NCBI GenBank assembly: GCA_050175015.1
Contig: JBFXJJ010000003.1
Location: 32,001 to 96,000, forward strand
Reading direction: 5' to 3'
From: Alphaproteobacteria bacterium
GTDB taxonomy: Bacteria; Pseudomonadota; Alphaproteobacteria; JBFXJJ01
DNA length: 64,000 nt
Part shown: positions 1 through 64,000 of the stretch, one piece after another
Layout: each line of letters starts with the position of its first letter
Numbering within the stretch: position 1 is the stretch's first letter
Translations under genes and position numbers: made by a program
Notes under the pieces: model-generated
Seen by the model: the letters and a program-made list of their open reading frames with translations, nothing else
Database searches by the model: none
Told to the model about the DNA's origin: nothing

Positions 1-1298
1 GGAAAATAACTTTTTATTTCTTCATAAATACGCTCTATTCCAGGTCCACAGGCGGTAAAAGATTCAAGCTCTCCACATTCGGGGCATTTCTCGGGGTATC
101 TAATATTATAGTTGCAGTGATGACAAACCAACCGATTTTGAGAACGATGTTCAACCAACCACGCAGAACAATTAGGACACTGCATACGATGACCACACGA
201 GCGGCATAAAGTCAAAGGAGCATAGCCTCTACGGTTTAGAAAAAGCAGCGTTTGCTCTTGCTGTTCCAGATTTTGGCAAATGGCCTGCTTTAATGGTTCA
301 GAAATCCAAACGTCCCGTTTGGTCGGATATTTCTTTAAATCTATCAATTGAATTTCTGGCATAGAGGCGCCAGCAAAGCGCTCAGGCAGGGTTACTTGAG
401 AATATTTTTCTTTTTGAACATTTACGATTGTTTCAATAGATGGCGTTGCGGAAGAAAGCAATATTGGAATTTTATTGATGCTGGCTCTAACAATTGCCAT
501 ATCCCTTGCATTATAAATATTTCCTTCTTCCTGTTTGAAAGATGGGTCGTGTTCTTCATCAATAACAATGAGACCTAAATTGTTAAAAGGCAGAAATAAT
601 GCTGAACGTGCGCCGGAGACAACTTTAATTTCACCAGAAATAATACCCTGCCATGTCTCCCGCCGCATTTTATTGGTAAGATTTGAGTGCCATTCGCAAG
701 GCATTATGCCAAATCGTTTTTTAAACCGTTCTTTCCACTGAACACTTAATGATATTTCTGGCAGAAGAACTAGCACCTGTTTTTTTTCTTTTAATGTTTT
801 GGCAATCGCTTCAAAATAAACTTCCGTTTTGCCAGAACCTGTTACGCCATCAATTAACGTTGCCGAAAATTCATTTACCAATTTGTTTTCTAAATTTTTA
901 ACAGCTGTTTCTTGTTCCGTAGAAAGCGCTATAGTATCAAAATTTTCTTCTGGCTGCGGAAAGATGGTTTTTTTAGGAATGTCGAATATCTTAGGCGGCG
1001 ACATCATCATTTTCAGAACTAGTCCCTTATCAATCATATTATATGAAGATACCCAATCAACAAATTTTATGTTTTCCAGCGTTAGTGGCTGATTTTCTAA
1101 AATATTTATAATCGGTTTGACTTTGTCTTGAGGAATGTCTGAAAAACTCTCACTCCAAACAACGCCTGTTTTTATGCTTTTACCAAATGGAACCTGAACA
1201 AAATCGCCAATGTTAACCTCAAGATTATCTGGAACCAAATAATCAAAAGCTTTATTAAATGGAAGCGGCAATAAAACTGCGATTTGTTTCTTTTCCAT
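1..1298 (-). CDS. priA: Primosomal protein N' (5' part; runs off window start)
   Basis: Not in the ORF track because truncated. Manual minus-strand reading from ATG at 1298: MEKKQIAVLLPLPFNKAFDY..., Walker A GVTGSGKTEVY, DEEH box, LASATP, and CxxC zinc-finger pairs near positions 70-210. Confidence 0.95.
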   Translation of the reverse strand, partial: MEKKQIAVLLPLPFNKAFDYLVPDNLEVNIGDFVQVPFGKSIKTGVVWSESFSDIPQDKVKPIINILENQPLTLENIKFVDWVSSYNMIDKGLVLKMMMSPPKIFDIPKKTIFPQPEENFDTIALSTEQETAVKNLENKLVNEFSATLIDGVTGSGKTEVYFEAIAKTLKEKKQVLVLLPEISLSVQWKERFKKRFGIMPCEWHSNLTNKMRRETWQGIISGEIKVVSGARSALFLPFNNLGLIVIDEEHDPSFKQEEGNIYNARDMAIVRASINKIPILLSSATPSIETIVNVQKEKYSQVTLPERFAGASMPEIQLIDLKKYPTKRDVWISEPLKQAICQNLEQQEQTLLFLNRRGYAPLTLCRSCGHRMQCPNCSAWLVEHRSQNRLVCHHCNYNIRYPEKCPECGELESFTACGPGIERIYEEIKSYF

Positions 1299-1411
1299 CT
1301 TTTTACTTTCTACAGATATGCTATTATCAAAATGTTAATTTAAAGCCCTTATAAAGACTTAATGTAAATTAAAAAAGACTATAACAAAAATTATAAAAAG
1401 AGGATAGAATT

Positions 1412-2071
1412 ATGAAGTTTTTTGTTGATACCGCAGATATTGAAGACATTAAAGAATTAGCAAAAACAGGAATGGTAGACGGCGTTACTACGAATCCAAG
1501 CCTTGTTGCCAAGTCGGGTGCTAATATGAAAGAGTTAATTGCAGAAATCTGCAAAACTATTTCTGGACCTGTCAGTGCTGAAGTTACGGCTCTTGATTTT
1601 GAAACAATGATGAAAGAAGCTAATGAGCTTAGAAAGATTGCCAAGAATGTTGCCATTAAAGTTCCATTAACAATGGACGGACTTAAAACCTGCAAAACCT
1701 TAAGCTCAGAAGGAACTATGGTAAATGTTACGCTGTGCTTTACCGCAGGTCAGGCAATTTTAGCCGCCAAAGCTGGAGCAACTTTTGTTTCACCTTTTGT
1801 CGGCAGGCTCGATGACTTAGGTGTCAGTGGTATGCAGTTGATTGATGATATAGTTGGCATTTATGAAAACTATGAGGCTTTTAATACGGAAGTTTTAGTT
1901 GCTTCTGTAAGAAGTGTTGAACACGTAGTTGATGCCGCTCGTTATGGAGCCCACGTTGTAACTGTTCCTCCTAAGATTATTAAACAATTATTCCACCACC
2001 CGCTAACGGACAGCGGTATCAAAACCTTTATGGAAGATTGGGCAAAAACAGGTCAATCAATTTTAAAATAA
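1412..2071 (+). CDS. tal: Transaldolase / fructose-6-phosphate aldolase family
   Basis: [35 protein letters not shown] motifs; AGGA RBS. Confidence 0.93.
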
Positions 2072-2081
2072 CTGAAGAAAA

Positions 2082-3056
2082 ATGAATCAAGACCTTGAAA
2101 AAAATAAAGCAATTTATTTTTGCGGCGATGAGAAACTTAAAGCTCTTATTGCCGCTTGGCTTGATTGGCTAAAACTTGAAAAAAGAGTATCTCTTCATAC
2201 GATTGATGGGTATGCCAGAGACTTAGCCGCTTTTTTAGGTTTTGCCTGTGAACACACAGGAGATCTTCCCACAATAAAAATTTTAAATAATCTTAAAATC
2301 GCAGATTTTAGGGCTTTTCTTTCCTTAAGACTGGCAAGTGGCATCTCGCGCTCTTCTATGGCAAGAGCGATGTCCAGTCTGCATAATTTTTATAAATGGG
2401 GACGCAAAGAGAAAAAACTTTTTAACGATAATATTAAGGGTGTCAAAGCACCTAAAGTGCCTAAGTCTGTTCCCAAACCTTTAGCCAAAGATGAAGCTTT
2501 TGATGTTATCGAAATTGCTAAAGAGCTTTATGATGAACCGTGGCTGGCTAATCGTGATGCCGCTATCTTTACGCTGCTCTATGGCTGCGGTCTTCGTATC
2601 AGCGAAGCACTCTCTCTTGATATAAAAGATATTCCTGACAGTTCGTTTTTAAAAATTAGAGGAAAAGGTGATAAGGAAAGAATAGTTCCTGTTTTGCCTG
2701 AAGTAAAAGAAGCCATCTTGAAATATTATAACAGCCGCCCTTTTACTAAAGAAAAAGATGAGCCTCTTTTTGTTGGTCTTAGAGGCAAAAGACTTGATCC
2801 TGGGGTTGTGCAGAGACAAATGAGAAAAATCAGAGCCTATGCTGGGCTTCCAGAAACGGCAACGCCGCACGCTCTTAGACATAGTTTTGCGACGCATCTT
2901 CTTGAAGGCAGCGGAAACTTGCGAGCGGTTCAAGAACTTTTAGGACACTCGTCATTATCAACAACGCAAAGATATACCGAAGTTGATACAGGAATGATGC
3001 TTAAAATTTATAATAAGGCTCACCCTAGAGCAAAAAAAACAAAAGAAGATGAATAA
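2082..3056 (+). CDS. xerC: Tyrosine recombinase XerC
   Basis: LYGCGLRISE, GKGDKER, TPHALRHSFATHLL, LLGH..LSTTQRY; priA-tal-xerC order typical of Alphaproteobacteria. Confidence 0.9.
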   Translation: MNQDLEKNKAIYFCGDEKLKALIAAWLDWLKLEKRVSLHTIDGYARDLAAFLGFACEHTGDLPTIKILNNLKIADFRAFLSLRLASGISRSSMARAMSSLHNFYKWGRKEKKLFNDNIKGVKAPKVPKSVPKPLAKDEAFDVIEIAKELYDEPWLANRDAAIFTLLYGCGLRISEALSLDIKDIPDSSFLKIRGKGDKERIVPVLPEVKEAILKYYNSRPFTKEKDEPLFVGLRGKRLDPGVVQRQMRKIRAYAGLPETATPHALRHSFATHLLEGSGNLRAVQELLGHSSLSTTQRYTEVDTGMMLKIYNKAHPRAKKTKEDE

Positions 3057-3119
3057 ATTTGTATTTGATTATTGCCAAAATAAAATGAATAAGCTAAAAG
3101 ATAAAAGCTTTCTTTGAAC

Positions 3120-3210
3120 GGAGAGGTGGCCGAGTGGTCGAAGGCGCACGATTGGAAATCGTGTGTGCGGCAAAACCGTACCGAGGGTTCGAATCCCTCT
3201 CTCTCCGCCA
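3120..3210 (+). tRNA. tRNA-Ser (anticodon GGA)
   Basis: GGAGAGG acceptor stem, TGGCCGAGTGG D-arm, CACGA-TTGGAAA-TCGTG anticodon arm, long variable arm, GGTTCGAATCC T-arm, encoded CCA. Confidence 0.97.
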
Positions 3211-3245
3211 ATTTACAATCCAATAAAATTTGCTAAAGTTTATCA

Positions 3246-3281
3246 AGCCCGCAGAAAAAAGAGTTTTTTAAGCGGGTTTTT
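3246..3281 (+). terminator. Probable intrinsic terminator after tRNA-Ser
   Basis: AAGCCCGC...GCGGGTTT stem followed by T-run. Confidence 0.5.
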
Positions 3282-3520
3282 GTTTGTTTAAATCCGATGC
3301 AATTCATTGACATCTAAAAAATGGGGGTACATTTAGAGGTGTGTTTTAAGAACCAATTAGGATATATCGCTATAATTTTCATGGGTGTCTTCATATTTTG
3401 TATAAGATAATGTAATTCTATTACGAAGAACTTATCTCCACTCTAAACAAAAGGTTAGTTCTGTTCTGAAAAACGTGGAGCTTTTGCATAAAGTTGACAA
3501 TGCCTAATTATATAGTTTTT

Positions 3521-3676
3521 TTAATTTTCTAAAAGTTCGCTTTTGATTGTTAGTTTAAAATCAGGATACCAGAAAGGTTGGTTCTTAAACTGCACTTGTT
3601 TTGTTTCTGCAGCACTATCAGGTTTCTCTTCTAAATCGCTGGGCGATTAGAAATAAAAAGAATAGAAATGACGCAT
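3521..3676 (-). pseudogene. Possible gene relic
   Basis: Frame reads MRHFYSFYF*SPSDLEEKPDSAAETKQVQFKNQPFWYPDFKLTIKSELLEN*; protein-like but interrupted. Confidence 0.3.
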
Positions 3677-3848
3677 AAAATAATCTTTCGTTTGTCCAGA
3701 TTTTACCAACGATATTTTGATTAAACAACAAATTATGAAGTAAGAACAAAGCATTTATTGTCAATGAATACTATTATATGTATTATTAAGTATAATACAG
3801 CGTTTACTTTTAATTATTTTAGAAAATTTTTGTAAAAGGAAGTGGTAT

Positions 3849-5447
3849 ATGACAACACTTGATATGTTTTGTTTGACGATTTACTTTGTATTAGTTGCCA
3901 TCGTTGCTATATGGACTGGACGAGGTAGTCGCAAAGACAGTAAATCATTTTTTCTAGCAGGAGGGTCCATTGGCTGGGTAGCTATTGGTGCCAGCATTTT
4001 TGCCAGTAATATCTCTACAGAACATTTTATTGGTTTGGCTGGAACTGGAGCGAGTTCTGGTTTGGCTGTAGCCCAATTTGAAATTTTAGCCTGTTTGATT
4101 CTGTTATTGTTAGGTTGGTTGTTTGTGCCGTTTTACCTGCGTACGGGTGTTTTTACTATGCCTGAATTTTTAGAAAGACGTTTTAATTCCAAATGTCGAA
4201 CCTATCTTTCTGGAATTTCGATTGTAGCTTATGTGTTTACCAAGGTCAGCGTGGCTGTCTATGCTGGAGCATTGGTGCTGAACACCATGCTTGGCTGGAA
4301 TATGTGGCTAGGCGCTATAGCTCTTATTTTGGCAACAGGGGTATATACTGTTTTTGGTGGTTTGAAAGCGGTTATTTATACTGATTTCTTCCAAGCTTTT
4401 GTATTGGTGCTAGGTGCTGCTATCTTGACTGGCATTGCTGTAACTAAGGTAGGGGGCGTCCATGAATTACTAATCCAAACACCACCAGAATTTATGAGCC
4501 TGTGGAAAAGCGCATCAGATCCTGATTTCCCGTGGACAGGAATTATTTTTGGCGCACCTCTGCTTGGAATTTGGTATTGGTGTACTGATCAAATGATTGT
4601 ACAACGCACGCTGGCTTCAAGAAATGTTGACGATGCTCGCAAAGCAACGGTTATGGCGGGCTTTTTAAAAATCCTGCCAATGTTTCTGCTAGTGCTTCCT
4701 GGTTTGGCTGGAAGAATTATTTATCCTGATGTCGCTCCAGATGCTATATATGCGACTATGGTTAATAACCTGCTCGTACCAGGAGTGAAAGGTTTTGTGG
4801 TTGCAGCCTTGCTTTCTGCCCTGATGAGTTCGCTGTCGTCAGTATTTAATAGTGGTGCAACTCTTATGGTTATGGATTTTTACAAAAGGTTTAAACCTGA
4901 AACACCAGAAAAAAAACTGGTACATGTTGGACAAGCAACAACAGGATTTTTGATTCTAGTCAGCTTGGCGTGGCTGCCGTTTATTGGCGTTATGAGCAAC
5001 CAGCTTTATGTATATTTACAATCAGTACAAGGTTATATTTCTCCACCAATTACCGCTGTATTTCTTTTGGGCGTATTGTGGAAGAGGGCTAATGGAAAAG
5101 CGGCTTTTGCCGCACTGATTACGGGTTTTATTGTGGGAGCCGCTCGCTTTCTTACGGAAGTATTGGTTAAATCAGGCATCTTGTCTCATAGGTTTTTTAC
5201 CCTGTTTGCTGGGATTAATTTTCTTCATTTTGCCTTTTTCCTGTTCGCATTATCTTTATTGGTAATTATTGTGGTTAGCTTGCTTACAGCTCCACCTACA
5301 AAAAATAATTTATCTATTTTTGCGCAGACTAAAGATACTGGTGAAGTAGTTGCTAAGCCGCAAGCCCTAACGGTAATGCTCAGTATATTGTTAGGTTTTG
5401 TAGTTATCGGCATTTGGCTAATTTTTAGTCCTCTGGTTTTTAATTAG
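3849..5447 (+). CDS. Sodium:solute symporter (SGLT-like sugar cotransporter)
   Basis: FFLAG, ASNISTEHFIGLAGTG, TMPEFLERRF, WYWCTDQMIVQR motifs of the SSS/SLC5 family; many TM segments. Confidence 0.92.
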   Translation: MTTLDMFCLTIYFVLVAIVAIWTGRGSRKDSKSFFLAGGSIGWVAIGASIFASNISTEHFIGLAGTGASSGLAVAQFEILACLILLLLGWLFVPFYLRTGVFTMPEFLERRFNSKCRTYLSGISIVAYVFTKVSVAVYAGALVLNTMLGWNMWLGAIALILATGVYTVFGGLKAVIYTDFFQAFVLVLGAAILTGIAVTKVGGVHELLIQTPPEFMSLWKSASDPDFPWTGIIFGAPLLGIWYWCTDQMIVQRTLASRNVDDARKATVMAGFLKILPMFLLVLPGLAGRIIYPDVAPDAIYATMVNNLLVPGVKGFVVAALLSALMSSLSSVFNSGATLMVMDFYKRFKPETPEKKLVHVGQATTGFLILVSLAWLPFIGVMSNQLYVYLQSVQGYISPPITAVFLLGVLWKRANGKAAFAALITGFIVGAARFLTEVLVKSGILSHRFFTLFAGINFLHFAFFLFALSLLVIIVVSLLTAPPTKNNLSIFAQTKDTGEVVAKPQALTVMLSILLGFVVIGIWLIFSPLVFN

Positions 5448-5498
5448 AGCGTATGTTGTTTAATCGGAATTATTCTGACGGAATAAAAAACGCCATAT

Positions 5499-5513
5499 GT
5501 ACTCTTTTTGTTC
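5499..5513. promoter_or_regulatory. Alphaproteobacterial LexA (SOS) box
   Basis: GTAC-TCTTTTT-GTTC (reverse complement GAAC-N7-GTAC) directly abutting a -35 hexamer. Confidence 0.7.
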
Positions 5514-5542
5514 TTGACATTTGGAGCTTTTTCCCTTATAGT
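5514..5542 (+). promoter_or_regulatory. sigma70 promoter of toxin gene
   Basis: TTGACA-N17-TATAGT. Confidence 0.75.
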
Positions 5543-5588
5543 GATTTTTAATAATCCTTAAGGATAACTTATATTATCGATTTAGTAT

Positions 5589-5664
5589 AAGCCCTGTTTG
5601 AATACTTTTTTAAAGTTGTGTTTTGTTTGCAGCTTTAGGAGATTTTCGAACAGGGCTTTTTTTT
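5589..5664 (+). terminator. Long hairpin with T-tract in toxin leader
   Basis: AAGCCCTGTTTGAA...TTCGAACAGGGCTT outer stem, AAAGTTGTG/TGCAGCTTT inner stem with G-U pairs, long T-run. Confidence 0.55.
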
Positions 5665-5695
5665 ATGTTTTAAAATATTATGAAGGGATAAAAAA

Positions 5696-7177
5696 ATGTC
5701 TAATGAGAATATTAAAGAAAATAGTTTGTTAAAAAATACTTTAGCTGAGAACTAAAGTTCTGATTTAGAAGATGTTGTAAAGGTCAAAACCATTTTAGGA
5801 AACCTTGGTTTTTATGAACCAGAAGAAAGGATAGGAGAAAGCAGCGCTAATATATCACCCTATCCTAATGCTAATTTGTTTAACGGGATTAGAAAATATC
5901 AAAAAGCCAAGGGATTAACCATTGACGGAGTTATGAAGCCAGATGGAGAAACAGAAAACAGTTTAAAAGATATTCTCTCAGGAAGAATTTTTCCTATAGA
6001 GGGCGTTTCTAAAAATAAGCAGATCTTTGAGAATGGTGCATTTAAGGGTTTGAACGATTATATAAGTTCGAACAGTTCCGTTAATAATGATGATGTTTTA
6101 AATGTCAAGAAGGTGCTGGTTAAGGCAGGGCATTATGAACCGAACAGCCGAGCAGGAGAAAGTGTCTCTAACTTAAGCGGTTATCCTGATGAGACTTTTT
6201 TTAATGCTATAAAGAGCTTTCAGAAAGACAAAGGTTTATTAGTTGACGGAGTAATGAAGAAAGGCGGTGAGACCGAGAGCGCATTGATGAACAGTTTTAT
6301 GGAACCAAGTGAGAAAGAGAAAGCAAGGTTAAAAAAAGCTGGGATTTATAACAAAGTAAGATTTATGACTGAACCTGTTGCCAACAAAGATAACTCTCAA
6401 GAAAACAAAAGCTCAATAACACAGGCTCAAGAAACAAACTCTCAAAATAAAGATGTTAACAAAACGCTTTCTAAAGAAAACAGTATAGATGCCGACAAAC
6501 TAACCATAAATGATTTTGGAAAAAAGGGAGAAAAATGTATAAATATTAATACGTTTCAAAATACTTTTCCTAACAAAGCCAGTGCAGAGGCTCAAAGACA
6601 AGGTATTGTTTATCGGGAAGTAAATCCTGATGCTGGAAAGAACACGGCTATTTACATGGCAAATGAAATGAATAAAAATTCAAAGGAAGTACAGACTGAA
6701 ACCTATAAACAAAATTCAAGTTTTTATAGTGATGTTAATGACAATAAGAAATGGGATCATAAACCTCAAATCAAAAATGAAATTACCAATGGCTTAAATG
6801 TTGAGATCAAAAAGCCTAGAGATGGAAACCCTAATATCCAGCCTCCTGTTAACTATAGATCTAAAGATGGTACTTTACATAATGTAACAACAATCAAAGG
6901 CGATGATAAGAATGTATACGATCATGACATCTGGTCTAATGTGCATTATGGTTATGTTGGCAGAGCTAATGAAAGTTCAAAAACTTTTTTAAAAGTAGGA
7001 AGCTTTGTAGAAGACTTGGTTAAAAACAGAAGTTTTGAGCTCAAAGACTTAGAAGCTGTTAACCTTGGTTCGAAACTTTGGGATAAATACGGTTCAAAAG
7101 GAATAGATATAACTCCTGAAATTTTAAATGAAGAAAGCATAAAAAATAAAGATAAATTAAGCACTTACCCTAGATAA
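5696..7177 (+). pseudogene. Polymorphic toxin: two peptidoglycan-binding-like repeats, low-complexity linker, C-terminal Ntox44-type RNase; in-frame TAA at codon 20 (residual ORF 5876-7177)
   Basis: Repeats ending IRKYQKAKGLTIDGVMKPDGET / IKSFQKDKGLLVDGVMKKGGET; toxin motifs KWDHKPQI, DIWSNVHYGYVGRA, DLEAVNLGSKLW; ATG 5696 with GGGA RBS is in frame with 5876, TAA at 5753-5755. Confidence 0.8.
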
Positions 7178-7715
7178 CACAAGTTAAAACAAACATAACA
7201 AAGGCTGTAAGAGATAGGGATATACTCTTATCTTTATCTCTTACAAGCATAAATATATTATAAATATATATAATAGGAAAAATATATTGTATATAATAAA
7301 AAGGGGCAGTAATTAACATAACAAGTCGTCCTACAGAACGCTCTATTGTTAGATAGAAAAAAAACCATATGAAAAACTTTATTAATTGAAAAAAAATCAG
7401 AAGGAATATTGCTTGTTTTTGATAGGTATTCCAATTTTTTAATTTTAAATAACTATATAAATAAAATAATATTATCAAAGATAAAAATATGCAAAAACAA
7501 AAACCAGTCCAGACTATGATATTATGATATTGGTAATTTTGAACTATATATGAACCTATAAAGTGAATCATATAAAATATAGGGCCAAAGATAATAGAAC
7601 TGATATAATAATGCAAACCAACAACATATCTATCATTAAGAATAAAAAACTGTATCAAAGCTAGAAGAGCAATAACACCGACTTTAAACCATTTATTTTG
7701 AAGAATTTTTAACAC
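7170..7715 (-). CDS. Multi-TM membrane protein, paralog 1 (candidate immunity)
   Basis: GTG start with AGGA RBS; hydrophobic; 3' end overlaps the toxin 3' end by 8 nt. Confidence 0.75.
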   Translation of the reverse strand: MLKILQNKWFKVGVIALLALIQFFILNDRYVVGLHYYISSIIFGPIFYMIHFIGSYIVQNYQYHNIIVWTGFCFCIFLSLIILFYLYSYLKLKNWNTYQKQAIFLLIFFQLIKFFIWFFFYLTIERSVGRLVMLITAPFYYIQYIFPIIYIYNIFMLVRDKDKSISLSLTAFVMFVLTCVI

Positions 7716-7923
7716 TTAACGCTTTTTCCTAAAGTTCAATATAAAATCACTTTTTAAAATCTTAACAATGATATTATAATTAAACAACAAAATCTTTTTT
7801 TAAAGATACCTATGCCGAAGCCGTTAAACTTTTAGGATAAATATGGTTCAAAAGGAATAGATATAACTCCTGAAATTTTAAATGAAGAAATCATAAAAAA
7901 TAAAGATAAATTAAGCACTTACT

Positions 7924-8460
7924 CTAGATAACACAGGTTAAAACAAACATAACAAAGGCTGTAAGAGATAGGGATATACTCTTATCTTTATCTCTTACAA
8001 GCATAAATATATTATAAATAGAAACAAGATAAAAAGGAAAACGAATATAGTAAAAAGGAGCGATTATCAGCCATAATCCTCTTCCTAATGAATACTTTTC
8101 TGTTAAATATATAAAAATACAAATAAAAAACTTTATTAATTGAAAAGTAGAAAAAAGAAATATCGCTTGTTTTTTGTAAGTTTTCCAATTTTTTGATCTT
8201 AAATATTTATATAAGTAAAACAGTATTATCGAAGCCAATATTATAGATACACAAAAACCTATCCAACCTATTGGATAAGCGTAAGGGCGGTAATTTTGAG
8301 TTACATAAGATGCTATATAAAAAGCGGGAGAAAAGATAAGATAACTAATAAGAAGATGAAAACCTAAAATTAAGTTATTATTATAACAAAAAGACGGAAT
8401 TATAGTGATGAAAACAATGAAGCCTATTTTAAACCATTTATTTTGAAGAATTTTTAACAC
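7924..8460 (-). CDS. Multi-TM membrane protein, paralog 2 (candidate immunity)
   Basis: Same MLKILQNKWFK start and same C-terminal ~30 aa as paralog 1, diverged middle. Confidence 0.75.
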   Translation of the reverse strand: MLKILQNKWFKIGFIVFITIIPSFCYNNNLILGFHLLISYLIFSPAFYIASYVTQNYRPYAYPIGWIGFCVSIILASIILFYLYKYLRSKNWKTYKKQAIFLFSTFQLIKFFICIFIYLTEKYSLGRGLWLIIAPFYYIRFPFYLVSIYNIFMLVRDKDKSISLSLTAFVMFVLTCVI

Positions 8461-8668
8461 TTAATGCTTTTTCCTAAAGTTCAATATAAAATCACTTTTT
8501 AAAATCTTAACAATGATATTATAATTAAACAACAAAATCTTTTTTTAAAGATACCTATGCCGAAGCCGTTAAACTTTTAGGATAAATATGGTTCAAAAGG
8601 AATAGATATAACTCCTGAAATTTTAAACGAAGAAATCATAAAAAATAAAGATAAATTAAGCACTTACC

Positions 8669-9208
8669 CTAGATAAAAAACTTATACATTATAAATGATG
8701 TAAGAGATAAAGATATGCTTTTATTTTTATCTCTTATTATCATAATAGCATTGTAAATATATATAATCGGGAGAATATATTGCATATGATAAAAAGAAAA
8801 TATAATTATCATAGCACGTCGTCCTACAGAACGTTCTATTGTTATATAGAAAAAAAGCCATATGAAAAATTTTATTAATTGAAAAAATGAAAAGAAAAAT
8901 ATTGCTTGTTTTTGATAGTTTTTCCAGCTTTTCGATTTTAAATATTTATATAAATAAAACAATATTACTAAAGATAAAAAAATACAAAAATAAAAACCAG
9001 TCCAGACTATGATATTATGATATTGGTAATTTTGAACTATATATGAACCTATGAGATGTAATATATATAGCGGAAGGGAAAAAAGATAACCACTAACAAA
9101 GATACCAAAGCCAAAGAACAATTCATATTTAAAGAAATAAAACTGTATCAGAGCTAAAAGAGCAATAATCCCTATTTTAAACCATTTGTTTTGAAGAATT
9201 TTTAACAC
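8669..9208 (-). CDS. Multi-TM membrane protein, paralog 3 (candidate immunity)
   Basis: Same N-terminus; shares IGSYIVQNYQYHNIIVWTGF and ERSVGR with paralog 1. Confidence 0.75.
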   Translation of the reverse strand: MLKILQNKWFKIGIIALLALIQFYFFKYELFFGFGIFVSGYLFSLPLYILHLIGSYIVQNYQYHNIIVWTGFYFCIFLSLVILFYLYKYLKSKSWKNYQKQAIFFFSFFQLIKFFIWLFFYITIERSVGRRAMIIIFSFYHMQYILPIIYIYNAIMIIRDKNKSISLSLTSFIMYKFFI

Positions 9209-9416
9209 TTAACGCTTTTTCCTAAAGTTCAATATAAAATCACTTTTTAAAATCTTAACAACGATATTATAATTAAACAACAAAATCTTTTTTTAAAGAT
9301 ACCTATGCCGAAGCCGTTAAACTTTTAGGATAAATATGGTTCAAAAGGAATAGATATAACTCCTGAAATTTTAAATGAAGAAATCATAAAAAATAAAGAT
9401 AAATTAAGCACTTACC

Positions 9417-9505
9417 CTAGATAACACAGGTTAAAACAAACATAACAAAGGCTGTAAGAGATAGGGATATACTCTTATCTTTATCTCTTACAAGCATAAA
9501 TATAT
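9417..9505 (-). pseudogene. Truncated fourth paralog (last ~29 codons only)
   Basis: Matches the 3' end of paralog 2 (IFMLVRDKDKSISLSLTAFVMFVLTCVI*), then similarity stops. Confidence 0.8.
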
Positions 9506-9576
9506 ATAATAGCTACTATAAATGCTGAAATATTTTTAATAAAGAGTTTTGTAAAAGCAAGTATGATTAAGAAAAA

Positions 9577-10554
9577 CTATGGCATTAAAACGATGTCTGC
9601 AAATATAGGTCGGTGGTCTGAGAAAAGAAAATCACCAACATCATAATTAGTCGTTTTTATTTTGCTAGAAGTTAAAATATGATCGATTGCTAAGCCAAAT
9701 ACTTTGGGGAATGGTATGCCTCTAATTGACCAACTGTTTTTTATTCCAAATCCCGTCATCGCACTTTTTAATTTAGAATTTTTTAGCAGTTTTCGAAAAC
9801 GATAATTGTAAGGTGTTATATTAAAATCACCGACGAGCAGTTTATATTGATTGTCATCTTTTTTTACTACATCTGCGATATATTCAAGTTCTTTAGTGTT
9901 ATTAAGCCAATAATTTTTTGTCGCAGGTGGAATAGTGTGCAGCCCAAACCATCTAATATCTTTATTATGAAATTTTATCGTTGCCGCTAAATATTTATTC
10001 CAATGCTGCGGAATATTATTAGAGCTGGTATTGACCAACTCATAACGGCTCAACAATGCAAATCCAAAGTTTCCGTTTTCTAAAACCATAAATTGATAGG
10101 GATATTTTTCTTTTAATCTATCTAAAAGGTCTTTTTGTTTAGGAGTAATTTCTTGAAATTGGATAACATCAAAAGACTTATCATTATTAATAATCCAATT
10201 ATAAATCGCATCAATTTTTTGATTTTCATAATACATATTAAATTGAAGAACAGATAGTTTTTCATCATCATTATTCTTTACTGAATCTTTTATATAATAT
10301 GGAAAAATCAGCAGAAAATTAAACAGTAATAAAGCCAAAGCCAAAATTACATATCTTTTTTTATTAATATAAAAAGAAAATAAAAAGACAAAGACGGAAG
10401 CCCAAAAATATTGCCAAACAAAGTGTGAAAATAAATCAAAGAACCAAAACCAGCGTCCTAATAAACCAATCAAATTTACGTATAGTAACAGGCGGATTAA
10501 TCCTGATAATTCCTTATTAGCTAGTTTTTTTATCTTGTCGTTAATACAAATCAT
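9577..10554 (-). CDS. Membrane-anchored endonuclease/exonuclease/phosphatase (EEP) family protein
   Basis: N-terminal TMs, FQE, GDFN, IDHIL, SDHRP motifs. Confidence 0.85.
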   Translation of the reverse strand: MICINDKIKKLANKELSGLIRLLLYVNLIGLLGRWFWFFDLFSHFVWQYFWASVFVFLFSFYINKKRYVILALALLLFNFLLIFPYYIKDSVKNNDDEKLSVLQFNMYYENQKIDAIYNWIINNDKSFDVIQFQEITPKQKDLLDRLKEKYPYQFMVLENGNFGFALLSRYELVNTSSNNIPQHWNKYLAATIKFHNKDIRWFGLHTIPPATKNYWLNNTKELEYIADVVKKDDNQYKLLVGDFNITPYNYRFRKLLKNSKLKSAMTGFGIKNSWSIRGIPFPKVFGLAIDHILTSSKIKTTNYDVGDFLFSDHRPIFADIVLMP

Positions 10555-10615
10555 TTAAAGCCTTTTTTTTAGATTTATTTGAGTGTTAAAAGGGTATAAA
10601 AGAAACGTCATAAAA

Positions 10616-12790
10616 CTATTTTTCTAAAGCGTGTAGCAATCTTGCTATTGCAATAAGTAAATGTCCATCGGTCATCGTAAAGAGTTTTTCTTTAATTTCA
10701 TCAAGCGGTACAAAATCATAAGGCAAATTTTTATTGATATTAACAGGGACAACAAAAGGATAGACTCTTTCTGGAGTTATGCCTGCACTTGGAAAATAAG
10801 GCGCTCCTAGCGGAGAGATCGTATTTTTATCAACTTTAAAATGAGCTGCAATTTTAGTTTTGGCGTCTTCTATGGTTTTGATGCCAAATTCCAAGCGCCA
10901 AGCTGGAAGCGTAAGTAAGCGGGCGTTATGTTCTTGTTTTTGGGGTACAGGAAGCATTCTCGTTTCTAAACCGACGTGAATCTCAGGTATAGCGCAAATC
11001 GGGACAGCCAAGATAGTATTAACACTGGAATGATTAGGAATTGCAAATTCCAATTCTTGCTCAGCTAAAGTTAAAGGTTCATCGTTTTGGATTGTTTGAT
11101 CGGCAAAGACAGATCTTACCAAACGCATATAATCAGCGCTTTTTTTTGTTTTAATATATGGTGATTGAGGAGGCAGCATTAAAAGCTGCTCTAAATTTTT
11201 CAGTTTGAGTTTTCCTTTGTGATTATTATTCGGAATAACAGGTTTTTCTCCAAAATAAGCTTCTTTGACAAGACCTAACTGCGTCATCAAAAAATGAATT
11301 CCAAGTTCCAATCGAGCCTCAGAAAGCACGCCAACCTGCGCTGCACGAAGAAGATTTTGCGCATCAAATTCTCGAACGCTGCCCGCCGTGCTAAATCCAG
11401 AAATATCTGCGGGAATAAAAGTTTCCTTTACGGGAGAGGCAATTTCAACAAAGTTAGAAAATATAACTTCATCAATGCCGCCTGGAGATGGGAAAAAATG
11501 TGGGCCAGATTTTATAGAAAGAATATCTTTAGCATTAATGCCAGCTCTTTGAGTTAAGACATCAGCAATATTTTCGTTCTTAGATTTTTTGTTAAGCATA
11601 GCGGTAAGAGGCTCAATCAGGTAGCCGCCCCATTGGGCGTTATCAATCATAACGGGGCCTCTAGGCATTGCGGTTGTAATTGGTCTTGGATAGCCGTGTC
11701 TTGCTACAATTCTAAGTCGTCCTTCGTGAATACGCCAAGGAAGAACATCACAAACAGGAAAAGGGCGTCTTATAACATCGTAGACAATATCTTTTCCTTT
11801 ATCTGACATTTTAAAAGATGATTTTTGTAGAAAAGAAGATTTTTTAGATGCAGGGCAGCGTTCTTTAAAACAAAGGCTGTCATTAGTTTCTACTTTTTGA
11901 GCAACGGCAACAAAGTTAGTTGCTGGCCAGTCTAATCTAGCCCCAGTTTCATCAAAAAAGTTAAACTTATTAACAAAGCGGTTTGCTATAATCCAAGGAT
12001 TATAATAGGGATTAGCGCACAAGAGCCGTCCGCCTGCTTTTCTAATTTCTTCCGAAAATTGCTGCGGCGAAAAGTAGCAGTATTCTTCCAAAAGTTCTAC
12101 GTCCCAATCTTCACGATAGTCTTTGCGCAAGACAAATTCGACTGCCCATTTATAAGGTAAACGAAAACGCCGGCTTCTTTTTTTATGAGAGCCAAGCTCT
12201 TCCATAAAAAAACCACTGCCGCATCGTTCATCGAGAGGTCGTGCTGTTTGAGCAAATTTGCTTAAAAGTTCGGCATCATCATTATTATAAAGCTCAATGA
12301 TGATACACTCTTCAGAGGCGGGTCGAACAAAATCCCGTAAGACAAAAATGCCGCCATTTTTGAGGCACGCAAGATGACTAGCGAGGGCTTGACGTACAGC
12401 ATTAATGCTGTAGCCGTTAAAAGTATAAATATGGTGAAGTGTTGAAGAGCTTAGTATGCCATCAAGCGGGTCTTGAGCAAAAATTGGTTCAGAAACATCT
12501 CCGATTTTAAATTCAAGGTTAGGTAATTTGTAGTGTTCTTTAGCAAAATTGATTGATTCGGGATTAATATCAACTCCAATTACATTAATTTGAGGGTTAA
12601 GCAATGCTAGCTGGTATGCCCCAGTTCCAGAGCCGCAACCCATATCCGCTATTCTGGAATTGGGGTCAAGCAGTAAATGTGCGCCTAAAAAAGCGAGCTT
12701 TTGCTGCATAGTCGTATCCATACCAGTGTAGTAATGCTCGTAATTGTTTTTGCCCCCACGGTCTTGTGCGGTATAACTATTGTTATTCAT
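10616..12790 (-). CDS. Class I SAM-dependent methyltransferase fused to two Nudix-like domains
   Basis: IADMGCGSG, GVDIN, SSTLHH in the N-terminal part; FPSPGGIDE and YFPSAGITPE resemble the SPG-x-E strand of ADP-ribose pyrophosphatase folds. Confidence 0.65.
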   Translation of the reverse strand: MNNNSYTAQDRGGKNNYEHYYTGMDTTMQQKLAFLGAHLLLDPNSRIADMGCGSGTGAYQLALLNPQINVIGVDINPESINFAKEHYKLPNLEFKIGDVSEPIFAQDPLDGILSSSTLHHIYTFNGYSINAVRQALASHLACLKNGGIFVLRDFVRPASEECIIIELYNNDDAELLSKFAQTARPLDERCGSGFFMEELGSHKKRSRRFRLPYKWAVEFVLRKDYREDWDVELLEEYCYFSPQQFSEEIRKAGGRLLCANPYYNPWIIANRFVNKFNFFDETGARLDWPATNFVAVAQKVETNDSLCFKERCPASKKSSFLQKSSFKMSDKGKDIVYDVIRRPFPVCDVLPWRIHEGRLRIVARHGYPRPITTAMPRGPVMIDNAQWGGYLIEPLTAMLNKKSKNENIADVLTQRAGINAKDILSIKSGPHFFPSPGGIDEVIFSNFVEIASPVKETFIPADISGFSTAGSVREFDAQNLLRAAQVGVLSEARLELGIHFLMTQLGLVKEAYFGEKPVIPNNNHKGKLKLKNLEQLLMLPPQSPYIKTKKSADYMRLVRSVFADQTIQNDEPLTLAEQELEFAIPNHSSVNTILAVPICAIPEIHVGLETRMLPVPQKQEHNARLLTLPAWRLEFGIKTIEDAKTKIAAHFKVDKNTISPLGAPYFPSAGITPERVYPFVVPVNINKNLPYDFVPLDEIKEKLFTMTDGHLLIAIARLLHALEK

Positions 12791-12799
12791 TTTATTTTC

Positions 12800-13519
12800 T
12801 TAAATGGTTCGATTAAAAAATATGGTAGAAAAACCGTCCTTAAGACGGTAAAGCTGAGCAGGACGATTGCTCGCAGAACGTTTTTCGCCATCTATTGGTT
12901 CTACAAAATCTAACTCTGCAATTCGTTTGCGAAAAGCCGACTTATCAATTTTTCGCCCCAAAATTTGTTCATAAACTTCTTGTAAATCGGGCAAAGTAAA
13001 TTTTTCTGAAAGAAGATGAACAGGAAGTGTCGTGTATTCCACTTTAGCCCGCAAGCGTTTTACGGCACAGTTGATAATTTGGCTATGATCAAAAGCTAAG
13101 TTTGTCATCTGCTCTTGATTGTCAATTTTAAACCAGTTTACGGCAGCAGCGTTGCCCCCTTCCTTAAGCAGCATTGTTTCAGAAGAAACCAACGCAAAAT
13201 AAGTAAAGGTTGCCGTCCAACCTCGAGGATCTCTTTCGTTATCCCCAAAGCTGCCTAATTGTTCAATATAAGGAGGAGTTATTCCTGTTTTGCTTTTAAG
13301 AATTCGTAAAGCAGCGGCATCAAGATTAAGATCTTCTTGAGGGTGAATATAGCCCCCAGGAAGCGCCCAATTTTCTTTAAAAGGTTCATTTTTGCGCTGC
13401 ATTAACAGGACATAAAGCTCACCATCTCGTAAGGTCAATATAACAACATCGATAGTTGCAAAAGGTTTAGGATAACCTGCGTCTAAATCATCAAAATTTT
13501 TATCTTTATTTTCAATCAT
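12800..13519 (-). CDS. nrtR: NrtR-family Nudix-wHTH transcriptional regulator
   Basis: WALPGG, EQLGSF..RDPRG, LAFDH, FTLPDLQEVYE, FRKR, RPAQLY. Confidence 0.9.
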   Translation of the reverse strand: MIENKDKNFDDLDAGYPKPFATIDVVILTLRDGELYVLLMQRKNEPFKENWALPGGYIHPQEDLNLDAAALRILKSKTGITPPYIEQLGSFGDNERDPRGWTATFTYFALVSSETMLLKEGGNAAAVNWFKIDNQEQMTNLAFDHSQIINCAVKRLRAKVEYTTLPVHLLSEKFTLPDLQEVYEQILGRKIDKSAFRKRIAELDFVEPIDGEKRSASNRPAQLYRLKDGFSTIFFNRTI

Positions 13520-13537
13520 TTAATATCCTATAGTATC

Positions 13538-13592
13538 TTAGTTGTTATTTTACACTAACTTAGTTGACAAATACAACTAAGTGGGTTATAAC
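13538..13592. promoter_or_regulatory. Tandem NrtR-type operators overlapping a sigma70 promoter
   Basis: TTAGTTGTTATTTTACACTAA (13538-13558) and perfect ACTTAGTTG-N7-CAACTAAGT (13558-13582); TTGACA(13564)-N17-TATAAC(13587). Confidence 0.75.
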
Positions 13593-13670
13593 AGAATTAT
13601 AGCATATATTTCAGTTTAAAAGATATAGGCTTTATTAAGACTAAAATGTCATTTTTAAGGAGTAGCTCTA

Positions 13671-14681
13671 ATGTTAGGATTCAAATTTGCTAAAGCCCAG
13701 CCAACAGATTATGTTATTGAGTTTAAAAATGGTAAGCCACGTCGTGAAGGAGCAGGTTTATCGGTCATATATTTTGCTCCGACAACCTCGTTAATGGTTG
13801 TTCCAACCTCAAGTATGAATGAACCTTTTATTTTTGAAGAAGAAACTCTTGATTATCAAAGTCTAACCGTGCAAGGACAGATAACGTATCATATTTATAA
13901 ACCGCATCGTGCTGCTGAAATGCTTAATTTCACGCTAGCTCCTAATGGGAAATATGTTTCGGAAGATCTCAAGCTGCTTCCTCGCAGGGTTTTAGAGCAG
14001 GTTCGAGTTGTGCTAAAAGCAGAAATCAGGGCGATGAATTTGAAGCAGGCGTTATCTAGTGCTGATAATCTTGAGAGCAAGGCTATGGTGGCGTTAGGTA
14101 AGAGCAGTATGTTTGAACGTTATGGTATCGAATTACTGGGGTTATCTATTTTGGCTATTAAAGCTAAGCCTGAAACTGCAAAGGCTCTGGAAGCCGATGC
14201 CCGTGAAAATCTTTTGCGGATTGCTGACGAAGCTATTTATGCCAGAAGGAATGCGGCGGTAGAACAAGAACGAGCGATTAAAGAAAATGAACTTAATACG
14301 GAAATCGCAATCAAGAACAAAGAACGAGAAATTACCGAAGTTAAGATGCAGACTGAAAAAGAAAAAATAAAGCTTATGCAGCAGATAAAAGAAGAAGAAA
14401 TGGCAGGTAAGATTAAACTCGAGGAGCAAAATGGTGAACTGATTAAATTATCGACAGCTAATGCCAAAGAACAATCTGAGGCTCAGGCTTATGGCATAGA
14501 GATTGTTATGAAAGCTTTTGCAACAAGCGATGCGTCGGTTTTGCAATCGCTGGCTAGTATCGGTATGAAACCAGGGCAGATGATGGCTTTAGCTTTTAGA
14601 GATATTGCTGGAAATGCAAATAAAATCGGACAGTTGAATCTTTCTCCAGATCTTTTAAGAGAAATTATGGCTTCAAAATAA
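13671..14681 (+). CDS. SPFH/Band-7 domain protein with coiled-coil
   Basis: Band-7-like N-terminus, A/E/K-rich coiled coil (ADEAIYARRNAAVEQERAIKENEL), IGQLNLSPDLL end. Confidence 0.8.
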   Translation: MLGFKFAKAQPTDYVIEFKNGKPRREGAGLSVIYFAPTTSLMVVPTSSMNEPFIFEEETLDYQSLTVQGQITYHIYKPHRAAEMLNFTLAPNGKYVSEDLKLLPRRVLEQVRVVLKAEIRAMNLKQALSSADNLESKAMVALGKSSMFERYGIELLGLSILAIKAKPETAKALEADARENLLRIADEAIYARRNAAVEQERAIKENELNTEIAIKNKEREITEVKMQTEKEKIKLMQQIKEEEMAGKIKLEEQNGELIKLSTANAKEQSEAQAYGIEIVMKAFATSDASVLQSLASIGMKPGQMMALAFRDIAGNANKIGQLNLSPDLLREIMASK

Positions 14682-14699
14682 GCAAAGGGAGGCTTCCAT

Positions 14700-15638
14700 A
14701 TGTCAAAATCGTATGAACGTAAAATAGTGCTAGTTGTTCGTCCAACCAGACTTGATGAACTAATTGCAAGGTTCAATACGGAACAGCAGGCTCAGTTCTA
14801 TGTTGAGCATATGGGAGCCGACTTTTCTGATTATCTAATGGAACATAAAAAGTATAAGGAGGCAGTTGTTAATGTCGAATCCGTCCTGCGCTCTTATGGA
14901 ATTGTTCAGAATTTGGAGCGAAGATTTTTGCCTAATTATACTTTTGGATTGCAGGATATTGTCGTCGTTTTAGGACAGGACGGGTTGGTTGCCAATACCA
15001 TAAAATATTTAAACCAGCAAAGAGTCATCGCCCTTAATCCTGACCCTAAACGTTGGAACGGAGTTTTAATGCCGTTTGAAGTCAAAGATTTACATAACAT
15101 TATAAAGGAAGAAGTAACAGCACCTCGTTTGGTAAAAAAAATTACTATGGCAAAGGCTTCGCTTAATGATGGACAGGAGCTTTATGCTGTAAATGATTTT
15201 TATATAGGGCAAAAAACTCACGTTTCTTCTCGTTATGTTTTACGTCTTGGTCAAAATGAGGAAAGCCAGTCCTCAAGCGGAATTATTGTTTCAACAGGAT
15301 TAGGCTCAACTGGTTGGTTAAAGAGTATTTATGCTGGTTGGAAAGCCGCATCTAAGTGGCTGGTGCAAAAGGATTTTGAACAAATCGGCGATGGTTCTTT
15401 TGCTTGGGATTCGGACATTTTAAATTATTATGTGAGAGAGCCTTATCCCAGCGTTAACACCAAAGCCGAAATGGTAATGGGGCGTATTAATAATAAAGAA
15501 AAAATAACCATTGTTTCCCAGATGTCTGAAAATGGCGTGATTTTTAGTGATGGAATTGAAAATGATTTTTTGGAATTTAACAGCGGCAGTAAAGTCGATA
15601 TAGGAATTGCTGAGCGCCAAGGTTTGCTGGTAGTGTGA
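14700..15638 (+). CDS. NAD kinase-like protein
   Basis: GQDG (GGDG-like), AVND (NE-like), SSGIIVSTGLGSTGW (NADK TPTGST-like). Confidence 0.75.
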   Translation: MSKSYERKIVLVVRPTRLDELIARFNTEQQAQFYVEHMGADFSDYLMEHKKYKEAVVNVESVLRSYGIVQNLERRFLPNYTFGLQDIVVVLGQDGLVANTIKYLNQQRVIALNPDPKRWNGVLMPFEVKDLHNIIKEEVTAPRLVKKITMAKASLNDGQELYAVNDFYIGQKTHVSSRYVLRLGQNEESQSSSGIIVSTGLGSTGWLKSIYAGWKAASKWLVQKDFEQIGDGSFAWDSDILNYYVREPYPSVNTKAEMVMGRINNKEKITIVSQMSENGVIFSDGIENDFLEFNSGSKVDIGIAERQGLLVV

Positions 15639-15926
15639 TTATAACAGCATATTTCATTTGAAACGGTATCATTTTAATGAGATTAAGAAAGCTTTCTAAG
15701 GTCTAAAAATTTATTGAGACAAAATCAAAGAGCAGTTTTATAGCTTTTATAAATAAAATATCGGCAAATAATAATATTAAAAGTGTTTTTTAGTGGACAA
15801 TAATAGTTTGTTTTGTCTATGATAATTGGCATATAAAGATATTAATAATTTTTAGTCTTTATTTTGGTTGCAAAAAATTTTATAGAAAACATTACAAAAG
15901 ATATTTTTTAAGGAAGAATATAGAAA

Positions 15927-17048
15927 ATGGCAAAAGCAAAATTATCTCTTCTTGAAGCATTTGACGCCACAGCTCCTAGACGTGGGGGATTAAAGCAAAA
16001 TCCAGCAAAACCAATTCATGAAATGAAAATTCCTGGAGCAGAAAGACCTTTAAGAATTTTAGGTAATGATAAGGATTTTAAAAAAATAGAGAGAATGTTA
16101 ACTCGAATTGTAGAAACCAGCCCTTCTTCTTTAGAAAATATAAAATGTGCGACAGATGCAGGTTATACGGTTGAATTTACCCATGTTCCAGGGGCAGGCG
16201 GGGAATGTACGCAAGATGGCAGATTTATAACTTTAGCGCCAAATTGCGATGAAAAAGACTCTATTTTCACCTTGCTGCATGAAATGCGTCATGCTTATCA
16301 ATTTGAGCACGGCTGCGATGAGGTGTTTGGAAACAGAAACATAAAGTCAGAAATAATGTATACAAGACTGACTGAAGCTGATGCAAATGTTGCAAGTGTA
16401 AACGGTGTTTACGAGATGTCAAAGGGTGGAGATAAAATAAGCTTAAACGATTTTGTTAGATCCCATTATACTGTTGTTGAGCCGTTTTTGGCTGAAATCG
16501 AAAAAAATCCAGATCTCATAAACAAGGCTAAGACAGAAAGCTTAAAAGGTTTTTGTGATGGTATCTATGTTATAGATTTTTATGAAAAAGGTTATATAAC
16601 AGGAGATATGATTGATTCATATAAAAATGATAAAGCAGATAAGAAAAAATATAATATCAATGTAATACCGAAAGAAGCTGTTGATTTAGTTTGCCATACT
16701 GATAATGGAAATTATTTTTATGGTGATCCAGACGTTATGGGGCAAGGTAAGTTTGTACAGGTTGGTGAAGATAATAAGAAAATATGGGAAGAATACTTTG
16801 ATTGGCGGGAAAAACAATATGGACTTCCTAAAGATGAGTCATTTAAGGACTTGCCAACAAGATCAGCATTGACTAGACCTTGGATATACTATGATGAGAA
16901 AGACGTAACGTTTGCTTTAAAACCAGATGTAGGAATTCCTAAAAGGCAACAGATTGCGGCAGAACGTATTAAAAGTAAAAAGCAAGAGCAAAAACAGCCT
17001 CAAGATGCTGTTATTAGCAAAATCGCTCAGAATAAAGGGAGAGGTTAA
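15927..17048 (+). CDS. HExxH putative metallopeptidase (DUF6782-like), basic C-terminal tail
   Basis: TLLHEMRHAYQ then TEADA; ends QDAVISKIAQNKGRG. Confidence 0.6.
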   Translation: MAKAKLSLLEAFDATAPRRGGLKQNPAKPIHEMKIPGAERPLRILGNDKDFKKIERMLTRIVETSPSSLENIKCATDAGYTVEFTHVPGAGGECTQDGRFITLAPNCDEKDSIFTLLHEMRHAYQFEHGCDEVFGNRNIKSEIMYTRLTEADANVASVNGVYEMSKGGDKISLNDFVRSHYTVVEPFLAEIEKNPDLINKAKTESLKGFCDGIYVIDFYEKGYITGDMIDSYKNDKADKKKYNINVIPKEAVDLVCHTDNGNYFYGDPDVMGQGKFVQVGEDNKKIWEEYFDWREKQYGLPKDESFKDLPTRSALTRPWIYYDEKDVTFALKPDVGIPKRQQIAAERIKSKKQEQKQPQDAVISKIAQNKGRG

Positions 17049-17050
17049 CT

Positions 17051-17653
17051 TTGGTATTTAACTGGAAAGAAATTGATGGAACAGAAAAATCTGTTCTAAT
17101 AAAAAGAGCAAACGATTTACACGACCATCCTTTTTTTGCAGATGATAATACTGATGTATATATTTCTGTCCTACCTTTTTATGAAAGAATACAGCTCCTT
17201 GAGTTAAGAGGCGGCTTTGGTAGAATGCGAAAAAAAATGCAGTTTCTTTTTAATGATGAACTCATCATAAAAGTAAACGGAGACCAAGCGTCTATATATG
17301 ATGCCAACATTGCTGGTGGTGTGAAACTCAATCTAGAAAACGCTTTTGATTATACCAAGTTTTTTGTGGAATCGTTAGCAACAGAAGGCGGAGAATTTAA
17401 AATAATTGAAAAATTTGAAGATGTAAAATTTACTAACGAGCCTTCTAAAGAAATTATAGAAAAATTGCCTTTGTTAATAAAAAAAGCCGATGTAAAAGAG
17501 CTGGATGATCATTATAAATTGGTCTTTTGCGTTTTTTATGACAACAATCTTTTTGAAACAACCGCTGTTTTGAAAAAAGATGGTAATTTGCAATTAGTAA
17601 AAGAAGACTTGCTCTTGGAAGATGTGCCGACTAAAAATATATTATATATGTAA
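17051..17653 (+). CDS. Hypothetical protein
   Basis: TTG start 2 nt after the upstream stop with GAGG RBS; 200-aa soluble ORF. Confidence 0.7.
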   Translation: MVFNWKEIDGTEKSVLIKRANDLHDHPFFADDNTDVYISVLPFYERIQLLELRGGFGRMRKKMQFLFNDELIIKVNGDQASIYDANIAGGVKLNLENAFDYTKFFVESLATEGGEFKIIEKFEDVKFTNEPSKEIIEKLPLLIKKADVKELDDHYKLVFCVFYDNNLFETTAVLKKDGNLQLVKEDLLLEDVPTKNILYM

Positions 17654-17857
17654 TTATCAAGAATCTTAGTAGTTGCAGTTTAAAAATGTAAGTTCTAACC
17701 TTGCATAGCAGTTTCAAAAATATAAGATAAACCAAAAAACAAATTAACTTTGGCATTAACGTTAAAGAGCAAGTTATTATTGCTTTTAAGCGATTAATGT
17801 TAATAATAGCCTTAAAGTTTAAATTATATAGTTTTTAGAAACTTTGGGAGAACTTTT

Positions 17858-19132
17858 ATGAGATTTGCAACAAAGGCATTACATGCGGGGCATAATCCTG
17901 ATAAATCTAACCATTCAATCACCGTTCCGATATACTCTAATACCGCGTTTAGTTTTGAAGATTTAAATCACGCCGCTGATTTGTTTGATTTAAAAACGAG
18001 TGGGGATATTTATACAAGAATCTCAAATCCAACAAATAATATTCTTGAAGAGAGATTAGCGGAGCTTGAAGGCGGGGTTGGGGCTTTGGTGGTTTCGTCA
18101 GGACAGTCGGCATCTTTGCTTTCAGTTTTGAATATTGTTTCGGCTGGTGATGAAATTGTTGCTTCATCTTCATTATATGGCGGTACGACTAATCTGTTTG
18201 CGGTAACGCTTAAAAAACTAGGAATTAAAACAACTTTTGTTGCTTCTGAAAATCCTGAAGATTATGCAAAGCATATCACAGATAAAACCAAATGTATTTA
18301 TACCGAGTTTATAGGTAATCCAAAATTAAATATTGCCGATGTTGAAGGTTTAGCCAAAGTTGCTCATAGATACGATATTCCTCTGATTGTTGACAGCACG
18401 GTTGCGACCCCTTATTTATCAAGACCATTTGAATTTGGAGCCGATATTGTTATTCATTCGACCTCCAAATATATTGGCGGACACGGCAATTCCCTTGGCG
18501 GGGTTATTATTGATTCGGGGAAATTCGACTGGAGTAAATCGGCAAAATTTAAAGAACTTGTTGAGCCAGATCCGAGTTATCACGGAATGAGTTATGTTGA
18601 AAGCTTTAAGGAAGCGGCATATATCACTAAAGCGAGGGTTCAGCTTATTCGAGATTTAGGAACGACGCTAAGTCCTTTCAATGCGTTTTTAATTTTGCAG
18701 GGAATAGAAACGCTTAATCTTAGAATGGAGCGTCATTCGCAAAATGCTTATGATGTTGCTAAATTTTTAGAAAACCATTCTGCGGTTGAATGGGTGAATT
18801 ATCCCAAAATGAAAAATTCTCCTTATTATGATTTAGCTCAAAAATATTTTCCTAAAGGCGCATCATCTTTAGTAACATTTGGGATAAAAGGCGGGCAGGA
18901 GGCTGGAGCCAAATTTATTGATAGTATTAATTTGCTTATTCACGCTACCAATATTGGTGATTCTCGCAGTATTATTACCTATCCTGCTCTTACGACCCAT
19001 CGTCAGCTTAATTTGGAACAGTTAAACGCTTGTGGAATTTCTTCAGGTTTTATGAGACTGTCAATCGGGCTGGAAGATGTTCAAGACATTATTGAAGATA
19101 TAAATCAGGCATTAAACAAATCTCAAGGATAA
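17858..19132 (+). CDS. metY: O-acetylhomoserine aminocarboxypropyltransferase
   Basis: [23 protein letters not shown] lysine, [16 protein letters not shown]. Confidence 0.92.
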
Positions 19133-19137
19133 GAAAT

Positions 19138-20265
19138 GTGGTTGAAAATGCGGGATCTGTAGGAATTGTCGAAACCAATTACTATAAAATAGAAGAACCA
19201 ATCAGGCTGGAGTGCGGCAAAGAACTAGCCCCGATAACAGTTGCATACGAAACTTATGGCGAGTTGAATGAGGCAAGAGATAACGCCATCTTAGTTTTGC
19301 ACGCTCTAACTGGCGATGCTCACGCTGCGGGTTACTATAGTGATGATGAAAAAAAACTAGGCTGGTGGGACGTTATGATTGGCCCAGGAAAAGCCTTTGA
19401 TACCAATAAGTTTTTCATAATCAGCTCAAATATATTAGGCGGTTGTAAAGGAACGACGGGGCCAAGTTCGATAAATCCTAAAACCAATAAAGAATATGCG
19501 CTTGATTTCCCCATTATTACGATTGAAGACATTGTAAGAGTCCAAAAAAAACTGATAGATTTTCTTGGCATTACAAAACTGTATAGTGTTGCCGGCGGTT
19601 CTATGGGCGGTATGCAGGCTATGGAGTGGGCGATAAGTTATCCTGATATGGTTGGTTCTTTGATTTCTATCGCATCAACGACTAGACTTTCGGCGCAGAG
19701 TATTGCGTTTAATGCGGTTGGTAGAAACGCCATTATATCAGATCCAAATTGGCATAATGGTAAATATTACGGCAAAAATTCTCCGCAAAAAGGGCTTTCT
19801 ATAGCTCGTATGATTGGTCATATTACTTATCTTTGTGAAGAATCTATGCATTCAAAATTTGGCAGAAAATTGCAGGATAAAGAAAAGCCTGATTTTGATT
19901 TTAATATCGATTTTCAAGTAGAAAGCTATCTTGCGCATCAAGGTCAGACGTTCGTTGATAGGTTCGATGCTAACAGCTATTTATATATTACTAAAGCCGT
20001 AGATTACTTTGATGTTGCAGGGAAATATGGTTCTTTAGAAAAAGCTTTTGAGGCTTCTCGAGCTAAGTTTTTAATTATGTCATTTTCTTCAGATTGGCTG
20101 TTTCCAACATCTCAGTCGAAAGAGTTGGTTAATGCTTTGATTAAACTGGGAAAAGATGTTTCATTTTGTGAAATAGAATCTCCTTGTGGGCATGATGCTT
20201 TTTTGTTGGAGCATAAAACTCAAACTAAAATAATCAAAAGTTTCTTAGGAGACATTAATGAATAA
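19138..20265 (+). CDS. metX: Homoserine O-acetyltransferase
   Basis: HALTGD, GGSMGGMQA, RFDANSY, GHDAFL. Confidence 0.93.
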   Translation: MVENAGSVGIVETNYYKIEEPIRLECGKELAPITVAYETYGELNEARDNAILVLHALTGDAHAAGYYSDDEKKLGWWDVMIGPGKAFDTNKFFIISSNILGGCKGTTGPSSINPKTNKEYALDFPIITIEDIVRVQKKLIDFLGITKLYSVAGGSMGGMQAMEWAISYPDMVGSLISIASTTRLSAQSIAFNAVGRNAIISDPNWHNGKYYGKNSPQKGLSIARMIGHITYLCEESMHSKFGRKLQDKEKPDFDFNIDFQVESYLAHQGQTFVDRFDANSYLYITKAVDYFDVAGKYGSLEKAFEASRAKFLIMSFSSDWLFPTSQSKELVNALIKLGKDVSFCEIESPCGHDAFLLEHKTQTKIIKSFLGDINE

Positions 20266-20881
20266 TCATAGTTTAGAGGCAAAACTTTTTCATCTTAATT
20301 ATGCAATAATCACGGATTTTATAGAAGAACATTCCAAAGTATTGGATTTAGGGTGCGGCGATGGCAGCCTTATAAAAATGCTTATAGATGAAAAGCAAGC
20401 TAGAGCTAGAGGTGTTGATATTAGTCAGGAAAATGTCATCAAATGTATTGAAAAGGCGCTATCTGTTACCCAAGGCAATATAGATGATGGTTTGTTGGAA
20501 TTTGCCGATAAATCTTATGATTACGTTATCTTAAACCAAACGCTTCAATCGGTTCGAAAACCTGATTTTGTTATTGAGGAAATGCTGAGGGTTGGCAAAA
20601 AAGTTGTTGTTAGTTTTCCTAATTTTGGATATTGGAAAATTCGATTCTATTTATTTTTTAAAGGGAAAATGCCTAAATCTAAAATTTTGCCGTTTTCTTG
20701 GTATGATACGCCCAATATTCATCTTTTAACAATTAAAGATTTTTTTGATTTTATTAAGGGAAATAATATAAAAAATTTGAATTCAATATATATGACCAAA
20801 GGAAAAAAATATAAGAGTTTACTTGTAAAAAAGACAGCAAATTTTTTGGCAGAAGAAGTTATTTTTGTAATTTCGAAGTAA
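20258..20881 (+). CDS. metW: Methionine biosynthesis protein MetW
   Basis: LDLGCGDG, VSFPNFGYW, WYDTPNIHL; follows metX. Confidence 0.92.
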   Translation: MNNHSLEAKLFHLNYAIITDFIEEHSKVLDLGCGDGSLIKMLIDEKQARARGVDISQENVIKCIEKALSVTQGNIDDGLLEFADKSYDYVILNQTLQSVRKPDFVIEEMLRVGKKVVVSFPNFGYWKIRFYLFFKGKMPKSKILPFSWYDTPNIHLLTIKDFFDFIKGNNIKNLNSIYMTKGKKYKSLLVKKTANFLAEEVIFVISK

Positions 20882-21008
20882 GTTGTTTGCGTAGTTTTTT
20901 TGAATTTAATTTTTTCTTAGCTAAGTTGATGGGTTGACTTGTATTATTTTTTATGTTAGGCAAGAAATAATATGTTTAGTTAATTTTTTAATTTTAAGTT
21001 GAATTAAT

Positions 21009-21071
21009 ATGGTTTATTTACCAAGTTTTTCTAACCTACTACTTAGCGTTCTAGTGATTAGACTCACGTAG
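21009..21071 (+). CDS. ilv/leu leader peptide MVYLPSFSNLLLSVLVIRLT
   Basis: Leu/Val/Ile-rich 20-codon ORF with CTA CTA CTT codons directly upstream of an attenuator. Confidence 0.85.
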   Translation: MVYLPSFSNLLLSVLVIRLT

Positions 21072-21103
21072 TAGGGGTATGGCTTGGCTATAAAAAGCAA
21101 GAC

Positions 21104-21136
21104 AAAAAAGACCCCGTTTTTACGGGGTCTTTTTTT
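21104..21136 (+). terminator. Attenuator terminator of ilv-leu operon
   Basis: AAAAAAGACCCCGT-loop-ACGGGGTCTTTTTTT; alternative pairings CCTACTAC/GTAGTAGG and GGGGT/ACCCC. Confidence 0.88.
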
Positions 21137-21203
21137 ATCTACCATTTAAGGTAACACCAGTATGTAAGTTTTATATTAATTAAGAAAAAAGAAAGGTATA
21201 TAG

Positions 21204-22913
21204 ATGACAAAAATGACAGGGGCTCAAATTCTTATTCAATCTTTGATTGATTTAGGTGTTGATACTGTATTTGGCTATCCTGGAGGAAAGGTTATCCTTC
21301 TTTACGATGAACTTTATAAGCAGTCGAAAATTCGCCACGTCCTTATGCGCCATGAGCAGGCGGCGGTTCACGCTGCGGAAGGATATGCCCGTTCAACTGG
21401 TAAACCTGGTGTCGTTATTGTTACATCTGGTCCTGGTGCTACCAATGCCGTAACAGGGATAGGAGATGCTGCCTTAGATTCTATTCCTATCATATGTATC
21501 ACGGGGCAGGTTGAAACTAATCAGATAGGAAGCGATGCTTTTCAAGAAGGCGATACTTTAGGCATAACAAGGTCAATTACTAAGCAGAATTATCTTCTTA
21601 ATGATGTTAATAAAGTTCAATACACGGTGCAGGAGGCTTTTTATTTAGCAACAAGCGGCAGGCCAGGTCCGATTGTGATTGATTTTCCATCAGATATTCA
21701 AGCGGATAAAGGTCAATATCAAAAGAATGTTTTTTCTCCTCGTAAATCATACAATCCTCAAATGGAAGGTGATGAAGAGCAAATATCAAAAGCTATAGAG
21801 CTTATGAAAAACGCTGAACGTCCTATTTTTTATTGTGGCGGAGGCATTATCAGTTCTGGAGAGGGGGCTTCAGAAAAATTAATACAGTTAGTAAGAGCTA
21901 CAGGGTTTCCCATTACTTTAACATTAATGGGACTTGGAGCTTATCCTTGTTCTGAAGATGATTTATTTCTTGGAATGCTGGGAATGCACGGGACTTATGA
22001 AGCTAACCTTGCTATGCATAAATGTGATGTAATGATTTGCATCGGGGCAAGATTTGATGACCGTATCACAGGCAAGTTATCAGAGTTTTCTCCAGATTCA
22101 AAAAAGATTCACGTTGATATTGATCCATCATCAATTAATAAAATTATCCCTGTTGATGTTGATATTATAGGTGATGCTGAGAATGTACTTTCGAGTTTTC
22201 TCAGAGAATGGAATAAAATAGAAGAAGACGAAAAGCCAAATTTAACAGAGTGGTGGGAAAAGATTAATTCTTGGAGAGATAAGAAATGTCTTTCTTATAA
22301 GAAATCAGATAGCGAAATAAAACCACAAGAAGCAATAGAATGTCTTTACAATTTAACAAAAGATGATGATATTTACGTAGCTACAGATGTGGGACAACAT
22401 CAAATGTGGACAGCGCAGTACTATAAGTTTAATAAACCTCGTCAGTTTATGACATCTGGAGGCTTTGGAACAATGGGATACGGAGTTCCCGCTGCGATTG
22501 GTGTTCAGGTCGCACACCCAGACAAATCGGTTGTTTGTATTTCTGGAGACGGGTCTTTTATGATGAATATGCAAGAAATTGCTACCGCTGCTTATTATCA
22601 AATTCCAATAAAAGTTATGATTTTAAATAATGTTTATCTTGGTATGGTTAGACAGTGGCAAGAGCTGTTTTTTGAAAAGCGTTATTCTGAAACCCATTTT
22701 GAAAGACAGCCTGATTTTGTAAAATTGGCAGAAGCTTTAGGCGCAAAAGGAAAAAGAATAACAACGCCCGCAGAATTAAATGAAGGTATTTCCGAAATGC
22801 TTTCATCAAAAGAGCCGTTTATTTTGGAGGTTTGTGTTTCTAAAGAAGAAAATGTCTTTCCTATGATTCCAGTTGGAAAAGGGCATCACGAAGTTTTACT
22901 CAGAACGATTTGA
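21204..22913 (+). CDS. ilvB: Acetolactate synthase large subunit
   Basis: [37 protein letters not shown]. Confidence 0.95.
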
Positions 22914-22930
22914 TTTAAGGATAAAGAATA

Positions 22931-23500
22931 ATGAATGCGATGAAAGGACCTATTGAAAAGCGTACACTTTCTCTTCTTGTGGATAGTGAAGCGGGTGTTC
23001 TGGCAAGAGTTGTCGGTATGTTTTCTGCTCGAGGCTACAACATTGAAAGCTTGAATGTTACAGAAATAGATGCCAACGAGAAGCTTGCCAGAATTACGAT
23101 TGTAACCAAAGGCTCGCCAATGATACTTGAACAAATAAAAGCGCAGCTTTCCAGAATCATAACCGTTTACCTAGTAAAAGATTTGACGGTTGACTGCCAG
23201 TCAGTGGAGAGAGAATTAGCTTTTGTTAAAATAAGAGGCAGAGAAGCGACGAGAAATAAATCTTTGGAGGTTGCCGAAAATTTTCAGGCTCGCCCAATAG
23301 ATTTAAAGGAAAAGGCCATTATTTTTGAAATAGTTGGAACATCTGAAAAGATAGACCGCTTTATAGAGGAAATGACCCCGCTTGGAGTTATAGAAATAGG
23401 AAGAACTGGCCCTCTTGCTATGGAAGAGGGACCAAGAACATTAAGTTATGAAGAAGAAAGACATATTGTTTTAAACAATACTGATGAAGTAATTGATTAG
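22931..23500 (+). CDS. ilvH: Acetolactate synthase small subunit
   Basis: GVLARVVGMFSARGYNIESLNV ACT domain. Confidence 0.93.
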   Translation: MNAMKGPIEKRTLSLLVDSEAGVLARVVGMFSARGYNIESLNVTEIDANEKLARITIVTKGSPMILEQIKAQLSRIITVYLVKDLTVDCQSVERELAFVKIRGREATRNKSLEVAENFQARPIDLKEKAIIFEIVGTSEKIDRFIEEMTPLGVIEIGRTGPLAMEEGPRTLSYEEERHIVLNNTDEVID

Positions 23501-23505
23501 GCTAA

Positions 23506-24558
<1,053 letters not shown>

Positions 24559-24795
24559 GCTTTAAGGATAATATAAAAAAGCGATTGTTTTTTATACGAA
24601 CGAGTAGTTAAAAGCTAAGCACAGCTTTTTGTAAGTGGTTCATCAGGAAGAAGCTTATTTAAAAAAGTTTCTTTCTGGTGGCTCTTAAAACACTTGGTAT
24701 GAATAAAAAATGATTTAACAGTTACGAATTTAAGGTTTAAAACCACCTTTAAATTAGCCATAAAAAGTGGATTAGAACTAAAAGAGGAAGAAACA

Positions 24796-26325
24796 ATGGC
24801 AAATAATCGAATTATTATTTTTGATACAACTCTTCGTGATGGAGAGCAATCTCCTGGAGCAACAATGACACAAGAAGAAAAATGTCTTATTGCTGAATCA
24901 CTAGATAAGCTAGGAGTTGATGTTATCGAAGCAGGTTTTGCTATTGCCTCTAAAGGTGATTTCGAGTGTGTTCAAGCGGTTGCTAAAAAGGTAAAAAATG
25001 CGGCGGTTTGTAGTTTGGCTCGAGCCAAAGAAGCTGATATTGAGGCTGCGGCCAAAGCAATTGAATCTGCTAACAGAGGGCGTATCCATACGTTTATTTC
25101 TACAAGTCCAATACATATGAAACACAAGTTGAAAATGGACGCCTCATCAGTATTAGACGCCGTAAAACAAAGTGTTGCATATGCTCGTAATTATATTGAT
25201 GATGTTGAGTGGTCGGCAGAAGATGCAACTCGTACTGATATTGATTTCCTTTGCCGCTGCGTTGAAGCAGCTATTAATTCTGGCGCAACAACAATCAATA
25301 TTCCCGATACCGTTGGCTATACTACTCCTTTTGAACACCAAGCACTTTTTAAACAGTTAATAGAGCGTGTTCCAAATAGTGATAAAGCTATTTTTTCTGC
25401 TCACTGTCATAATGATTTAGGTATGGCAACCGCCAATTCTCTTGCCGCTATTAGCGCGGGTGTTCGGCAAGTTGAATGCACTATTAATGGTCTTGGTGAA
25501 AGAGCTGGAAATGCGGCTCTTGAAGAAATTGTTATGACAATTAAAACAAGGCACGATGTCTGTCCTTATGAAACAGGCATTGACACCTCTTATATTACAA
25601 GAGTTTCAAGATTAGTCTCAACGCTTTCAGGTTTTTCGGTTCAAAGAAATAAAGCAATAGTTGGCGCCAATGCTTTTGCTCATGAATCAGGGATTCATCA
25701 AGATGGAATGTTGAAGTCTAAAGAAACCTATGAAATTATGACCCCAGAATCTATAGGACTTAAGAAGTCTGAACTGGTTTTAGGGAAACACTCGGGAAGA
25801 GCGGCTCTCCGAGATAAACTTAAAAGTCTTGATATTGAATTATCAGAAGAACAATTTGAAATCGTATTTCAAGGAGTTAAGAACTTAGGCGATAATAAAA
25901 AACACATTATGGACGAAGATATTATCGCAATTATTGATGAAAGCTTTTTGCATGAAGATAATAACATAAGCTTTGTCTCTTATGAAGTTTCAGGCTGTTC
26001 TAACCAAGATAAGACGGCAACCGTAACAATTCGTCAAAACGGCAAAGATAAAAAAGTAACATCAAACTCTGTCGGTTTTATGGACTCTGTATTTGGTGCA
26101 ATCAATACGTTAACTAAGAAGAATCCTATACTTGAACAATATGATGTGCATGCAGTTACATCTGGAATAGATTCTCAAGCAGAAGTCAGCATTATGCTTT
26201 CTTATGATAATTTAACGTTTACGGGGTCTGGCAGAGACCTAGATACCATAACAGCATCTGCAAAAGCTTATATAAGTGCTGTTAACAAGATTATGAAATA
26301 TGAACAAAAGCAAAAAAGGAAATAG
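24796..26325 (+). CDS. leuA: 2-isopropylmalate synthase
   Basis: [34 protein letters not shown]. Confidence 0.95.
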   Translation: MANNRIIIFDTTLRDGEQSPGATMTQEEKCLIAESLDKLGVDVIEAGFAIASKGDFECVQAVAKKVKNAAVCSLARAKEADIEAAAKAIESANRGRIHTFISTSPIHMKHKLKMDASSVLDAVKQSVAYARNYIDDVEWSAEDATRTDIDFLCRCVEAAINSGATTINIPDTVGYTTPFEHQALFKQLIERVPNSDKAIFSAHCHNDLGMATANSLAAISAGVRQVECTINGLGERAGNAALEEIVMTIKTRHDVCPYETGIDTSYITRVSRLVSTLSGFSVQRNKAIVGANAFAHESGIHQDGMLKSKETYEIMTPESIGLKKSELVLGKHSGRAALRDKLKSLDIELSEEQFEIVFQGVKNLGDNKKHIMDEDIIAIIDESFLHEDNNISFVSYEVSGCSNQDKTATVTIRQNGKDKKVTSNSVGFMDSVFGAINTLTKKNPILEQYDVHAVTSGIDSQAEVSIMLSYDNLTFTGSGRDLDTITASAKAYISAVNKIMKYEQKQKRK

Positions 26326-26330
26326 AGGAA

Positions 26331-27218
26331 ATGGGTACACACAATCAAAAGCCTATTGACCAAATGGACGGCTATATATGGGTAGATGGAAAATTTGTTC
26401 CGTGGAAAGAAGCAAATATTCATTTTTTAACACACGGTTTGCATTACGGCAGTTGTGTTTTTGAAGGAATAAGAGCATATAACGGCAAAGGTTTTAAGCT
26501 TACCGAGCATAACAAACGTTTGTTAAAATCAGCTAAAATAATGGATATAAGAGCAGATTATTCTGTTGAAGAATTGGATAAAATTGTAGTAGATGTTTTA
26601 TCCAAAAATAACCTCAAAGATGCTTATATTCGTCCCGCTTTCTGGCTTGGTTCTGAAACTATGGGAATTTTTTCTCGTAACAGCAAAGTTCATCTCGCGG
26701 TAGCTGCTTGGGAATGGCCTTCTTATTTTGGAGATGAAGCATTAAATAAAGGTATTAGTCTTTGCTGGTCAGATTGGCTCCGTCCGCACCCTAAAACCGA
26801 ACCTACTGAGGCTAAAGCTTCAGGGCTTTATATGACTAGCATTATAAGCAAAAATAAAGCTGTAGATAAAGGTTTTGACGATGCCTTAATGAAAGATTAC
26901 CGAGGCTATATTGCAGAATCTACAGGTTCAAACGTATTCTTTATTATTGATGGTGAAGTCTATACTCCAGAAGCAGATTGTTTCTTGAATGGTATTACCC
27001 GTCAAACCGTTTTAGAGGTTGCTGAAAAGAACGGCTACAAAGTTCACGTTGCTCATTTAGATCCAGAAGATACACTGGCAAGAGCGCAGGAAGTTTTTGT
27101 AACAGGGACGGCAGCTGAAATTACGCCCGTCGGCAAAATCGAAGATAAAGTATATACGGTTGGTTCTGTTACAAGAGACTTGAGAGAAAAATATCTTAAG
27201 TTAGTCAAAGGAGAGTAA
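26331..27218 (+). CDS. ilvE: Branched-chain amino acid aminotransferase
   Basis: [33 protein letters not shown]. Confidence 0.95.
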
Positions 27219-27222
27219 AATA

Positions 27223-28611
27223 ATGTCTCAAGCTACAACTCTTTACGATAAAATTTGGAATAGTCATATTGTTGAAGAGCAAGATGATGGAACTTGTTTG
27301 ATTTATATCGATCGTCAATTACTTCACGAAGTTACAAGTCCACAAGCTTTTGATGGGCTTCGTCAAGCAAAGAGAATTATTCGGCACAAAGAAAAAAATC
27401 TTGCGGTTGCTGATCATAATACTCCAACTAAAAATATTGATGGTATAATAGAAAACGATGCTTCCCGCATTTCCCTAGAAACGCTAGCCAAAAACACTAA
27501 AGAGTTTGAGCTTGAGTATTATCCTTTGGGGACGTCTTATAATGGTGTCTGTCACGTTATTGCTCCAGAGCTAGGTTTCACTCTTCCTGGGGTTACGTTT
27601 GTTTGTGGCGATTCCCACACGGCTACCCACGGAGCGTTTGGAGCAGTAGCGTTTGGCATTGGAACATCTGAGATAGAACACGTTTTTGCAACGCAGACGT
27701 TACGTCAAAGAAAAGCTAAAAATATGAGAATCACGATTAATGGCACTTGTAATCCTTGCGTTACGCCTAAAGATATAATTCTTCATATTATTGGCAAGAT
27801 AGGAACCGCAGGTGGAACCGGATATGCTATTGAGTATACGGGCGATGTTTTTAAAAATATGTCTATGGAAGGCAGAATGACGGTTTGCAATATGACCATA
27901 GAGGCTGGTGCCAGAGTTGGTATTGTTGCTCCCGATGACAAAACATTTGCTTATATAAAAGATAATCCTAAAGCTCCTAAAGGGGAACTTTGGGATAAGG
28001 CCGTGTCTTATTGGAAAACACTAAAAAGTGATGACGATGCGGTTTTTGATGAAGAACTTTTGATTGATGCCAAAGAAATTGTTCCTAATGTTACTTGGGG
28101 AACTTCGCCAGAAGACACAGTAGCTGTTACAGGTGTTGTTCCTGAGCCTAAAAACGAGACCAAAAAAAGGGCATTGGATTATATGGATCTTAAACCAGGT
28201 ACTCCTATGACCAGCATTAAAATTGATCGGGTTTTTATTGGAGCTTGTACCAATGGCCGCTTAGAAGATATTGCCGCCGCAGCTCAAATTCTAAAGGGGA
28301 AAAAGGTTGCGCCTCATGTTAAGGCTATTGTTGTTCCTGGCTCTGCTTTGGTGAAAAAAATATCTGAAGAAAAAGGATATGACATTATTTTCAAAGATGC
28401 AGGTTTTGAATGGCGCCACCCAGGTTGTTCGATGTGTCTTGCGATGAATGAAGATAAGGCTGCCGCAGGTGAGCGGGTAGCATCAACCTCTAACCGCAAC
28501 TTTGAAGGACGACAGGGACGAGGAAGCCGAACTCATTTAATGAGCCCAATAATGGCAGCAGCGGCTGCAATTAAGGGGTATATTACCGATGTTCGAGAAA
28601 TCGTAGATTAA
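27223..28611 (+). CDS. leuC: 3-isopropylmalate dehydratase large subunit
   Basis: [36 protein letters not shown]. Confidence 0.96.
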
Positions 28612-28644
28612 GATTTAGTAATAAATGTACATAAGGAAATAAAT

Positions 28645-29241
28645 ATGCAGGCTTTCCAATCACTCACGGGCATTATGGCTCCGCTTCTAATTGATAATAT
28701 CGATACGGATATGATTATTCCTAAGCAGTTTTTAAAAACAATTACAAGAACAGGTCTTGGCAAAAATCTATTTGATGAAATGCGTTATGATGAAAACGGC
28801 AATAAAAAAACCGACTTTATTTTAAATCAAGAACCATATAATCAAGCTTCAATTCTTTTATCTAGCCATAACTTTGGCTGTGGCTCTTCCAGAGAACACG
28901 CTCCTTGGGCATTATTAGATTTTGGAATCAGATGCGTGATAGCGGTTTCTTTTGCCGATATTTTTTATAATAACACTTTTAAAAATGGCATTCTTCCTAT
29001 TCAGTTGCCACTCGAGGTTATTAAAGAATTAGAAGCGGTTGCCAAACGAAAAGAGAAGATTACCGTGGACCTTCAAAATCAACTGATTAAAACCGCTGAA
29101 AAAGATATTCCGTTTAAAATAGATTCTTTTAAAAAAGAATGCCTTTTAAAAGGGCTGGACGATATAGATTATACTCTTCAAAGAGAAGAACTTATCAAAA
29201 ATTTTGAGCAGAAACAAAAAAAGGAGTGCCCATGGCTGTAG
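28645..29241 (+). CDS. leuD: 3-isopropylmalate dehydratase small subunit
   Basis: NIDTDMIIPKQFL, NFGCGSSREHAPW. Confidence 0.96.
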   Translation: MQAFQSLTGIMAPLLIDNIDTDMIIPKQFLKTITRTGLGKNLFDEMRYDENGNKKTDFILNQEPYNQASILLSSHNFGCGSSREHAPWALLDFGIRCVIAVSFADIFYNNTFKNGILPIQLPLEVIKELEAVAKRKEKITVDLQNQLIKTAEKDIPFKIDSFKKECLLKGLDDIDYTLQREELIKNFEQKQKKECPWL

Positions 29242-30767
29242 CTCCTAAAAATATTGAGATTATGGATACAACACTTCGAGATGGCGAACAAACCGATGGT
29301 GTTTCTTTTACTTCTCAAGAAAAAGTGATGATAGCAAAAAGCCTTCTTGCTGACGTTGGAGTTAATCGTATTGAAGTCGCAAGTGCTAGGGTCAGCAAAG
29401 AAGAAAAGAAAACGCTCTCAGCCATTATGGCTTGGGCTAAAGAGAATAATTTTTCTAATCAAATTGAAGTCCTTTCTTTTGTTGATGAAAAAAAATCGAT
29501 TGACTGGCTAGATGGTACTGGCTGTTACAATATTAATCTTTTAACCAAAGGCTCTGAAAACCATTGCGTTAAACAACTTGGGAAAACGCTTAAAGACCAT
29601 TTAAAAGATATCGAAAAAACAATAGACTATGCTAAAAGCCGAGGGTTTAGCTGTTCGGTTTATTTAGAAGATTGGTCAAATGGCATTATCCATTCCCCTA
29701 AGTATGTATGGGATATGCTAAAGGCTTATCAAGATTTTGCTTTCAAGCGGGTTTATTTGCCAGATACTCTCGGAATTTTGTCTCCTGATAAGGTTTATCA
29801 ATATATTTCTGAGACCGTTCAAAAATTTCCTGATGTTCATTTTGAATTTCATGGTCATAATGACTATGGTCTTGCGGTTGCCAATACCTTAGCCGCCGTA
29901 AACGCTGGAGCAAAAGGTATTCACGTAACCGTTAATTCCTTAGGCGAACGGGCAGGCAATACTGATTTGGCAGCAACTGTTGCATCACTCAAAGATCACG
30001 CTAATGCTGATGTCTCTGTAAAAGAAGGCAAGCTAAAAGAAATAAGCACTCTTGTTGAAACGTTTAGCGGCAAAAGAATTTCTTCAAACTCTCCCATTAC
30101 TGGTCAGAATGTCTTTACGCAGACAGCTGGAATTCACGCTGACGGAGATAAAAAAGGCGACTTATATAAAAGTCTTTTATCTCCGAAAAGGTTTCAACGA
30201 GATCAAATTTATGCTTTAGGCAAGCTTTCGGGAAAAAGCAATATAGATATGAATTTGGAAAAACTCGGCTTTAAGTTGTCCGAACAGCAGAAAAAAGATC
30301 TTTTAGAAAAAATAGTTGAGTTGGGAGATAATAAGAAAAAAATAACAACTGAGGATTTGCCGTTTCTTATTACGGATCTTTTCGAAGAATATGAAGAAAA
30401 AATATTTTCGATTGAAGAGTGTGTTATCACAACAAGTATTTCGATGAAGCCTGTTGCCAATATTCGTGTTCGCTATAAAGGAAAAGAATATGAAGAAATT
30501 GCGAACGGAAACGGTGGTTATGATGCTTTTATGGAAGCGTTAAGAAAGATTTTCAAAAAGGAAGGACTAACCCTTCCCTTATTGAAAGACTTTGAAGTTC
30601 ATATTCCTCCTGGTGGTAAGACCGATGCGTTGGTTGAAACGATTATTATATGGGACGAAAATATTAGAACGCACGCTGTTGCAAGCGACCAAGTTTTGTC
30701 GGCACTGAAAGCAACAGAGCGAATGATAAATTTAAGAGAACATAAAAAACAAAAGGAAGTAAAATAA
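29232..30767 (+). CDS. cimA: Citramalate synthase (second DRE-TIM paralog, Leptospira/Bacteroides-type)
   Basis: [40 protein letters not shown]; ATG 29232 has AAGGAG RBS. Confidence 0.8.
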
Positions 30768-31867
30768 TGATGACAAAAGAAATACTTCTCCTTGCAGGAG
30801 ATGGTATCGGACCAGAAATTATGCAGGAAGCAAAAAAGGTTCTTTCCTTTTTTTCTAAGGAAGGGGTTGTTGACTTTAAGCTTTCAGAGGGATTTTTAGG
30901 CGGTGCCGGTTATGATGAAACAGGAGATCCACTGCCTTCAGAAACCGTAAAAAAAGCTAAAGAAGCCGATGCGGTTTTATTAGCTGCTATTGGTGGTCCT
31001 AAGTGGGATAAAGTTCCTTTTGAAAAACGTCCCGAGGCTGGACTTCTTGGTATTAGAAAAGAAATGGGCTTGTTTGCAAATTTGCGTCCAGCCATTGTTT
31101 TTGAAGAACTAGCCGAAGCATCAACCTTAAAAAAAGAAATTGTCTCAGGTCTAGACATTCTCATTTTAAGAGAATTGATTGGTGGAATATATTTTGGGAA
31201 GCCTGCGGGCATAGAAGAAGAAAATGGGGTTAGAAAAGGTTTTAATACTTTAGTATACAGCGAACCTGAAATTAAAAGAATTGCAAAGCTTGCTTTTGAG
31301 CTGTCTTTAAAAAGAAACAAGAAACTTTGTTCGGTTGATAAAGCCAATGTTTTACAGGTTATGGTTCTTTGGAGAGAAGTAGTTGAATCCCTTGCCAAAG
31401 ATTATCCTGAAGTTTCGCTTTCTCATATGTATGTTGATAATGCGGCAATGCAGCTTGTAAGAAATCCTAAGCAATTTGACGTTATCGTAACAGGAAATAT
31501 GTTTGGCGATATTTTATCAGATTGTGCTTCGATGTTAACAGGCTCGCTTGGAATGCTGCCATCAGCATCTTTAGGAGAAGTTGATGCTGCGGGAAGACGG
31601 CTTGCTCTTTATGAACCAGTACATGGCTCTGCTCCAGATATTGCAGGCAAGGGCATTGCTAATCCTTTGGCTCAGATTCTTTCGGTTGCGATGATGTTTA
31701 AATATTCTTTAGATATGTCTAAAGAGGCCGAACAGCTTGAAAATGCTGTTAAAGCGGTTTTAAAACAAGGACTTCGCACTAAAGATATTATGCAGAAAGA
31801 CTGCAAGGAAGTTGGAACCGTAGAAATGGGCGATGCCATTATAAAAGAGCTTGAAAAGGCTGAGTAA
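30767..31867 (+). CDS. leuB: 3-isopropylmalate dehydrogenase
   Basis: [35 protein letters not shown]. Confidence 0.96.
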
Positions 31868-31910
31868 AATAAGTCTGATGAAGTTTAAGTATTAAGAGAG
31901 AGCTAAGGAA

Positions 31911-33722
31911 ATGACAAATTACAAATCTTCAATTTTTAAAAAGCGTGAAATGGCAGGGGCAAGAAGTCTTTGGAATGCGACTAACCGGCAATATGATCCA
32001 AGCCGTCCGATTATTGCGGTCGCCAATTCTTTTACCGAGTTTGTTCCAGGGCATACTCATTTGCAGGAAGTTGGAGAATTAGTTTGTCAGGCAATTTATG
32101 AGGCTGGCGGTCTTCCTAAGTTATTTAATACTATTGCTATCGATGATGGGATTGCTATGGGACACGGAGGAATGCTTTACAGTCTTCCTTCTAGGGAAGT
32201 AATCGCTGATTCAGTTGAATTTATGGCTAATGCTCACGTTGCCGATGCTCTTATATGCATTTCTAATTGTGATAAAATTACCCCAGGAATGTTGATGGCG
32301 GCAATGCGCCTTAATATTCCAACGGTGATTGTCTCTGGCGGACCAATGGAAGCAGGAAGGGCGGTTATTCAAAATAAGGCAAAAAGCCTTGATTTAATTG
32401 ACGTTATGGTAGCGGCTGGCGATGCTTCAATTTCTGATAACGATGTTAAGATTTATGAAGAAAATTCCTGTCCAACCTGTGGTTCCTGTTCAGGTATGTT
32501 TACTGCCAATTCGATGAACAGTTTAGCCGAAGCTTTAGGACTTGCTCTTCCTGGTAATGGGTCGCTTGTAGCAACTCACGAAAAAAGGAAAGAATTGTTT
32601 GAAGAAGCTTCTAGAGTTCTGATGAATATTACAAAGCGCTTTTATGAAGAAAAAGATCAAAGCGTTTTGCCTCGTTCGATTGCAACTAAAGAGGCTTTCG
32701 AAAATGCAATGCGGTTAGATATTGCGATGGGCGGTTCAACTAATACGGTTTTGCATCTTTTAGCAATCGCACACGAAGCCGAAGTTTCTTTTACAATGAA
32801 AGATATTGATAGATTGTCTAGAGTAACTCCTAATCTTTGTAAGGTTGCTCCGTCTTCTTCATATCATATGGAAGATGTTCACCGAGCAGGCGGCATTATG
32901 GCAATTTTAGGAGAGCTGGCTCAAAATGGGCTTCTTAATACTAAGGCAAAGACGGTTTACAGCGATAACTTAGAAGAAGCTTTGAAAATCTATGATGTTG
33001 CTCGTTCAAGTGAGAAACACAGCTTTTATAAAGCGGCAGCATCAGGAGTTAAGACAATTAAACCCTACAGCCAGTCAAAATATTATGACAGTCTTGATCT
33101 TGATCGAAAAAGCGGCTGTATTCGCTCGATAGAAAACGCTTATTCTAAAGACGGAGGGCTTGCGGTTCTTTATGGCAATTTAGCTGAAGAAGGCTGTATT
33201 GTAAAAACGGCAGGCGTTGATGAAAGCATACTTACCTTTGAGGGAACAGCAGTTGTCTGCGAAAGTCAGGAAGAAGCGGTTAAAAAGATACTGGGCAAAG
33301 AGATTAAAGCAGGTGATGTCGTGGTTATTCGGTATGAAGGACCTAAGGGCGGTCCTGGAATGCAGGAAATGCTTTATCCAACAAGTTATCTAAAATCCGT
33401 AGGTCTTGGAAAGAAATGTGCTTTAATTACTGATGGACGTTTTTCTGGTGGAACATCGGGGCTTTCGATTGGACACGTTTCGCCAGAAGCAGCAGAGGGC
33501 GGGCTTATCGCTCTTATCAACGATGGCGATAAAATCCAAATTGATATTCCTAAACGTACAATTAATGTTTGTATTAATGAAGATGAGTTAGAAAAAAGAA
33601 AGAGGGAACTTTTAGAATTTAAACCCAAGGATAGAAACAGAAAGATTAGTAAAGCTCTTCGTATTTATGCATCATTAGCTGAAAACGCAGCAAAAGGTGC
33701 AGTAAGGAAAGACGTGTTGTAA
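31911..33722 (+). CDS. ilvD: Dihydroxy-acid dehydratase
   Basis: [37 protein letters not shown]. Confidence 0.96.
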
Positions 33723-33819
33723 TACTTAACAACTTAAGTGCTAATTAACATAGTTTAAACTAGATAGAATAAGCCGTATTACCTGAAGTATTATTATATC
33801 TTTTTCTGCAAAATTATTT

Positions 33820-33852
33820 TAAACCGCCTGATTTTTTTAGGCGGTTTATTTT
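33820..33852 (+). terminator. Intrinsic terminator after ilvD
   Basis: TAAACCGCCTGA-loop-TTAGGCGGTTTA then T-run. Confidence 0.75.
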
Positions 33853-33953
33853 TGGCTGTCAAAAATAATTCACATACGCAGAGAGCTTTTTGTATTACCA
33901 TTAATTGTAAAAGTTTTTAATGACTAAATTATAGATGCAAGATAAAGGAGTTT

Positions 33954-35390
33954 ATGATTATGGATAGTAAGGCTAAAAAATGTTTAAAAAATAAATTGAA
34001 GTATAAATCTAATAAATTAAAGGTTAAAGGCATAGATGAAAATTTTGAAGACCAGCAAGCCGCAGCTGAAAATTATGAAGATCAAAAAGAAGCTCTTTAT
34101 ATGCTTAGAGATTTAAGAGATGGAGCTTTATATATCGGTAAACGCCCAAGTCAGCCGATTAAACCAACTAAGCCAGTAAAACCATTTATTTTTGATGAAA
34201 ATGATCCAAAATCTCAAAAAAAGCTTGAAGAATATGAAAAAAAACTCGCAGATTATAATGAGCACAAAGAAGAATATGAAAAAAAATATAAAGAAGACAT
34301 GGCAACGTATAAAAAAGATCATAACGAATATATATGTAAGACTAAAGATTTAGAATCAATAGAATCAAAGACCGTAAAAATACGTAGTCTTTTGTGGAAC
34401 AAGGGCGTCAGGGAAGCAATTAAAAAAATTCAAGAAACGCTTAATAAACAGGCTGAGGCAGAATATAAAGAGAAGAGTCAAGATGTAAAGAGTGCCAAAG
34501 ATGGCAAAAGTAGTAAAAATACAGAAGGTCCAAAATATTTTAGAATAGCTTTTGATGATACCTTGGTATATCGAAAACATCCCAAAGAACCCTATGAAAC
34601 AGATATTTTAGAAGGACATTATAGCAGAGAAGATAGAACGATTTATCTTCCTCGTTTTACTAAGAAATATACTGGAGGAAGCGAATACATAGAATATTTT
34701 AAAGACTGTGAGCTAGACGAAAAGAATTATCCTGAAGATTTTGATTTTTATGCTAAGATGCTTCCTGTTCTTTTTACTCATGAATTAAGGCATGCTGTTC
34801 AGCATGCAAATGGGATTTCTTATAAGGATGATGAAAATTTAAAGGCGTGGTTTATAAAAGATAGAGTTATGGAAGCAGATGCTGATGCCTTTGCTGCTTA
34901 TGTGGCTTATGATTTAGAATCAAAATACGAAGATATTGAATATTTTACTAATGCCAAAAAAACAGACAAAAAAGACATTTTTGAAACGTTTGAGAATGCT
35001 AGGCGTGGAACAGATAATGGCGTAGCATCTAAAGCGGCGTTTAAAGCTTGGTTTAATAGTGATGAAAGAAAAGACAGCTATGAATCAAAAATGATCAAAA
35101 AACTTTCAAAGGTAAGTAGAGACCATATTTTATTCCTTTATAAAGAATTAGATGTTGAAAAATTATTGAAGGATAGTGCCCTTTATTTAGAAGGCGGTGA
35201 TATGGCAAAATTTGTATTAAGAGACGAAAACTGTGGGATAAGAAAAAAAACAGCAGATGAGATTGTTCAAATTTTTCCTTTTATAGATGATGTAAAAAAA
35301 CAAGCTTATGATTTAGCAACTAGAGATAAGCCCCAAAATAATACTAAAAATATAGCTTTTATGAATGCAAAAATTAAACATTCAAGATAA
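33954..35390 (+). CDS. HExxH putative metallopeptidase (DUF6782-like) with charged N-terminal extension and basic C-tail
   Basis: FTHELRHAVQ then MEADADA; ends NIAFMNAKIKHSR; AAGGAG RBS. Confidence 0.6.
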   Translation: MIMDSKAKKCLKNKLKYKSNKLKVKGIDENFEDQQAAAENYEDQKEALYMLRDLRDGALYIGKRPSQPIKPTKPVKPFIFDENDPKSQKKLEEYEKKLADYNEHKEEYEKKYKEDMATYKKDHNEYICKTKDLESIESKTVKIRSLLWNKGVREAIKKIQETLNKQAEAEYKEKSQDVKSAKDGKSSKNTEGPKYFRIAFDDTLVYRKHPKEPYETDILEGHYSREDRTIYLPRFTKKYTGGSEYIEYFKDCELDEKNYPEDFDFYAKMLPVLFTHELRHAVQHANGISYKDDENLKAWFIKDRVMEADADAFAAYVAYDLESKYEDIEYFTNAKKTDKKDIFETFENARRGTDNGVASKAAFKAWFNSDERKDSYESKMIKKLSKVSRDHILFLYKELDVEKLLKDSALYLEGGDMAKFVLRDENCGIRKKTADEIVQIFPFIDDVKKQAYDLATRDKPQNNTKNIAFMNAKIKHSR

Positions 35391-35406
35391 AGGATACTTA
35401 ATTTTG

Positions 35407-37320
35407 ATGAAAGCACTTAAGACATTATTGTTATTTATGGTTTTTGCGGTTTCTGGTTGCGATAATGAAACGGTAGAAGATAATGCAGTCCAAAAAGAAG
35501 GAGGTGTTTTTGAAAAGCTGGGATATAACCCAAAGTGGGAAGAAATTCCAAGTGTCAATGAGTTTAAAGATGTTTTTCTAAAAACAACAGGGCAGAGCTT
35601 TGATGATAAAGTAAACGACTGTGCTTATGAGTTAATTAATCCTAAAAGTGATTGTGAAGAAAATTCTGGGTGCGATATAGAAAGAGAGTTAAGAAAAATA
35701 GAGAAAACGATGCTGAAAAGAGCAAACCAACGTTTCGATGACATTATAAATCCTTCTTATTTAGTTAAACAATATGATCCTCAAAGTAAAATTAGTTATT
35801 TTGAAGATATTTGTTATAAATCTCTTTTTTTGGAATTAAATTATCTTGAAAAAGGTCATAAGCTAGCTTGCAAACGTAGTGATTTCTTTAGAAATTTGAT
35901 TGAAGATGGTTCATCTTGGCTTCTAAGCAACAATTACTCAAAAGAAGTTATAGATGATTGGTTTGGTTCGCAATACCTCGTTCCCAAAAAGATCAAATTA
36001 GATAGAATAGAAAATACTATTTATGATCCATATGTTGTAAGAAAAAAAATACTAAAAGTAAGTGAAGATTTACTACTTTATAAAGATTCAAAATATGCTT
36101 CTTTTTGCAAAGCTGTAGCTGAGGGATATGGCTATTTGTTTTATGATAAAGTAGATGTTGATGACAAAGTAAAAAAGATAGAAAAAAATACAGATATAGC
36201 TCAAAGCAACGTTAAACTAAAAGATAAGGGTGAACCTGATTATATCATAGAATTTGATTATGATAATGATGGCAAAAAAGAATTAATTCATAGAACATAT
36301 TTATATGGAGAGCCAGAAAAAGGCAAACCTGAAAACAGCCCAGATTACGGAGATGGAGTGTTTTTGGGAGCAACTCATTGCCAGAGAGAACTACAGAATT
36401 ACTATGATTCTAGCATTAACAGAGATATCTTAACTGTCTATAAAGACAATATAGGAAAGGTAGAAAAGTATCTAAAAAAGATTAAAACTATAGAAGGTTG
36501 GGATCATCTTAAGAGTATAAGAGAAAAGTTTGGTGGTAAAGATCTTGATTATGAATGTTTATACAATATCAAAAAACTTAAAAATGCCGATTTTTTTACG
36601 TTTAAGCATAATCCTTATATAATGTATTCTGATGATTATGAGAACAAAGTAATATCTATAAAAGCCAAAGAGTATAATGTTGAGTGTTATTCTCTCCATC
36701 TACATTCTAAATTATTTGAAGAAACTGATAGTAGAAAACAAATTAATATTGATTATAAAGCTTTGGTAGCGGGATCCTTTCCTATTTACTATGTAAACGA
36801 TGACGTTTATTTTTATGATGAGACCCTTTTAGATGAAATTAAGAAAATATCTTATAATGTTTCTTGGTATGATTCCGATACTAGGAATAAAGTTGAAGAA
36901 TATCTAAAAGATAAGGCAAAAACGATATGCAATGTTGATTTGGATAAAGTTCAATATAAGCCAGAAAACAAGGCAAAGATTTTAAAATTAAGAAAAGATA
37001 ATAGCGAAGAAGCCGTTTTAGATGAAGCTAAAATTGTTTTTAACGATGATATTCCTAAAGAGCAGAAAGAATGTGGACTAAATTTTGAACAAGATAATTG
37101 CACATTATATATTTTAAATAATAGTAATGAAGGTATTAAAGCTAGATATTTTTTACCAATGGCAGCAAAAGAGACAAAAAATACCCAAAGAGAGCTTATG
37201 TATATTAATGATGGCTATAACGACACCGTCATAGAACCTGGTCAGTTTGCTCAAATTGACATTCCTGTCCCTCTTTTCTTAAGTGTACATAAAAAAACAT
37301 GGATAAATAAGTTTTTTTAA
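35407..37320 (+). CDS. Cys-containing lipoprotein, paralog 1
   Basis: MKALKTLLLFMVFAVSG-C lipobox; DYDNDGKKE Ca-binding-like loop; start moved to ATG 35407 by comparison with the paralogs. Confidence 0.8.
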   Translation: MKALKTLLLFMVFAVSGCDNETVEDNAVQKEGGVFEKLGYNPKWEEIPSVNEFKDVFLKTTGQSFDDKVNDCAYELINPKSDCEENSGCDIERELRKIEKTMLKRANQRFDDIINPSYLVKQYDPQSKISYFEDICYKSLFLELNYLEKGHKLACKRSDFFRNLIEDGSSWLLSNNYSKEVIDDWFGSQYLVPKKIKLDRIENTIYDPYVVRKKILKVSEDLLLYKDSKYASFCKAVAEGYGYLFYDKVDVDDKVKKIEKNTDIAQSNVKLKDKGEPDYIIEFDYDNDGKKELIHRTYLYGEPEKGKPENSPDYGDGVFLGATHCQRELQNYYDSSINRDILTVYKDNIGKVEKYLKKIKTIEGWDHLKSIREKFGGKDLDYECLYNIKKLKNADFFTFKHNPYIMYSDDYENKVISIKAKEYNVECYSLHLHSKLFEETDSRKQINIDYKALVAGSFPIYYVNDDVYFYDETLLDEIKKISYNVSWYDSDTRNKVEEYLKDKAKTICNVDLDKVQYKPENKAKILKLRKDNSEEAVLDEAKIVFNDDIPKEQKECGLNFEQDNCTLYILNNSNEGIKARYFLPMAAKETKNTQRELMYINDGYNDTVIEPGQFAQIDIPVPLFLSVHKKTWINKFF

Positions 37321-37350
37321 ATAAAAGATTTAAAAGGATACTTAATTTTG

Positions 37351-39267
37351 ATGAAAGCACTTAAGACATTATTGGTATTTATGTTTTTTGTCGTTTCTGG
37401 TTGCGATAAGGCGATAGCAGAAGATAATGCAGTCCAAAAAGAAGGAAGTGTTTTTGAAAAGCTGGGATATAACCCAAAGTGGGAAGAAATCCCAAGTGTT
37501 AATGAGTTTAAAGATGTTTTCCTAAAAACAACAGGGCAGAGCTTTGATGATAGGGTTAACGATTGTGCTTATAAAGCTGTTAGCTCAATAAAAAATGGAG
37601 TAGAAAGGCTTAATTCAGATACAGTAGGTGGTTCTTTAGAAATTTTGGATAACAAGCCTTTTCGTGCTCGTAAGTATGTGCCATATAATTATCATAAATA
37701 TTGCGATGGCGTTTTAGATTCAAACTTAAATTATCCTAAAAAAGGTCATAAACTAGCGTGCAAACGTAGCGATTTTTTTAGAAATTTGGTTGAAGATGGT
37801 TCTTCTTGGTTTTTAAGCAATAAAGATTCTAAAGAATTTGTTAAAAATTGGTTCTGGGGTAAATATGCTCTTCCTAAAGACACTAAAATAGATAACATAG
37901 AAAATACTCTTTATGATCCTTCTTTTGTAAAAGAAAACGTATTTAAAGATACTTTTGAGGCAATTTATTATAACAAAACTAAGGACATCTTTATTTGCAA
38001 AGCTATAGCTGAAGGTTATGGTTTTTATTCCTATGATAAAGTTAGGACAAAAGATGGAATAAAAAAAATAGAAAAAGATACCAATATAGCTCAAAGCCAA
38101 ATTACCTTAGATCATAAACTCGAACCAGATTATATTATGGAGCTTGATTATAACAATGACGGCAAAAGGGAGCTGATTCATAAAATATCTTTGCATTCAA
38201 GCGCAGAGCTTGGATGCCCTAATCCAGATGGCAGTATAAATTTTGATCAATGTGATTGTTGGTGTGATATTTCTGGTATGAAAGAAGATGAAATAAAACC
38301 ATGCGACTGCGACTGTGGATTTGATCGTCCTTTTGTTGCTATTTATGAAAATAATATTGAAGAGGTAAAGCAATATTTAAAAACACCCGATCTTATTATT
38401 AAAGATTGGTATCATTATAATATGATTAAAGAAAAATTTGGTGGGGAAGATCTAAAATATGAATGTTCTTGCTATGTAAGAGATTTTGTTCAGAATACCG
38501 ATTTTTTAACGTTTAGAAATGAAACTTATATCATAGATTTTATTGATAAAAGAAATTATCCTGATAATTATATCGGAGAAGTTTTACATCCCAAGGGAAA
38601 GACAAGTAGATATTCTACGGGAAGATGGTGTGATTCTGTTTGTTATTTAAAGGAAGTGTATTCTTGGGATTTAATAGATGATGACTCTGATTATATAAAG
38701 GCGTCAGTAGTAGATGCTTTTCCTATCTATTATGTAAATGATGACAGCTATCTTTATGATGAAAGCCTTTTAGATGAAATTAAGAAAATATCTTATAATG
38801 TTGCTGATTATGGTTCCGATAGAAGAAACGAGGTTGAAGAATATCTAAAAGATAAGGCAAAAACGTTATGCAATGTTGATTTGGATAAAGTTCAATATAA
38901 GCCAGAAAACAAGGCAAAGATTTTAAAATTAAGAAAAGATAATGGCGAAGAAGCAGTTTTAGATGAAACTAAAATTGTAAAAAATATTACAATTCCAGAA
39001 AAACAAAAGATATGCGGATTAAATCAGAAAAGTGAAAGATGCACATTATACATCTTAAATAATAGTGGCAAAGAAGTTACAGCTAGGCACTTTTATATTT
39101 TAGCATCAAAAGAAACAGGACTTTATCAAGAAGATATAATGTATATTAATGATGGCTATAACGATGCCGTCATAAAACCTGATCAGTTTGCTCAAATTAA
39201 TATCCCTGTCCCCTTCTATTTATATTACATAGAAGATGGAACTGAACAACTGTATGTAAAAGATTAA
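37351..39267 (+). CDS. Cys-rich lipoprotein, paralog 2
   Basis: VSG-C lipobox; DYNNDGKRE; unique CDCWC...CDCDC segment. Confidence 0.8.
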   Translation: MKALKTLLVFMFFVVSGCDKAIAEDNAVQKEGSVFEKLGYNPKWEEIPSVNEFKDVFLKTTGQSFDDRVNDCAYKAVSSIKNGVERLNSDTVGGSLEILDNKPFRARKYVPYNYHKYCDGVLDSNLNYPKKGHKLACKRSDFFRNLVEDGSSWFLSNKDSKEFVKNWFWGKYALPKDTKIDNIENTLYDPSFVKENVFKDTFEAIYYNKTKDIFICKAIAEGYGFYSYDKVRTKDGIKKIEKDTNIAQSQITLDHKLEPDYIMELDYNNDGKRELIHKISLHSSAELGCPNPDGSINFDQCDCWCDISGMKEDEIKPCDCDCGFDRPFVAIYENNIEEVKQYLKTPDLIIKDWYHYNMIKEKFGGEDLKYECSCYVRDFVQNTDFLTFRNETYIIDFIDKRNYPDNYIGEVLHPKGKTSRYSTGRWCDSVCYLKEVYSWDLIDDDSDYIKASVVDAFPIYYVNDDSYLYDESLLDEIKKISYNVADYGSDRRNEVEEYLKDKAKTLCNVDLDKVQYKPENKAKILKLRKDNGEEAVLDETKIVKNITIPEKQKICGLNQKSERCTLYILNNSGKEVTARHFYILASKETGLYQEDIMYINDGYNDAVIKPDQFAQINIPVPFYLYYIEDGTEQLYVKD

Positions 39268-39324
39268 CGATAAGCTTGAGGTTGAGTTTCTAAAAAGCTC
39301 TCAATATAAGGACATTTACTTTTG

Positions 39325-41238
39325 ATGAAGTCACTTAAAGTATTATTGTTATTTATGGTTTTTGTCGTTTCTGGTTGCGATAATGAAGCGGGAAAAGATG
39401 ATGCAGTCCAAAAAGATGGAAGTGTTTTTGAAAAGCTGGGATATAATCCAAAGTGGGAAGAAGTTCCAAGCATCAATGAGTTTAAAGATGTTTTTCTAAA
39501 AACAACAGGGCAGAGCTTTGATGATAGGGTTAACGACTGTGCTTATAAAGCTATTAGCTCAATAAAAAAAGGAGTAGAAAGGCTTAATTCAGATACAGTA
39601 GGTGGTTCTTTAGAAATTTTAGATAACAAGCCTTTTATCACTAATGAAAGTCTACCATATAGTTGTAAAAAAGAATGCTATGAAATCCTATATTCAAACT
39701 TAAATTATCTTAAAAAAGGTCATAAACTAGCTTGCAAACGTAGCGATTTCTTTAGAAATTTGGTTGAAGATGGTTCTTCTTGGCTTTTAAGCAGTAATGT
39801 TTCTCAAGACGATTTAGATGATTGGTTTTGGGATAGATATATAGTTCCTAAAGATGAGATACTTAGCGACATAAATAAGACCATTATAAAGAGTACAACT
39901 TCCACTATTTATGATTTGTTTATTGTAAAAGAAAGAATACTAAGAAAAGGCAATATAATTAAAAAAGGCAGACCTATAATGTCCTTCAAACATCCTGAAT
40001 ATGAGGACGTTTGTAAGACTGTTGCAAACGAGCAAGGATATAGGCTTTTCAATGTTGATATGAAAAATGGGACGGAGAAAACAGGGAAGATAAAGGAAAT
40101 AAAAAAATATACTAATATAGCTCAAAGCAACGTTAAACTAAAAGATAAAGGTGAACCTGATTATATCATAGAATTTGATTATGATAATGATGGCAAAAAA
40201 GAATTAATTCATAGAACATATTTATATGGAGAGCCAGAAAAAGGTAAACCTGAAAATAGCCCAGATTCTGGAGATGGAGTGTTTTTTGGACCAACTCATT
40301 GTCAGAGAGAACCTCAGAATTATTATGATCCTAGCATTAACAGAGATCTCTTAACTGTCTATAAGGACAATATAGGAAAGGTAAAAAAGTATCTAAGAAA
40401 GACTAAAACTATAGAAGGTTGGGATCATCTTAAGAGTATAAGAGAAAAGTTTGGTGGTAAAGATCTTGATTATGAATGTTTGTATAATATCAAAAAACTT
40501 GAAAATGCCGATTTTTTTACGTTTAATGGTAAAAATTACATAATATCTTTTCATAGTTCTATGGCAGAAGTTATACTTATAGATGGAGAAAAGTATAAGA
40601 AGGTTTGCACGGCTAAACTTTTTTTCCCAAGGGAAATAGAAAATATTATAGGTACTACTGATTATATAAAGGCGTCAGTAGCAGGGGCTTTTCCTATCTA
40701 CTATGTAAATGATGACAGCTATCTTTATGATGAAAGCCTTTTAGATGAAATTAAGAAAATATCTTATGAGGTTGCATTTTCTAAACCATCGTTTAGAGAT
40801 AAGGTCGAAGAATATCTAAAAGATAAGGCAAAAACGATATGCAATGTTGATTTGGATAAAGTTCAATATAAGCCAGAAAACAAGGCAAAGATTTTAAAAT
40901 TAAGAAAAGATAATGGCGAAGAAGCAGTTTTAGATGAAACTAAAATTGTAAAAAATATTACAATTCCAGAAAAACAAAAGATATGCGGATTAAATCAGAA
41001 AAGTGAAAGATGCACATTATACATCTTAAATAATAGTGGCAAAGAAGTTACAGCTAGGCACTTTTATATTTTAGCATCAAAAGAAACAGGACTTTATCAA
41101 GAAGATATAATGTATATTAATTATGGCTATAACGATGCCGTCATAAAACCTTCTCAGTTTGCTCAAATCAATATTCCTGTCCCCTTTTATCTATATTACA
41201 TAGAAGATGGAACTGAACAACTGTATGTAAAAGATTAA
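39325..41238 (+). CDS. Lipoprotein, paralog 3 (mosaic of 1 and 2)
   Basis: VSG-C lipobox; central block like paralog 1, N- and C-terminal blocks like paralog 2. Confidence 0.8.
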   Translation: MKSLKVLLLFMVFVVSGCDNEAGKDDAVQKDGSVFEKLGYNPKWEEVPSINEFKDVFLKTTGQSFDDRVNDCAYKAISSIKKGVERLNSDTVGGSLEILDNKPFITNESLPYSCKKECYEILYSNLNYLKKGHKLACKRSDFFRNLVEDGSSWLLSSNVSQDDLDDWFWDRYIVPKDEILSDINKTIIKSTTSTIYDLFIVKERILRKGNIIKKGRPIMSFKHPEYEDVCKTVANEQGYRLFNVDMKNGTEKTGKIKEIKKYTNIAQSNVKLKDKGEPDYIIEFDYDNDGKKELIHRTYLYGEPEKGKPENSPDSGDGVFFGPTHCQREPQNYYDPSINRDLLTVYKDNIGKVKKYLRKTKTIEGWDHLKSIREKFGGKDLDYECLYNIKKLENADFFTFNGKNYIISFHSSMAEVILIDGEKYKKVCTAKLFFPREIENIIGTTDYIKASVAGAFPIYYVNDDSYLYDESLLDEIKKISYEVAFSKPSFRDKVEEYLKDKAKTICNVDLDKVQYKPENKAKILKLRKDNGEEAVLDETKIVKNITIPEKQKICGLNQKSERCTLYILNNSGKEVTARHFYILASKETGLYQEDIMYINYGYNDAVIKPSQFAQINIPVPFYLYYIEDGTEQLYVKD

Positions 41239-41418
41239 CGATAAGCTTGAGGTCAATTTTTCAAGAGGCTTTAAAGATAAAGGATTTTCTATTTTAACGA
41301 ATTTTAGAGTGCAGAGTTATCCTGCTAAAATAAAAAAAATGTAAATAAACCTTTTTTGTTTGGCATAAAATCCGTATCTTATTTTCTAAAGAGACAATAT
41401 TAAGGTTTAGTTGAGAAT

Positions 41419-43167
41419 ATGGAAAAGACACCATTCAAATTTTTGTGGCATTATGCCAAAAAGTTGAAAGCTTATGTTTTTTGGACAATAGGAATTTTAG
41501 CTTTTTCAGATTTGTTTTTAAGAATAGGATTTTTTTACGGTTCTAGGATAGTCGATGTTGTTCTAAAGACAGAAAATAAAGAAGCGGCTTTTTATCAAGC
41601 GCTTAAGCTAACCTTTCTGCTTGGTGTTTTTATGTTGGCATCGGGCATTATTCGAAATTTTTTAACTAATGTCCAAGCAAAGTATCAGCCATATTATATT
41701 CTGCTGGTTAGCAAAGATTTATTTTCATATGTTCATAAACATTCTCCAGCATTTTTTATTGAGGAAATGTCGGGCAGAATAGGCAGTAAAATTAATAATA
41801 TTATAAATGCCTGTTATCGGTCTTATTTTGATATTACCTTTGGGGTCGTTAACACTTCTTTGTGTTTATTAATAACCATAGCCTTTCTAGTAAAAATTAA
41901 TTTTTATATGGCACTGATTTTAACCGTCTATATGGCTCTATTTGTTCTTGTAATTGTAAAAATCAGTAAGGAAATAAGCTATTATTCAGAAAAATATGCG
42001 AACGCTAATTCTAAGGCAAACGGTATTTTAATTGACAGTTTTACTAATGTTTTAGAGGTTAAAAATTTTGGGACATATAACTTCGAAAAAAGGAATTATT
42101 TCAAAGCGCTGAAAAAAGTCAGAGAGGCAGATAAGCAGGAGATTTTGAAATACGCCAAGCTGTTTTATATTCAGGCTTTTATGCAAAAATTTTCCTTGGT
42201 TATGTTTTGGTTTCTTCCTTTGATATATTGGTATAAAGGAATGATAACAACCGCAGATTTTGTTTTTGTCGGCGTTTTAGTTAACGAACTTCAAGGTATG
42301 CTTAATATTGTTGGTTTTCAAACCGTTAATTTATTTAAACTTCGAGGTGAGATCGGAGATGCGCTTAAACTTTTGGCTCGTTCTCACGATATAAAAGATG
42401 CGATTGATGCTAAAAAGCTAAAAGTAGAAAAAGGAAATATCGAATTTTCTAAGGTTACGTTTAATTATAAGAAAACCGAACCGTTATTTGATAATCTGAA
42501 CGTCAAAATAGAGGCGGGTGAAAAGGTAGGCTTGGTTGGCAGATCAGGTTCTGGAAAATCGAGCTTTATTAAGCTCCTTTCAAGATATTATGATATTCAA
42601 AAAGGGCAAATATTAATTGATGGTGTTGATATAAAAGAAGTTACTCAAGAAAGTCTGCATAAAAATATCGCAATTATTCCGCAGGATATAACGTTGTTTA
42701 ATCGTCCTTTGATAGAAAATATTCGTTATGGCAATATTAAAGCCAGTGATGAAGAGGTTTTTAAAGCATCAAAGAAAGCTTATGTTGATGATTTTATTAA
42801 TAAACTGCCTGATAAATATGAAACCTTTGTCGGAGAACGAGGCGTTATGCTGTCAGGAGGACAACGGCAAAGAATAGCAATAGCTAGAGCAATATTGAAA
42901 AATGCTCCCATTTTAATTTTAGATGAAGCGACAAGTTCTTTAGATAGTGAATCAGAACAATATATTCAAAAATCAATTAAGTCTTTAATGAGAAACAAGA
43001 CCGTATTAGCAATAGCTCACAGACTTTCAACGCTAAGAGAAATGAACCGTATTTTAGTTTATGATGACGGCAGAATAGTTGAAGAGGGAACGCATCGGGA
43101 CTTGATTAAAAAGAATGGAATCTACAGCACCTTATGGGATATGCAGTCTGGAGAATTTGTTAGTTAA
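41419..43167 (+). CDS. ABC exporter, fused permease/ATPase (MsbA/MdlB-like)
   Basis: N-terminal TMs, GRSGSGKS, LSGGQRQR, ILDEATS. Confidence 0.9.
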   Translation: MEKTPFKFLWHYAKKLKAYVFWTIGILAFSDLFLRIGFFYGSRIVDVVLKTENKEAAFYQALKLTFLLGVFMLASGIIRNFLTNVQAKYQPYYILLVSKDLFSYVHKHSPAFFIEEMSGRIGSKINNIINACYRSYFDITFGVVNTSLCLLITIAFLVKINFYMALILTVYMALFVLVIVKISKEISYYSEKYANANSKANGILIDSFTNVLEVKNFGTYNFEKRNYFKALKKVREADKQEILKYAKLFYIQAFMQKFSLVMFWFLPLIYWYKGMITTADFVFVGVLVNELQGMLNIVGFQTVNLFKLRGEIGDALKLLARSHDIKDAIDAKKLKVEKGNIEFSKVTFNYKKTEPLFDNLNVKIEAGEKVGLVGRSGSGKSSFIKLLSRYYDIQKGQILIDGVDIKEVTQESLHKNIAIIPQDITLFNRPLIENIRYGNIKASDEEVFKASKKAYVDDFINKLPDKYETFVGERGVMLSGGQRQRIAIARAILKNAPILILDEATSSLDSESEQYIQKSIKSLMRNKTVLAIAHRLSTLREMNRILVYDDGRIVEEGTHRDLIKKNGIYSTLWDMQSGEFVS

Positions 43168-43286
43168 GTTTAGGGCGTTTTACTTGTTTGTGACGATATA
43201 AAAAGGCCTATTGATACTTAGCCAAAAAGCAAAGTAAAAGCTAATAACGTGATAAAGAAAATTTTTAAGCTAAATACAGCTTGTGA

Positions 43287-44330
43287 TTAAAGATTTTTGT
43301 TAGCAATAATTTTAGCGAAAAAAGGGCTTAAAATAAGCACAAACATAAAGCGCAAAATTTGCATTGTCATAACAAAATCCGCATCAACCTTGCTGGAAGA
43401 TGCGATAATAGCAACGGTATCAGCACCTCCTGGACTTGTTGCAAGATAAGCGGTAAGCGGTTCAATATTCCAGAAGAAAACTAAACAAGCAGCGAGCAAG
43501 CCGCATAATCCTATTAGGGTGATAGTACAAAATAAAATGCGGGGTAAGGCTTTTACGGCGTGTTTTAACAGTTCAGGGGTAAAATTAAGTCCTATACGCC
43601 AGCCAATAAAAGCATAAGCAATGGCAAGTAGCGGTTTAGGGAGTTCAATAGTTATCAATCCGCAACGAGATAGGACAATTCCTGCTAGTAAGGATAAAAG
43701 AAGCCCCCCAGCTCTAAACTTTATGAAATGAGCGGTTAAACAGCAAAGAATAACTACTGCGGTCGTTTGTAATAATGGCAGCCACAATATTGTTTGCACC
43801 CAGACATTACTGGCAACGTGGTTGTAATTATTGTCACCCCATATTCTAGATGCTGTTGATGCGATTGTTGCTACGAGCAGAACTCTTAAATATTGCATAA
43901 AGGCAACAACCTGAGTGTCAGCACCATAGCTGTCCGCCATAATAGTCATTGCAGTTGCTGCTCCAGGACTAAGTCCCCAAGCTATGGTTGTCCCTGGAAG
44001 TATTTGGGTGCGCATCATAACGAGTCCTAAGATTGTGCTTAAGGCAACAACGGTTAGGGCGCCAACAATGAAAAACCACCAGTTAGTTTCAGAGCCGTTT
44101 TCAATTTGCATAGACGATACGGTTTGAGCAATCATACAGCCTGTAAAACCTTGTGCTAGATTATAAGCTGCGGCGTTAATGGAAATCTTATGTCCGTAAT
44201 TGGCAATTATAATACCCGAAACTAAAGGCCCCAAAAGAAAAGCGGCAGGAATTCCAAGCCAAGTCATTATCGAACTTAAAACTATTGATAAAAAAACAAG
44301 AGCTGCCACTTTTAGAATTTTATGAGGCAT
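43287..44330 (-). CDS. AbrB-family duplicated membrane protein
   Basis: SPGAA / TSPGGA and MQYLRV / MQILRF internal duplication; probable start MPHK at 44330. Confidence 0.85.
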   Translation of the reverse strand: MPHKILKVAALVFLSIVLSSIMTWLGIPAAFLLGPLVSGIIIANYGHKISINAAAYNLAQGFTGCMIAQTVSSMQIENGSETNWWFFIVGALTVVALSTILGLVMMRTQILPGTTIAWGLSPGAATAMTIMADSYGADTQVVAFMQYLRVLLVATIASTASRIWGDNNYNHVASNVWVQTILWLPLLQTTAVVILCCLTAHFIKFRAGGLLLSLLAGIVLSRCGLITIELPKPLLAIAYAFIGWRIGLNFTPELLKHAVKALPRILFCTITLIGLCGLLAACLVFFWNIEPLTAYLATSPGGADTVAIIASSSKVDADFVMTMQILRFMFVLILSPFFAKIIANKNL

Positions 44331-44487
44331 AAGGAAAAATCCTAGTTTAAATTTTTTATTTATTCTTGAGAAGGTTATGAACCATTTTAAAATGATAAGC
44401 AAATATTAAAATAAAAAAACATTGACAAGATGCGCTAGCCTATATATTAACCAGCCATGTTCAAATAAAGACAAAAGAGAGCCGCCA

Positions 44488-46068
44488 ATGACTAATAAAT
44501 GCTCTTTTAGTAGAACCGGCTATGATAATATTTTAATTATAGACTTTGGTTCTCAAGTAACTCAGCTTATAGCCAGAAGAGTGCGTGAGAGTGGAGTTTA
44601 CTGCGAGATTTGTCCTTTCAGTAGTGTTAATGAAGCTAAAATAACAGAGCTAAATCCCAAAGGAATCATCTTATCTGGAGGGCCGGCTTCCGTTACTTCT
44701 GATGGCAGTCCCAGAGTTCCTGATTTTGTTTTTAATCTAGGGCTTCCTATTTTAGGAATATGTTACGGGCAGCAGACAATGTGTTTGCAGCTTGGTGGAG
44801 CCGTCGAACGCTCTGACCACAAAGAATTTGGGCGTTCATATATTAATATTACGGACGATTGTGATTTATTTAAGGGTGTCTGGAGCAAGGGAGGCCGAGA
44901 ACTTGTTTGGATGTCTCACGGAGATCGTGTTGAGGCATTACCAAAAGGATTCAAAGTAGTAGCTAAATCTGTTGGCGCTCCTTGTGCTGTTGTGGCTGAT
45001 GATGTTAAAAAGTTTTATGGTGTTCAATTCCACCCCGAAGTTGTTCATACGCCTAAAGGCTCAAAGCTTCTTTACTCTTTTACGCATAAAATCTGTAAGT
45101 GCCAGAGTAATTGGAGTATGAATGCCTTTTTGGCTGATAAAATCGTTAAAATAAGAGAACAAGTCGGCAGTAAAAAAGTTATTTGCGGACTGTCGGGCGG
45201 CGTTGATTCTTCTGTAACTGCGGTTTTGCTTCATAGGGCGATAGGTGATCAACTTACGTGTATTTATGTCGATACAGGACTTATGCGTGAAGGTGAAACT
45301 ACTCAAGTAGTAGAAATGTTTCGTAACCAATATAATATTCCTTTAATTCACGAAGATGCTTCGGAAAGGTTTTTAACGGCATTAGATGGAGTAGAAGATC
45401 CTGAGACTAAGCGCAAAATTATCGGTTCAATGTTTATCGACGTTTTTGATGATTGTGCCAAAAGGATAGGGGGTGCTGATTTTCTTGCTCAAGGAACGCT
45501 TTATCCCGATGTTATTGAAAGTGTTTCATTTACAGGCGGTTCTCCTGTAACGATTAAATCCCATCATAATGTCGGCGGACTTCCTGAGCGTATGAAACTT
45601 AAATTGGTGGAGCCATTAAGAGAATTGTTTAAAGATGAGGTAAGAGATTTAGGAAGAGAATTAGGGCTTCCTGAATCTTTTATTAAAAGACACCCTTTTC
45701 CAGGTCCTGGTTTAGCTATTAGGATTCCAGGGGCAGTTAGTTCCGAAAAGCTCAAAATCTTACGTAAAGCCGATACCATTTATCTCGAAGAGATTAAAGC
45801 TGCCAATCTTTATGATACCATTTGGCAGGCTTTTGCTGTTCTGCTTCCGGTTCGTACTGTCGGAGTAATGGGCGATGAACGCAGTTATGATTATGTCTGC
45901 GCTCTTAGAGCTGTTACCTCAACCGATGGAATGACTGCTGATTATTTTCCTTTTGATTACGCTTTGTTAAGCAGAATTTCTAATCGCATCATAAACGAGG
46001 TTCGGGGAATTAATCGAGTTGTTTATGATGTTACCTCAAAACCACCTGGCACGATAGAATGGGAATAG
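44488..46068 (+). CDS. guaA: GMP synthase (glutamine-hydrolysing)
   Basis: [39 protein letters not shown]; start set to ATG 44488. Confidence 0.96.
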
Positions 46069-46072
46069 CAAT

Positions 46073-46552
46073 ATGACAGACAACTACACTTCAGATCTTT
46101 ATATTTCTTGGGACGAGCTGCAAAGTTACGCTCAAGCACTTGCTAGGCAAGTCTATCAGAAAGTTCCTTATATCAATAAAGTTTTAGCGGTTACAAGAGG
46201 CGGGCTTTTTCCTGCTGGTATTATTGCGAGAGAACTTAACATTAGGCAGGTCGATGCTATAAGTGTTGAATCTTATTATGAGCAGTCTCGGAATGAACCT
46301 AAAATTATTAAGGACTGCCAAGAAGAGTTTAGGGATACCGTGTTGGTTGTTGATGATTTAGTTGATACGGGAAGTACCTTTGGACTTTTAAGAAAACACA
46401 TTGAGAATGCCCATTTTGCTACCATATTTGCAAAACCTAACGGGATTAAAAGTGTAGATAGTTATTTTAGAGATGTTCCGCAGTCAACTTGGGTTAGGTT
46501 TCCTTGGGATACAACTAGACAATATTCTGCGCCTCTTATTAAAGATCGGTAG
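46073..46552 (+). CDS. gpt: Xanthine phosphoribosyltransferase
   Basis: AVTRGG, VVDDLVDTG, WVRFPWD. Confidence 0.88.
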   Translation: MTDNYTSDLYISWDELQSYAQALARQVYQKVPYINKVLAVTRGGLFPAGIIARELNIRQVDAISVESYYEQSRNEPKIIKDCQEEFRDTVLVVDDLVDTGSTFGLLRKHIENAHFATIFAKPNGIKSVDSYFRDVPQSTWVRFPWDTTRQYSAPLIKDR

Positions 46553-46739
46553 ATTATATAAGATTATTACTCTTATGACTAATAAAATAAAAACGAAGCG
46601 ATTATATCGTTATTAGTTGCTTAACTAAATAAATTAAGTTGAATTCTTTTAAACGATTGCTGAAAGAAGATATATTTGATTAGTTCTTCTTGTTATCATC
46701 TCAAAAGCTGTAATTAAATTTTGATAGGTTTGGCTGTAA

Positions 46740-47324
46740 ATGTTAGAAATAGGAACAGATGGCAAAAGACGCTGTTTTGGAAACAAAATAGGGCAAGAGT
46801 TTTATGCATATTACCACGATAATGAGTGGGGGGTGCCAGTTTATGATGACAGAATTTTATTTGAGATGTTGATTTTGGAAGGGGCTCAAGCAGGCTTAAG
46901 CTGGGAAACAGTCTTAAAAAAAAGAGAAGGCTATCGTAAAGCTTTTCATAATTTTGATGTTACTAAAGTTGCAGAGATGTCAGATGAGGAATTAAACGGT
47001 TTGTGCTGTAATCCTGAAATTATACGGAACCGCCTTAAAATATATTCTTCACGAAAAAACGCTAAAGTTTTTATAAACATTCAGCAAGAATTCGGAAGTT
47101 TTTCAAAATTCTTGTGGTCATTTGTAGATAACCAGCCGATAGTTAATCACTATAAAGCGTGGAAAGAGGTTTCAGCCAAAACAAAGCTTAGCGATACTAT
47201 TTCTAAAGAATTAAAGAAAAGAGGTATGAGTTTTGTTGGTTCCACAATAATTTATGCCTATATGCAAGCGGTCGGTATGGTTAATGACCATCTTGAAGAT
47301 TGCTGGTGCCGTCAAGAAAAATGA
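46740..47324 (+). CDS. tag: DNA-3-methyladenine glycosylase I
   Basis: YHDNEWG, LEGAQAGLSW, IIRNRLKI, GMVNDH. Confidence 0.93.
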   Translation: MLEIGTDGKRRCFGNKIGQEFYAYYHDNEWGVPVYDDRILFEMLILEGAQAGLSWETVLKKREGYRKAFHNFDVTKVAEMSDEELNGLCCNPEIIRNRLKIYSSRKNAKVFINIQQEFGSFSKFLWSFVDNQPIVNHYKAWKEVSAKTKLSDTISKELKKRGMSFVGSTIIYAYMQAVGMVNDHLEDCWCRQEK

Positions 47325-47420
47325 AAGAACGGCATCAAAGTTATAGCGAAATACATAAATAATTCCCAATAATACGCTTTAAATGGCTTTTTAGTAAAAA
47401 ATTGATGTTTATAAAGAATT

Positions 47421-47453
47421 AAAAAGCCCTCTTAATAAATAGAGGGCTTTTTT
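47421..47453. terminator. Bidirectional terminator between tag and yjhX
   Basis: AAAAAGCCCTCT-loop-AGAGGGCTTTTT. Confidence 0.8.
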
Positions 47454-47711
47454 TTATCTGTTGTCAAGTTGAGCTCTAACTGTTCGTATGCCTAATGACG
47501 TTATGCGATAAGGAAGGCTGTTTTTTGAAGCCACAAGACCTTTTTTACGCAATTTATTAAAAATAATCATAGTGCAATGTGTTAGTACCCAACCATCGCG
47601 ATTGAAACATAAAATTTTTATAATTTTATTTTTTTCATTTTTTTCGACTTTAATTAAGCCGCCTTGAGCCAACGCGTGTAGAACACGTTGCTCATCTTTT
47701 GAAATATTCAT
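47454..47711 (-). CDS. yjhX: YjhX/TopAI family protein
   Basis: MNISKDEQRVLHALAQGG...C..RDGW...PYRIT..G...VRAQLDNR family signature, 85 aa. Confidence 0.88.
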   Translation of the reverse strand: MNISKDEQRVLHALAQGGLIKVEKNEKNKIIKILCFNRDGWVLTHCTMIIFNKLRKKGLVASKNSLPYRITSLGIRTVRAQLDNR

Positions 47712-47805
47712 TTGGAAAGAAATCCCTGTTTTTTGCCATAATTAAAAAGCTGCAAAAACAAAAAGAAACGTTTTGCAGTAAATTCATAAGGCTAACTTTT
47801 TAGCC

Positions 47806-47832
47806 TTAGCAAAAAACAAGCTCTATAGACAT
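47806..47832 (-). CDS. 8-codon upstream ORF MSIELVFC (toiL-like leader)
   Basis: GGAGA RBS just upstream; 3' half is complementary to the yjhX RBS region. Confidence 0.7.
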   Translation of the reverse strand: MSIELVFC

Positions 47833-47904
47833 AAAATCTCCGAAATTAAAAGAGACGTTAATTATAACCCAGAAAAGCAGCAAAATCAAACTAAAACCAT
47901 AAAA

Positions 47905-47953
47905 AATAACTAAAAGCTGATTGGGGAAGATTAAAATTCAGCTTTTAGTTATT
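47905..47953 (-). terminator. Hairpin terminator after yqhD
   Basis: AATAACTAAAAGCTGA...TCAGCTTTTAGTTATT 16-bp inverted repeat. Confidence 0.7.
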
Positions 47954-47976
47954 AGGTAACGGAGGTTTGTTAGAAC

Positions 47977-49134
47977 CTATCCGTTGACTGCGGTTTGCAA
48001 AATGATACGGCTTTGTTTTAAATCAATATCGCCATGTTCTCCTAGAGAAGTGCGACCGTGAGCTTCTAATGTTTTCATAATAGGCTCAATGGCGTTTTCA
48101 TCTAAATCAACATCTTTGAGGGAAGTCGGGACTTGCATGGTTTTAAAGAATTTTATGGTTTCAGCAATAGCAGCTTCGATACGTTCGTCCTTGCTGCCTT
48201 GATTGATTCCAAGCACACGTTCTCCATATTGCAGAAGTTTTTGTTCTTTTTCTTTACGTTTTACCTTCATAACCGCAGGTAAAATTATGCTCAATGTGCG
48301 AGCATGATCAATCCCGAAATTGCCAGTAATTTCGTGACCAATCATATGAGTTGCCCAATCTTGAGGAACACCAACAGCAATCAGCCCGTTTAAAGCTAAC
48401 GTTGCTGACCACATAATATTAGATCTTGCTGCGAGGTCTTTAGGATTGAGTAATGCTTTAGGGCCTTCCTCCATGAGAGTCAAAAGAAGCCCTTCAGAGA
48501 AACGATCTTGAACTTTTCCTTCGGCAGGATAGGTTATGTATTGTTCCATAATGTGCACAAAAGCGTCAACTACACCGTTAGATGTTTGTCTTTGCGATAA
48601 AGAAAATGTTGTTTCTGGATCTAGAACAGCAAAATTGGGAATAACCAGAGGTGATGAAAAAAATAGTTTATCAATACCTCTTGATATAACGGCGCCAAAA
48701 TTGGATTCAGAACCAGTCGCAGGAAGGGTTAAAACACAGGCTAAAGGTACAGCATTATTAACTTGAGCAAACTTAGTGCAAAGTTCCCAAGGATCGCCAC
48801 CATCATAAAAGCAAGCAGCAGAAATAAATTTGCTGCCGTCTATTACCGACCCGCCGCCAACAGCTAAAATAAAATTGAAGCCTTCATCTTTAATTTTTTT
48901 TACAGCTTTCATAAGAGTATCATATTGAGGATTAGGTTCGATTCCTCCAAACTCTTCCCATTCATAGCCTGAAAGTGCTTTCTTTACTTGGTCATAGACC
49001 CCATTTTTTTTAATTGAGCCTCCGCCATAGGTTACAAGAATCTTTTTGCCTTTAGGAATAGCTCCTGCTATTTGTGCAATTTGACCTTTGCCAAAGATGA
49101 TTTTAGTTGGATTATAAAATGTAAAATTTTCCAT
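47977..49134 (-). CDS. yqhD: Iron-type alcohol dehydrogenase / NADPH aldehyde reductase
   Basis: MENFTFYNPTKIIFG, GGGS motifs, TLPATGSE, QDWATHMIGHE; divergent from an AraC regulator. Confidence 0.88.
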   Translation of the reverse strand: MENFTFYNPTKIIFGKGQIAQIAGAIPKGKKILVTYGGGSIKKNGVYDQVKKALSGYEWEEFGGIEPNPQYDTLMKAVKKIKDEGFNFILAVGGGSVIDGSKFISAACFYDGGDPWELCTKFAQVNNAVPLACVLTLPATGSESNFGAVISRGIDKLFFSSPLVIPNFAVLDPETTFSLSQRQTSNGVVDAFVHIMEQYITYPAEGKVQDRFSEGLLLTLMEEGPKALLNPKDLAARSNIMWSATLALNGLIAVGVPQDWATHMIGHEITGNFGIDHARTLSIILPAVMKVKRKEKEQKLLQYGERVLGINQGSKDERIEAAIAETIKFFKTMQVPTSLKDVDLDENAIEPIMKTLEAHGRTSLGEHGDIDLKQSRIILQTAVNG

Positions 49135-49273
49135 AAGGCTGCTTTCCCCCAATTATAATTTGTCAGAGGCATTATTATGGCATCAATAACAAAAAATAAA
49201 ATATTTATTTCTATCAAAAGCTTGCCTAAAGCTATCAAAAAAAGTTTATTTTGCTGGCGTATTTTATAAAATA

Positions 49274-50197
49274 ATGCATAATGGTATCGTTATGTTAAAT
49301 GAAATGAGTGCGCTTGCAGAAACAATAGTTGGTGAAAATATCGGCATCTTTGATACGAATATTAGAGGTGTGCGTATTTTCCGTCTCACAGAGACTACAA
49401 TAAAAAGACCTTTTCCCTATAACGCTAGTATCGTTATCGTTTTGCGTGGGAAAAAAATAGGCTACATTCAAGATAGAGAAATTCATTATAATGATAATAA
49501 TTATTTAGTTTTAGCAGCACCAATACCATTAGAATGCAGGGCTTTTGCTACGCCTGAAAAACCGCTTGTTGGCATTAGTATTGATATTAACCTTGGAATC
49601 TTACAAGAAATTTGGCGTAATTTAGATCCCAATTATCTTGCTCAGAAAATCAAAACTGCGAATTTTGTTGAGGTTGCGCAATCGTCGCCTCTTACAGATG
49701 AAATGAAATATGTTATTAAACGCCTTTTAAATATTCTTAGTGATAGTGAAAAATCAAAAGTTTTAGGTGATAGTATTGTTAAAGAACTATATTATCAGGT
49801 TTTGAAAGAAGAACAGGGAGAAGCTCTTTACGCACTTGCTAATGATAATAATGATTTTACTAAATTAGTTCAGGTTTTAATCAAAATTAATAACAACATT
49901 GCAGGGCAAATTACCGTTGGCAAAATGGCAGAAGACGCTAATATGAGTATTCCGAGCTTTCATAGAAAGTTTAAGAAGTTTACCGGAGATACCCCCGTAC
50001 AATTTTTTAAAAAAGCACGTTTAAGCAGAGCAAAGAGCCTTATTGACCAGCGTGGAATGAAAATCAATGAAGCCGCCCAAGCTGTTGGGTACGAAAGCTA
50101 TTCTCAATTTAGTAGAGAGTTTAAAAGAGTTTTTGGATATCAGCCAAGGATATTAAAGCATCGAGACACTCTGAATGATGACTATCTTAGAGAATAG
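49274..50197 (+). CDS. yqhC: AraC-family regulator (YqhC-like)
   Basis: AraC_N domain and VGYESYSQFSREFKRVFG HTH; divergent from yqhD. Confidence 0.8.
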   Translation: MHNGIVMLNEMSALAETIVGENIGIFDTNIRGVRIFRLTETTIKRPFPYNASIVIVLRGKKIGYIQDREIHYNDNNYLVLAAPIPLECRAFATPEKPLVGISIDINLGILQEIWRNLDPNYLAQKIKTANFVEVAQSSPLTDEMKYVIKRLLNILSDSEKSKVLGDSIVKELYYQVLKEEQGEALYALANDNNDFTKLVQVLIKINNNIAGQITVGKMAEDANMSIPSFHRKFKKFTGDTPVQFFKKARLSRAKSLIDQRGMKINEAAQAVGYESYSQFSREFKRVFGYQPRILKHRDTLNDDYLRE

Positions 50198-50333
50198 CGG
50201 TTTAAAGCGAATATAACTTATGGCGCATAGCAATTAAATAAAACGGTTCTTGTTTTTTGACTTAGGCATAGCAATAACAGCATATATGAATTGTTTTGAC
50301 TGTTATAATCTGTTTTTTAGGTTGTAAACTAAT

Positions 50334-51713
50334 TTAGCAAGAGATAACGTTTACCGCAAGACCGCCTTTAGATGTCTCCTTGTATTTTTCCTGCATATCA
50401 AGTCCTGTCTGACGCATAGTTTCTATTGCTTTGTCAAGCGATACCATATGCGTGCCATCACCTTTTAGTGATAAGCGAGCAGCATTTATAGCCTTGATTG
50501 CTCCCATAGCATTGCGTTCAATGCACGGAACTTGCACAAGTCCTGCTACAGGATCGCATGTAAGCCCTAAATTATGCTCGATGCCGATTTCGGCTGCATT
50601 TTCAATTTGTTCATTCGTCCCCCCAATCGCTGCAACCAGTCCTGCTGCTGCCATAGAGCAGGCTACGCCAACTTCGCCTTGACATCCGACTTCAGCTCCA
50701 GAAATAGAAGCGTTGTTTTTATAAAGATTAGCAATCGCGGTTGCTGCCATAAAAAAGTCGATAATGCCCTTTTCATTAGATGTTGGGCAGTATCGTTCGT
50801 AATATCTTAAAACAGCGGGGATAATTCCTGCGGCTCCGTTAGTTGGAGCTGTTACAACCTGTCCACCAGATGCATTTTCTTCATTAACTGCGATTGCCCA
50901 TAGATTAACCCAATCCATAATATCAAGAGGATCATATTGATTTTTTTCAAAACGCTTTTGCAGGTTAGTGTAGAGTTCTTTAGCACGTCTTTTAACGTTT
51001 AAGCCTCCAGGCAAAACCCCCTCTTTGCTGCAGCCTCTATCAATACAGTTATTCATAACATCTCTGATATAGAGTATTTTTTCTTTTACCTCTTCCTTGG
51101 GCATTTCGGTTATTTCGTTTTGCATCATCATATCAGCAATAGATAATTTGCTTTTATGCCCTAAAGTGAGTAACTCAGCTGATGAGGCAAAATTATAAGG
51201 CCCAGGGGTTGCAGGCACAATATTTTTGCCTTTATTGTAATCTCTCTCGGTTGTTACAAATCCTCCGCCAATAGAATAATAAACATCACTGAAAATAAGG
51301 TTGTTGTTTTCATCGAAAGCACTAAATTTCAATCCATTGGAATGCAAAGGAAGGGTTTCATTTTTATGGAGGCAGATATCGTCTTGATGATTATATGATA
51401 TTTTCTTTTTATCATTTAAGAGAATATGATGCTCTCTTTTTACGTCATCAATTAAAAGCGGCACCAAGTCACAATTGACGGTTTCAGGCATTTGTCCCAT
51501 TAAGCCTAAGATAACAGCATCTAAAGTTCCGTGTCCTTGACCAGTTAGAGCTAAAGAGCCATAAAGATCAGTTTGAACTCTTTCGGTTTTTTCAAAAATT
51601 TTTTTGTTTTCAAGATTAGTTAGAAAAGAGTAAGCAGCCCTCATTGGACCTATAGTATGAGAACTTGAAGGGCCAATTCCTATTTTGAAAATATCAAAGA
51701 TACTAACGAGCAT
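50334..51713 (-). CDS. sdaA: L-serine ammonia-lyase (Fe-S)
   Basis: [40 protein letters not shown]. Confidence 0.95.
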
Positions 51714-51820
51714 TTTTTTGCCTCTTATTTTTTAAAGTTAAACTTGCTTATATCTTTCGTAAGCTAGAGCTCAAGAAAATTCAAGTGGCTATTTTAATAA
51801 TAAAAAAGATAGTATTAAAA

Positions 51821-52960
51821 CTAATTATCGGCACGGTGAAGCATAATCTCAACAATTTCACCTCTTTCCCAAAGACGCATACGAGGTCCCCAAGTGCCTG
51901 TTCCTCTTGAGACAATCAGAGCCATATCGTTGATATCATATTTTCCTTTGTATAGATTATAGCGCGTTTTAACTAAGTATCCAAAAGGCCATATTTGACC
52001 TGCGTGGGTATGCCCTGATATCATAATATCAACTCCTTTTTGAGCCGCTTCAACGTATTTTACGGGGGCATGAGATAAAAAAATGGTTGTTCCTTCTTTT
52101 AAGTTTTGAAATGTCTTATCAATAGGGTTTAGGCTTCTTTGGCCAAAACTTAAATCTTCTATTCCCGCAATATTTAACTTAGGTGCGATTTCTTTGTTTT
52201 CATTATACAGGAAGTTAACATTGGTTTGTTCAATAGGAAAAATACCTTTAGCAATATAATTATCATCATGATTGCCGACTACTGCCCAAACTCCCATGGG
52301 AGCTTTTAGTTTGTTAATTAAATCGAGATGGCTTTCTAATAAAGGTTCTCTTCCTTCAATAATATCTCCAACGAGCACAATTATGTCCGGCTTTTTAAAA
52401 TTGACCGTTTCTACAACCTTAGAAAACCAGCTGGGCTTTATTAGCTTGCCCAAGTGAATGTCTGACAATGCTATAATTTTAATGCCGTCAAGTTCAGGAC
52501 TTAGGTTTGATATTTTTAAATTATACGTTGTAAGTACAGGTTGTCTGATTGCCTGAATGTTGGCAAAAACAGCCATTGCAAGTCCTGCAATTAAAGCAAC
52601 CCCCCGTAATGCTGGGACATATTGTTTGAAAAAAAAGCCAAACCCAGTTATGACATCAACTAAAAGCATTGCCGAAAACATAATGAAAATCAATCCAATA
52701 GCGTTCATACCTACAGATTCAGCAATGGCGGCGGCATTGCCCGTATTCTTATGACCAAACTTCCAGCCAACAACAACCAGTGTCCAAAGACAAAAGCCAA
52801 GTATTAGCCAAGAGGGGAGAGATAAATATTTAACAATCAAAGGAATTGCTGCTGCGCGCAAAAAGATGTAGAGCAGCATTAACGATACTAAACCGATAAA
52901 AATTAAACCAAACACAATATAAACCATAAAAATCACTATAATGTTAAAGAGTTGAAACAT
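51821..52960 (-). CDS. Membrane-anchored metallophosphoesterase (YkuE-like)
   Basis: SDIH, GDI, GNHD, SGHTHAGQ. Confidence 0.88.
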   Translation of the reverse strand: MFQLFNIIVIFMVYIVFGLIFIGLVSLMLLYIFLRAAAIPLIVKYLSLPSWLILGFCLWTLVVVGWKFGHKNTGNAAAIAESVGMNAIGLIFIMFSAMLLVDVITGFGFFFKQYVPALRGVALIAGLAMAVFANIQAIRQPVLTTYNLKISNLSPELDGIKIIALSDIHLGKLIKPSWFSKVVETVNFKKPDIIVLVGDIIEGREPLLESHLDLINKLKAPMGVWAVVGNHDDNYIAKGIFPIEQTNVNFLYNENKEIAPKLNIAGIEDLSFGQRSLNPIDKTFQNLKEGTTIFLSHAPVKYVEAAQKGVDIMISGHTHAGQIWPFGYLVKTRYNLYKGKYDINDMALIVSRGTGTWGPRMRLWERGEIVEIMLHRADN

Positions 52961-53000
52961 TATAGATAGTTTTTTTGAAATTGGTAAAGCTTAAATTGTT

Positions 53001-53474
53001 TTAAGCAATATAAGCGTTTGCAGCTTCTTTCATATCTTCTTCTATTTTCTTGGTAATTTTTTCTTCAATTTTTAATCTTTCTTCGGGAGATAAGGCATCA
53101 AATTCTTCTTGAGTTAGTCCTTCATCTTTGAGATACATTTCCCATAGGCGTTCTTCGGGGCTTTTTTGAGCAAAATCTAAAAAGTCTTGTTCGGTTTGGG
53201 AGTAAGATCCATCTGTGGAGCTTGATTCTTGTACAACCCCTCCGATTAATTGGGCATAAAAATTGGTTTTTGCTGAGGCACTATCGCTTTCTGAAACGCT
53301 TGATATGCTATCATTGTTTTGGCTGCTGCCTGAATACTTTTCAATGTTTTGAGTAACTTGAGCTAAAAAGCTTAAGCCTGATAATTGCTCGCCCAAAGCA
53401 TTTTGAGTGTCATCTTTTATCTTACTAAAATTAACTCCAGAAAAAAGAGAAGCATTGTTTTCAACTATACTCAT
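53001..53474 (-). CDS. Hypothetical acidic protein
   Basis: AGGAGG RBS; C-terminal KSPEER...GLTQEEFDALSPEERLKIEEKI helical motif. Confidence 0.75.
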   Translation of the reverse strand: MSIVENNASLFSGVNFSKIKDDTQNALGEQLSGLSFLAQVTQNIEKYSGSSQNNDSISSVSESDSASAKTNFYAQLIGGVVQESSSTDGSYSQTEQDFLDFAQKSPEERLWEMYLKDEGLTQEEFDALSPEERLKIEEKITKKIEEDMKEAANAYIA

Positions 53475-53522
53475 ACCAACCTCCTAAAAAGATATATCTA
53501 AAAGCACATCATTAATAATCTC

Positions 53523-53568
53523 ATGCAAAAAATGTGCCTATAGCGGTGTTTGAGTTAACGCGTTGATT
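53523..53568 (-). promoter_or_regulatory. sigma54 promoter with upstream IHF site
   Basis: Minus strand TAGGCAC-ATTTT-TTGCAT (GG-N10-GC) and AATCAA-CGCG-TTA (WATCAA-N4-TTR). Confidence 0.7.
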
Positions 53569-53682
53569 TTATATGATTTTGTTGTTTTTATTGTGTTTGC
53601 AGCGCTTATTAAGGTGCAATTTTTTCTTAAGTTTTAGGCAAAAAAGTTCTGGGAAGTGTTTTTTATGATGCTTGTTTTTTTG

Positions 53683-54090
53683 TTATTCATTATCGGAGTG
53701 GTATTGAACAGTTATGGTTTTGCCGCCAACAATAAAGTCTTTGATTTTATTTTTTATCCAAGTTTTTAGTTTTGAGCGAACATAAGGAATTAAACCAAAA
53801 AAGGCTGCAACATCAGTTAATATTCCAGGCGTCAGGAAAAGAAAGCCGCAGATTAAAACGATAACACCGTCAATAACTTCATCGGTGGGCATAACGCCAA
53901 CCATAAGATCTTTTTTTATGTTATATAATATTTTAAGACCTTGATATTTGGAGATAAAAGCCCCAGCTGCTGCCGTTATAACGATTAACAATAATGTATA
54001 AGCAATGCCTATGAGCTGTCCAATTTTAATCAAAATTACAAGCTCTAAAAAAGGAATAGCAGCAAAGAATAAAAAAAGTTTTAAAAACAT
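53683..54090 (-). CDS. fxsA: FxsA family membrane protein
   Basis: PFLELVILIKIG, LTPGILTD. Confidence 0.88.
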   Translation of the reverse strand: MFLKLFLFFAAIPFLELVILIKIGQLIGIAYTLLLIVITAAAGAFISKYQGLKILYNIKKDLMVGVMPTDEVIDGVIVLICGFLFLTPGILTDVAAFFGLIPYVRSKLKTWIKNKIKDFIVGGKTITVQYHSDNE

Positions 54091-54219
54091 AATGACGTTA
54101 GCTTAACTTCAAATATCGGCTTATAGCAAGAAGTTTTGCAAAAGGAGATAAAAAACCAAAACTTTAGTTCTGGTTTTGAGTATTTTTTTAGAATAATTTT
54201 AATTTCTAATAAAAAAAGA

Positions 54220-54265
54220 TTGACGTTGCTATTATTTTTAATCTACACTAAATCAATCGGAATTA
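54220..54265 (+). promoter_or_regulatory. Promoter with Rrf2-type operator
   Basis: TTGACG-N18-TACACT overlapped by AATCTACACTAAATCAATCGGAATTA, resembling CymR/IscR-type boxes; Rrf2 gene ends this operon. Confidence 0.5.
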
Positions 54266-54290
54266 AGGTGTAGCTAGGAGATTGGTGATT

Positions 54291-54833
54291 ATGACAAACA
54301 AGCAAAAAAAGAAAGCTGATAAAATTACAGAGATATCAAGGGCTCTTCCAAATGTTGCCTTTGCGGCACTTTTAGGTGTGGCATCAGCGATTGCAGCATC
54401 AGATGTAGTTTTAGCGCAAAGTTGCCATTCTTCTGGGGAAAATTTGGTTGATATTGCTAATAGGGCTGCCGCTTTGGCTAAAAGTTCTTTAGCGGTACAA
54501 GTTTTAAAACTTAATGAAAAAAACATTTTAACTGAAAATAGATATCTCGTTGCGAAGTTTGTAGACAAGCCCAAAATGGGAATTTCGGTGTTAAAGCTTA
54601 ATATCTTTGATGAAAATGGCAATAAGCTTTCGAATTATAAAGTTACGGGCTATTCAGATATGCCTTCAATGCGGGGGCATCACGATTCAGGCGAAAACTC
54701 TTTTGGTTTGAATAACAATCAAGACTATTTGCTTCCTGTAAACCTTGTTATGCCAGGAGATTGGGAAGTAATGGTTAAGGTGTTTGACGGCGAAGAGGAA
54801 ATGTATCTTGGTCAGATACTTTTTGATATTTAG
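54291..54833 (+). CDS. Exported YtkA/FixH-like protein with Met/His motif
   Basis: Signal-like N-terminus; DMPSMRGHH and VMPGDWEV; start codon uncertain (54282/54285/54291). Confidence 0.6.
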   Translation: MTNKQKKKADKITEISRALPNVAFAALLGVASAIAASDVVLAQSCHSSGENLVDIANRAAALAKSSLAVQVLKLNEKNILTENRYLVAKFVDKPKMGISVLKLNIFDENGNKLSNYKVTGYSDMPSMRGHHDSGENSFGLNNNQDYLLPVNLVMPGDWEVMVKVFDGEEEMYLGQILFDI

Positions 54834-55824
54834 TTTCTTAAGCGTTTTTTTTACTTCTTTTGAAGCCCAATCCTCCAATCGTATGATCTTCCTAGAAGCT
54901 CAGACGGTTGGGGGATATTCCTCTAAAGAAAGTGAACCAGTTTACTATTCAAATAATAGAAATGATGCTATGCAAAAACCGTCACTAGGTTTTGATTATA
55001 TTGAAAAGTTATCGAATGATTATCAAGATTTAGCAACAATAGCGATACAGGGACGTCTTGCCTATGATAAATCCTACAATAAATGGGAACCTCAACTTTA
55101 TAACGCTTATGTTGAGGCTAAAACCTCAGTTGGCGGAGATCTGTGGCTTGGAAGCAACCGCCCAGCTTTTCTTCTGGGATCTTACTGGGATACTCACGCA
55201 GAGCTTTTACAGCCATTATCAATGGAGGGATTTGGGTTTGGACGAGATTGGGGCGTCGGGTATACGAAATATTTAGATGATGGAGATTTTAAAGCAAGTA
55301 TGACCTCTGGTTCGGGGCAAAGCTTTAGGACAGAAGGAAATTATTTGGCGGCACTTAGATATGGTAAAGGTGTGATTAACTTTGATAATTATAATGTTGG
55401 CTTGTCTTTGGCAAATGGCAGAACACTTAAAACTATGGGGTACCATGTTGAAGACCATAAACCTAAAGATTTTCGTATGATTGGTTTCGATGGTTCTTAT
55501 AATTTTAACAATGTTGAGCAGAAAGCGGAATTTGCATTTGGAGAGAAGCAGGATAAGGCCTCATTAGGGGTGTTGTATCGTTTGACATTAAAATTTTTAG
55601 AAGATGATAAATTGAAGTTAGACTTTCAGCCATCTTATACTAAGAACCATAAAGATTATGATAAAACGTTAAGTTTTGGAACAACATATAAAGTTTCATC
55701 AGAAACGGCTGTAAGGTTTATGTATTCGTACTCTGAAGCTAAAGAAACAATGTTAGGAATGACAGATAAAAGTTCTGATAATGTGATACTTGGTCAAATT
55801 TATTATTATTTTAGATGGAAATAA
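54808..55824 (+). CDS. Exported, probably beta-barrel outer-membrane protein
   Basis: Signal peptide from TTG 54808 (GAGG RBS); alternating beta-strand pattern; aromatic C-terminus QIYYYF. Confidence 0.55.
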   Translation: MVRYFLIFSFLSVFFTSFEAQSSNRMIFLEAQTVGGYSSKESEPVYYSNNRNDAMQKPSLGFDYIEKLSNDYQDLATIAIQGRLAYDKSYNKWEPQLYNAYVEAKTSVGGDLWLGSNRPAFLLGSYWDTHAELLQPLSMEGFGFGRDWGVGYTKYLDDGDFKASMTSGSGQSFRTEGNYLAALRYGKGVINFDNYNVGLSLANGRTLKTMGYHVEDHKPKDFRMIGFDGSYNFNNVEQKAEFAFGEKQDKASLGVLYRLTLKFLEDDKLKLDFQPSYTKNHKDYDKTLSFGTTYKVSSETAVRFMYSYSEAKETMLGMTDKSSDNVILGQIYYYFRWK

Positions 55825-56436
55825 ATGAATAAAAAAATAATTATAATTGCATTAATGATATTTAGTTTTATGGCTAAAAATGTTTTTGCTGCCGTCGGTT
55901 GTGATTTAAGTAACCCTGATCGCGATGTTAAAAAATTTTTTCCGCAGTCGAGTGGGTATAAAACTTCGTATGAATCTGTTGAACAGAATGGAGGAGAAGA
56001 GCTTTTTGCAGAAGTTCAGAAAAGATTTGGAGATAACTTCACGGGTCTTTTTGAGACTATAGATGTTCCTTATTCCGTTTATACCATTTTTCAAGGAAAT
56101 GAAGTTATAGGATATATCCATGGTGTTAATCAAAGAGCAACATATGGTGGTATGCAGGTATTTTTAGCTTTTGATAAGGAAGGTATTATTAAAGATTTCT
56201 ATTTCCAGCGCTTAACTTCTCAAGCGTCTAAAGAACTTAGGTCTAAAGATTTTGCTAATCAGTTCATAGGACTGAGTTTGAAAGATTTCGCGGACTATGA
56301 TGTTAAATCTGGAGTGTTTAAAGGGATATATAATCCAGTTTTAGATGCTCAAGATGATTTTATTGCCGCTCTTAGAGGGGTTAAGAAAAATCTTATTCTT
56401 ATGGATATTTTTGTTTTTAGCAGAGGTAAAAAATAA
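55825..56436 (+). CDS. Exported protein, FMN-binding-domain-like
   Basis: Signal peptide VFA-AVGCDL; YGGMQVFLAFDKEG and FANQFIG resemble the RnfG/FMN_bind fold. Confidence 0.5.
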   Translation: MNKKIIIIALMIFSFMAKNVFAAVGCDLSNPDRDVKKFFPQSSGYKTSYESVEQNGGEELFAEVQKRFGDNFTGLFETIDVPYSVYTIFQGNEVIGYIHGVNQRATYGGMQVFLAFDKEGIIKDFYFQRLTSQASKELRSKDFANQFIGLSLKDFADYDVKSGVFKGIYNPVLDAQDDFIAALRGVKKNLILMDIFVFSRGKK

Positions 56437-56441
56437 TAAAA

Positions 56442-57632
56442 ATGATAAGTATTTACAAAATATCGTTTAAAAATCTTTTGAGGAAAAAGACGAGAACAGC
56501 TCTTACTGTTATTGGCATAGCTATGTCTTCTTGGGTTTTGGTCAGCCTTATGGGCTTTAATAGCGGTTATGAAAAATCTCTTAGCAAAGATATTAAAAAT
56601 ATGGGCTTTCAATTTATATTGACGGCGAAGGGTTGTCCTTATGAAGCGGCAACAATGATGTTAACTGGAGGGACAGGGCTTAAGTATCTTGCCGAGAGTA
56701 TTATGGAAGATATTTCCAATCAGCCTGAAATAGAGGCAACAACGCCAATGCTAATGCATGCAGAGTTTAATCCTTATCAGGGAGATGCCGGCGGAATAAC
56801 GGGATTTTTAGGTGTTGATCCTAAAAGCTTTCCTAGAATGAAGCCTTATCTTGAGTTTTTGCAGGGCGAATGGTTTCAGTCGAATGAAGCTAAAGAAGTT
56901 GTTTTAGGTTATGAAGTTGCGGAATTAGAACAGAGACAGGTTGGAGATAAAATACTAATTCCGACAAGAAATGAAACGCTGGAAGTAGTGGGCATATTAA
57001 AAAGATCTGGGACACAAGATGATGGAACAATTTTTGTTCCGCTTAAAACTGTTCAAAGTATATTTGATAAAAACGATAAACTTACGGGAATAGGAATAAG
57101 ACTTCTGCCCAATGCGAATACAGCGGAATTTGAAGATAAATTATATAAACTGCCTGATGTTCAGGTTGTATCAATGGCACAGGTGCGCAGTACAATCTTA
57201 AGGCTGGTTTCAAGTGCCAAAACAATAGTTTTATCAGTTGCATTAATCGCAGTGATTATTGCTATGTTTGGTGTTGTTAACACTATTTTAATGTCGGTGT
57301 TTGAGCGCTATCAAGAAATAGGCATTCTGAAAAGTATGGGAGCTATGCCGCTTGATATTTTTAAAATGATTTGGGTAGAGACAACAATTCTTTGTGCTAC
57401 AGGGGGGCTGACAGGTGTGATGCTTGCTGCTGGATTAGGAAAGCTTACAGAGATAGCTGTGCGCCATTTCTTACCTTTTGCGCCTCATGGAAGCCTCGTT
57501 GATATTGATTATAAAGTAGCAGGTATAGCGTTTCTTATTATAACGGTTTCAGGAATTGTAAGTGGCTTTTATCCTGCTTGGAGAGCAGCTAGGGTAAGAC
57601 CTCTTGATGCTATAAGGAGTGAAATGCTATGA
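56442..57632 (+). CDS. MacB/FtsX-family ABC permease
   Basis: KNLLRKKTRTALT, SVFERYQEIGILKSMGA, YPAWRAA. Confidence 0.9.
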   Translation: MISIYKISFKNLLRKKTRTALTVIGIAMSSWVLVSLMGFNSGYEKSLSKDIKNMGFQFILTAKGCPYEAATMMLTGGTGLKYLAESIMEDISNQPEIEATTPMLMHAEFNPYQGDAGGITGFLGVDPKSFPRMKPYLEFLQGEWFQSNEAKEVVLGYEVAELEQRQVGDKILIPTRNETLEVVGILKRSGTQDDGTIFVPLKTVQSIFDKNDKLTGIGIRLLPNANTAEFEDKLYKLPDVQVVSMAQVRSTILRLVSSAKTIVLSVALIAVIIAMFGVVNTILMSVFERYQEIGILKSMGAMPLDIFKMIWVETTILCATGGLTGVMLAAGLGKLTEIAVRHFLPFAPHGSLVDIDYKVAGIAFLIITVSGIVSGFYPAWRAARVRPLDAIRSEML

Positions 57633-58315
57633 GTAATTATGTTCTTGAAGCTAAAAATCTCACTAAAATTTATCAAAGAGGTTCTGAGGAGGTGAATGCT
57701 TTAAATGGGGCAAGTTTTAATCTAAAAAAAGGGGAAATTTGTTCTATAGTGGGGCCATCTGGTTCAGGAAAGACGACCTTAGTTAATATTTTGGGGTGTC
57801 TCGATAATCCAACTAGTGGTGAACTTATTTTAGACGGTAATAAAATTTTTGAAAAAGGAAGAAATTTTTCAGAAAAAGATTTAACTAAGGTTAGAAGAAT
57901 TTTTTTTGGTTATGTTTTTCAAAAGTTTTTTCTAATTCCAACGCTAACGGTTTTAGAAAACGTTGCTGTGCCATTGACATTTTCTCAAAAAGATGTTTCT
58001 CAAAATGAGATAATAGATATTTTAAAAATGCTTGGGCTAGAAAAAAGAATGAATCATCTTCCATCTCAATTATCTGGTGGCGAGATGCAAAGAGTTGCAA
58101 TTGCCAGAGCTCTTATTTCAAAACCTTTAATTCTTTTAGCCGATGAGCCAACAGGCAATCTTGATAGCAAAAGAAGCGGGGAACTTAAACAACTGTTTTT
58201 GGAACTAAATAGCAAATATGGTTTGACAATAGTGGTTGTAACTCATGATATTAATTTTGCAGATATTGGTAACAGAGTGATTGAACTTTGTGATGGTAAA
58301 ATTATAAAACAATAA
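57629..58315 (+). CDS. LolD/MacB-type ABC ATPase
   Basis: GPSGSGKT, LSGGEMQRVAIARAL, ADEPTGNLD. Confidence 0.92.
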   Translation: MSNYVLEAKNLTKIYQRGSEEVNALNGASFNLKKGEICSIVGPSGSGKTTLVNILGCLDNPTSGELILDGNKIFEKGRNFSEKDLTKVRRIFFGYVFQKFFLIPTLTVLENVAVPLTFSQKDVSQNEIIDILKMLGLEKRMNHLPSQLSGGEMQRVAIARALISKPLILLADEPTGNLDSKRSGELKQLFLELNSKYGLTIVVVTHDINFADIGNRVIELCDGKIIKQ

Positions 58316-58332
58316 ATTAGGAAGTACTTTCG

Positions 58333-58764
58333 ATGCAAATATCTCAAAAATGTCAATATGCAGTAAGAGCTGTTTTTTATCTGGCCTTAAAAGAATCTAA
58401 TAATCCTATTGCGATTTCTGATATTGCATCACAACAAGATATTCCACAGAGATTTTTAGAAAATATTATGGCCAGTTTAAAAAATATGGGAATAGTTAAA
58501 TCTCTGCGTGGGAAAAGCGGCGGGTATGTTCTTGCGAAAGATACTAAGGAGATAACCGTTGGTGAAATTATTAGTTTTTTTGAAGGCAACTTTGCTCCAG
58601 TTCTTTGTAAAAAAGCAAATAAAGTAGAAGACTGTCCTTTAATAGGCAATTGCCCATTGCCTCAGCTTTGGGGGGAGGCTCAACAAGCTTTAGATAATAT
58701 ATATGGCAAAAAAACTTTTTTTGATTTGGTTGCAGATGCCAGAAAAAAATCAACTAAATTCTAA
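58333..58764 (+). CDS. Rrf2-family regulator with three Cys
   Basis: YAVRA, SLRGKSGGYVLAK, C-x7-C-x5-C. Confidence 0.9.
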   Translation: MQISQKCQYAVRAVFYLALKESNNPIAISDIASQQDIPQRFLENIMASLKNMGIVKSLRGKSGGYVLAKDTKEITVGEIISFFEGNFAPVLCKKANKVEDCPLIGNCPLPQLWGEAQQALDNIYGKKTFFDLVADARKKSTKF

Positions 58765-58847
58765 GGGAAAGGTTTGCCAAAGCCAAAATATCTCTGACGA
58801 ATTGCTGTCACTTTAATCGGTCTTAGAGACACAAAATAAACATTATC

Positions 58848-59366
58848 CTAAATAAAGAATTCTTCAGGATATAAAACAGTACCCGATACGCCTTTGAGAC
58901 CATTGTGAACAAGTTCAATAGCCATAAAACAGTCATCAGGAACATCAAAAGGCGGTTTTATATTCCAGTTGCTTGCGGGCTGGTAGCCAAATTTGGGGTA
59001 ATATCTAGGGTGTCCTAACACGACAACCGAAGAAAAACCTAAATTTTTTGCGATGTTATGCCCTTCTAAGATTAGGCCAGAACCAACGCCCTTATCTTGA
59101 TATTGCGGAATAACGGCAACAGGAGCGAGAGCTAACGATGTTTTTTTATTTATAGTAACTTTTGTAAAAAGAATGTGTCCGATAATCTCATTTTTATTTT
59201 CGGCAACTAAAGATAACTGCGGAATAAAGTTTTTGCTTTCTCTAAGCCGATTAACAAGATTATGTTCATCGCCATCAGAATGTTCAGCTGCTTTGAAGGC
59301 AGATTTGACTACATTATAAACAATGTTAAAATCATTTTTAGTTTCTTGTCTAATAATAAGCTTCAT
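58848..59366 (-). CDS. GNAT acetyltransferase (YhbS-like)
   Basis: LAPVAV, QDKGVGS, VLGHPRYYPKFG. Confidence 0.88.
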   Translation of the reverse strand: MKLIIRQETKNDFNIVYNVVKSAFKAAEHSDGDEHNLVNRLRESKNFIPQLSLVAENKNEIIGHILFTKVTINKKTSLALAPVAVIPQYQDKGVGSGLILEGHNIAKNLGFSSVVVLGHPRYYPKFGYQPASNWNIKPPFDVPDDCFMAIELVHNGLKGVSGTVLYPEEFFI

Positions 59367-59369
59367 AAA

Positions 59370-60482
59370 TTATTCCAGTCTTTTAGTAAAAAACCAACCA
59401 GTTATAATCAGAGTTGTTATACCTATTATAAGCAAAGGATAGGTGTTTGTCCAAACCTCAATAAACGGCATATCTTTTAGAAATAGTCCTTTTATGGTAA
59501 TCAAAAGATGTTTTAAGGGATTAATATAAGTTAATTTTTGCAGCCATAAAGGCATATTTTCAACAGGAGATGCAAAACCTGACAATGTCGTTGCAGGAAC
59601 CATAAAAATAAAAGTTCCAAGAACGCTTTGCTGCTGGGTTTTAGAAATAGAAGATATAAAAAGACCCACACCTACTATAGATAAAATAAAAATTAGTATA
59701 GCAAAAAACAATAAAAACAGGGAGCCTAAAAACGGAATTTTAAAGATGAATACGGAAATGAGCCAAATTAAAAAAGCTTCAACCATACTAACAATTATGG
59801 CTGGTATAGTTTTTCCTATGAGAATTTCATAAGGCATCAAGGGTGAGACAAGAAGCTGTTCAAAGGTGCCGAGTTCTCGTTCTCTTGCAACGGAAAGCGA
59901 GGTAATCATTAAGGCAACCAGCATTGATAATGTTCCCATAAGAGAGGGAACCGTAAACCATATATAAAGCAAATTTTCGTTAAACCAATTTCTTTCAATA
60001 ATGTTTATAGGCTTTATTTGATTTTTAGATATGGGAGAAAGTTCAAGACTGTATTGTTTTATGATCTGCGATAGGTAGCCGTTTACTATTTGAGCGGCAT
60101 TTGATTTGCGACCATCTAAAACAATCTGAATTTTAATTGGTTTTTTATTGCTTATACTGCTGGAAAGATTCTGCGGAATATTAATTGAGGCAATGGCTTT
60201 TTGCTCATCAATTGCTTTTGATGTTTCGCCGAAGTTCGATGCAAAATAAATGTTAGAAAAATTTTTTGAGGCTCTGATTCTGTTGATTATTTCTAGAGAG
60301 TGTTTTCCTATGTCTTGGTTAAAAATAACAATAGAAGTGTTTTTTACTTCCAATGTTGCCGCAAAAGAGAAAATGAACAATTGAATTAAAGGCGGAATAA
60401 CTAGAACTACTCTGGCTTTGGGGTCTCGAAACAGAGTAAGAAGTTCTTTTGTTATCAGAGCTGTTATTCTTTTTGCAATCAT
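59370..60482 (-). CDS. ybhR: ABC-2 permease YbhR-like
   Basis: KELLTLFRD, SVARERELGTFEQLLVSP. Confidence 0.8.
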   Translation of the reverse strand: MIAKRITALITKELLTLFRDPKARVVLVIPPLIQLFIFSFAATLEVKNTSIVIFNQDIGKHSLEIINRIRASKNFSNIYFASNFGETSKAIDEQKAIASINIPQNLSSSISNKKPIKIQIVLDGRKSNAAQIVNGYLSQIIKQYSLELSPISKNQIKPINIIERNWFNENLLYIWFTVPSLMGTLSMLVALMITSLSVARERELGTFEQLLVSPLMPYEILIGKTIPAIIVSMVEAFLIWLISVFIFKIPFLGSLFLLFFAILIFILSIVGVGLFISSISKTQQQSVLGTFIFMVPATTLSGFASPVENMPLWLQKLTYINPLKHLLITIKGLFLKDMPFIEVWTNTYPLLIIGITTLIITGWFFTKRLE

Positions 60483-60484
60483 TG

Positions 60485-61600
60485 TTAATCAAGCCTTTTT
60501 ACGGTTTTTTTGATAGTTAGAAGTATAAAAATCAGTCCAATTAGCGCCATTATAGCGATCAATTGGATAAGCAACGGCGGAACATTTCCAACTAGGAAAA
60601 GAGTCTGTAAGCTGGTTACCAAATAACGAGCGGCGAAAATATGGGTAAAAATTCTAATAGGAAAGGGCATAGAGGCAATTTCAAAAATAAAGCCCGAAAG
60701 CATAAACGCGGGCAAAAATGCCGAAACTAAGGCTAGTTGAGAGGCGACTTGCTGGTTTTTAGCCAACGATGAAATAAGAAGTCCTTGCCCCAGAGCTGAG
60801 ATTAGGAAAACGCTGGTAACAAGCAGTAAAAGCCATAATGAACCTCTAAAAGGCACGTCGTACCAGAAAACCGCAATTCCCCAGCAAATTAAAGCAGAAA
60901 CAGTGCCTAATATAAAATATGGAATTATTTTGCCAAGAACAATAGTTCTAATAGTTACGGGTGTAGCCATTAATGCTTCCATAGTTCCTCGTTCCCATTC
61001 TCGCGCAATTACCAGTGAGGTTAAAAGGGTTCCGATAAGAGTCATAATAATAGCGATTGAACCTGGAATTAGAAAATTTTTGCTTTTTAATTCGGTGTTA
61101 TACCAAAAACGAGAATCTACCGAAATGATTGATGATGATATTGCTTGCCCTCGGTTCTCTAGTTGATGGGTGCGCCAAATTTGAACAATTCCTTGAGTAT
61201 AGTTGTTAACAAAAGAAGCAATATTGGGTTCAGAGCCGTCAGTGATAGTTTGAATTTTTAGCTGTGAGTGATCATCTAGGCTGCGAGCTTTAAAGTCTTG
61301 AGGAATAATAACTATTCCTCTAATCTTTCCTGCAATTAATTTTTTTTCAAAATCTATGCGATTACGACCGATTGTTATATCTAAAAATTTAGAGTTAGAA
61401 AATGCTGAAATTAAGGACATTGTATCAGAATTAGTGTCCTCTAAAACAATGCCTATTTTAATGCGGTTGCTGTCAAGATTTACACCATATCCAAAAATAA
61501 AAAGCAAAATTAATGGCAAAACAAAAGCAATCAGCATAGTGCTTGGATCTCTAATAATCTGAAGCGTTTCTTTTTTTATTAAAGCTTTTAAATGGTTCAT
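60485..61600 (-). CDS. ybhS: ABC-2 permease YbhS-like
   Basis: KETLQIIRDPS, IAREWERGTMEAL; ATG 61600 overlaps the ybhF stop. Confidence 0.82.
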   Translation of the reverse strand: MNHLKALIKKETLQIIRDPSTMLIAFVLPLILLFIFGYGVNLDSNRIKIGIVLEDTNSDTMSLISAFSNSKFLDITIGRNRIDFEKKLIAGKIRGIVIIPQDFKARSLDDHSQLKIQTITDGSEPNIASFVNNYTQGIVQIWRTHQLENRGQAISSSIISVDSRFWYNTELKSKNFLIPGSIAIIMTLIGTLLTSLVIAREWERGTMEALMATPVTIRTIVLGKIIPYFILGTVSALICWGIAVFWYDVPFRGSLWLLLLVTSVFLISALGQGLLISSLAKNQQVASQLALVSAFLPAFMLSGFIFEIASMPFPIRIFTHIFAARYLVTSLQTLFLVGNVPPLLIQLIAIMALIGLIFILLTIKKTVKRLD

Positions 61601-63318
61601 AAGTTTTTTTCCCAATCTTTTGGATTGTTTTGATTAACTAGTCTAATAAAAGCATCTTCTAAGGTTAAGTCGTCATCGTTTTTAAACTTTGCCATATTTT
61701 TAAGTTCATCAGGAGAACCTGTGGCAATATTTTTACCTTGATAAATTAAGCCAATCCGATCGCAGTATTCCGCTTCGTCCATAAAATGCGTTGTAACCAT
61801 AACGGTAACGCCCTTTTCAACCATAGCATTGATATGAAGCCAGAATTCTCTTCTGGTTAAGGGGTCTACTCCAGATGTAGGCTCATCAAGAAACAAGACA
61901 TCAGGTTGGTGCATAACAGCACAAGCAAGAGCTAAACGTTGTTTAAAACCTAAAGGCAGGTCATTAGCGCTGGAGGTTAGATGTTTTTCAAGAGCGAAAA
62001 GGCTTATCATTAAATCTATTTGGTGTTTTTGCCTTGATTTTGACAACCCGTAAAGGCCTGAAAAAAATTGAAGATTTTGCCTAACATTAAGATGACCGTA
62101 AAGAGAAAATTTTTGAGCCATATAACCTATTTTAGAGCGGGCTTTTGACGTTGATGTTTTGAGATCTAAACCCGCAACCAAAGCTTTGCCGCTTGTAGGC
62201 TGCAATAAACCGCACAGCATTTTAAAGGTTGTTGATTTCCCTGCTCCGTTTGGCCCAAGAAGACCAAATATTTCCCCACGTTTTATCTCGAAGCTATTGT
62301 TTTTAACTGCGGTAAAATCACCAAACTTTTTAGTTAGTTGATTGGCATTTATTGCAATAAGATTATCTTTCGGTTTTGAGGGCATTTCTTCAGCTAAATA
62401 AGATTTTTTAATTAGACAGCCGCCTAAAATATCAATGAAAGCGTCTTCAAATTTTGGTTTTGCAGTTCTCCAATTATTATTTTTAAATTGCGATTTTGTT
62501 TGAACCTCTTTTGTTACAACTCTTAATGACTTTCCCTGAATTATGCCGTCAATTACTTCATCGTCTTTAAGAATATCCAGTAAATAAGGTCTTTTTTTCG
62601 AATTTTCGACATCGGTAATTTGCCATACTCGGTTATCAACGCGATTTAAAAGATTTTCAGGACTACCGTCATAGAGTTTTTTGCCATCGTTTAGCAGCAA
62701 AACGCTGTCACATTTTTCGGCTTCATCAAGATAAGCTGTAGACCAAATTACAGCCATTCCATCTGATACCAGCTCTTTGACCATTTTCCATAACTCTCGG
62801 CGTGAAATTGGGTCAACACCAACACTTGGCTCATCAAGGAGCAAAAGCTCTGGTTCACCGATTAAGGCGCAGGCAAGTCCCAGTTTTTGTTTCATTCCTC
62901 CAGACAATTTGCCCGCTAATCGCTTTTGAAACGAAGTCAGTTCGGTAAATTTTAGTAGTTTAGAAAATTTTGCCTCTCTCAAATTTAAAGGAAGATTTCT
63001 TAAATCTGCATATAAATTTAAGTTTTCAATAACCGTTAAGTCTTCATAGAGCCCAAATTTTTGGGGCATATAGCCACTGATATTATGGATTTTACTTGTG
63101 TCTGATACTGCATTAAGGCCTTTTACTAATATCTCGCCATTATCTGAGGTCAATAATCCTATAATTAAGCGAATTAGAGTTGTTTTTCCCGCCCCATCTG
63201 GCCCCACAAGCCCAGTTATTCTTCCAGAAAAAATTTCAGCAGAAATGTTATCGATAGCCGATGTTTGACTTGCGTTAAATTTTTTTGTTATGCTGTCAAT
63301 AATAACAAAAGGTTCCAT
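61597..63318 (-). CDS. ybhF: Dual-domain ABC ATPase YbhF-like
   Basis: GPDGAGKT and GPNGAGKS, LSGGMKQK, LPLGFKQR. Confidence 0.85.
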   Translation of the reverse strand: MEPFVIIDSITKKFNASQTSAIDNISAEIFSGRITGLVGPDGAGKTTLIRLIIGLLTSDNGEILVKGLNAVSDTSKIHNISGYMPQKFGLYEDLTVIENLNLYADLRNLPLNLREAKFSKLLKFTELTSFQKRLAGKLSGGMKQKLGLACALIGEPELLLLDEPSVGVDPISRRELWKMVKELVSDGMAVIWSTAYLDEAEKCDSVLLLNDGKKLYDGSPENLLNRVDNRVWQITDVENSKKRPYLLDILKDDEVIDGIIQGKSLRVVTKEVQTKSQFKNNNWRTAKPKFEDAFIDILGGCLIKKSYLAEEMPSKPKDNLIAINANQLTKKFGDFTAVKNNSFEIKRGEIFGLLGPNGAGKSTTFKMLCGLLQPTSGKALVAGLDLKTSTSKARSKIGYMAQKFSLYGHLNVRQNLQFFSGLYGLSKSRQKHQIDLMISLFALEKHLTSSANDLPLGFKQRLALACAVMHQPDVLFLDEPTSGVDPLTRREFWLHINAMVEKGVTVMVTTHFMDEAEYCDRIGLIYQGKNIATGSPDELKNMAKFKNDDDLTLEDAFIRLVNQNNPKDWEKNL

Positions 63319-63321
63319 TTT

Positions 63322-64000
63322 CTAATCATTTTCTAAATAAATTGTAACAGGCATACCTTGTCTTAGTCCTTTATCAGGAGCATCTACAATTATTCTTAGT
63401 CGATAAACTAAATTTGTTCTAAGCTGGGTTGTTTCAACATTTTTAGGTGTAAATTCTGCTTGAGGAGAGATAAAACCAATTTGTCCTTGATAGTTGTTTC
63501 CAGAATCTGTTTTTATTACGGCCTTCATTCCAGAATAAATTTTTCCTAAATAAGGTTCTTCAATATATGTTCTAATCCATACAGGATTATCTAAAGCCAA
63601 AACCAAAACGGTATCACCCGCACTAACAATCGCTCCTTTCTCTTTAGCTCTTGTCAAAATAATTCCTGAAGAGGGCGAAAGCAATTTGCTGTCTTGATAT
63701 TTGGTTTTTGTTTGTTTTAATGAAGCTTTTACCGTATCCAGCCTAGCTTTAGTCTCATCTCTAAGCGCAAGGGCGTCATCATAATCACCTTGAGAAACCG
63801 CTCCCGTCTTTACTAGTTTTGACCTTCTTTCATAAAGTTTTATAGCATTGTTATAAGACGCTTCAGCTTCAGCGACTTCGGCATTTCTAAGAGACAATTC
63901 ATCTTCAAATGGTTCTTGGTCTAAAACCGCTAAAAGAGAGCCTTCTGAAACAAGATCTCCTTCTTCAACATTGATAGCATCAATTTTACCAGAAACTCTA
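63322..64000 (-). CDS. ybhG: HlyD-family membrane fusion protein YbhG-like (5' truncated by window end)
   Basis: Frame stays open to the window edge (RVSGKIDAINVEEGD); AEFTPKNVET, LRQGMPV. Confidence 0.82.
   Translation of the reverse strand, partial: RVSGKIDAINVEEGDLVSEGSLLAVLDQEPFEDELSLRNAEVAEAEASYNNAIKLYERRSKLVKTGAVSQGDYDDALALRDETKARLDTVKASLKQTKTKYQDSKLLSPSSGIILTRAKEKGAIVSAGDTVLVLALDNPVWIRTYIEEPYLGKIYSGMKAVIKTDSGNNYQGQIGFISPQAEFTPKNVETTQLRTNLVYRLRIIVDAPDKGLRQGMPVTIYLEND

Follow-up and report, generated by a model that had tools for sequence, protein, structure and literature searches.

The locus described here is probably a chromosomal polymorphic-toxin module of bacteriocin-like kind, carried by an uncultured alphaproteobacterium. 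It lies in a window of 64,000 nucleotides, the whole stretch of DNA that was analysed, to which coordinates refer unless a contig is named. It is flanked by genes for a sodium:solute symporter and a membrane EEP-family protein, and no phage genes were seen beside it. A constant part, composed of promoter, leader, hydrophilic N-terminus of 19 residues, two peptidoglycan-binding repeats and the beginning of a linker, is combined with exchangeable C-terminal tips. At this locus the tip is Ntox44, and on contig C7, where a second locus lies, it is of the Tlde1/YkuD L,D-transpeptidase type.

The toxin gene starts on the forward strand at ATG 5696, the only start yielding a complete first PG-binding repeat, behind the ribosome-binding site AAGGGA (5683-5688). 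After 19 codons, which encode the hydrophilic N-terminus, it is interrupted by an in-frame TAA at codon 20 (5753-5755; initial segment 5696..5755). The frame then remains open for 473 codons (5756..7177) and encodes two PG_binding_1 repeats (about 5762-5971 and 6086-6256; Pfam, E 1.9e-11 in two stretches), a low-complexity linker and Ntox44 (Pfam 6722-7078, with homology extending to the end; 42.3 bits on the 473-aa frame, cut-off 24). The profile searches thus confirmed the two repeats and the Ntox44 C-terminus proposed in the sequence-only reading, which had nevertheless overlooked the TAA. Beyond this stop, the earliest in-frame ATG, GTG or TTG is TTG 5876, within repeat 1; gene callers report a 414-aa product from ATG 5933, which retains one complete PG-binding repeat and the toxin domain. 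The same TAA was encountered at codon 20 of the C7 copy and in a contig from run X1 (2x depth, 0 differences). In this genome TAA outnumbers the other stops (696 in ORFs of at least 300 aa), so it is not reassigned. Six of the seven differences between the two toxin copies were nonsynonymous and one synonymous, a pattern that an unconstrained gene would show. Probably the cell makes no full-length toxin, or else only an N-terminally shortened form by restarting downstream, the immunity genes being kept. An intact N-terminus, beginning 19 residues ahead of repeat 1, was displayed by P0030 (560 aa), which is collinear with the toxin (BLASTP E 2e-28) and carries two PG_binding_1 stretches and Ntox44 at 22.4 bits, just below the 24-bit cut-off.

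The constant module, comprising promoter, leader and the N-terminal 223 codons (5484..6367, forward strand), was 99% identical to C7:15976-16859, where the frame ended in Tlde1_dom (36.9 bits) and YkuD (30.4 bits), both above their cut-offs. A polymorphic toxin module had been proposed, and the same N-terminus with another tip was indeed found within the genome. By its domain match, the C7 tip would be of a peptidoglycan-targeting type. It was followed by a membrane ORF of 147 aa (at least three hydrophobic segments, no Pfam family), a candidate immunity gene for the Tlde1/YkuD tip. Also behind it were a remnant of the Ntox44 3' end and a further immunity paralog, likewise convergent and 50% identical. 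Tlde1/Tldi1 is a Salmonella T6SS effector-immunity pair according to the text available on it (e.g. PMC9638812); the C7 tip resembles it in matching Tlde1_dom and YkuD, and differs in its PG-binding carrier, its 147-aa membrane candidate immunity protein and a genome in which no T6SS sheath gene was found. A constant N-terminal part, exchangeable tips, DxK and (G/S)NxxxG motifs and a leftover tip end with immunity gene behind a replaced tip are likewise features of Ntox44 polymorphic toxins, as far as the available text of Zhang, de Souza, Anantharaman, Iyer and Aravind 2012 goes (PMC3482391), in which PGB1 figures as an accessory adhesion domain. In contrast to those systems, the present one displays no trafficking domain, its immunity candidates are convergent and polytopic instead of co-directional and soluble, and a LexA-type box and a terminator-like leader are added.

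Three intact ORFs on the reverse strand converge on the toxin gene: candidate immunity gene 1 (7170..7715, 181 aa, about six TM segments), which overlaps the toxin 3' end by 8 nt, candidate 2 (7924..8460, 178 aa) and candidate 3 (8669..9208, 179 aa). They were 64-68% identical to each other and displayed four to six hydrophobic segments each. A broken fourth copy with four stops (about 9420..9638, reverse strand) matched residues 105-181. The overlapping convergent multi-TM gene in three or more copies was recovered much as first read. The tandem array (7077..9505) is composed of units of about 750 bp (7077-7830, 7831-8575, 8576-9323) and a partial unit (9324-9505). At the head of each stands a repeat of the final ~100 nt of the toxin gene; copies of this 3' end were located at 7826-7931, 8571-8676 and 9319-9424. 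A block of 182 nt occurs four times, the last ending at 9505. The 45 nt upstream were identical across the four intact paralogs (three in the array, one on C7), whose dN/dS values of 0.28-0.56 indicated constraint. Linkage to the Ntox44 3' end five times (four array copies including the broken one, plus C7), open intact copies and these dN/dS values are immunity-gene-like, and the convergent 6-TM proteins therefore probably protect against the Ntox44 toxin, as judged from sequence. They would be its cognate inner-membrane immunity proteins, each expressed from its own promoter. Unequal crossing-over between the copies of the toxin 3' end may have amplified them, after which they would have diversified to cover toxin variants of competitors. 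Elsewhere, a word-based search for the family returned a single match, the C7 paralog, and a profile HMM of all four paralogs gave no match at E < 0.4 in the ORFs of 79 genome loci and none at E <= 1 in those of 80 metagenome loci. The pairing expected elsewhere was thus not recovered, this immunity family being matched in no other genome searched, and conservation of the pairing rests on one genome.

Taken alone, the 184-aa domain matched Ntox44 (PF15607) with 44.8 bits. The motifs DxK, GNxxxG (also given as (G/S)NxxxG) and DxxxD are tabulated for Ntox44 by Zhang et al. 2012 (PMC3482391); here D45-H-K47, S105-N106-V-H-Y-G110 and the invariant D142 were present, and the first Asp of the third motif was not evident. 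The AF2 model of 6623-7174 (pLDDT 85.7) had no Foldseek match, to a nuclease or otherwise, in PDB or BFVD at E <= 0.001, and there was no PDB sequence match at E <= 1. Seventy-six of the 79 scanned homologs were Ntox44 proteins, several on toxin carriers (WXG100 in 4/79, Phage_Mu_F in 3/79, PAAR in 2/79 and RHS in 1/79). Envelope-type domains were also encountered among the 79: PG_binding_1 in five, CHAP, LysM, SLT and SH3_3 in two each, and Peptidase_M15_4, PG_binding_3 and Phage_lysozyme2 in one each. The co-directional ORF 3' of Ntox44 displayed at least one predicted TM segment or anchor more often than controls did, at 28 of 44 genome loci (controls 59 of 201; Fisher 4e-5) and, for metagenomes, at 29 of 37 non-redundant loci (controls 39 of 122; 9e-7), these counts being drawn from mutually related loci, with TM segments assigned by a crude hydropathy rule and raw ORFs taken as neighbours. 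Many of the downstream products displayed lipobox-like N-termini (judged by eye); nine of 13 recurrent neighbour clusters were membrane-anchored, but only 15 of all 34. Since downstream genes usually encode membrane-anchored or lipoprotein-like products, Ntox44 is probably envelope-acting, and these sequence-level hints point away from the RNase predicted in Pfam. It would be an enzyme attacking the envelope from the periplasmic side, with the cell wall or a lipid-linked precursor as the best-guess target. The available text of Zhang et al. 2012 (PMC3482391) gives no immunity family for Ntox44.

Transcription would start from a sigma-70 promoter, TTGACA-17-TATAGT (5514..5542, forward strand), which matches 11 of 12 consensus positions and is the best of 23 promoter-like sites in 5400-9700. 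Its -35 hexamer is abutted by a LexA-box-like direct repeat, GTACTCTTTTTGTTC (5499..5513, forward strand), read as GTAC-N7-GTTC and matching GTTC-N7-GTTC, the published Caulobacter consensus according to the text available (PMC12700426), at seven of eight positions with one mismatch. The genome encodes lexA (168.6 bits, cut-off 110.95) and displays exact GTTC-N7-GTTC boxes upstream of lexA (C8:1043) and recA (C2:22353). One-mismatch boxes are frequent (1253, or 0.51 per kb), so the 7/8 box by itself is weak; GT.C-N7-GTTC joined to TTGAC within 0-3 nt was found at only three sites genome-wide, two of them exact boxes and the third the toxin promoter. The promoter and the hairpin leader had both been correctly recognised at the outset, and the proposed LexA box stands as an alphaproteobacterial-type box, exact at lexA and recA and imperfect here. 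The leader hairpin (13 + 15 bp, 68 nt, 5590-5657), followed by U8 (5590..5665, forward strand), is intrinsic terminator- or attenuator-like; the leader (5550-5700) had an MFE of -44.5 kcal/mol (z = -6.25), and none of 200 shuffles folded as well. It matched no Rfam family and occurred only at this locus and its C7 paralog. LexA bound at a box touching the -35 hexamer would probably repress transcription, and the terminator-like hairpin would probably also hold it down, so that SOS control may be envisaged.

Pore-forming colicins (A, E1, Ia and others) combine an SOS operator at a strong promoter with a polytopic inner-membrane immunity gene, which has its own promoter and is transcribed toward the toxin gene. 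The colicin likeness noted in the sequence-only reading holds for this layout, with an SOS-type operator-like box at a strong promoter and a convergent polytopic membrane immunity candidate. It fails elsewhere: no receptor or translocation domains were recognised, only two PG_binding_1 repeats and a linker preceding the tip, there is no lysis gene, and the locus is chromosomal and not on a plasmid. It also differs in its alphaproteobacterial direct-repeat LexA box and amplified immunity gene. In the tip, polar residues are conserved and a hydrophobic hairpin is lacking, so that it resembles an enzyme and not a pore-forming colicin domain. Periplasm-acting enzymatic bacteriocins, namely colicin M, pesticin and M-type pyocins, need to cross the outer membrane only; they attack the wall or its lipid-linked precursors and are countered by immunity proteins on the periplasmic side of the inner membrane. 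The working principle proposed here would be theirs, although there is no sequence or fold similarity, the immunity candidates are polytopic with very short loops, and no part for TonB- or Tol-dependent uptake was identified in the toxin. Neither a signal peptide nor any T5, T6, T7 or other trafficking marker was detected in the toxin (Pfam, E <= 0.1, which returned only PG_binding_1 and Ntox44), upholding the earlier reading. The C-terminal XVIPCD signal domain of Xanthomonas-type T4SS toxins (X-Tfe), whose model was presumably included in the Pfam set searched, was likewise absent, Ntox44 reaching the last residues with no further Pfam family. Among ORFs of at least 50 aa in 3500-12500 no lysis gene was found, only overlapping shadow ORFs accompanying the toxin, the immunity paralogs and the EEP-family and methyltransferase genes. 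Release would be independent of a dedicated secretion system.

There is close to an even chance that the locus is disarmed, both toxins being pseudogenes through a nonsense mutation shared by gene conversion, with only orphan immunity against the Ntox44 of neighbours still mattering. Such a reading bears on the present condition of the locus, leaving its nature as a system untouched, and partly coincides with the explanation preferred here. The TAA common to both copies and the run X1 contig, its ordinary meaning, the missing start codon before 5876 and the 6:1 ratio beside constrained immunity genes all favour decay; against it, the remaining 473 codons are open, promoter and ribosome-binding site are intact, the near-invariant residues (D-x-K, S-N-x-x-x-G and the invariant Asp) are retained and the called 414-aa product keeps one repeat and the toxin. 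A minority intact allele is also possible, contigs dropping rare variants. That Ntox44 is instead a cytoplasmic RNase, with membrane proteins blocking its import at the inner membrane, appears doubtful. Such proteins could stop entry without binding the toxin, and the Pfam description is echoed in papers; but the literature, in the text available, offered no experiment on activity or immunity behind the "predicted RNase" label, and Zhang et al. 2012 (PMC3482391), in its available text, call the catalysis of the remaining Ntox domains unclear. The lack of a fold match to any nuclease, the prevalence of exported or lipoprotein-like neighbours elsewhere and the periplasmic-type, peptidoglycan-type enzyme domain as sister tip on the same carrier argue further against the nuclease assumed in the sequence-only reading, and the contrast it drew with the co-directional soluble immunity of nuclease toxins is weakened with it.

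It is unlikely, if somewhat less so than an RNase, that the toxin, instead of being a bacteriocin released by lysis, leaves the cell through a dedicated machine whose genes lie elsewhere (VirB-type T4SS, contractile phage-tail-like particle or holin-type export). PG_binding_1 is common in Xanthomonas T4SS toxins, Ntox44 rides elsewhere on PAAR, WXG100, Phage_Mu_F and RHS carriers, and the genome encodes, on C9, a VirB4 homolog (52.5 bits) and, on C5, a sheath of phage type (89.2 bits). Neither is near the toxin locus, however, no T6SS sheath gene (TssC) was found in the genome, no marker domain was detected in the toxin at E <= 0.1, and with Ntox44 at its C-terminus there is no space for the C-terminal signal domain that Xanthomonas T4SS toxins carry. 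A phage-style lysis pair of PG-binding endolysin and holin-like membrane proteins is very improbable. Endolysins of Gram-negative phages do display an N-terminal PG_binding_1, an enzymatic C-terminus and no signal peptide, and such a pair would agree with small neighbours of several TM segments and with a promoter that may be under SOS control. Yet holins are smaller and co-transcribed, whereas the membrane genes here are convergent, triplicated and diverged, with about 180 aa and six TM segments; the surroundings lack visible phage genes, the relatives are overwhelmingly Ntox44 proteins, and the tip swap is typical of polymorphic toxins.

Beyond the polymorphic-toxin module itself, a wider reading may be offered only tentatively and is rather less probable than not: Ntox44 would be a widespread family of envelope-attacking enzymes with membrane-bound immunity, which may explain the lack of an assigned immunity family in 2012, and would here be deployed as a LexA-controlled, secretion-system-independent bacteriocin whose PG-binding carrier accepts various periplasm-acting tips, each guarded by a polytopic membrane protein. 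If true, this would be a bacteriocin class not yet described. Among Alphaproteobacteria, the locus provides a first candidate for a protein bacteriocin that is SOS-linked and built on a peptidoglycan-binding carrier. It serves equally as a compact model of how immunity genes multiply and diverge when recombination acts on a repeated toxin 3' end. Annotations in numerous genomes, T6SS and T7SS loci of well-studied bacteria among them, present Ntox44 as a predicted RNase for which no immunity partner is known. Should its immunity be of membrane or lipoprotein type and its target the envelope, these RNase annotations would be wrong, and a new cell-wall or membrane target of antibacterial toxins would become testable.

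The toxin gene began with an ATG at 5696 (plus strand), preceded by a ribosome-binding site AAGGGA (5683-5688, plus strand), and ran for 19 codons (MSNENIKENSLLKNTLAEN) into an in-frame TAA at 5753-5755. Beyond this stop, 473 codons remained open up to 7177; the first PG-binding repeat started two codons past the TAA, and the first ATG, GTG or TTG encountered (TTG 5876) fell within this repeat. Pfam profiles recognized PG_binding_1 in two stretches of the open frame (E 1.9e-11) as well as Ntox44 (42.3 bits), so that the domains named in the sequence-only reading are real while the gene carrying them is not intact. An alternative genetic code was ruled out because TAA is the commonest stop codon of the genome under study (G000). 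A contig from the one public run containing the stretch, which is probably the source sample and whose contigs mask rare variants, matched 5484-6349 with no differences, at a depth of 27 versus 14.9 in the unique part. The metagenomic protein P0030 (560 aa) was collinear with the toxin from end to end (BLASTP E 2e-28); in it, a short leader precedes two PG_binding_1 repeats, and a long linker leads to Ntox44. As this layout is the same and its N-terminus is unbroken, the architecture is regarded as a family trait and the stop found here as a lesion. A word search with the whole toxin protein retrieved just the two proteins of G000. The toxin N-terminus was hydrophilic and no secretion marker was found in the protein by Pfam search.

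The second of these proteins was encoded on contig C7, where 5484-6367 recurred at 99% identity; within this block lie the leader and the promoter, whose -35 hexamer is TTGGCA on C7, together with 223 codons and the TAA already seen in the window copy. The C7 frame then ran on into an unrelated tip (Tlde1_dom, 36.9 bits; YkuD, 30.4 bits), identified by these matches as a toxin domain of the peptidoglycan L,D-transpeptidase type. Downstream were found an ORF of 147 aa, co-directional and without family, in which at least three segments were hydrophobic; 31 codons left over from an Ntox44 3' end; and a membrane paralog of 179 aa in convergent orientation (50% identical). Because a constant carrier, swapped tips and a displaced tip end with its immunity gene are all present, the two loci carry the signature of a polymorphic toxin system; the same N-terminus joined to another tip, proposed earlier as a check, was thus found. 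Six of the seven coding differences between the window and C7 copies were nonsynonymous; numbers this small allow no test, but they would fit a loss of constraint. The initial observation was largely right, and so was its polymorphic-toxin reading. Both copies of the toxin gene are broken.

Close behind the second toxin locus (500-5073, minus strand, of the fetched stretch L013, G000:C7:9000-22000), three large ORFs (410, 815 and 302 aa) matched no Pfam family; the 410-aa product displayed a Gly/Ala-rich hydrophobic hairpin which, by eye, recalls alpha-helical pore-forming toxin components. A third, short paralog of 173 aa was encountered 16 kb ahead of the window (1312-1833, minus strand, of L003, G000:C3:14790-18059). 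Its single PG-binding repeat shared 44% identity with repeat 2, its C-terminus was Cys-rich, and it adjoined a phage-type integrase.

The candidate immunity genes formed an array of three convergent ORFs (7170-7715, 7924-8460 and 8669-9208, all minus strand), the first overlapping the toxin stop by 8 nt, followed by a fourth, broken copy. The three ORFs were 64-68% identical and displayed four to six hydrophobic segments (Kyte-Doolittle rule); an AF2 model built from four sequences was all-helical, with low confidence (pLDDT 59.6). Each repeat unit, about 750 bp long, opened with a copy of the final ~100 nt of the toxin gene, and a 182-nt block was alike at 97-98% in copies 1, 2 and 4 and at 71% in copy 3. 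All four intact paralogs were identical over the 45 nt upstream; they also shared the first 11 codons and varied most in codons ~20-60. With dN/dS values of 0.28-0.56, they are real genes under constraint. Unequal crossing-over at the 3' end of the toxin gene would have enlarged the array, the copies diverging afterwards. The paralogs matched no Pfam family, gave sub-threshold noise only in NCBIfam and nothing in PADLOC. A word search with the immunity protein yielded one match, the C7 paralog of the same genome, and an immunity HMM had no match among the ORFs of 79 + 80 loci. The gene pairing is therefore so far limited to G000. Co-folding of toxin and immunity protein (score 0.00, no control pairs) speaks neither for nor against an interaction.

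G+C content was 21-37% over 5500-10500 and 21-30% from 7000 onward, versus about 35% for the genome. Straight after the array came a low-GC gene (9577-10554, minus strand) that may or may not be part of the toxin island; its membrane-anchored product belongs to the endonuclease/exonuclease/phosphatase family (PF03372, E 6e-21).

The promoter-leader block occurred at two sites in G000, here and at one other locus. A sigma-70 promoter (TTGACA-17-TATAGT, 5514-5542, plus strand) matched 11 of 12 consensus positions, the best score within 5400-9700, and was directly preceded by a LexA-box-like repeat (GTACTCTTTTTGTTC, 5499-5513, plus strand). The transcript, read from ~5550, would form a 68-nt hairpin (5590-5657, plus strand; 13 + 15 bp), with eight U behind it. 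Folding of 5550-5700 gave an MFE of -44.5 kcal/mol (z = -6.25), and none of 200 shuffles was equally stable. The hairpin with its U tract looks like an intrinsic terminator placed between promoter and ribosome-binding site, and we infer an attenuator; an Rfam search of 5300-9800 returned no match at E <= 1.

G000 harbored lexA (TIGR00498, 168.6 bits, cut-off 110.95), preceded by GAACTAAACTAGAAC, and recA (TIGR02012, 573 bits), preceded by an exact GTTC-N7-GTTC. The Caulobacter LexA consensus is given as GTTCN7GTTC (PMC12700426), and the box type upstream of both genes is, from its sequence, the alphaproteobacterial direct repeat. The gammaproteobacterial box CTGT-N8-ACAG (at most one mismatch) was discarded, its 16 matches in the window (expectation 12.4) all lying outside the promoter. 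G000 contained 36 exact and 1253 one-mismatch GTTC-N7-GTTC boxes; since the latter are so frequent (0.51 per kb), the 7/8 box at the toxin promoter is weak when considered alone. It gains weight from its position, because GT.C-N7-GTTC joined to TTGAC within 0-3 nt occurred at just three sites in the whole genome, the toxin promoter being the third. The other two (C2:156105 and C4:171974, minus strand) displayed exact boxes and mutually homologous leaders. SOS control of the toxin promoter is thus plausible on the basis of these motifs.

At those two sites (C2:156105-156767 and C4:171974, minus strand) the exact box was fused to TTGACA and the homologous leader read TGTGATATAA ... TCTGTNAGGTTCAGTAACT. 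The C2 promoter preceded a 179-aa signal-peptide protein without family; just small ORFs were found near the C4 promoter, with a 141-aa ORF ~950 nt further on. Two overlapping exact boxes (G000:C1:299190-299215) covered the promoter ahead of a 176-aa thermonuclease-like ORF, which probably belongs to the SOS genes of G000. A 405-aa ORF (G000:C4:205177-206394) matching the N-terminal part of Cas13a (NF038188, 174.8 bits, cut-off 150) adjoined a tyrosine recombinase and an exact GTTC-N7-GTTC box. Within immunity paralogs 1 and 3, two of the 36 exact boxes (GAACTATATATGAAC, plus strand, 7541-7555 and 9034-9048) covered GSYIVQNY codons; they may have arisen by chance in AT-rich coding sequence and been passed on when it was duplicated, or may mark a LexA site.

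The Ntox44 domain was matched by 151 proteins at E <= 1e-3, the nearest relatives being from alphaproteobacterial MAGs; like the LexA box type, this agrees with G000 being an alphaproteobacterium. Among 79 proteins scanned (the window's own domain and the best 78 of the 151 matches), 76 displayed Ntox44, and carriers included PG_binding_1 (5), WXG100 (4), Phage_Mu_F (3), PAAR (2), RHS (1) and CHAP, LysM, SLT and SH3_3 (2 each). The metagenomic proteins P0003 (54%) and P0004 (50%) were closest. Among the closest relatives, P0003 and P0005 joined Ntox44 to phage MuF-type sequence: P0005 displayed Ntox44 at the N-terminus, then LysM, then Phage_Mu_F, and P0003 began with a Cys-rich stretch resembling, by eye, the MuF C-terminal motif. 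These architectures suggest delivery via phage particles in some lineages. The domain was modelled confidently (pLDDT 85.7, pTM 0.85); Foldseek returned no match at E <= 0.001 in PDB or BFVD, a PDB profile search no sequence relatives, and ESM Atlas Ntox44 clusters only. Ntox44 was described as all-alpha with motifs DxK, GNxxxG and DxxxD, no immunity family being given and the nature of catalysis being unclear for such domains (Zhang et al. 2012). Later papers, in their accessible parts, repeat 'RNase' without data, and the accessible literature reports no experiment on the domain. No description of a comparable toxin, PG-binding or LexA-linked, was found in the literature searched, the supplements of which may hold Ntox44 architectures or neighbourhoods.

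G000 (2.53 Mb, 49 contigs, 99.4% complete), of which the window covers C3:32001-96000, had no second genome of its family or order in the set searched. TssC was not found in it; a VirB4 homolog and a phage-type sheath were present on contigs other than that of the toxin. ORF and Pfam inspection indicated no lysis gene at the toxin locus, and the analogy to colicins proposed earlier extends to layout and nothing beyond it.

The same proposal had taken Ntox44 for a nuclease, which is probably wrong in view of its neighbours, its PG-binding carrier and its sister tip. Exported or membrane-anchored immunity is a hallmark of toxins acting outside the cytoplasm, such as wall- and membrane-targeting effectors of T6SS and T7SS. 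Downstream ORFs starting -60 to +100 nt from the Ntox44 toxin stop on the same strand were present at 44 of 78 genome loci, and 28 of these 44 displayed at least one predicted TM segment (two or more in 11, a single N-terminal one in 15). The corresponding proportions, at loci that are not independent of each other, were 28/44 versus 59/201 for 100-260-aa control ORFs taken from those loci (Fisher 4e-5) and, for 58 non-redundant metagenome loci, 29/37 versus 39/122 (9e-7). Counted by sequence cluster, 15 of 34 were membrane-anchored, and 9 of 13 among clusters with at least two members. Many neighbour N-termini resembled lipoprotein signals by eye; ten representatives matched no Pfam family. 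Because membrane-anchored neighbours coincide with a PG-binding carrier and a periplasm-type sister tip, the envelope is somewhat favoured over RNA as the target of Ntox44. Its conserved Asp, Lys and Asn residues speak for enzymatic rather than pore-forming action; the substrate might, at a guess, be the wall or a lipid-linked precursor.
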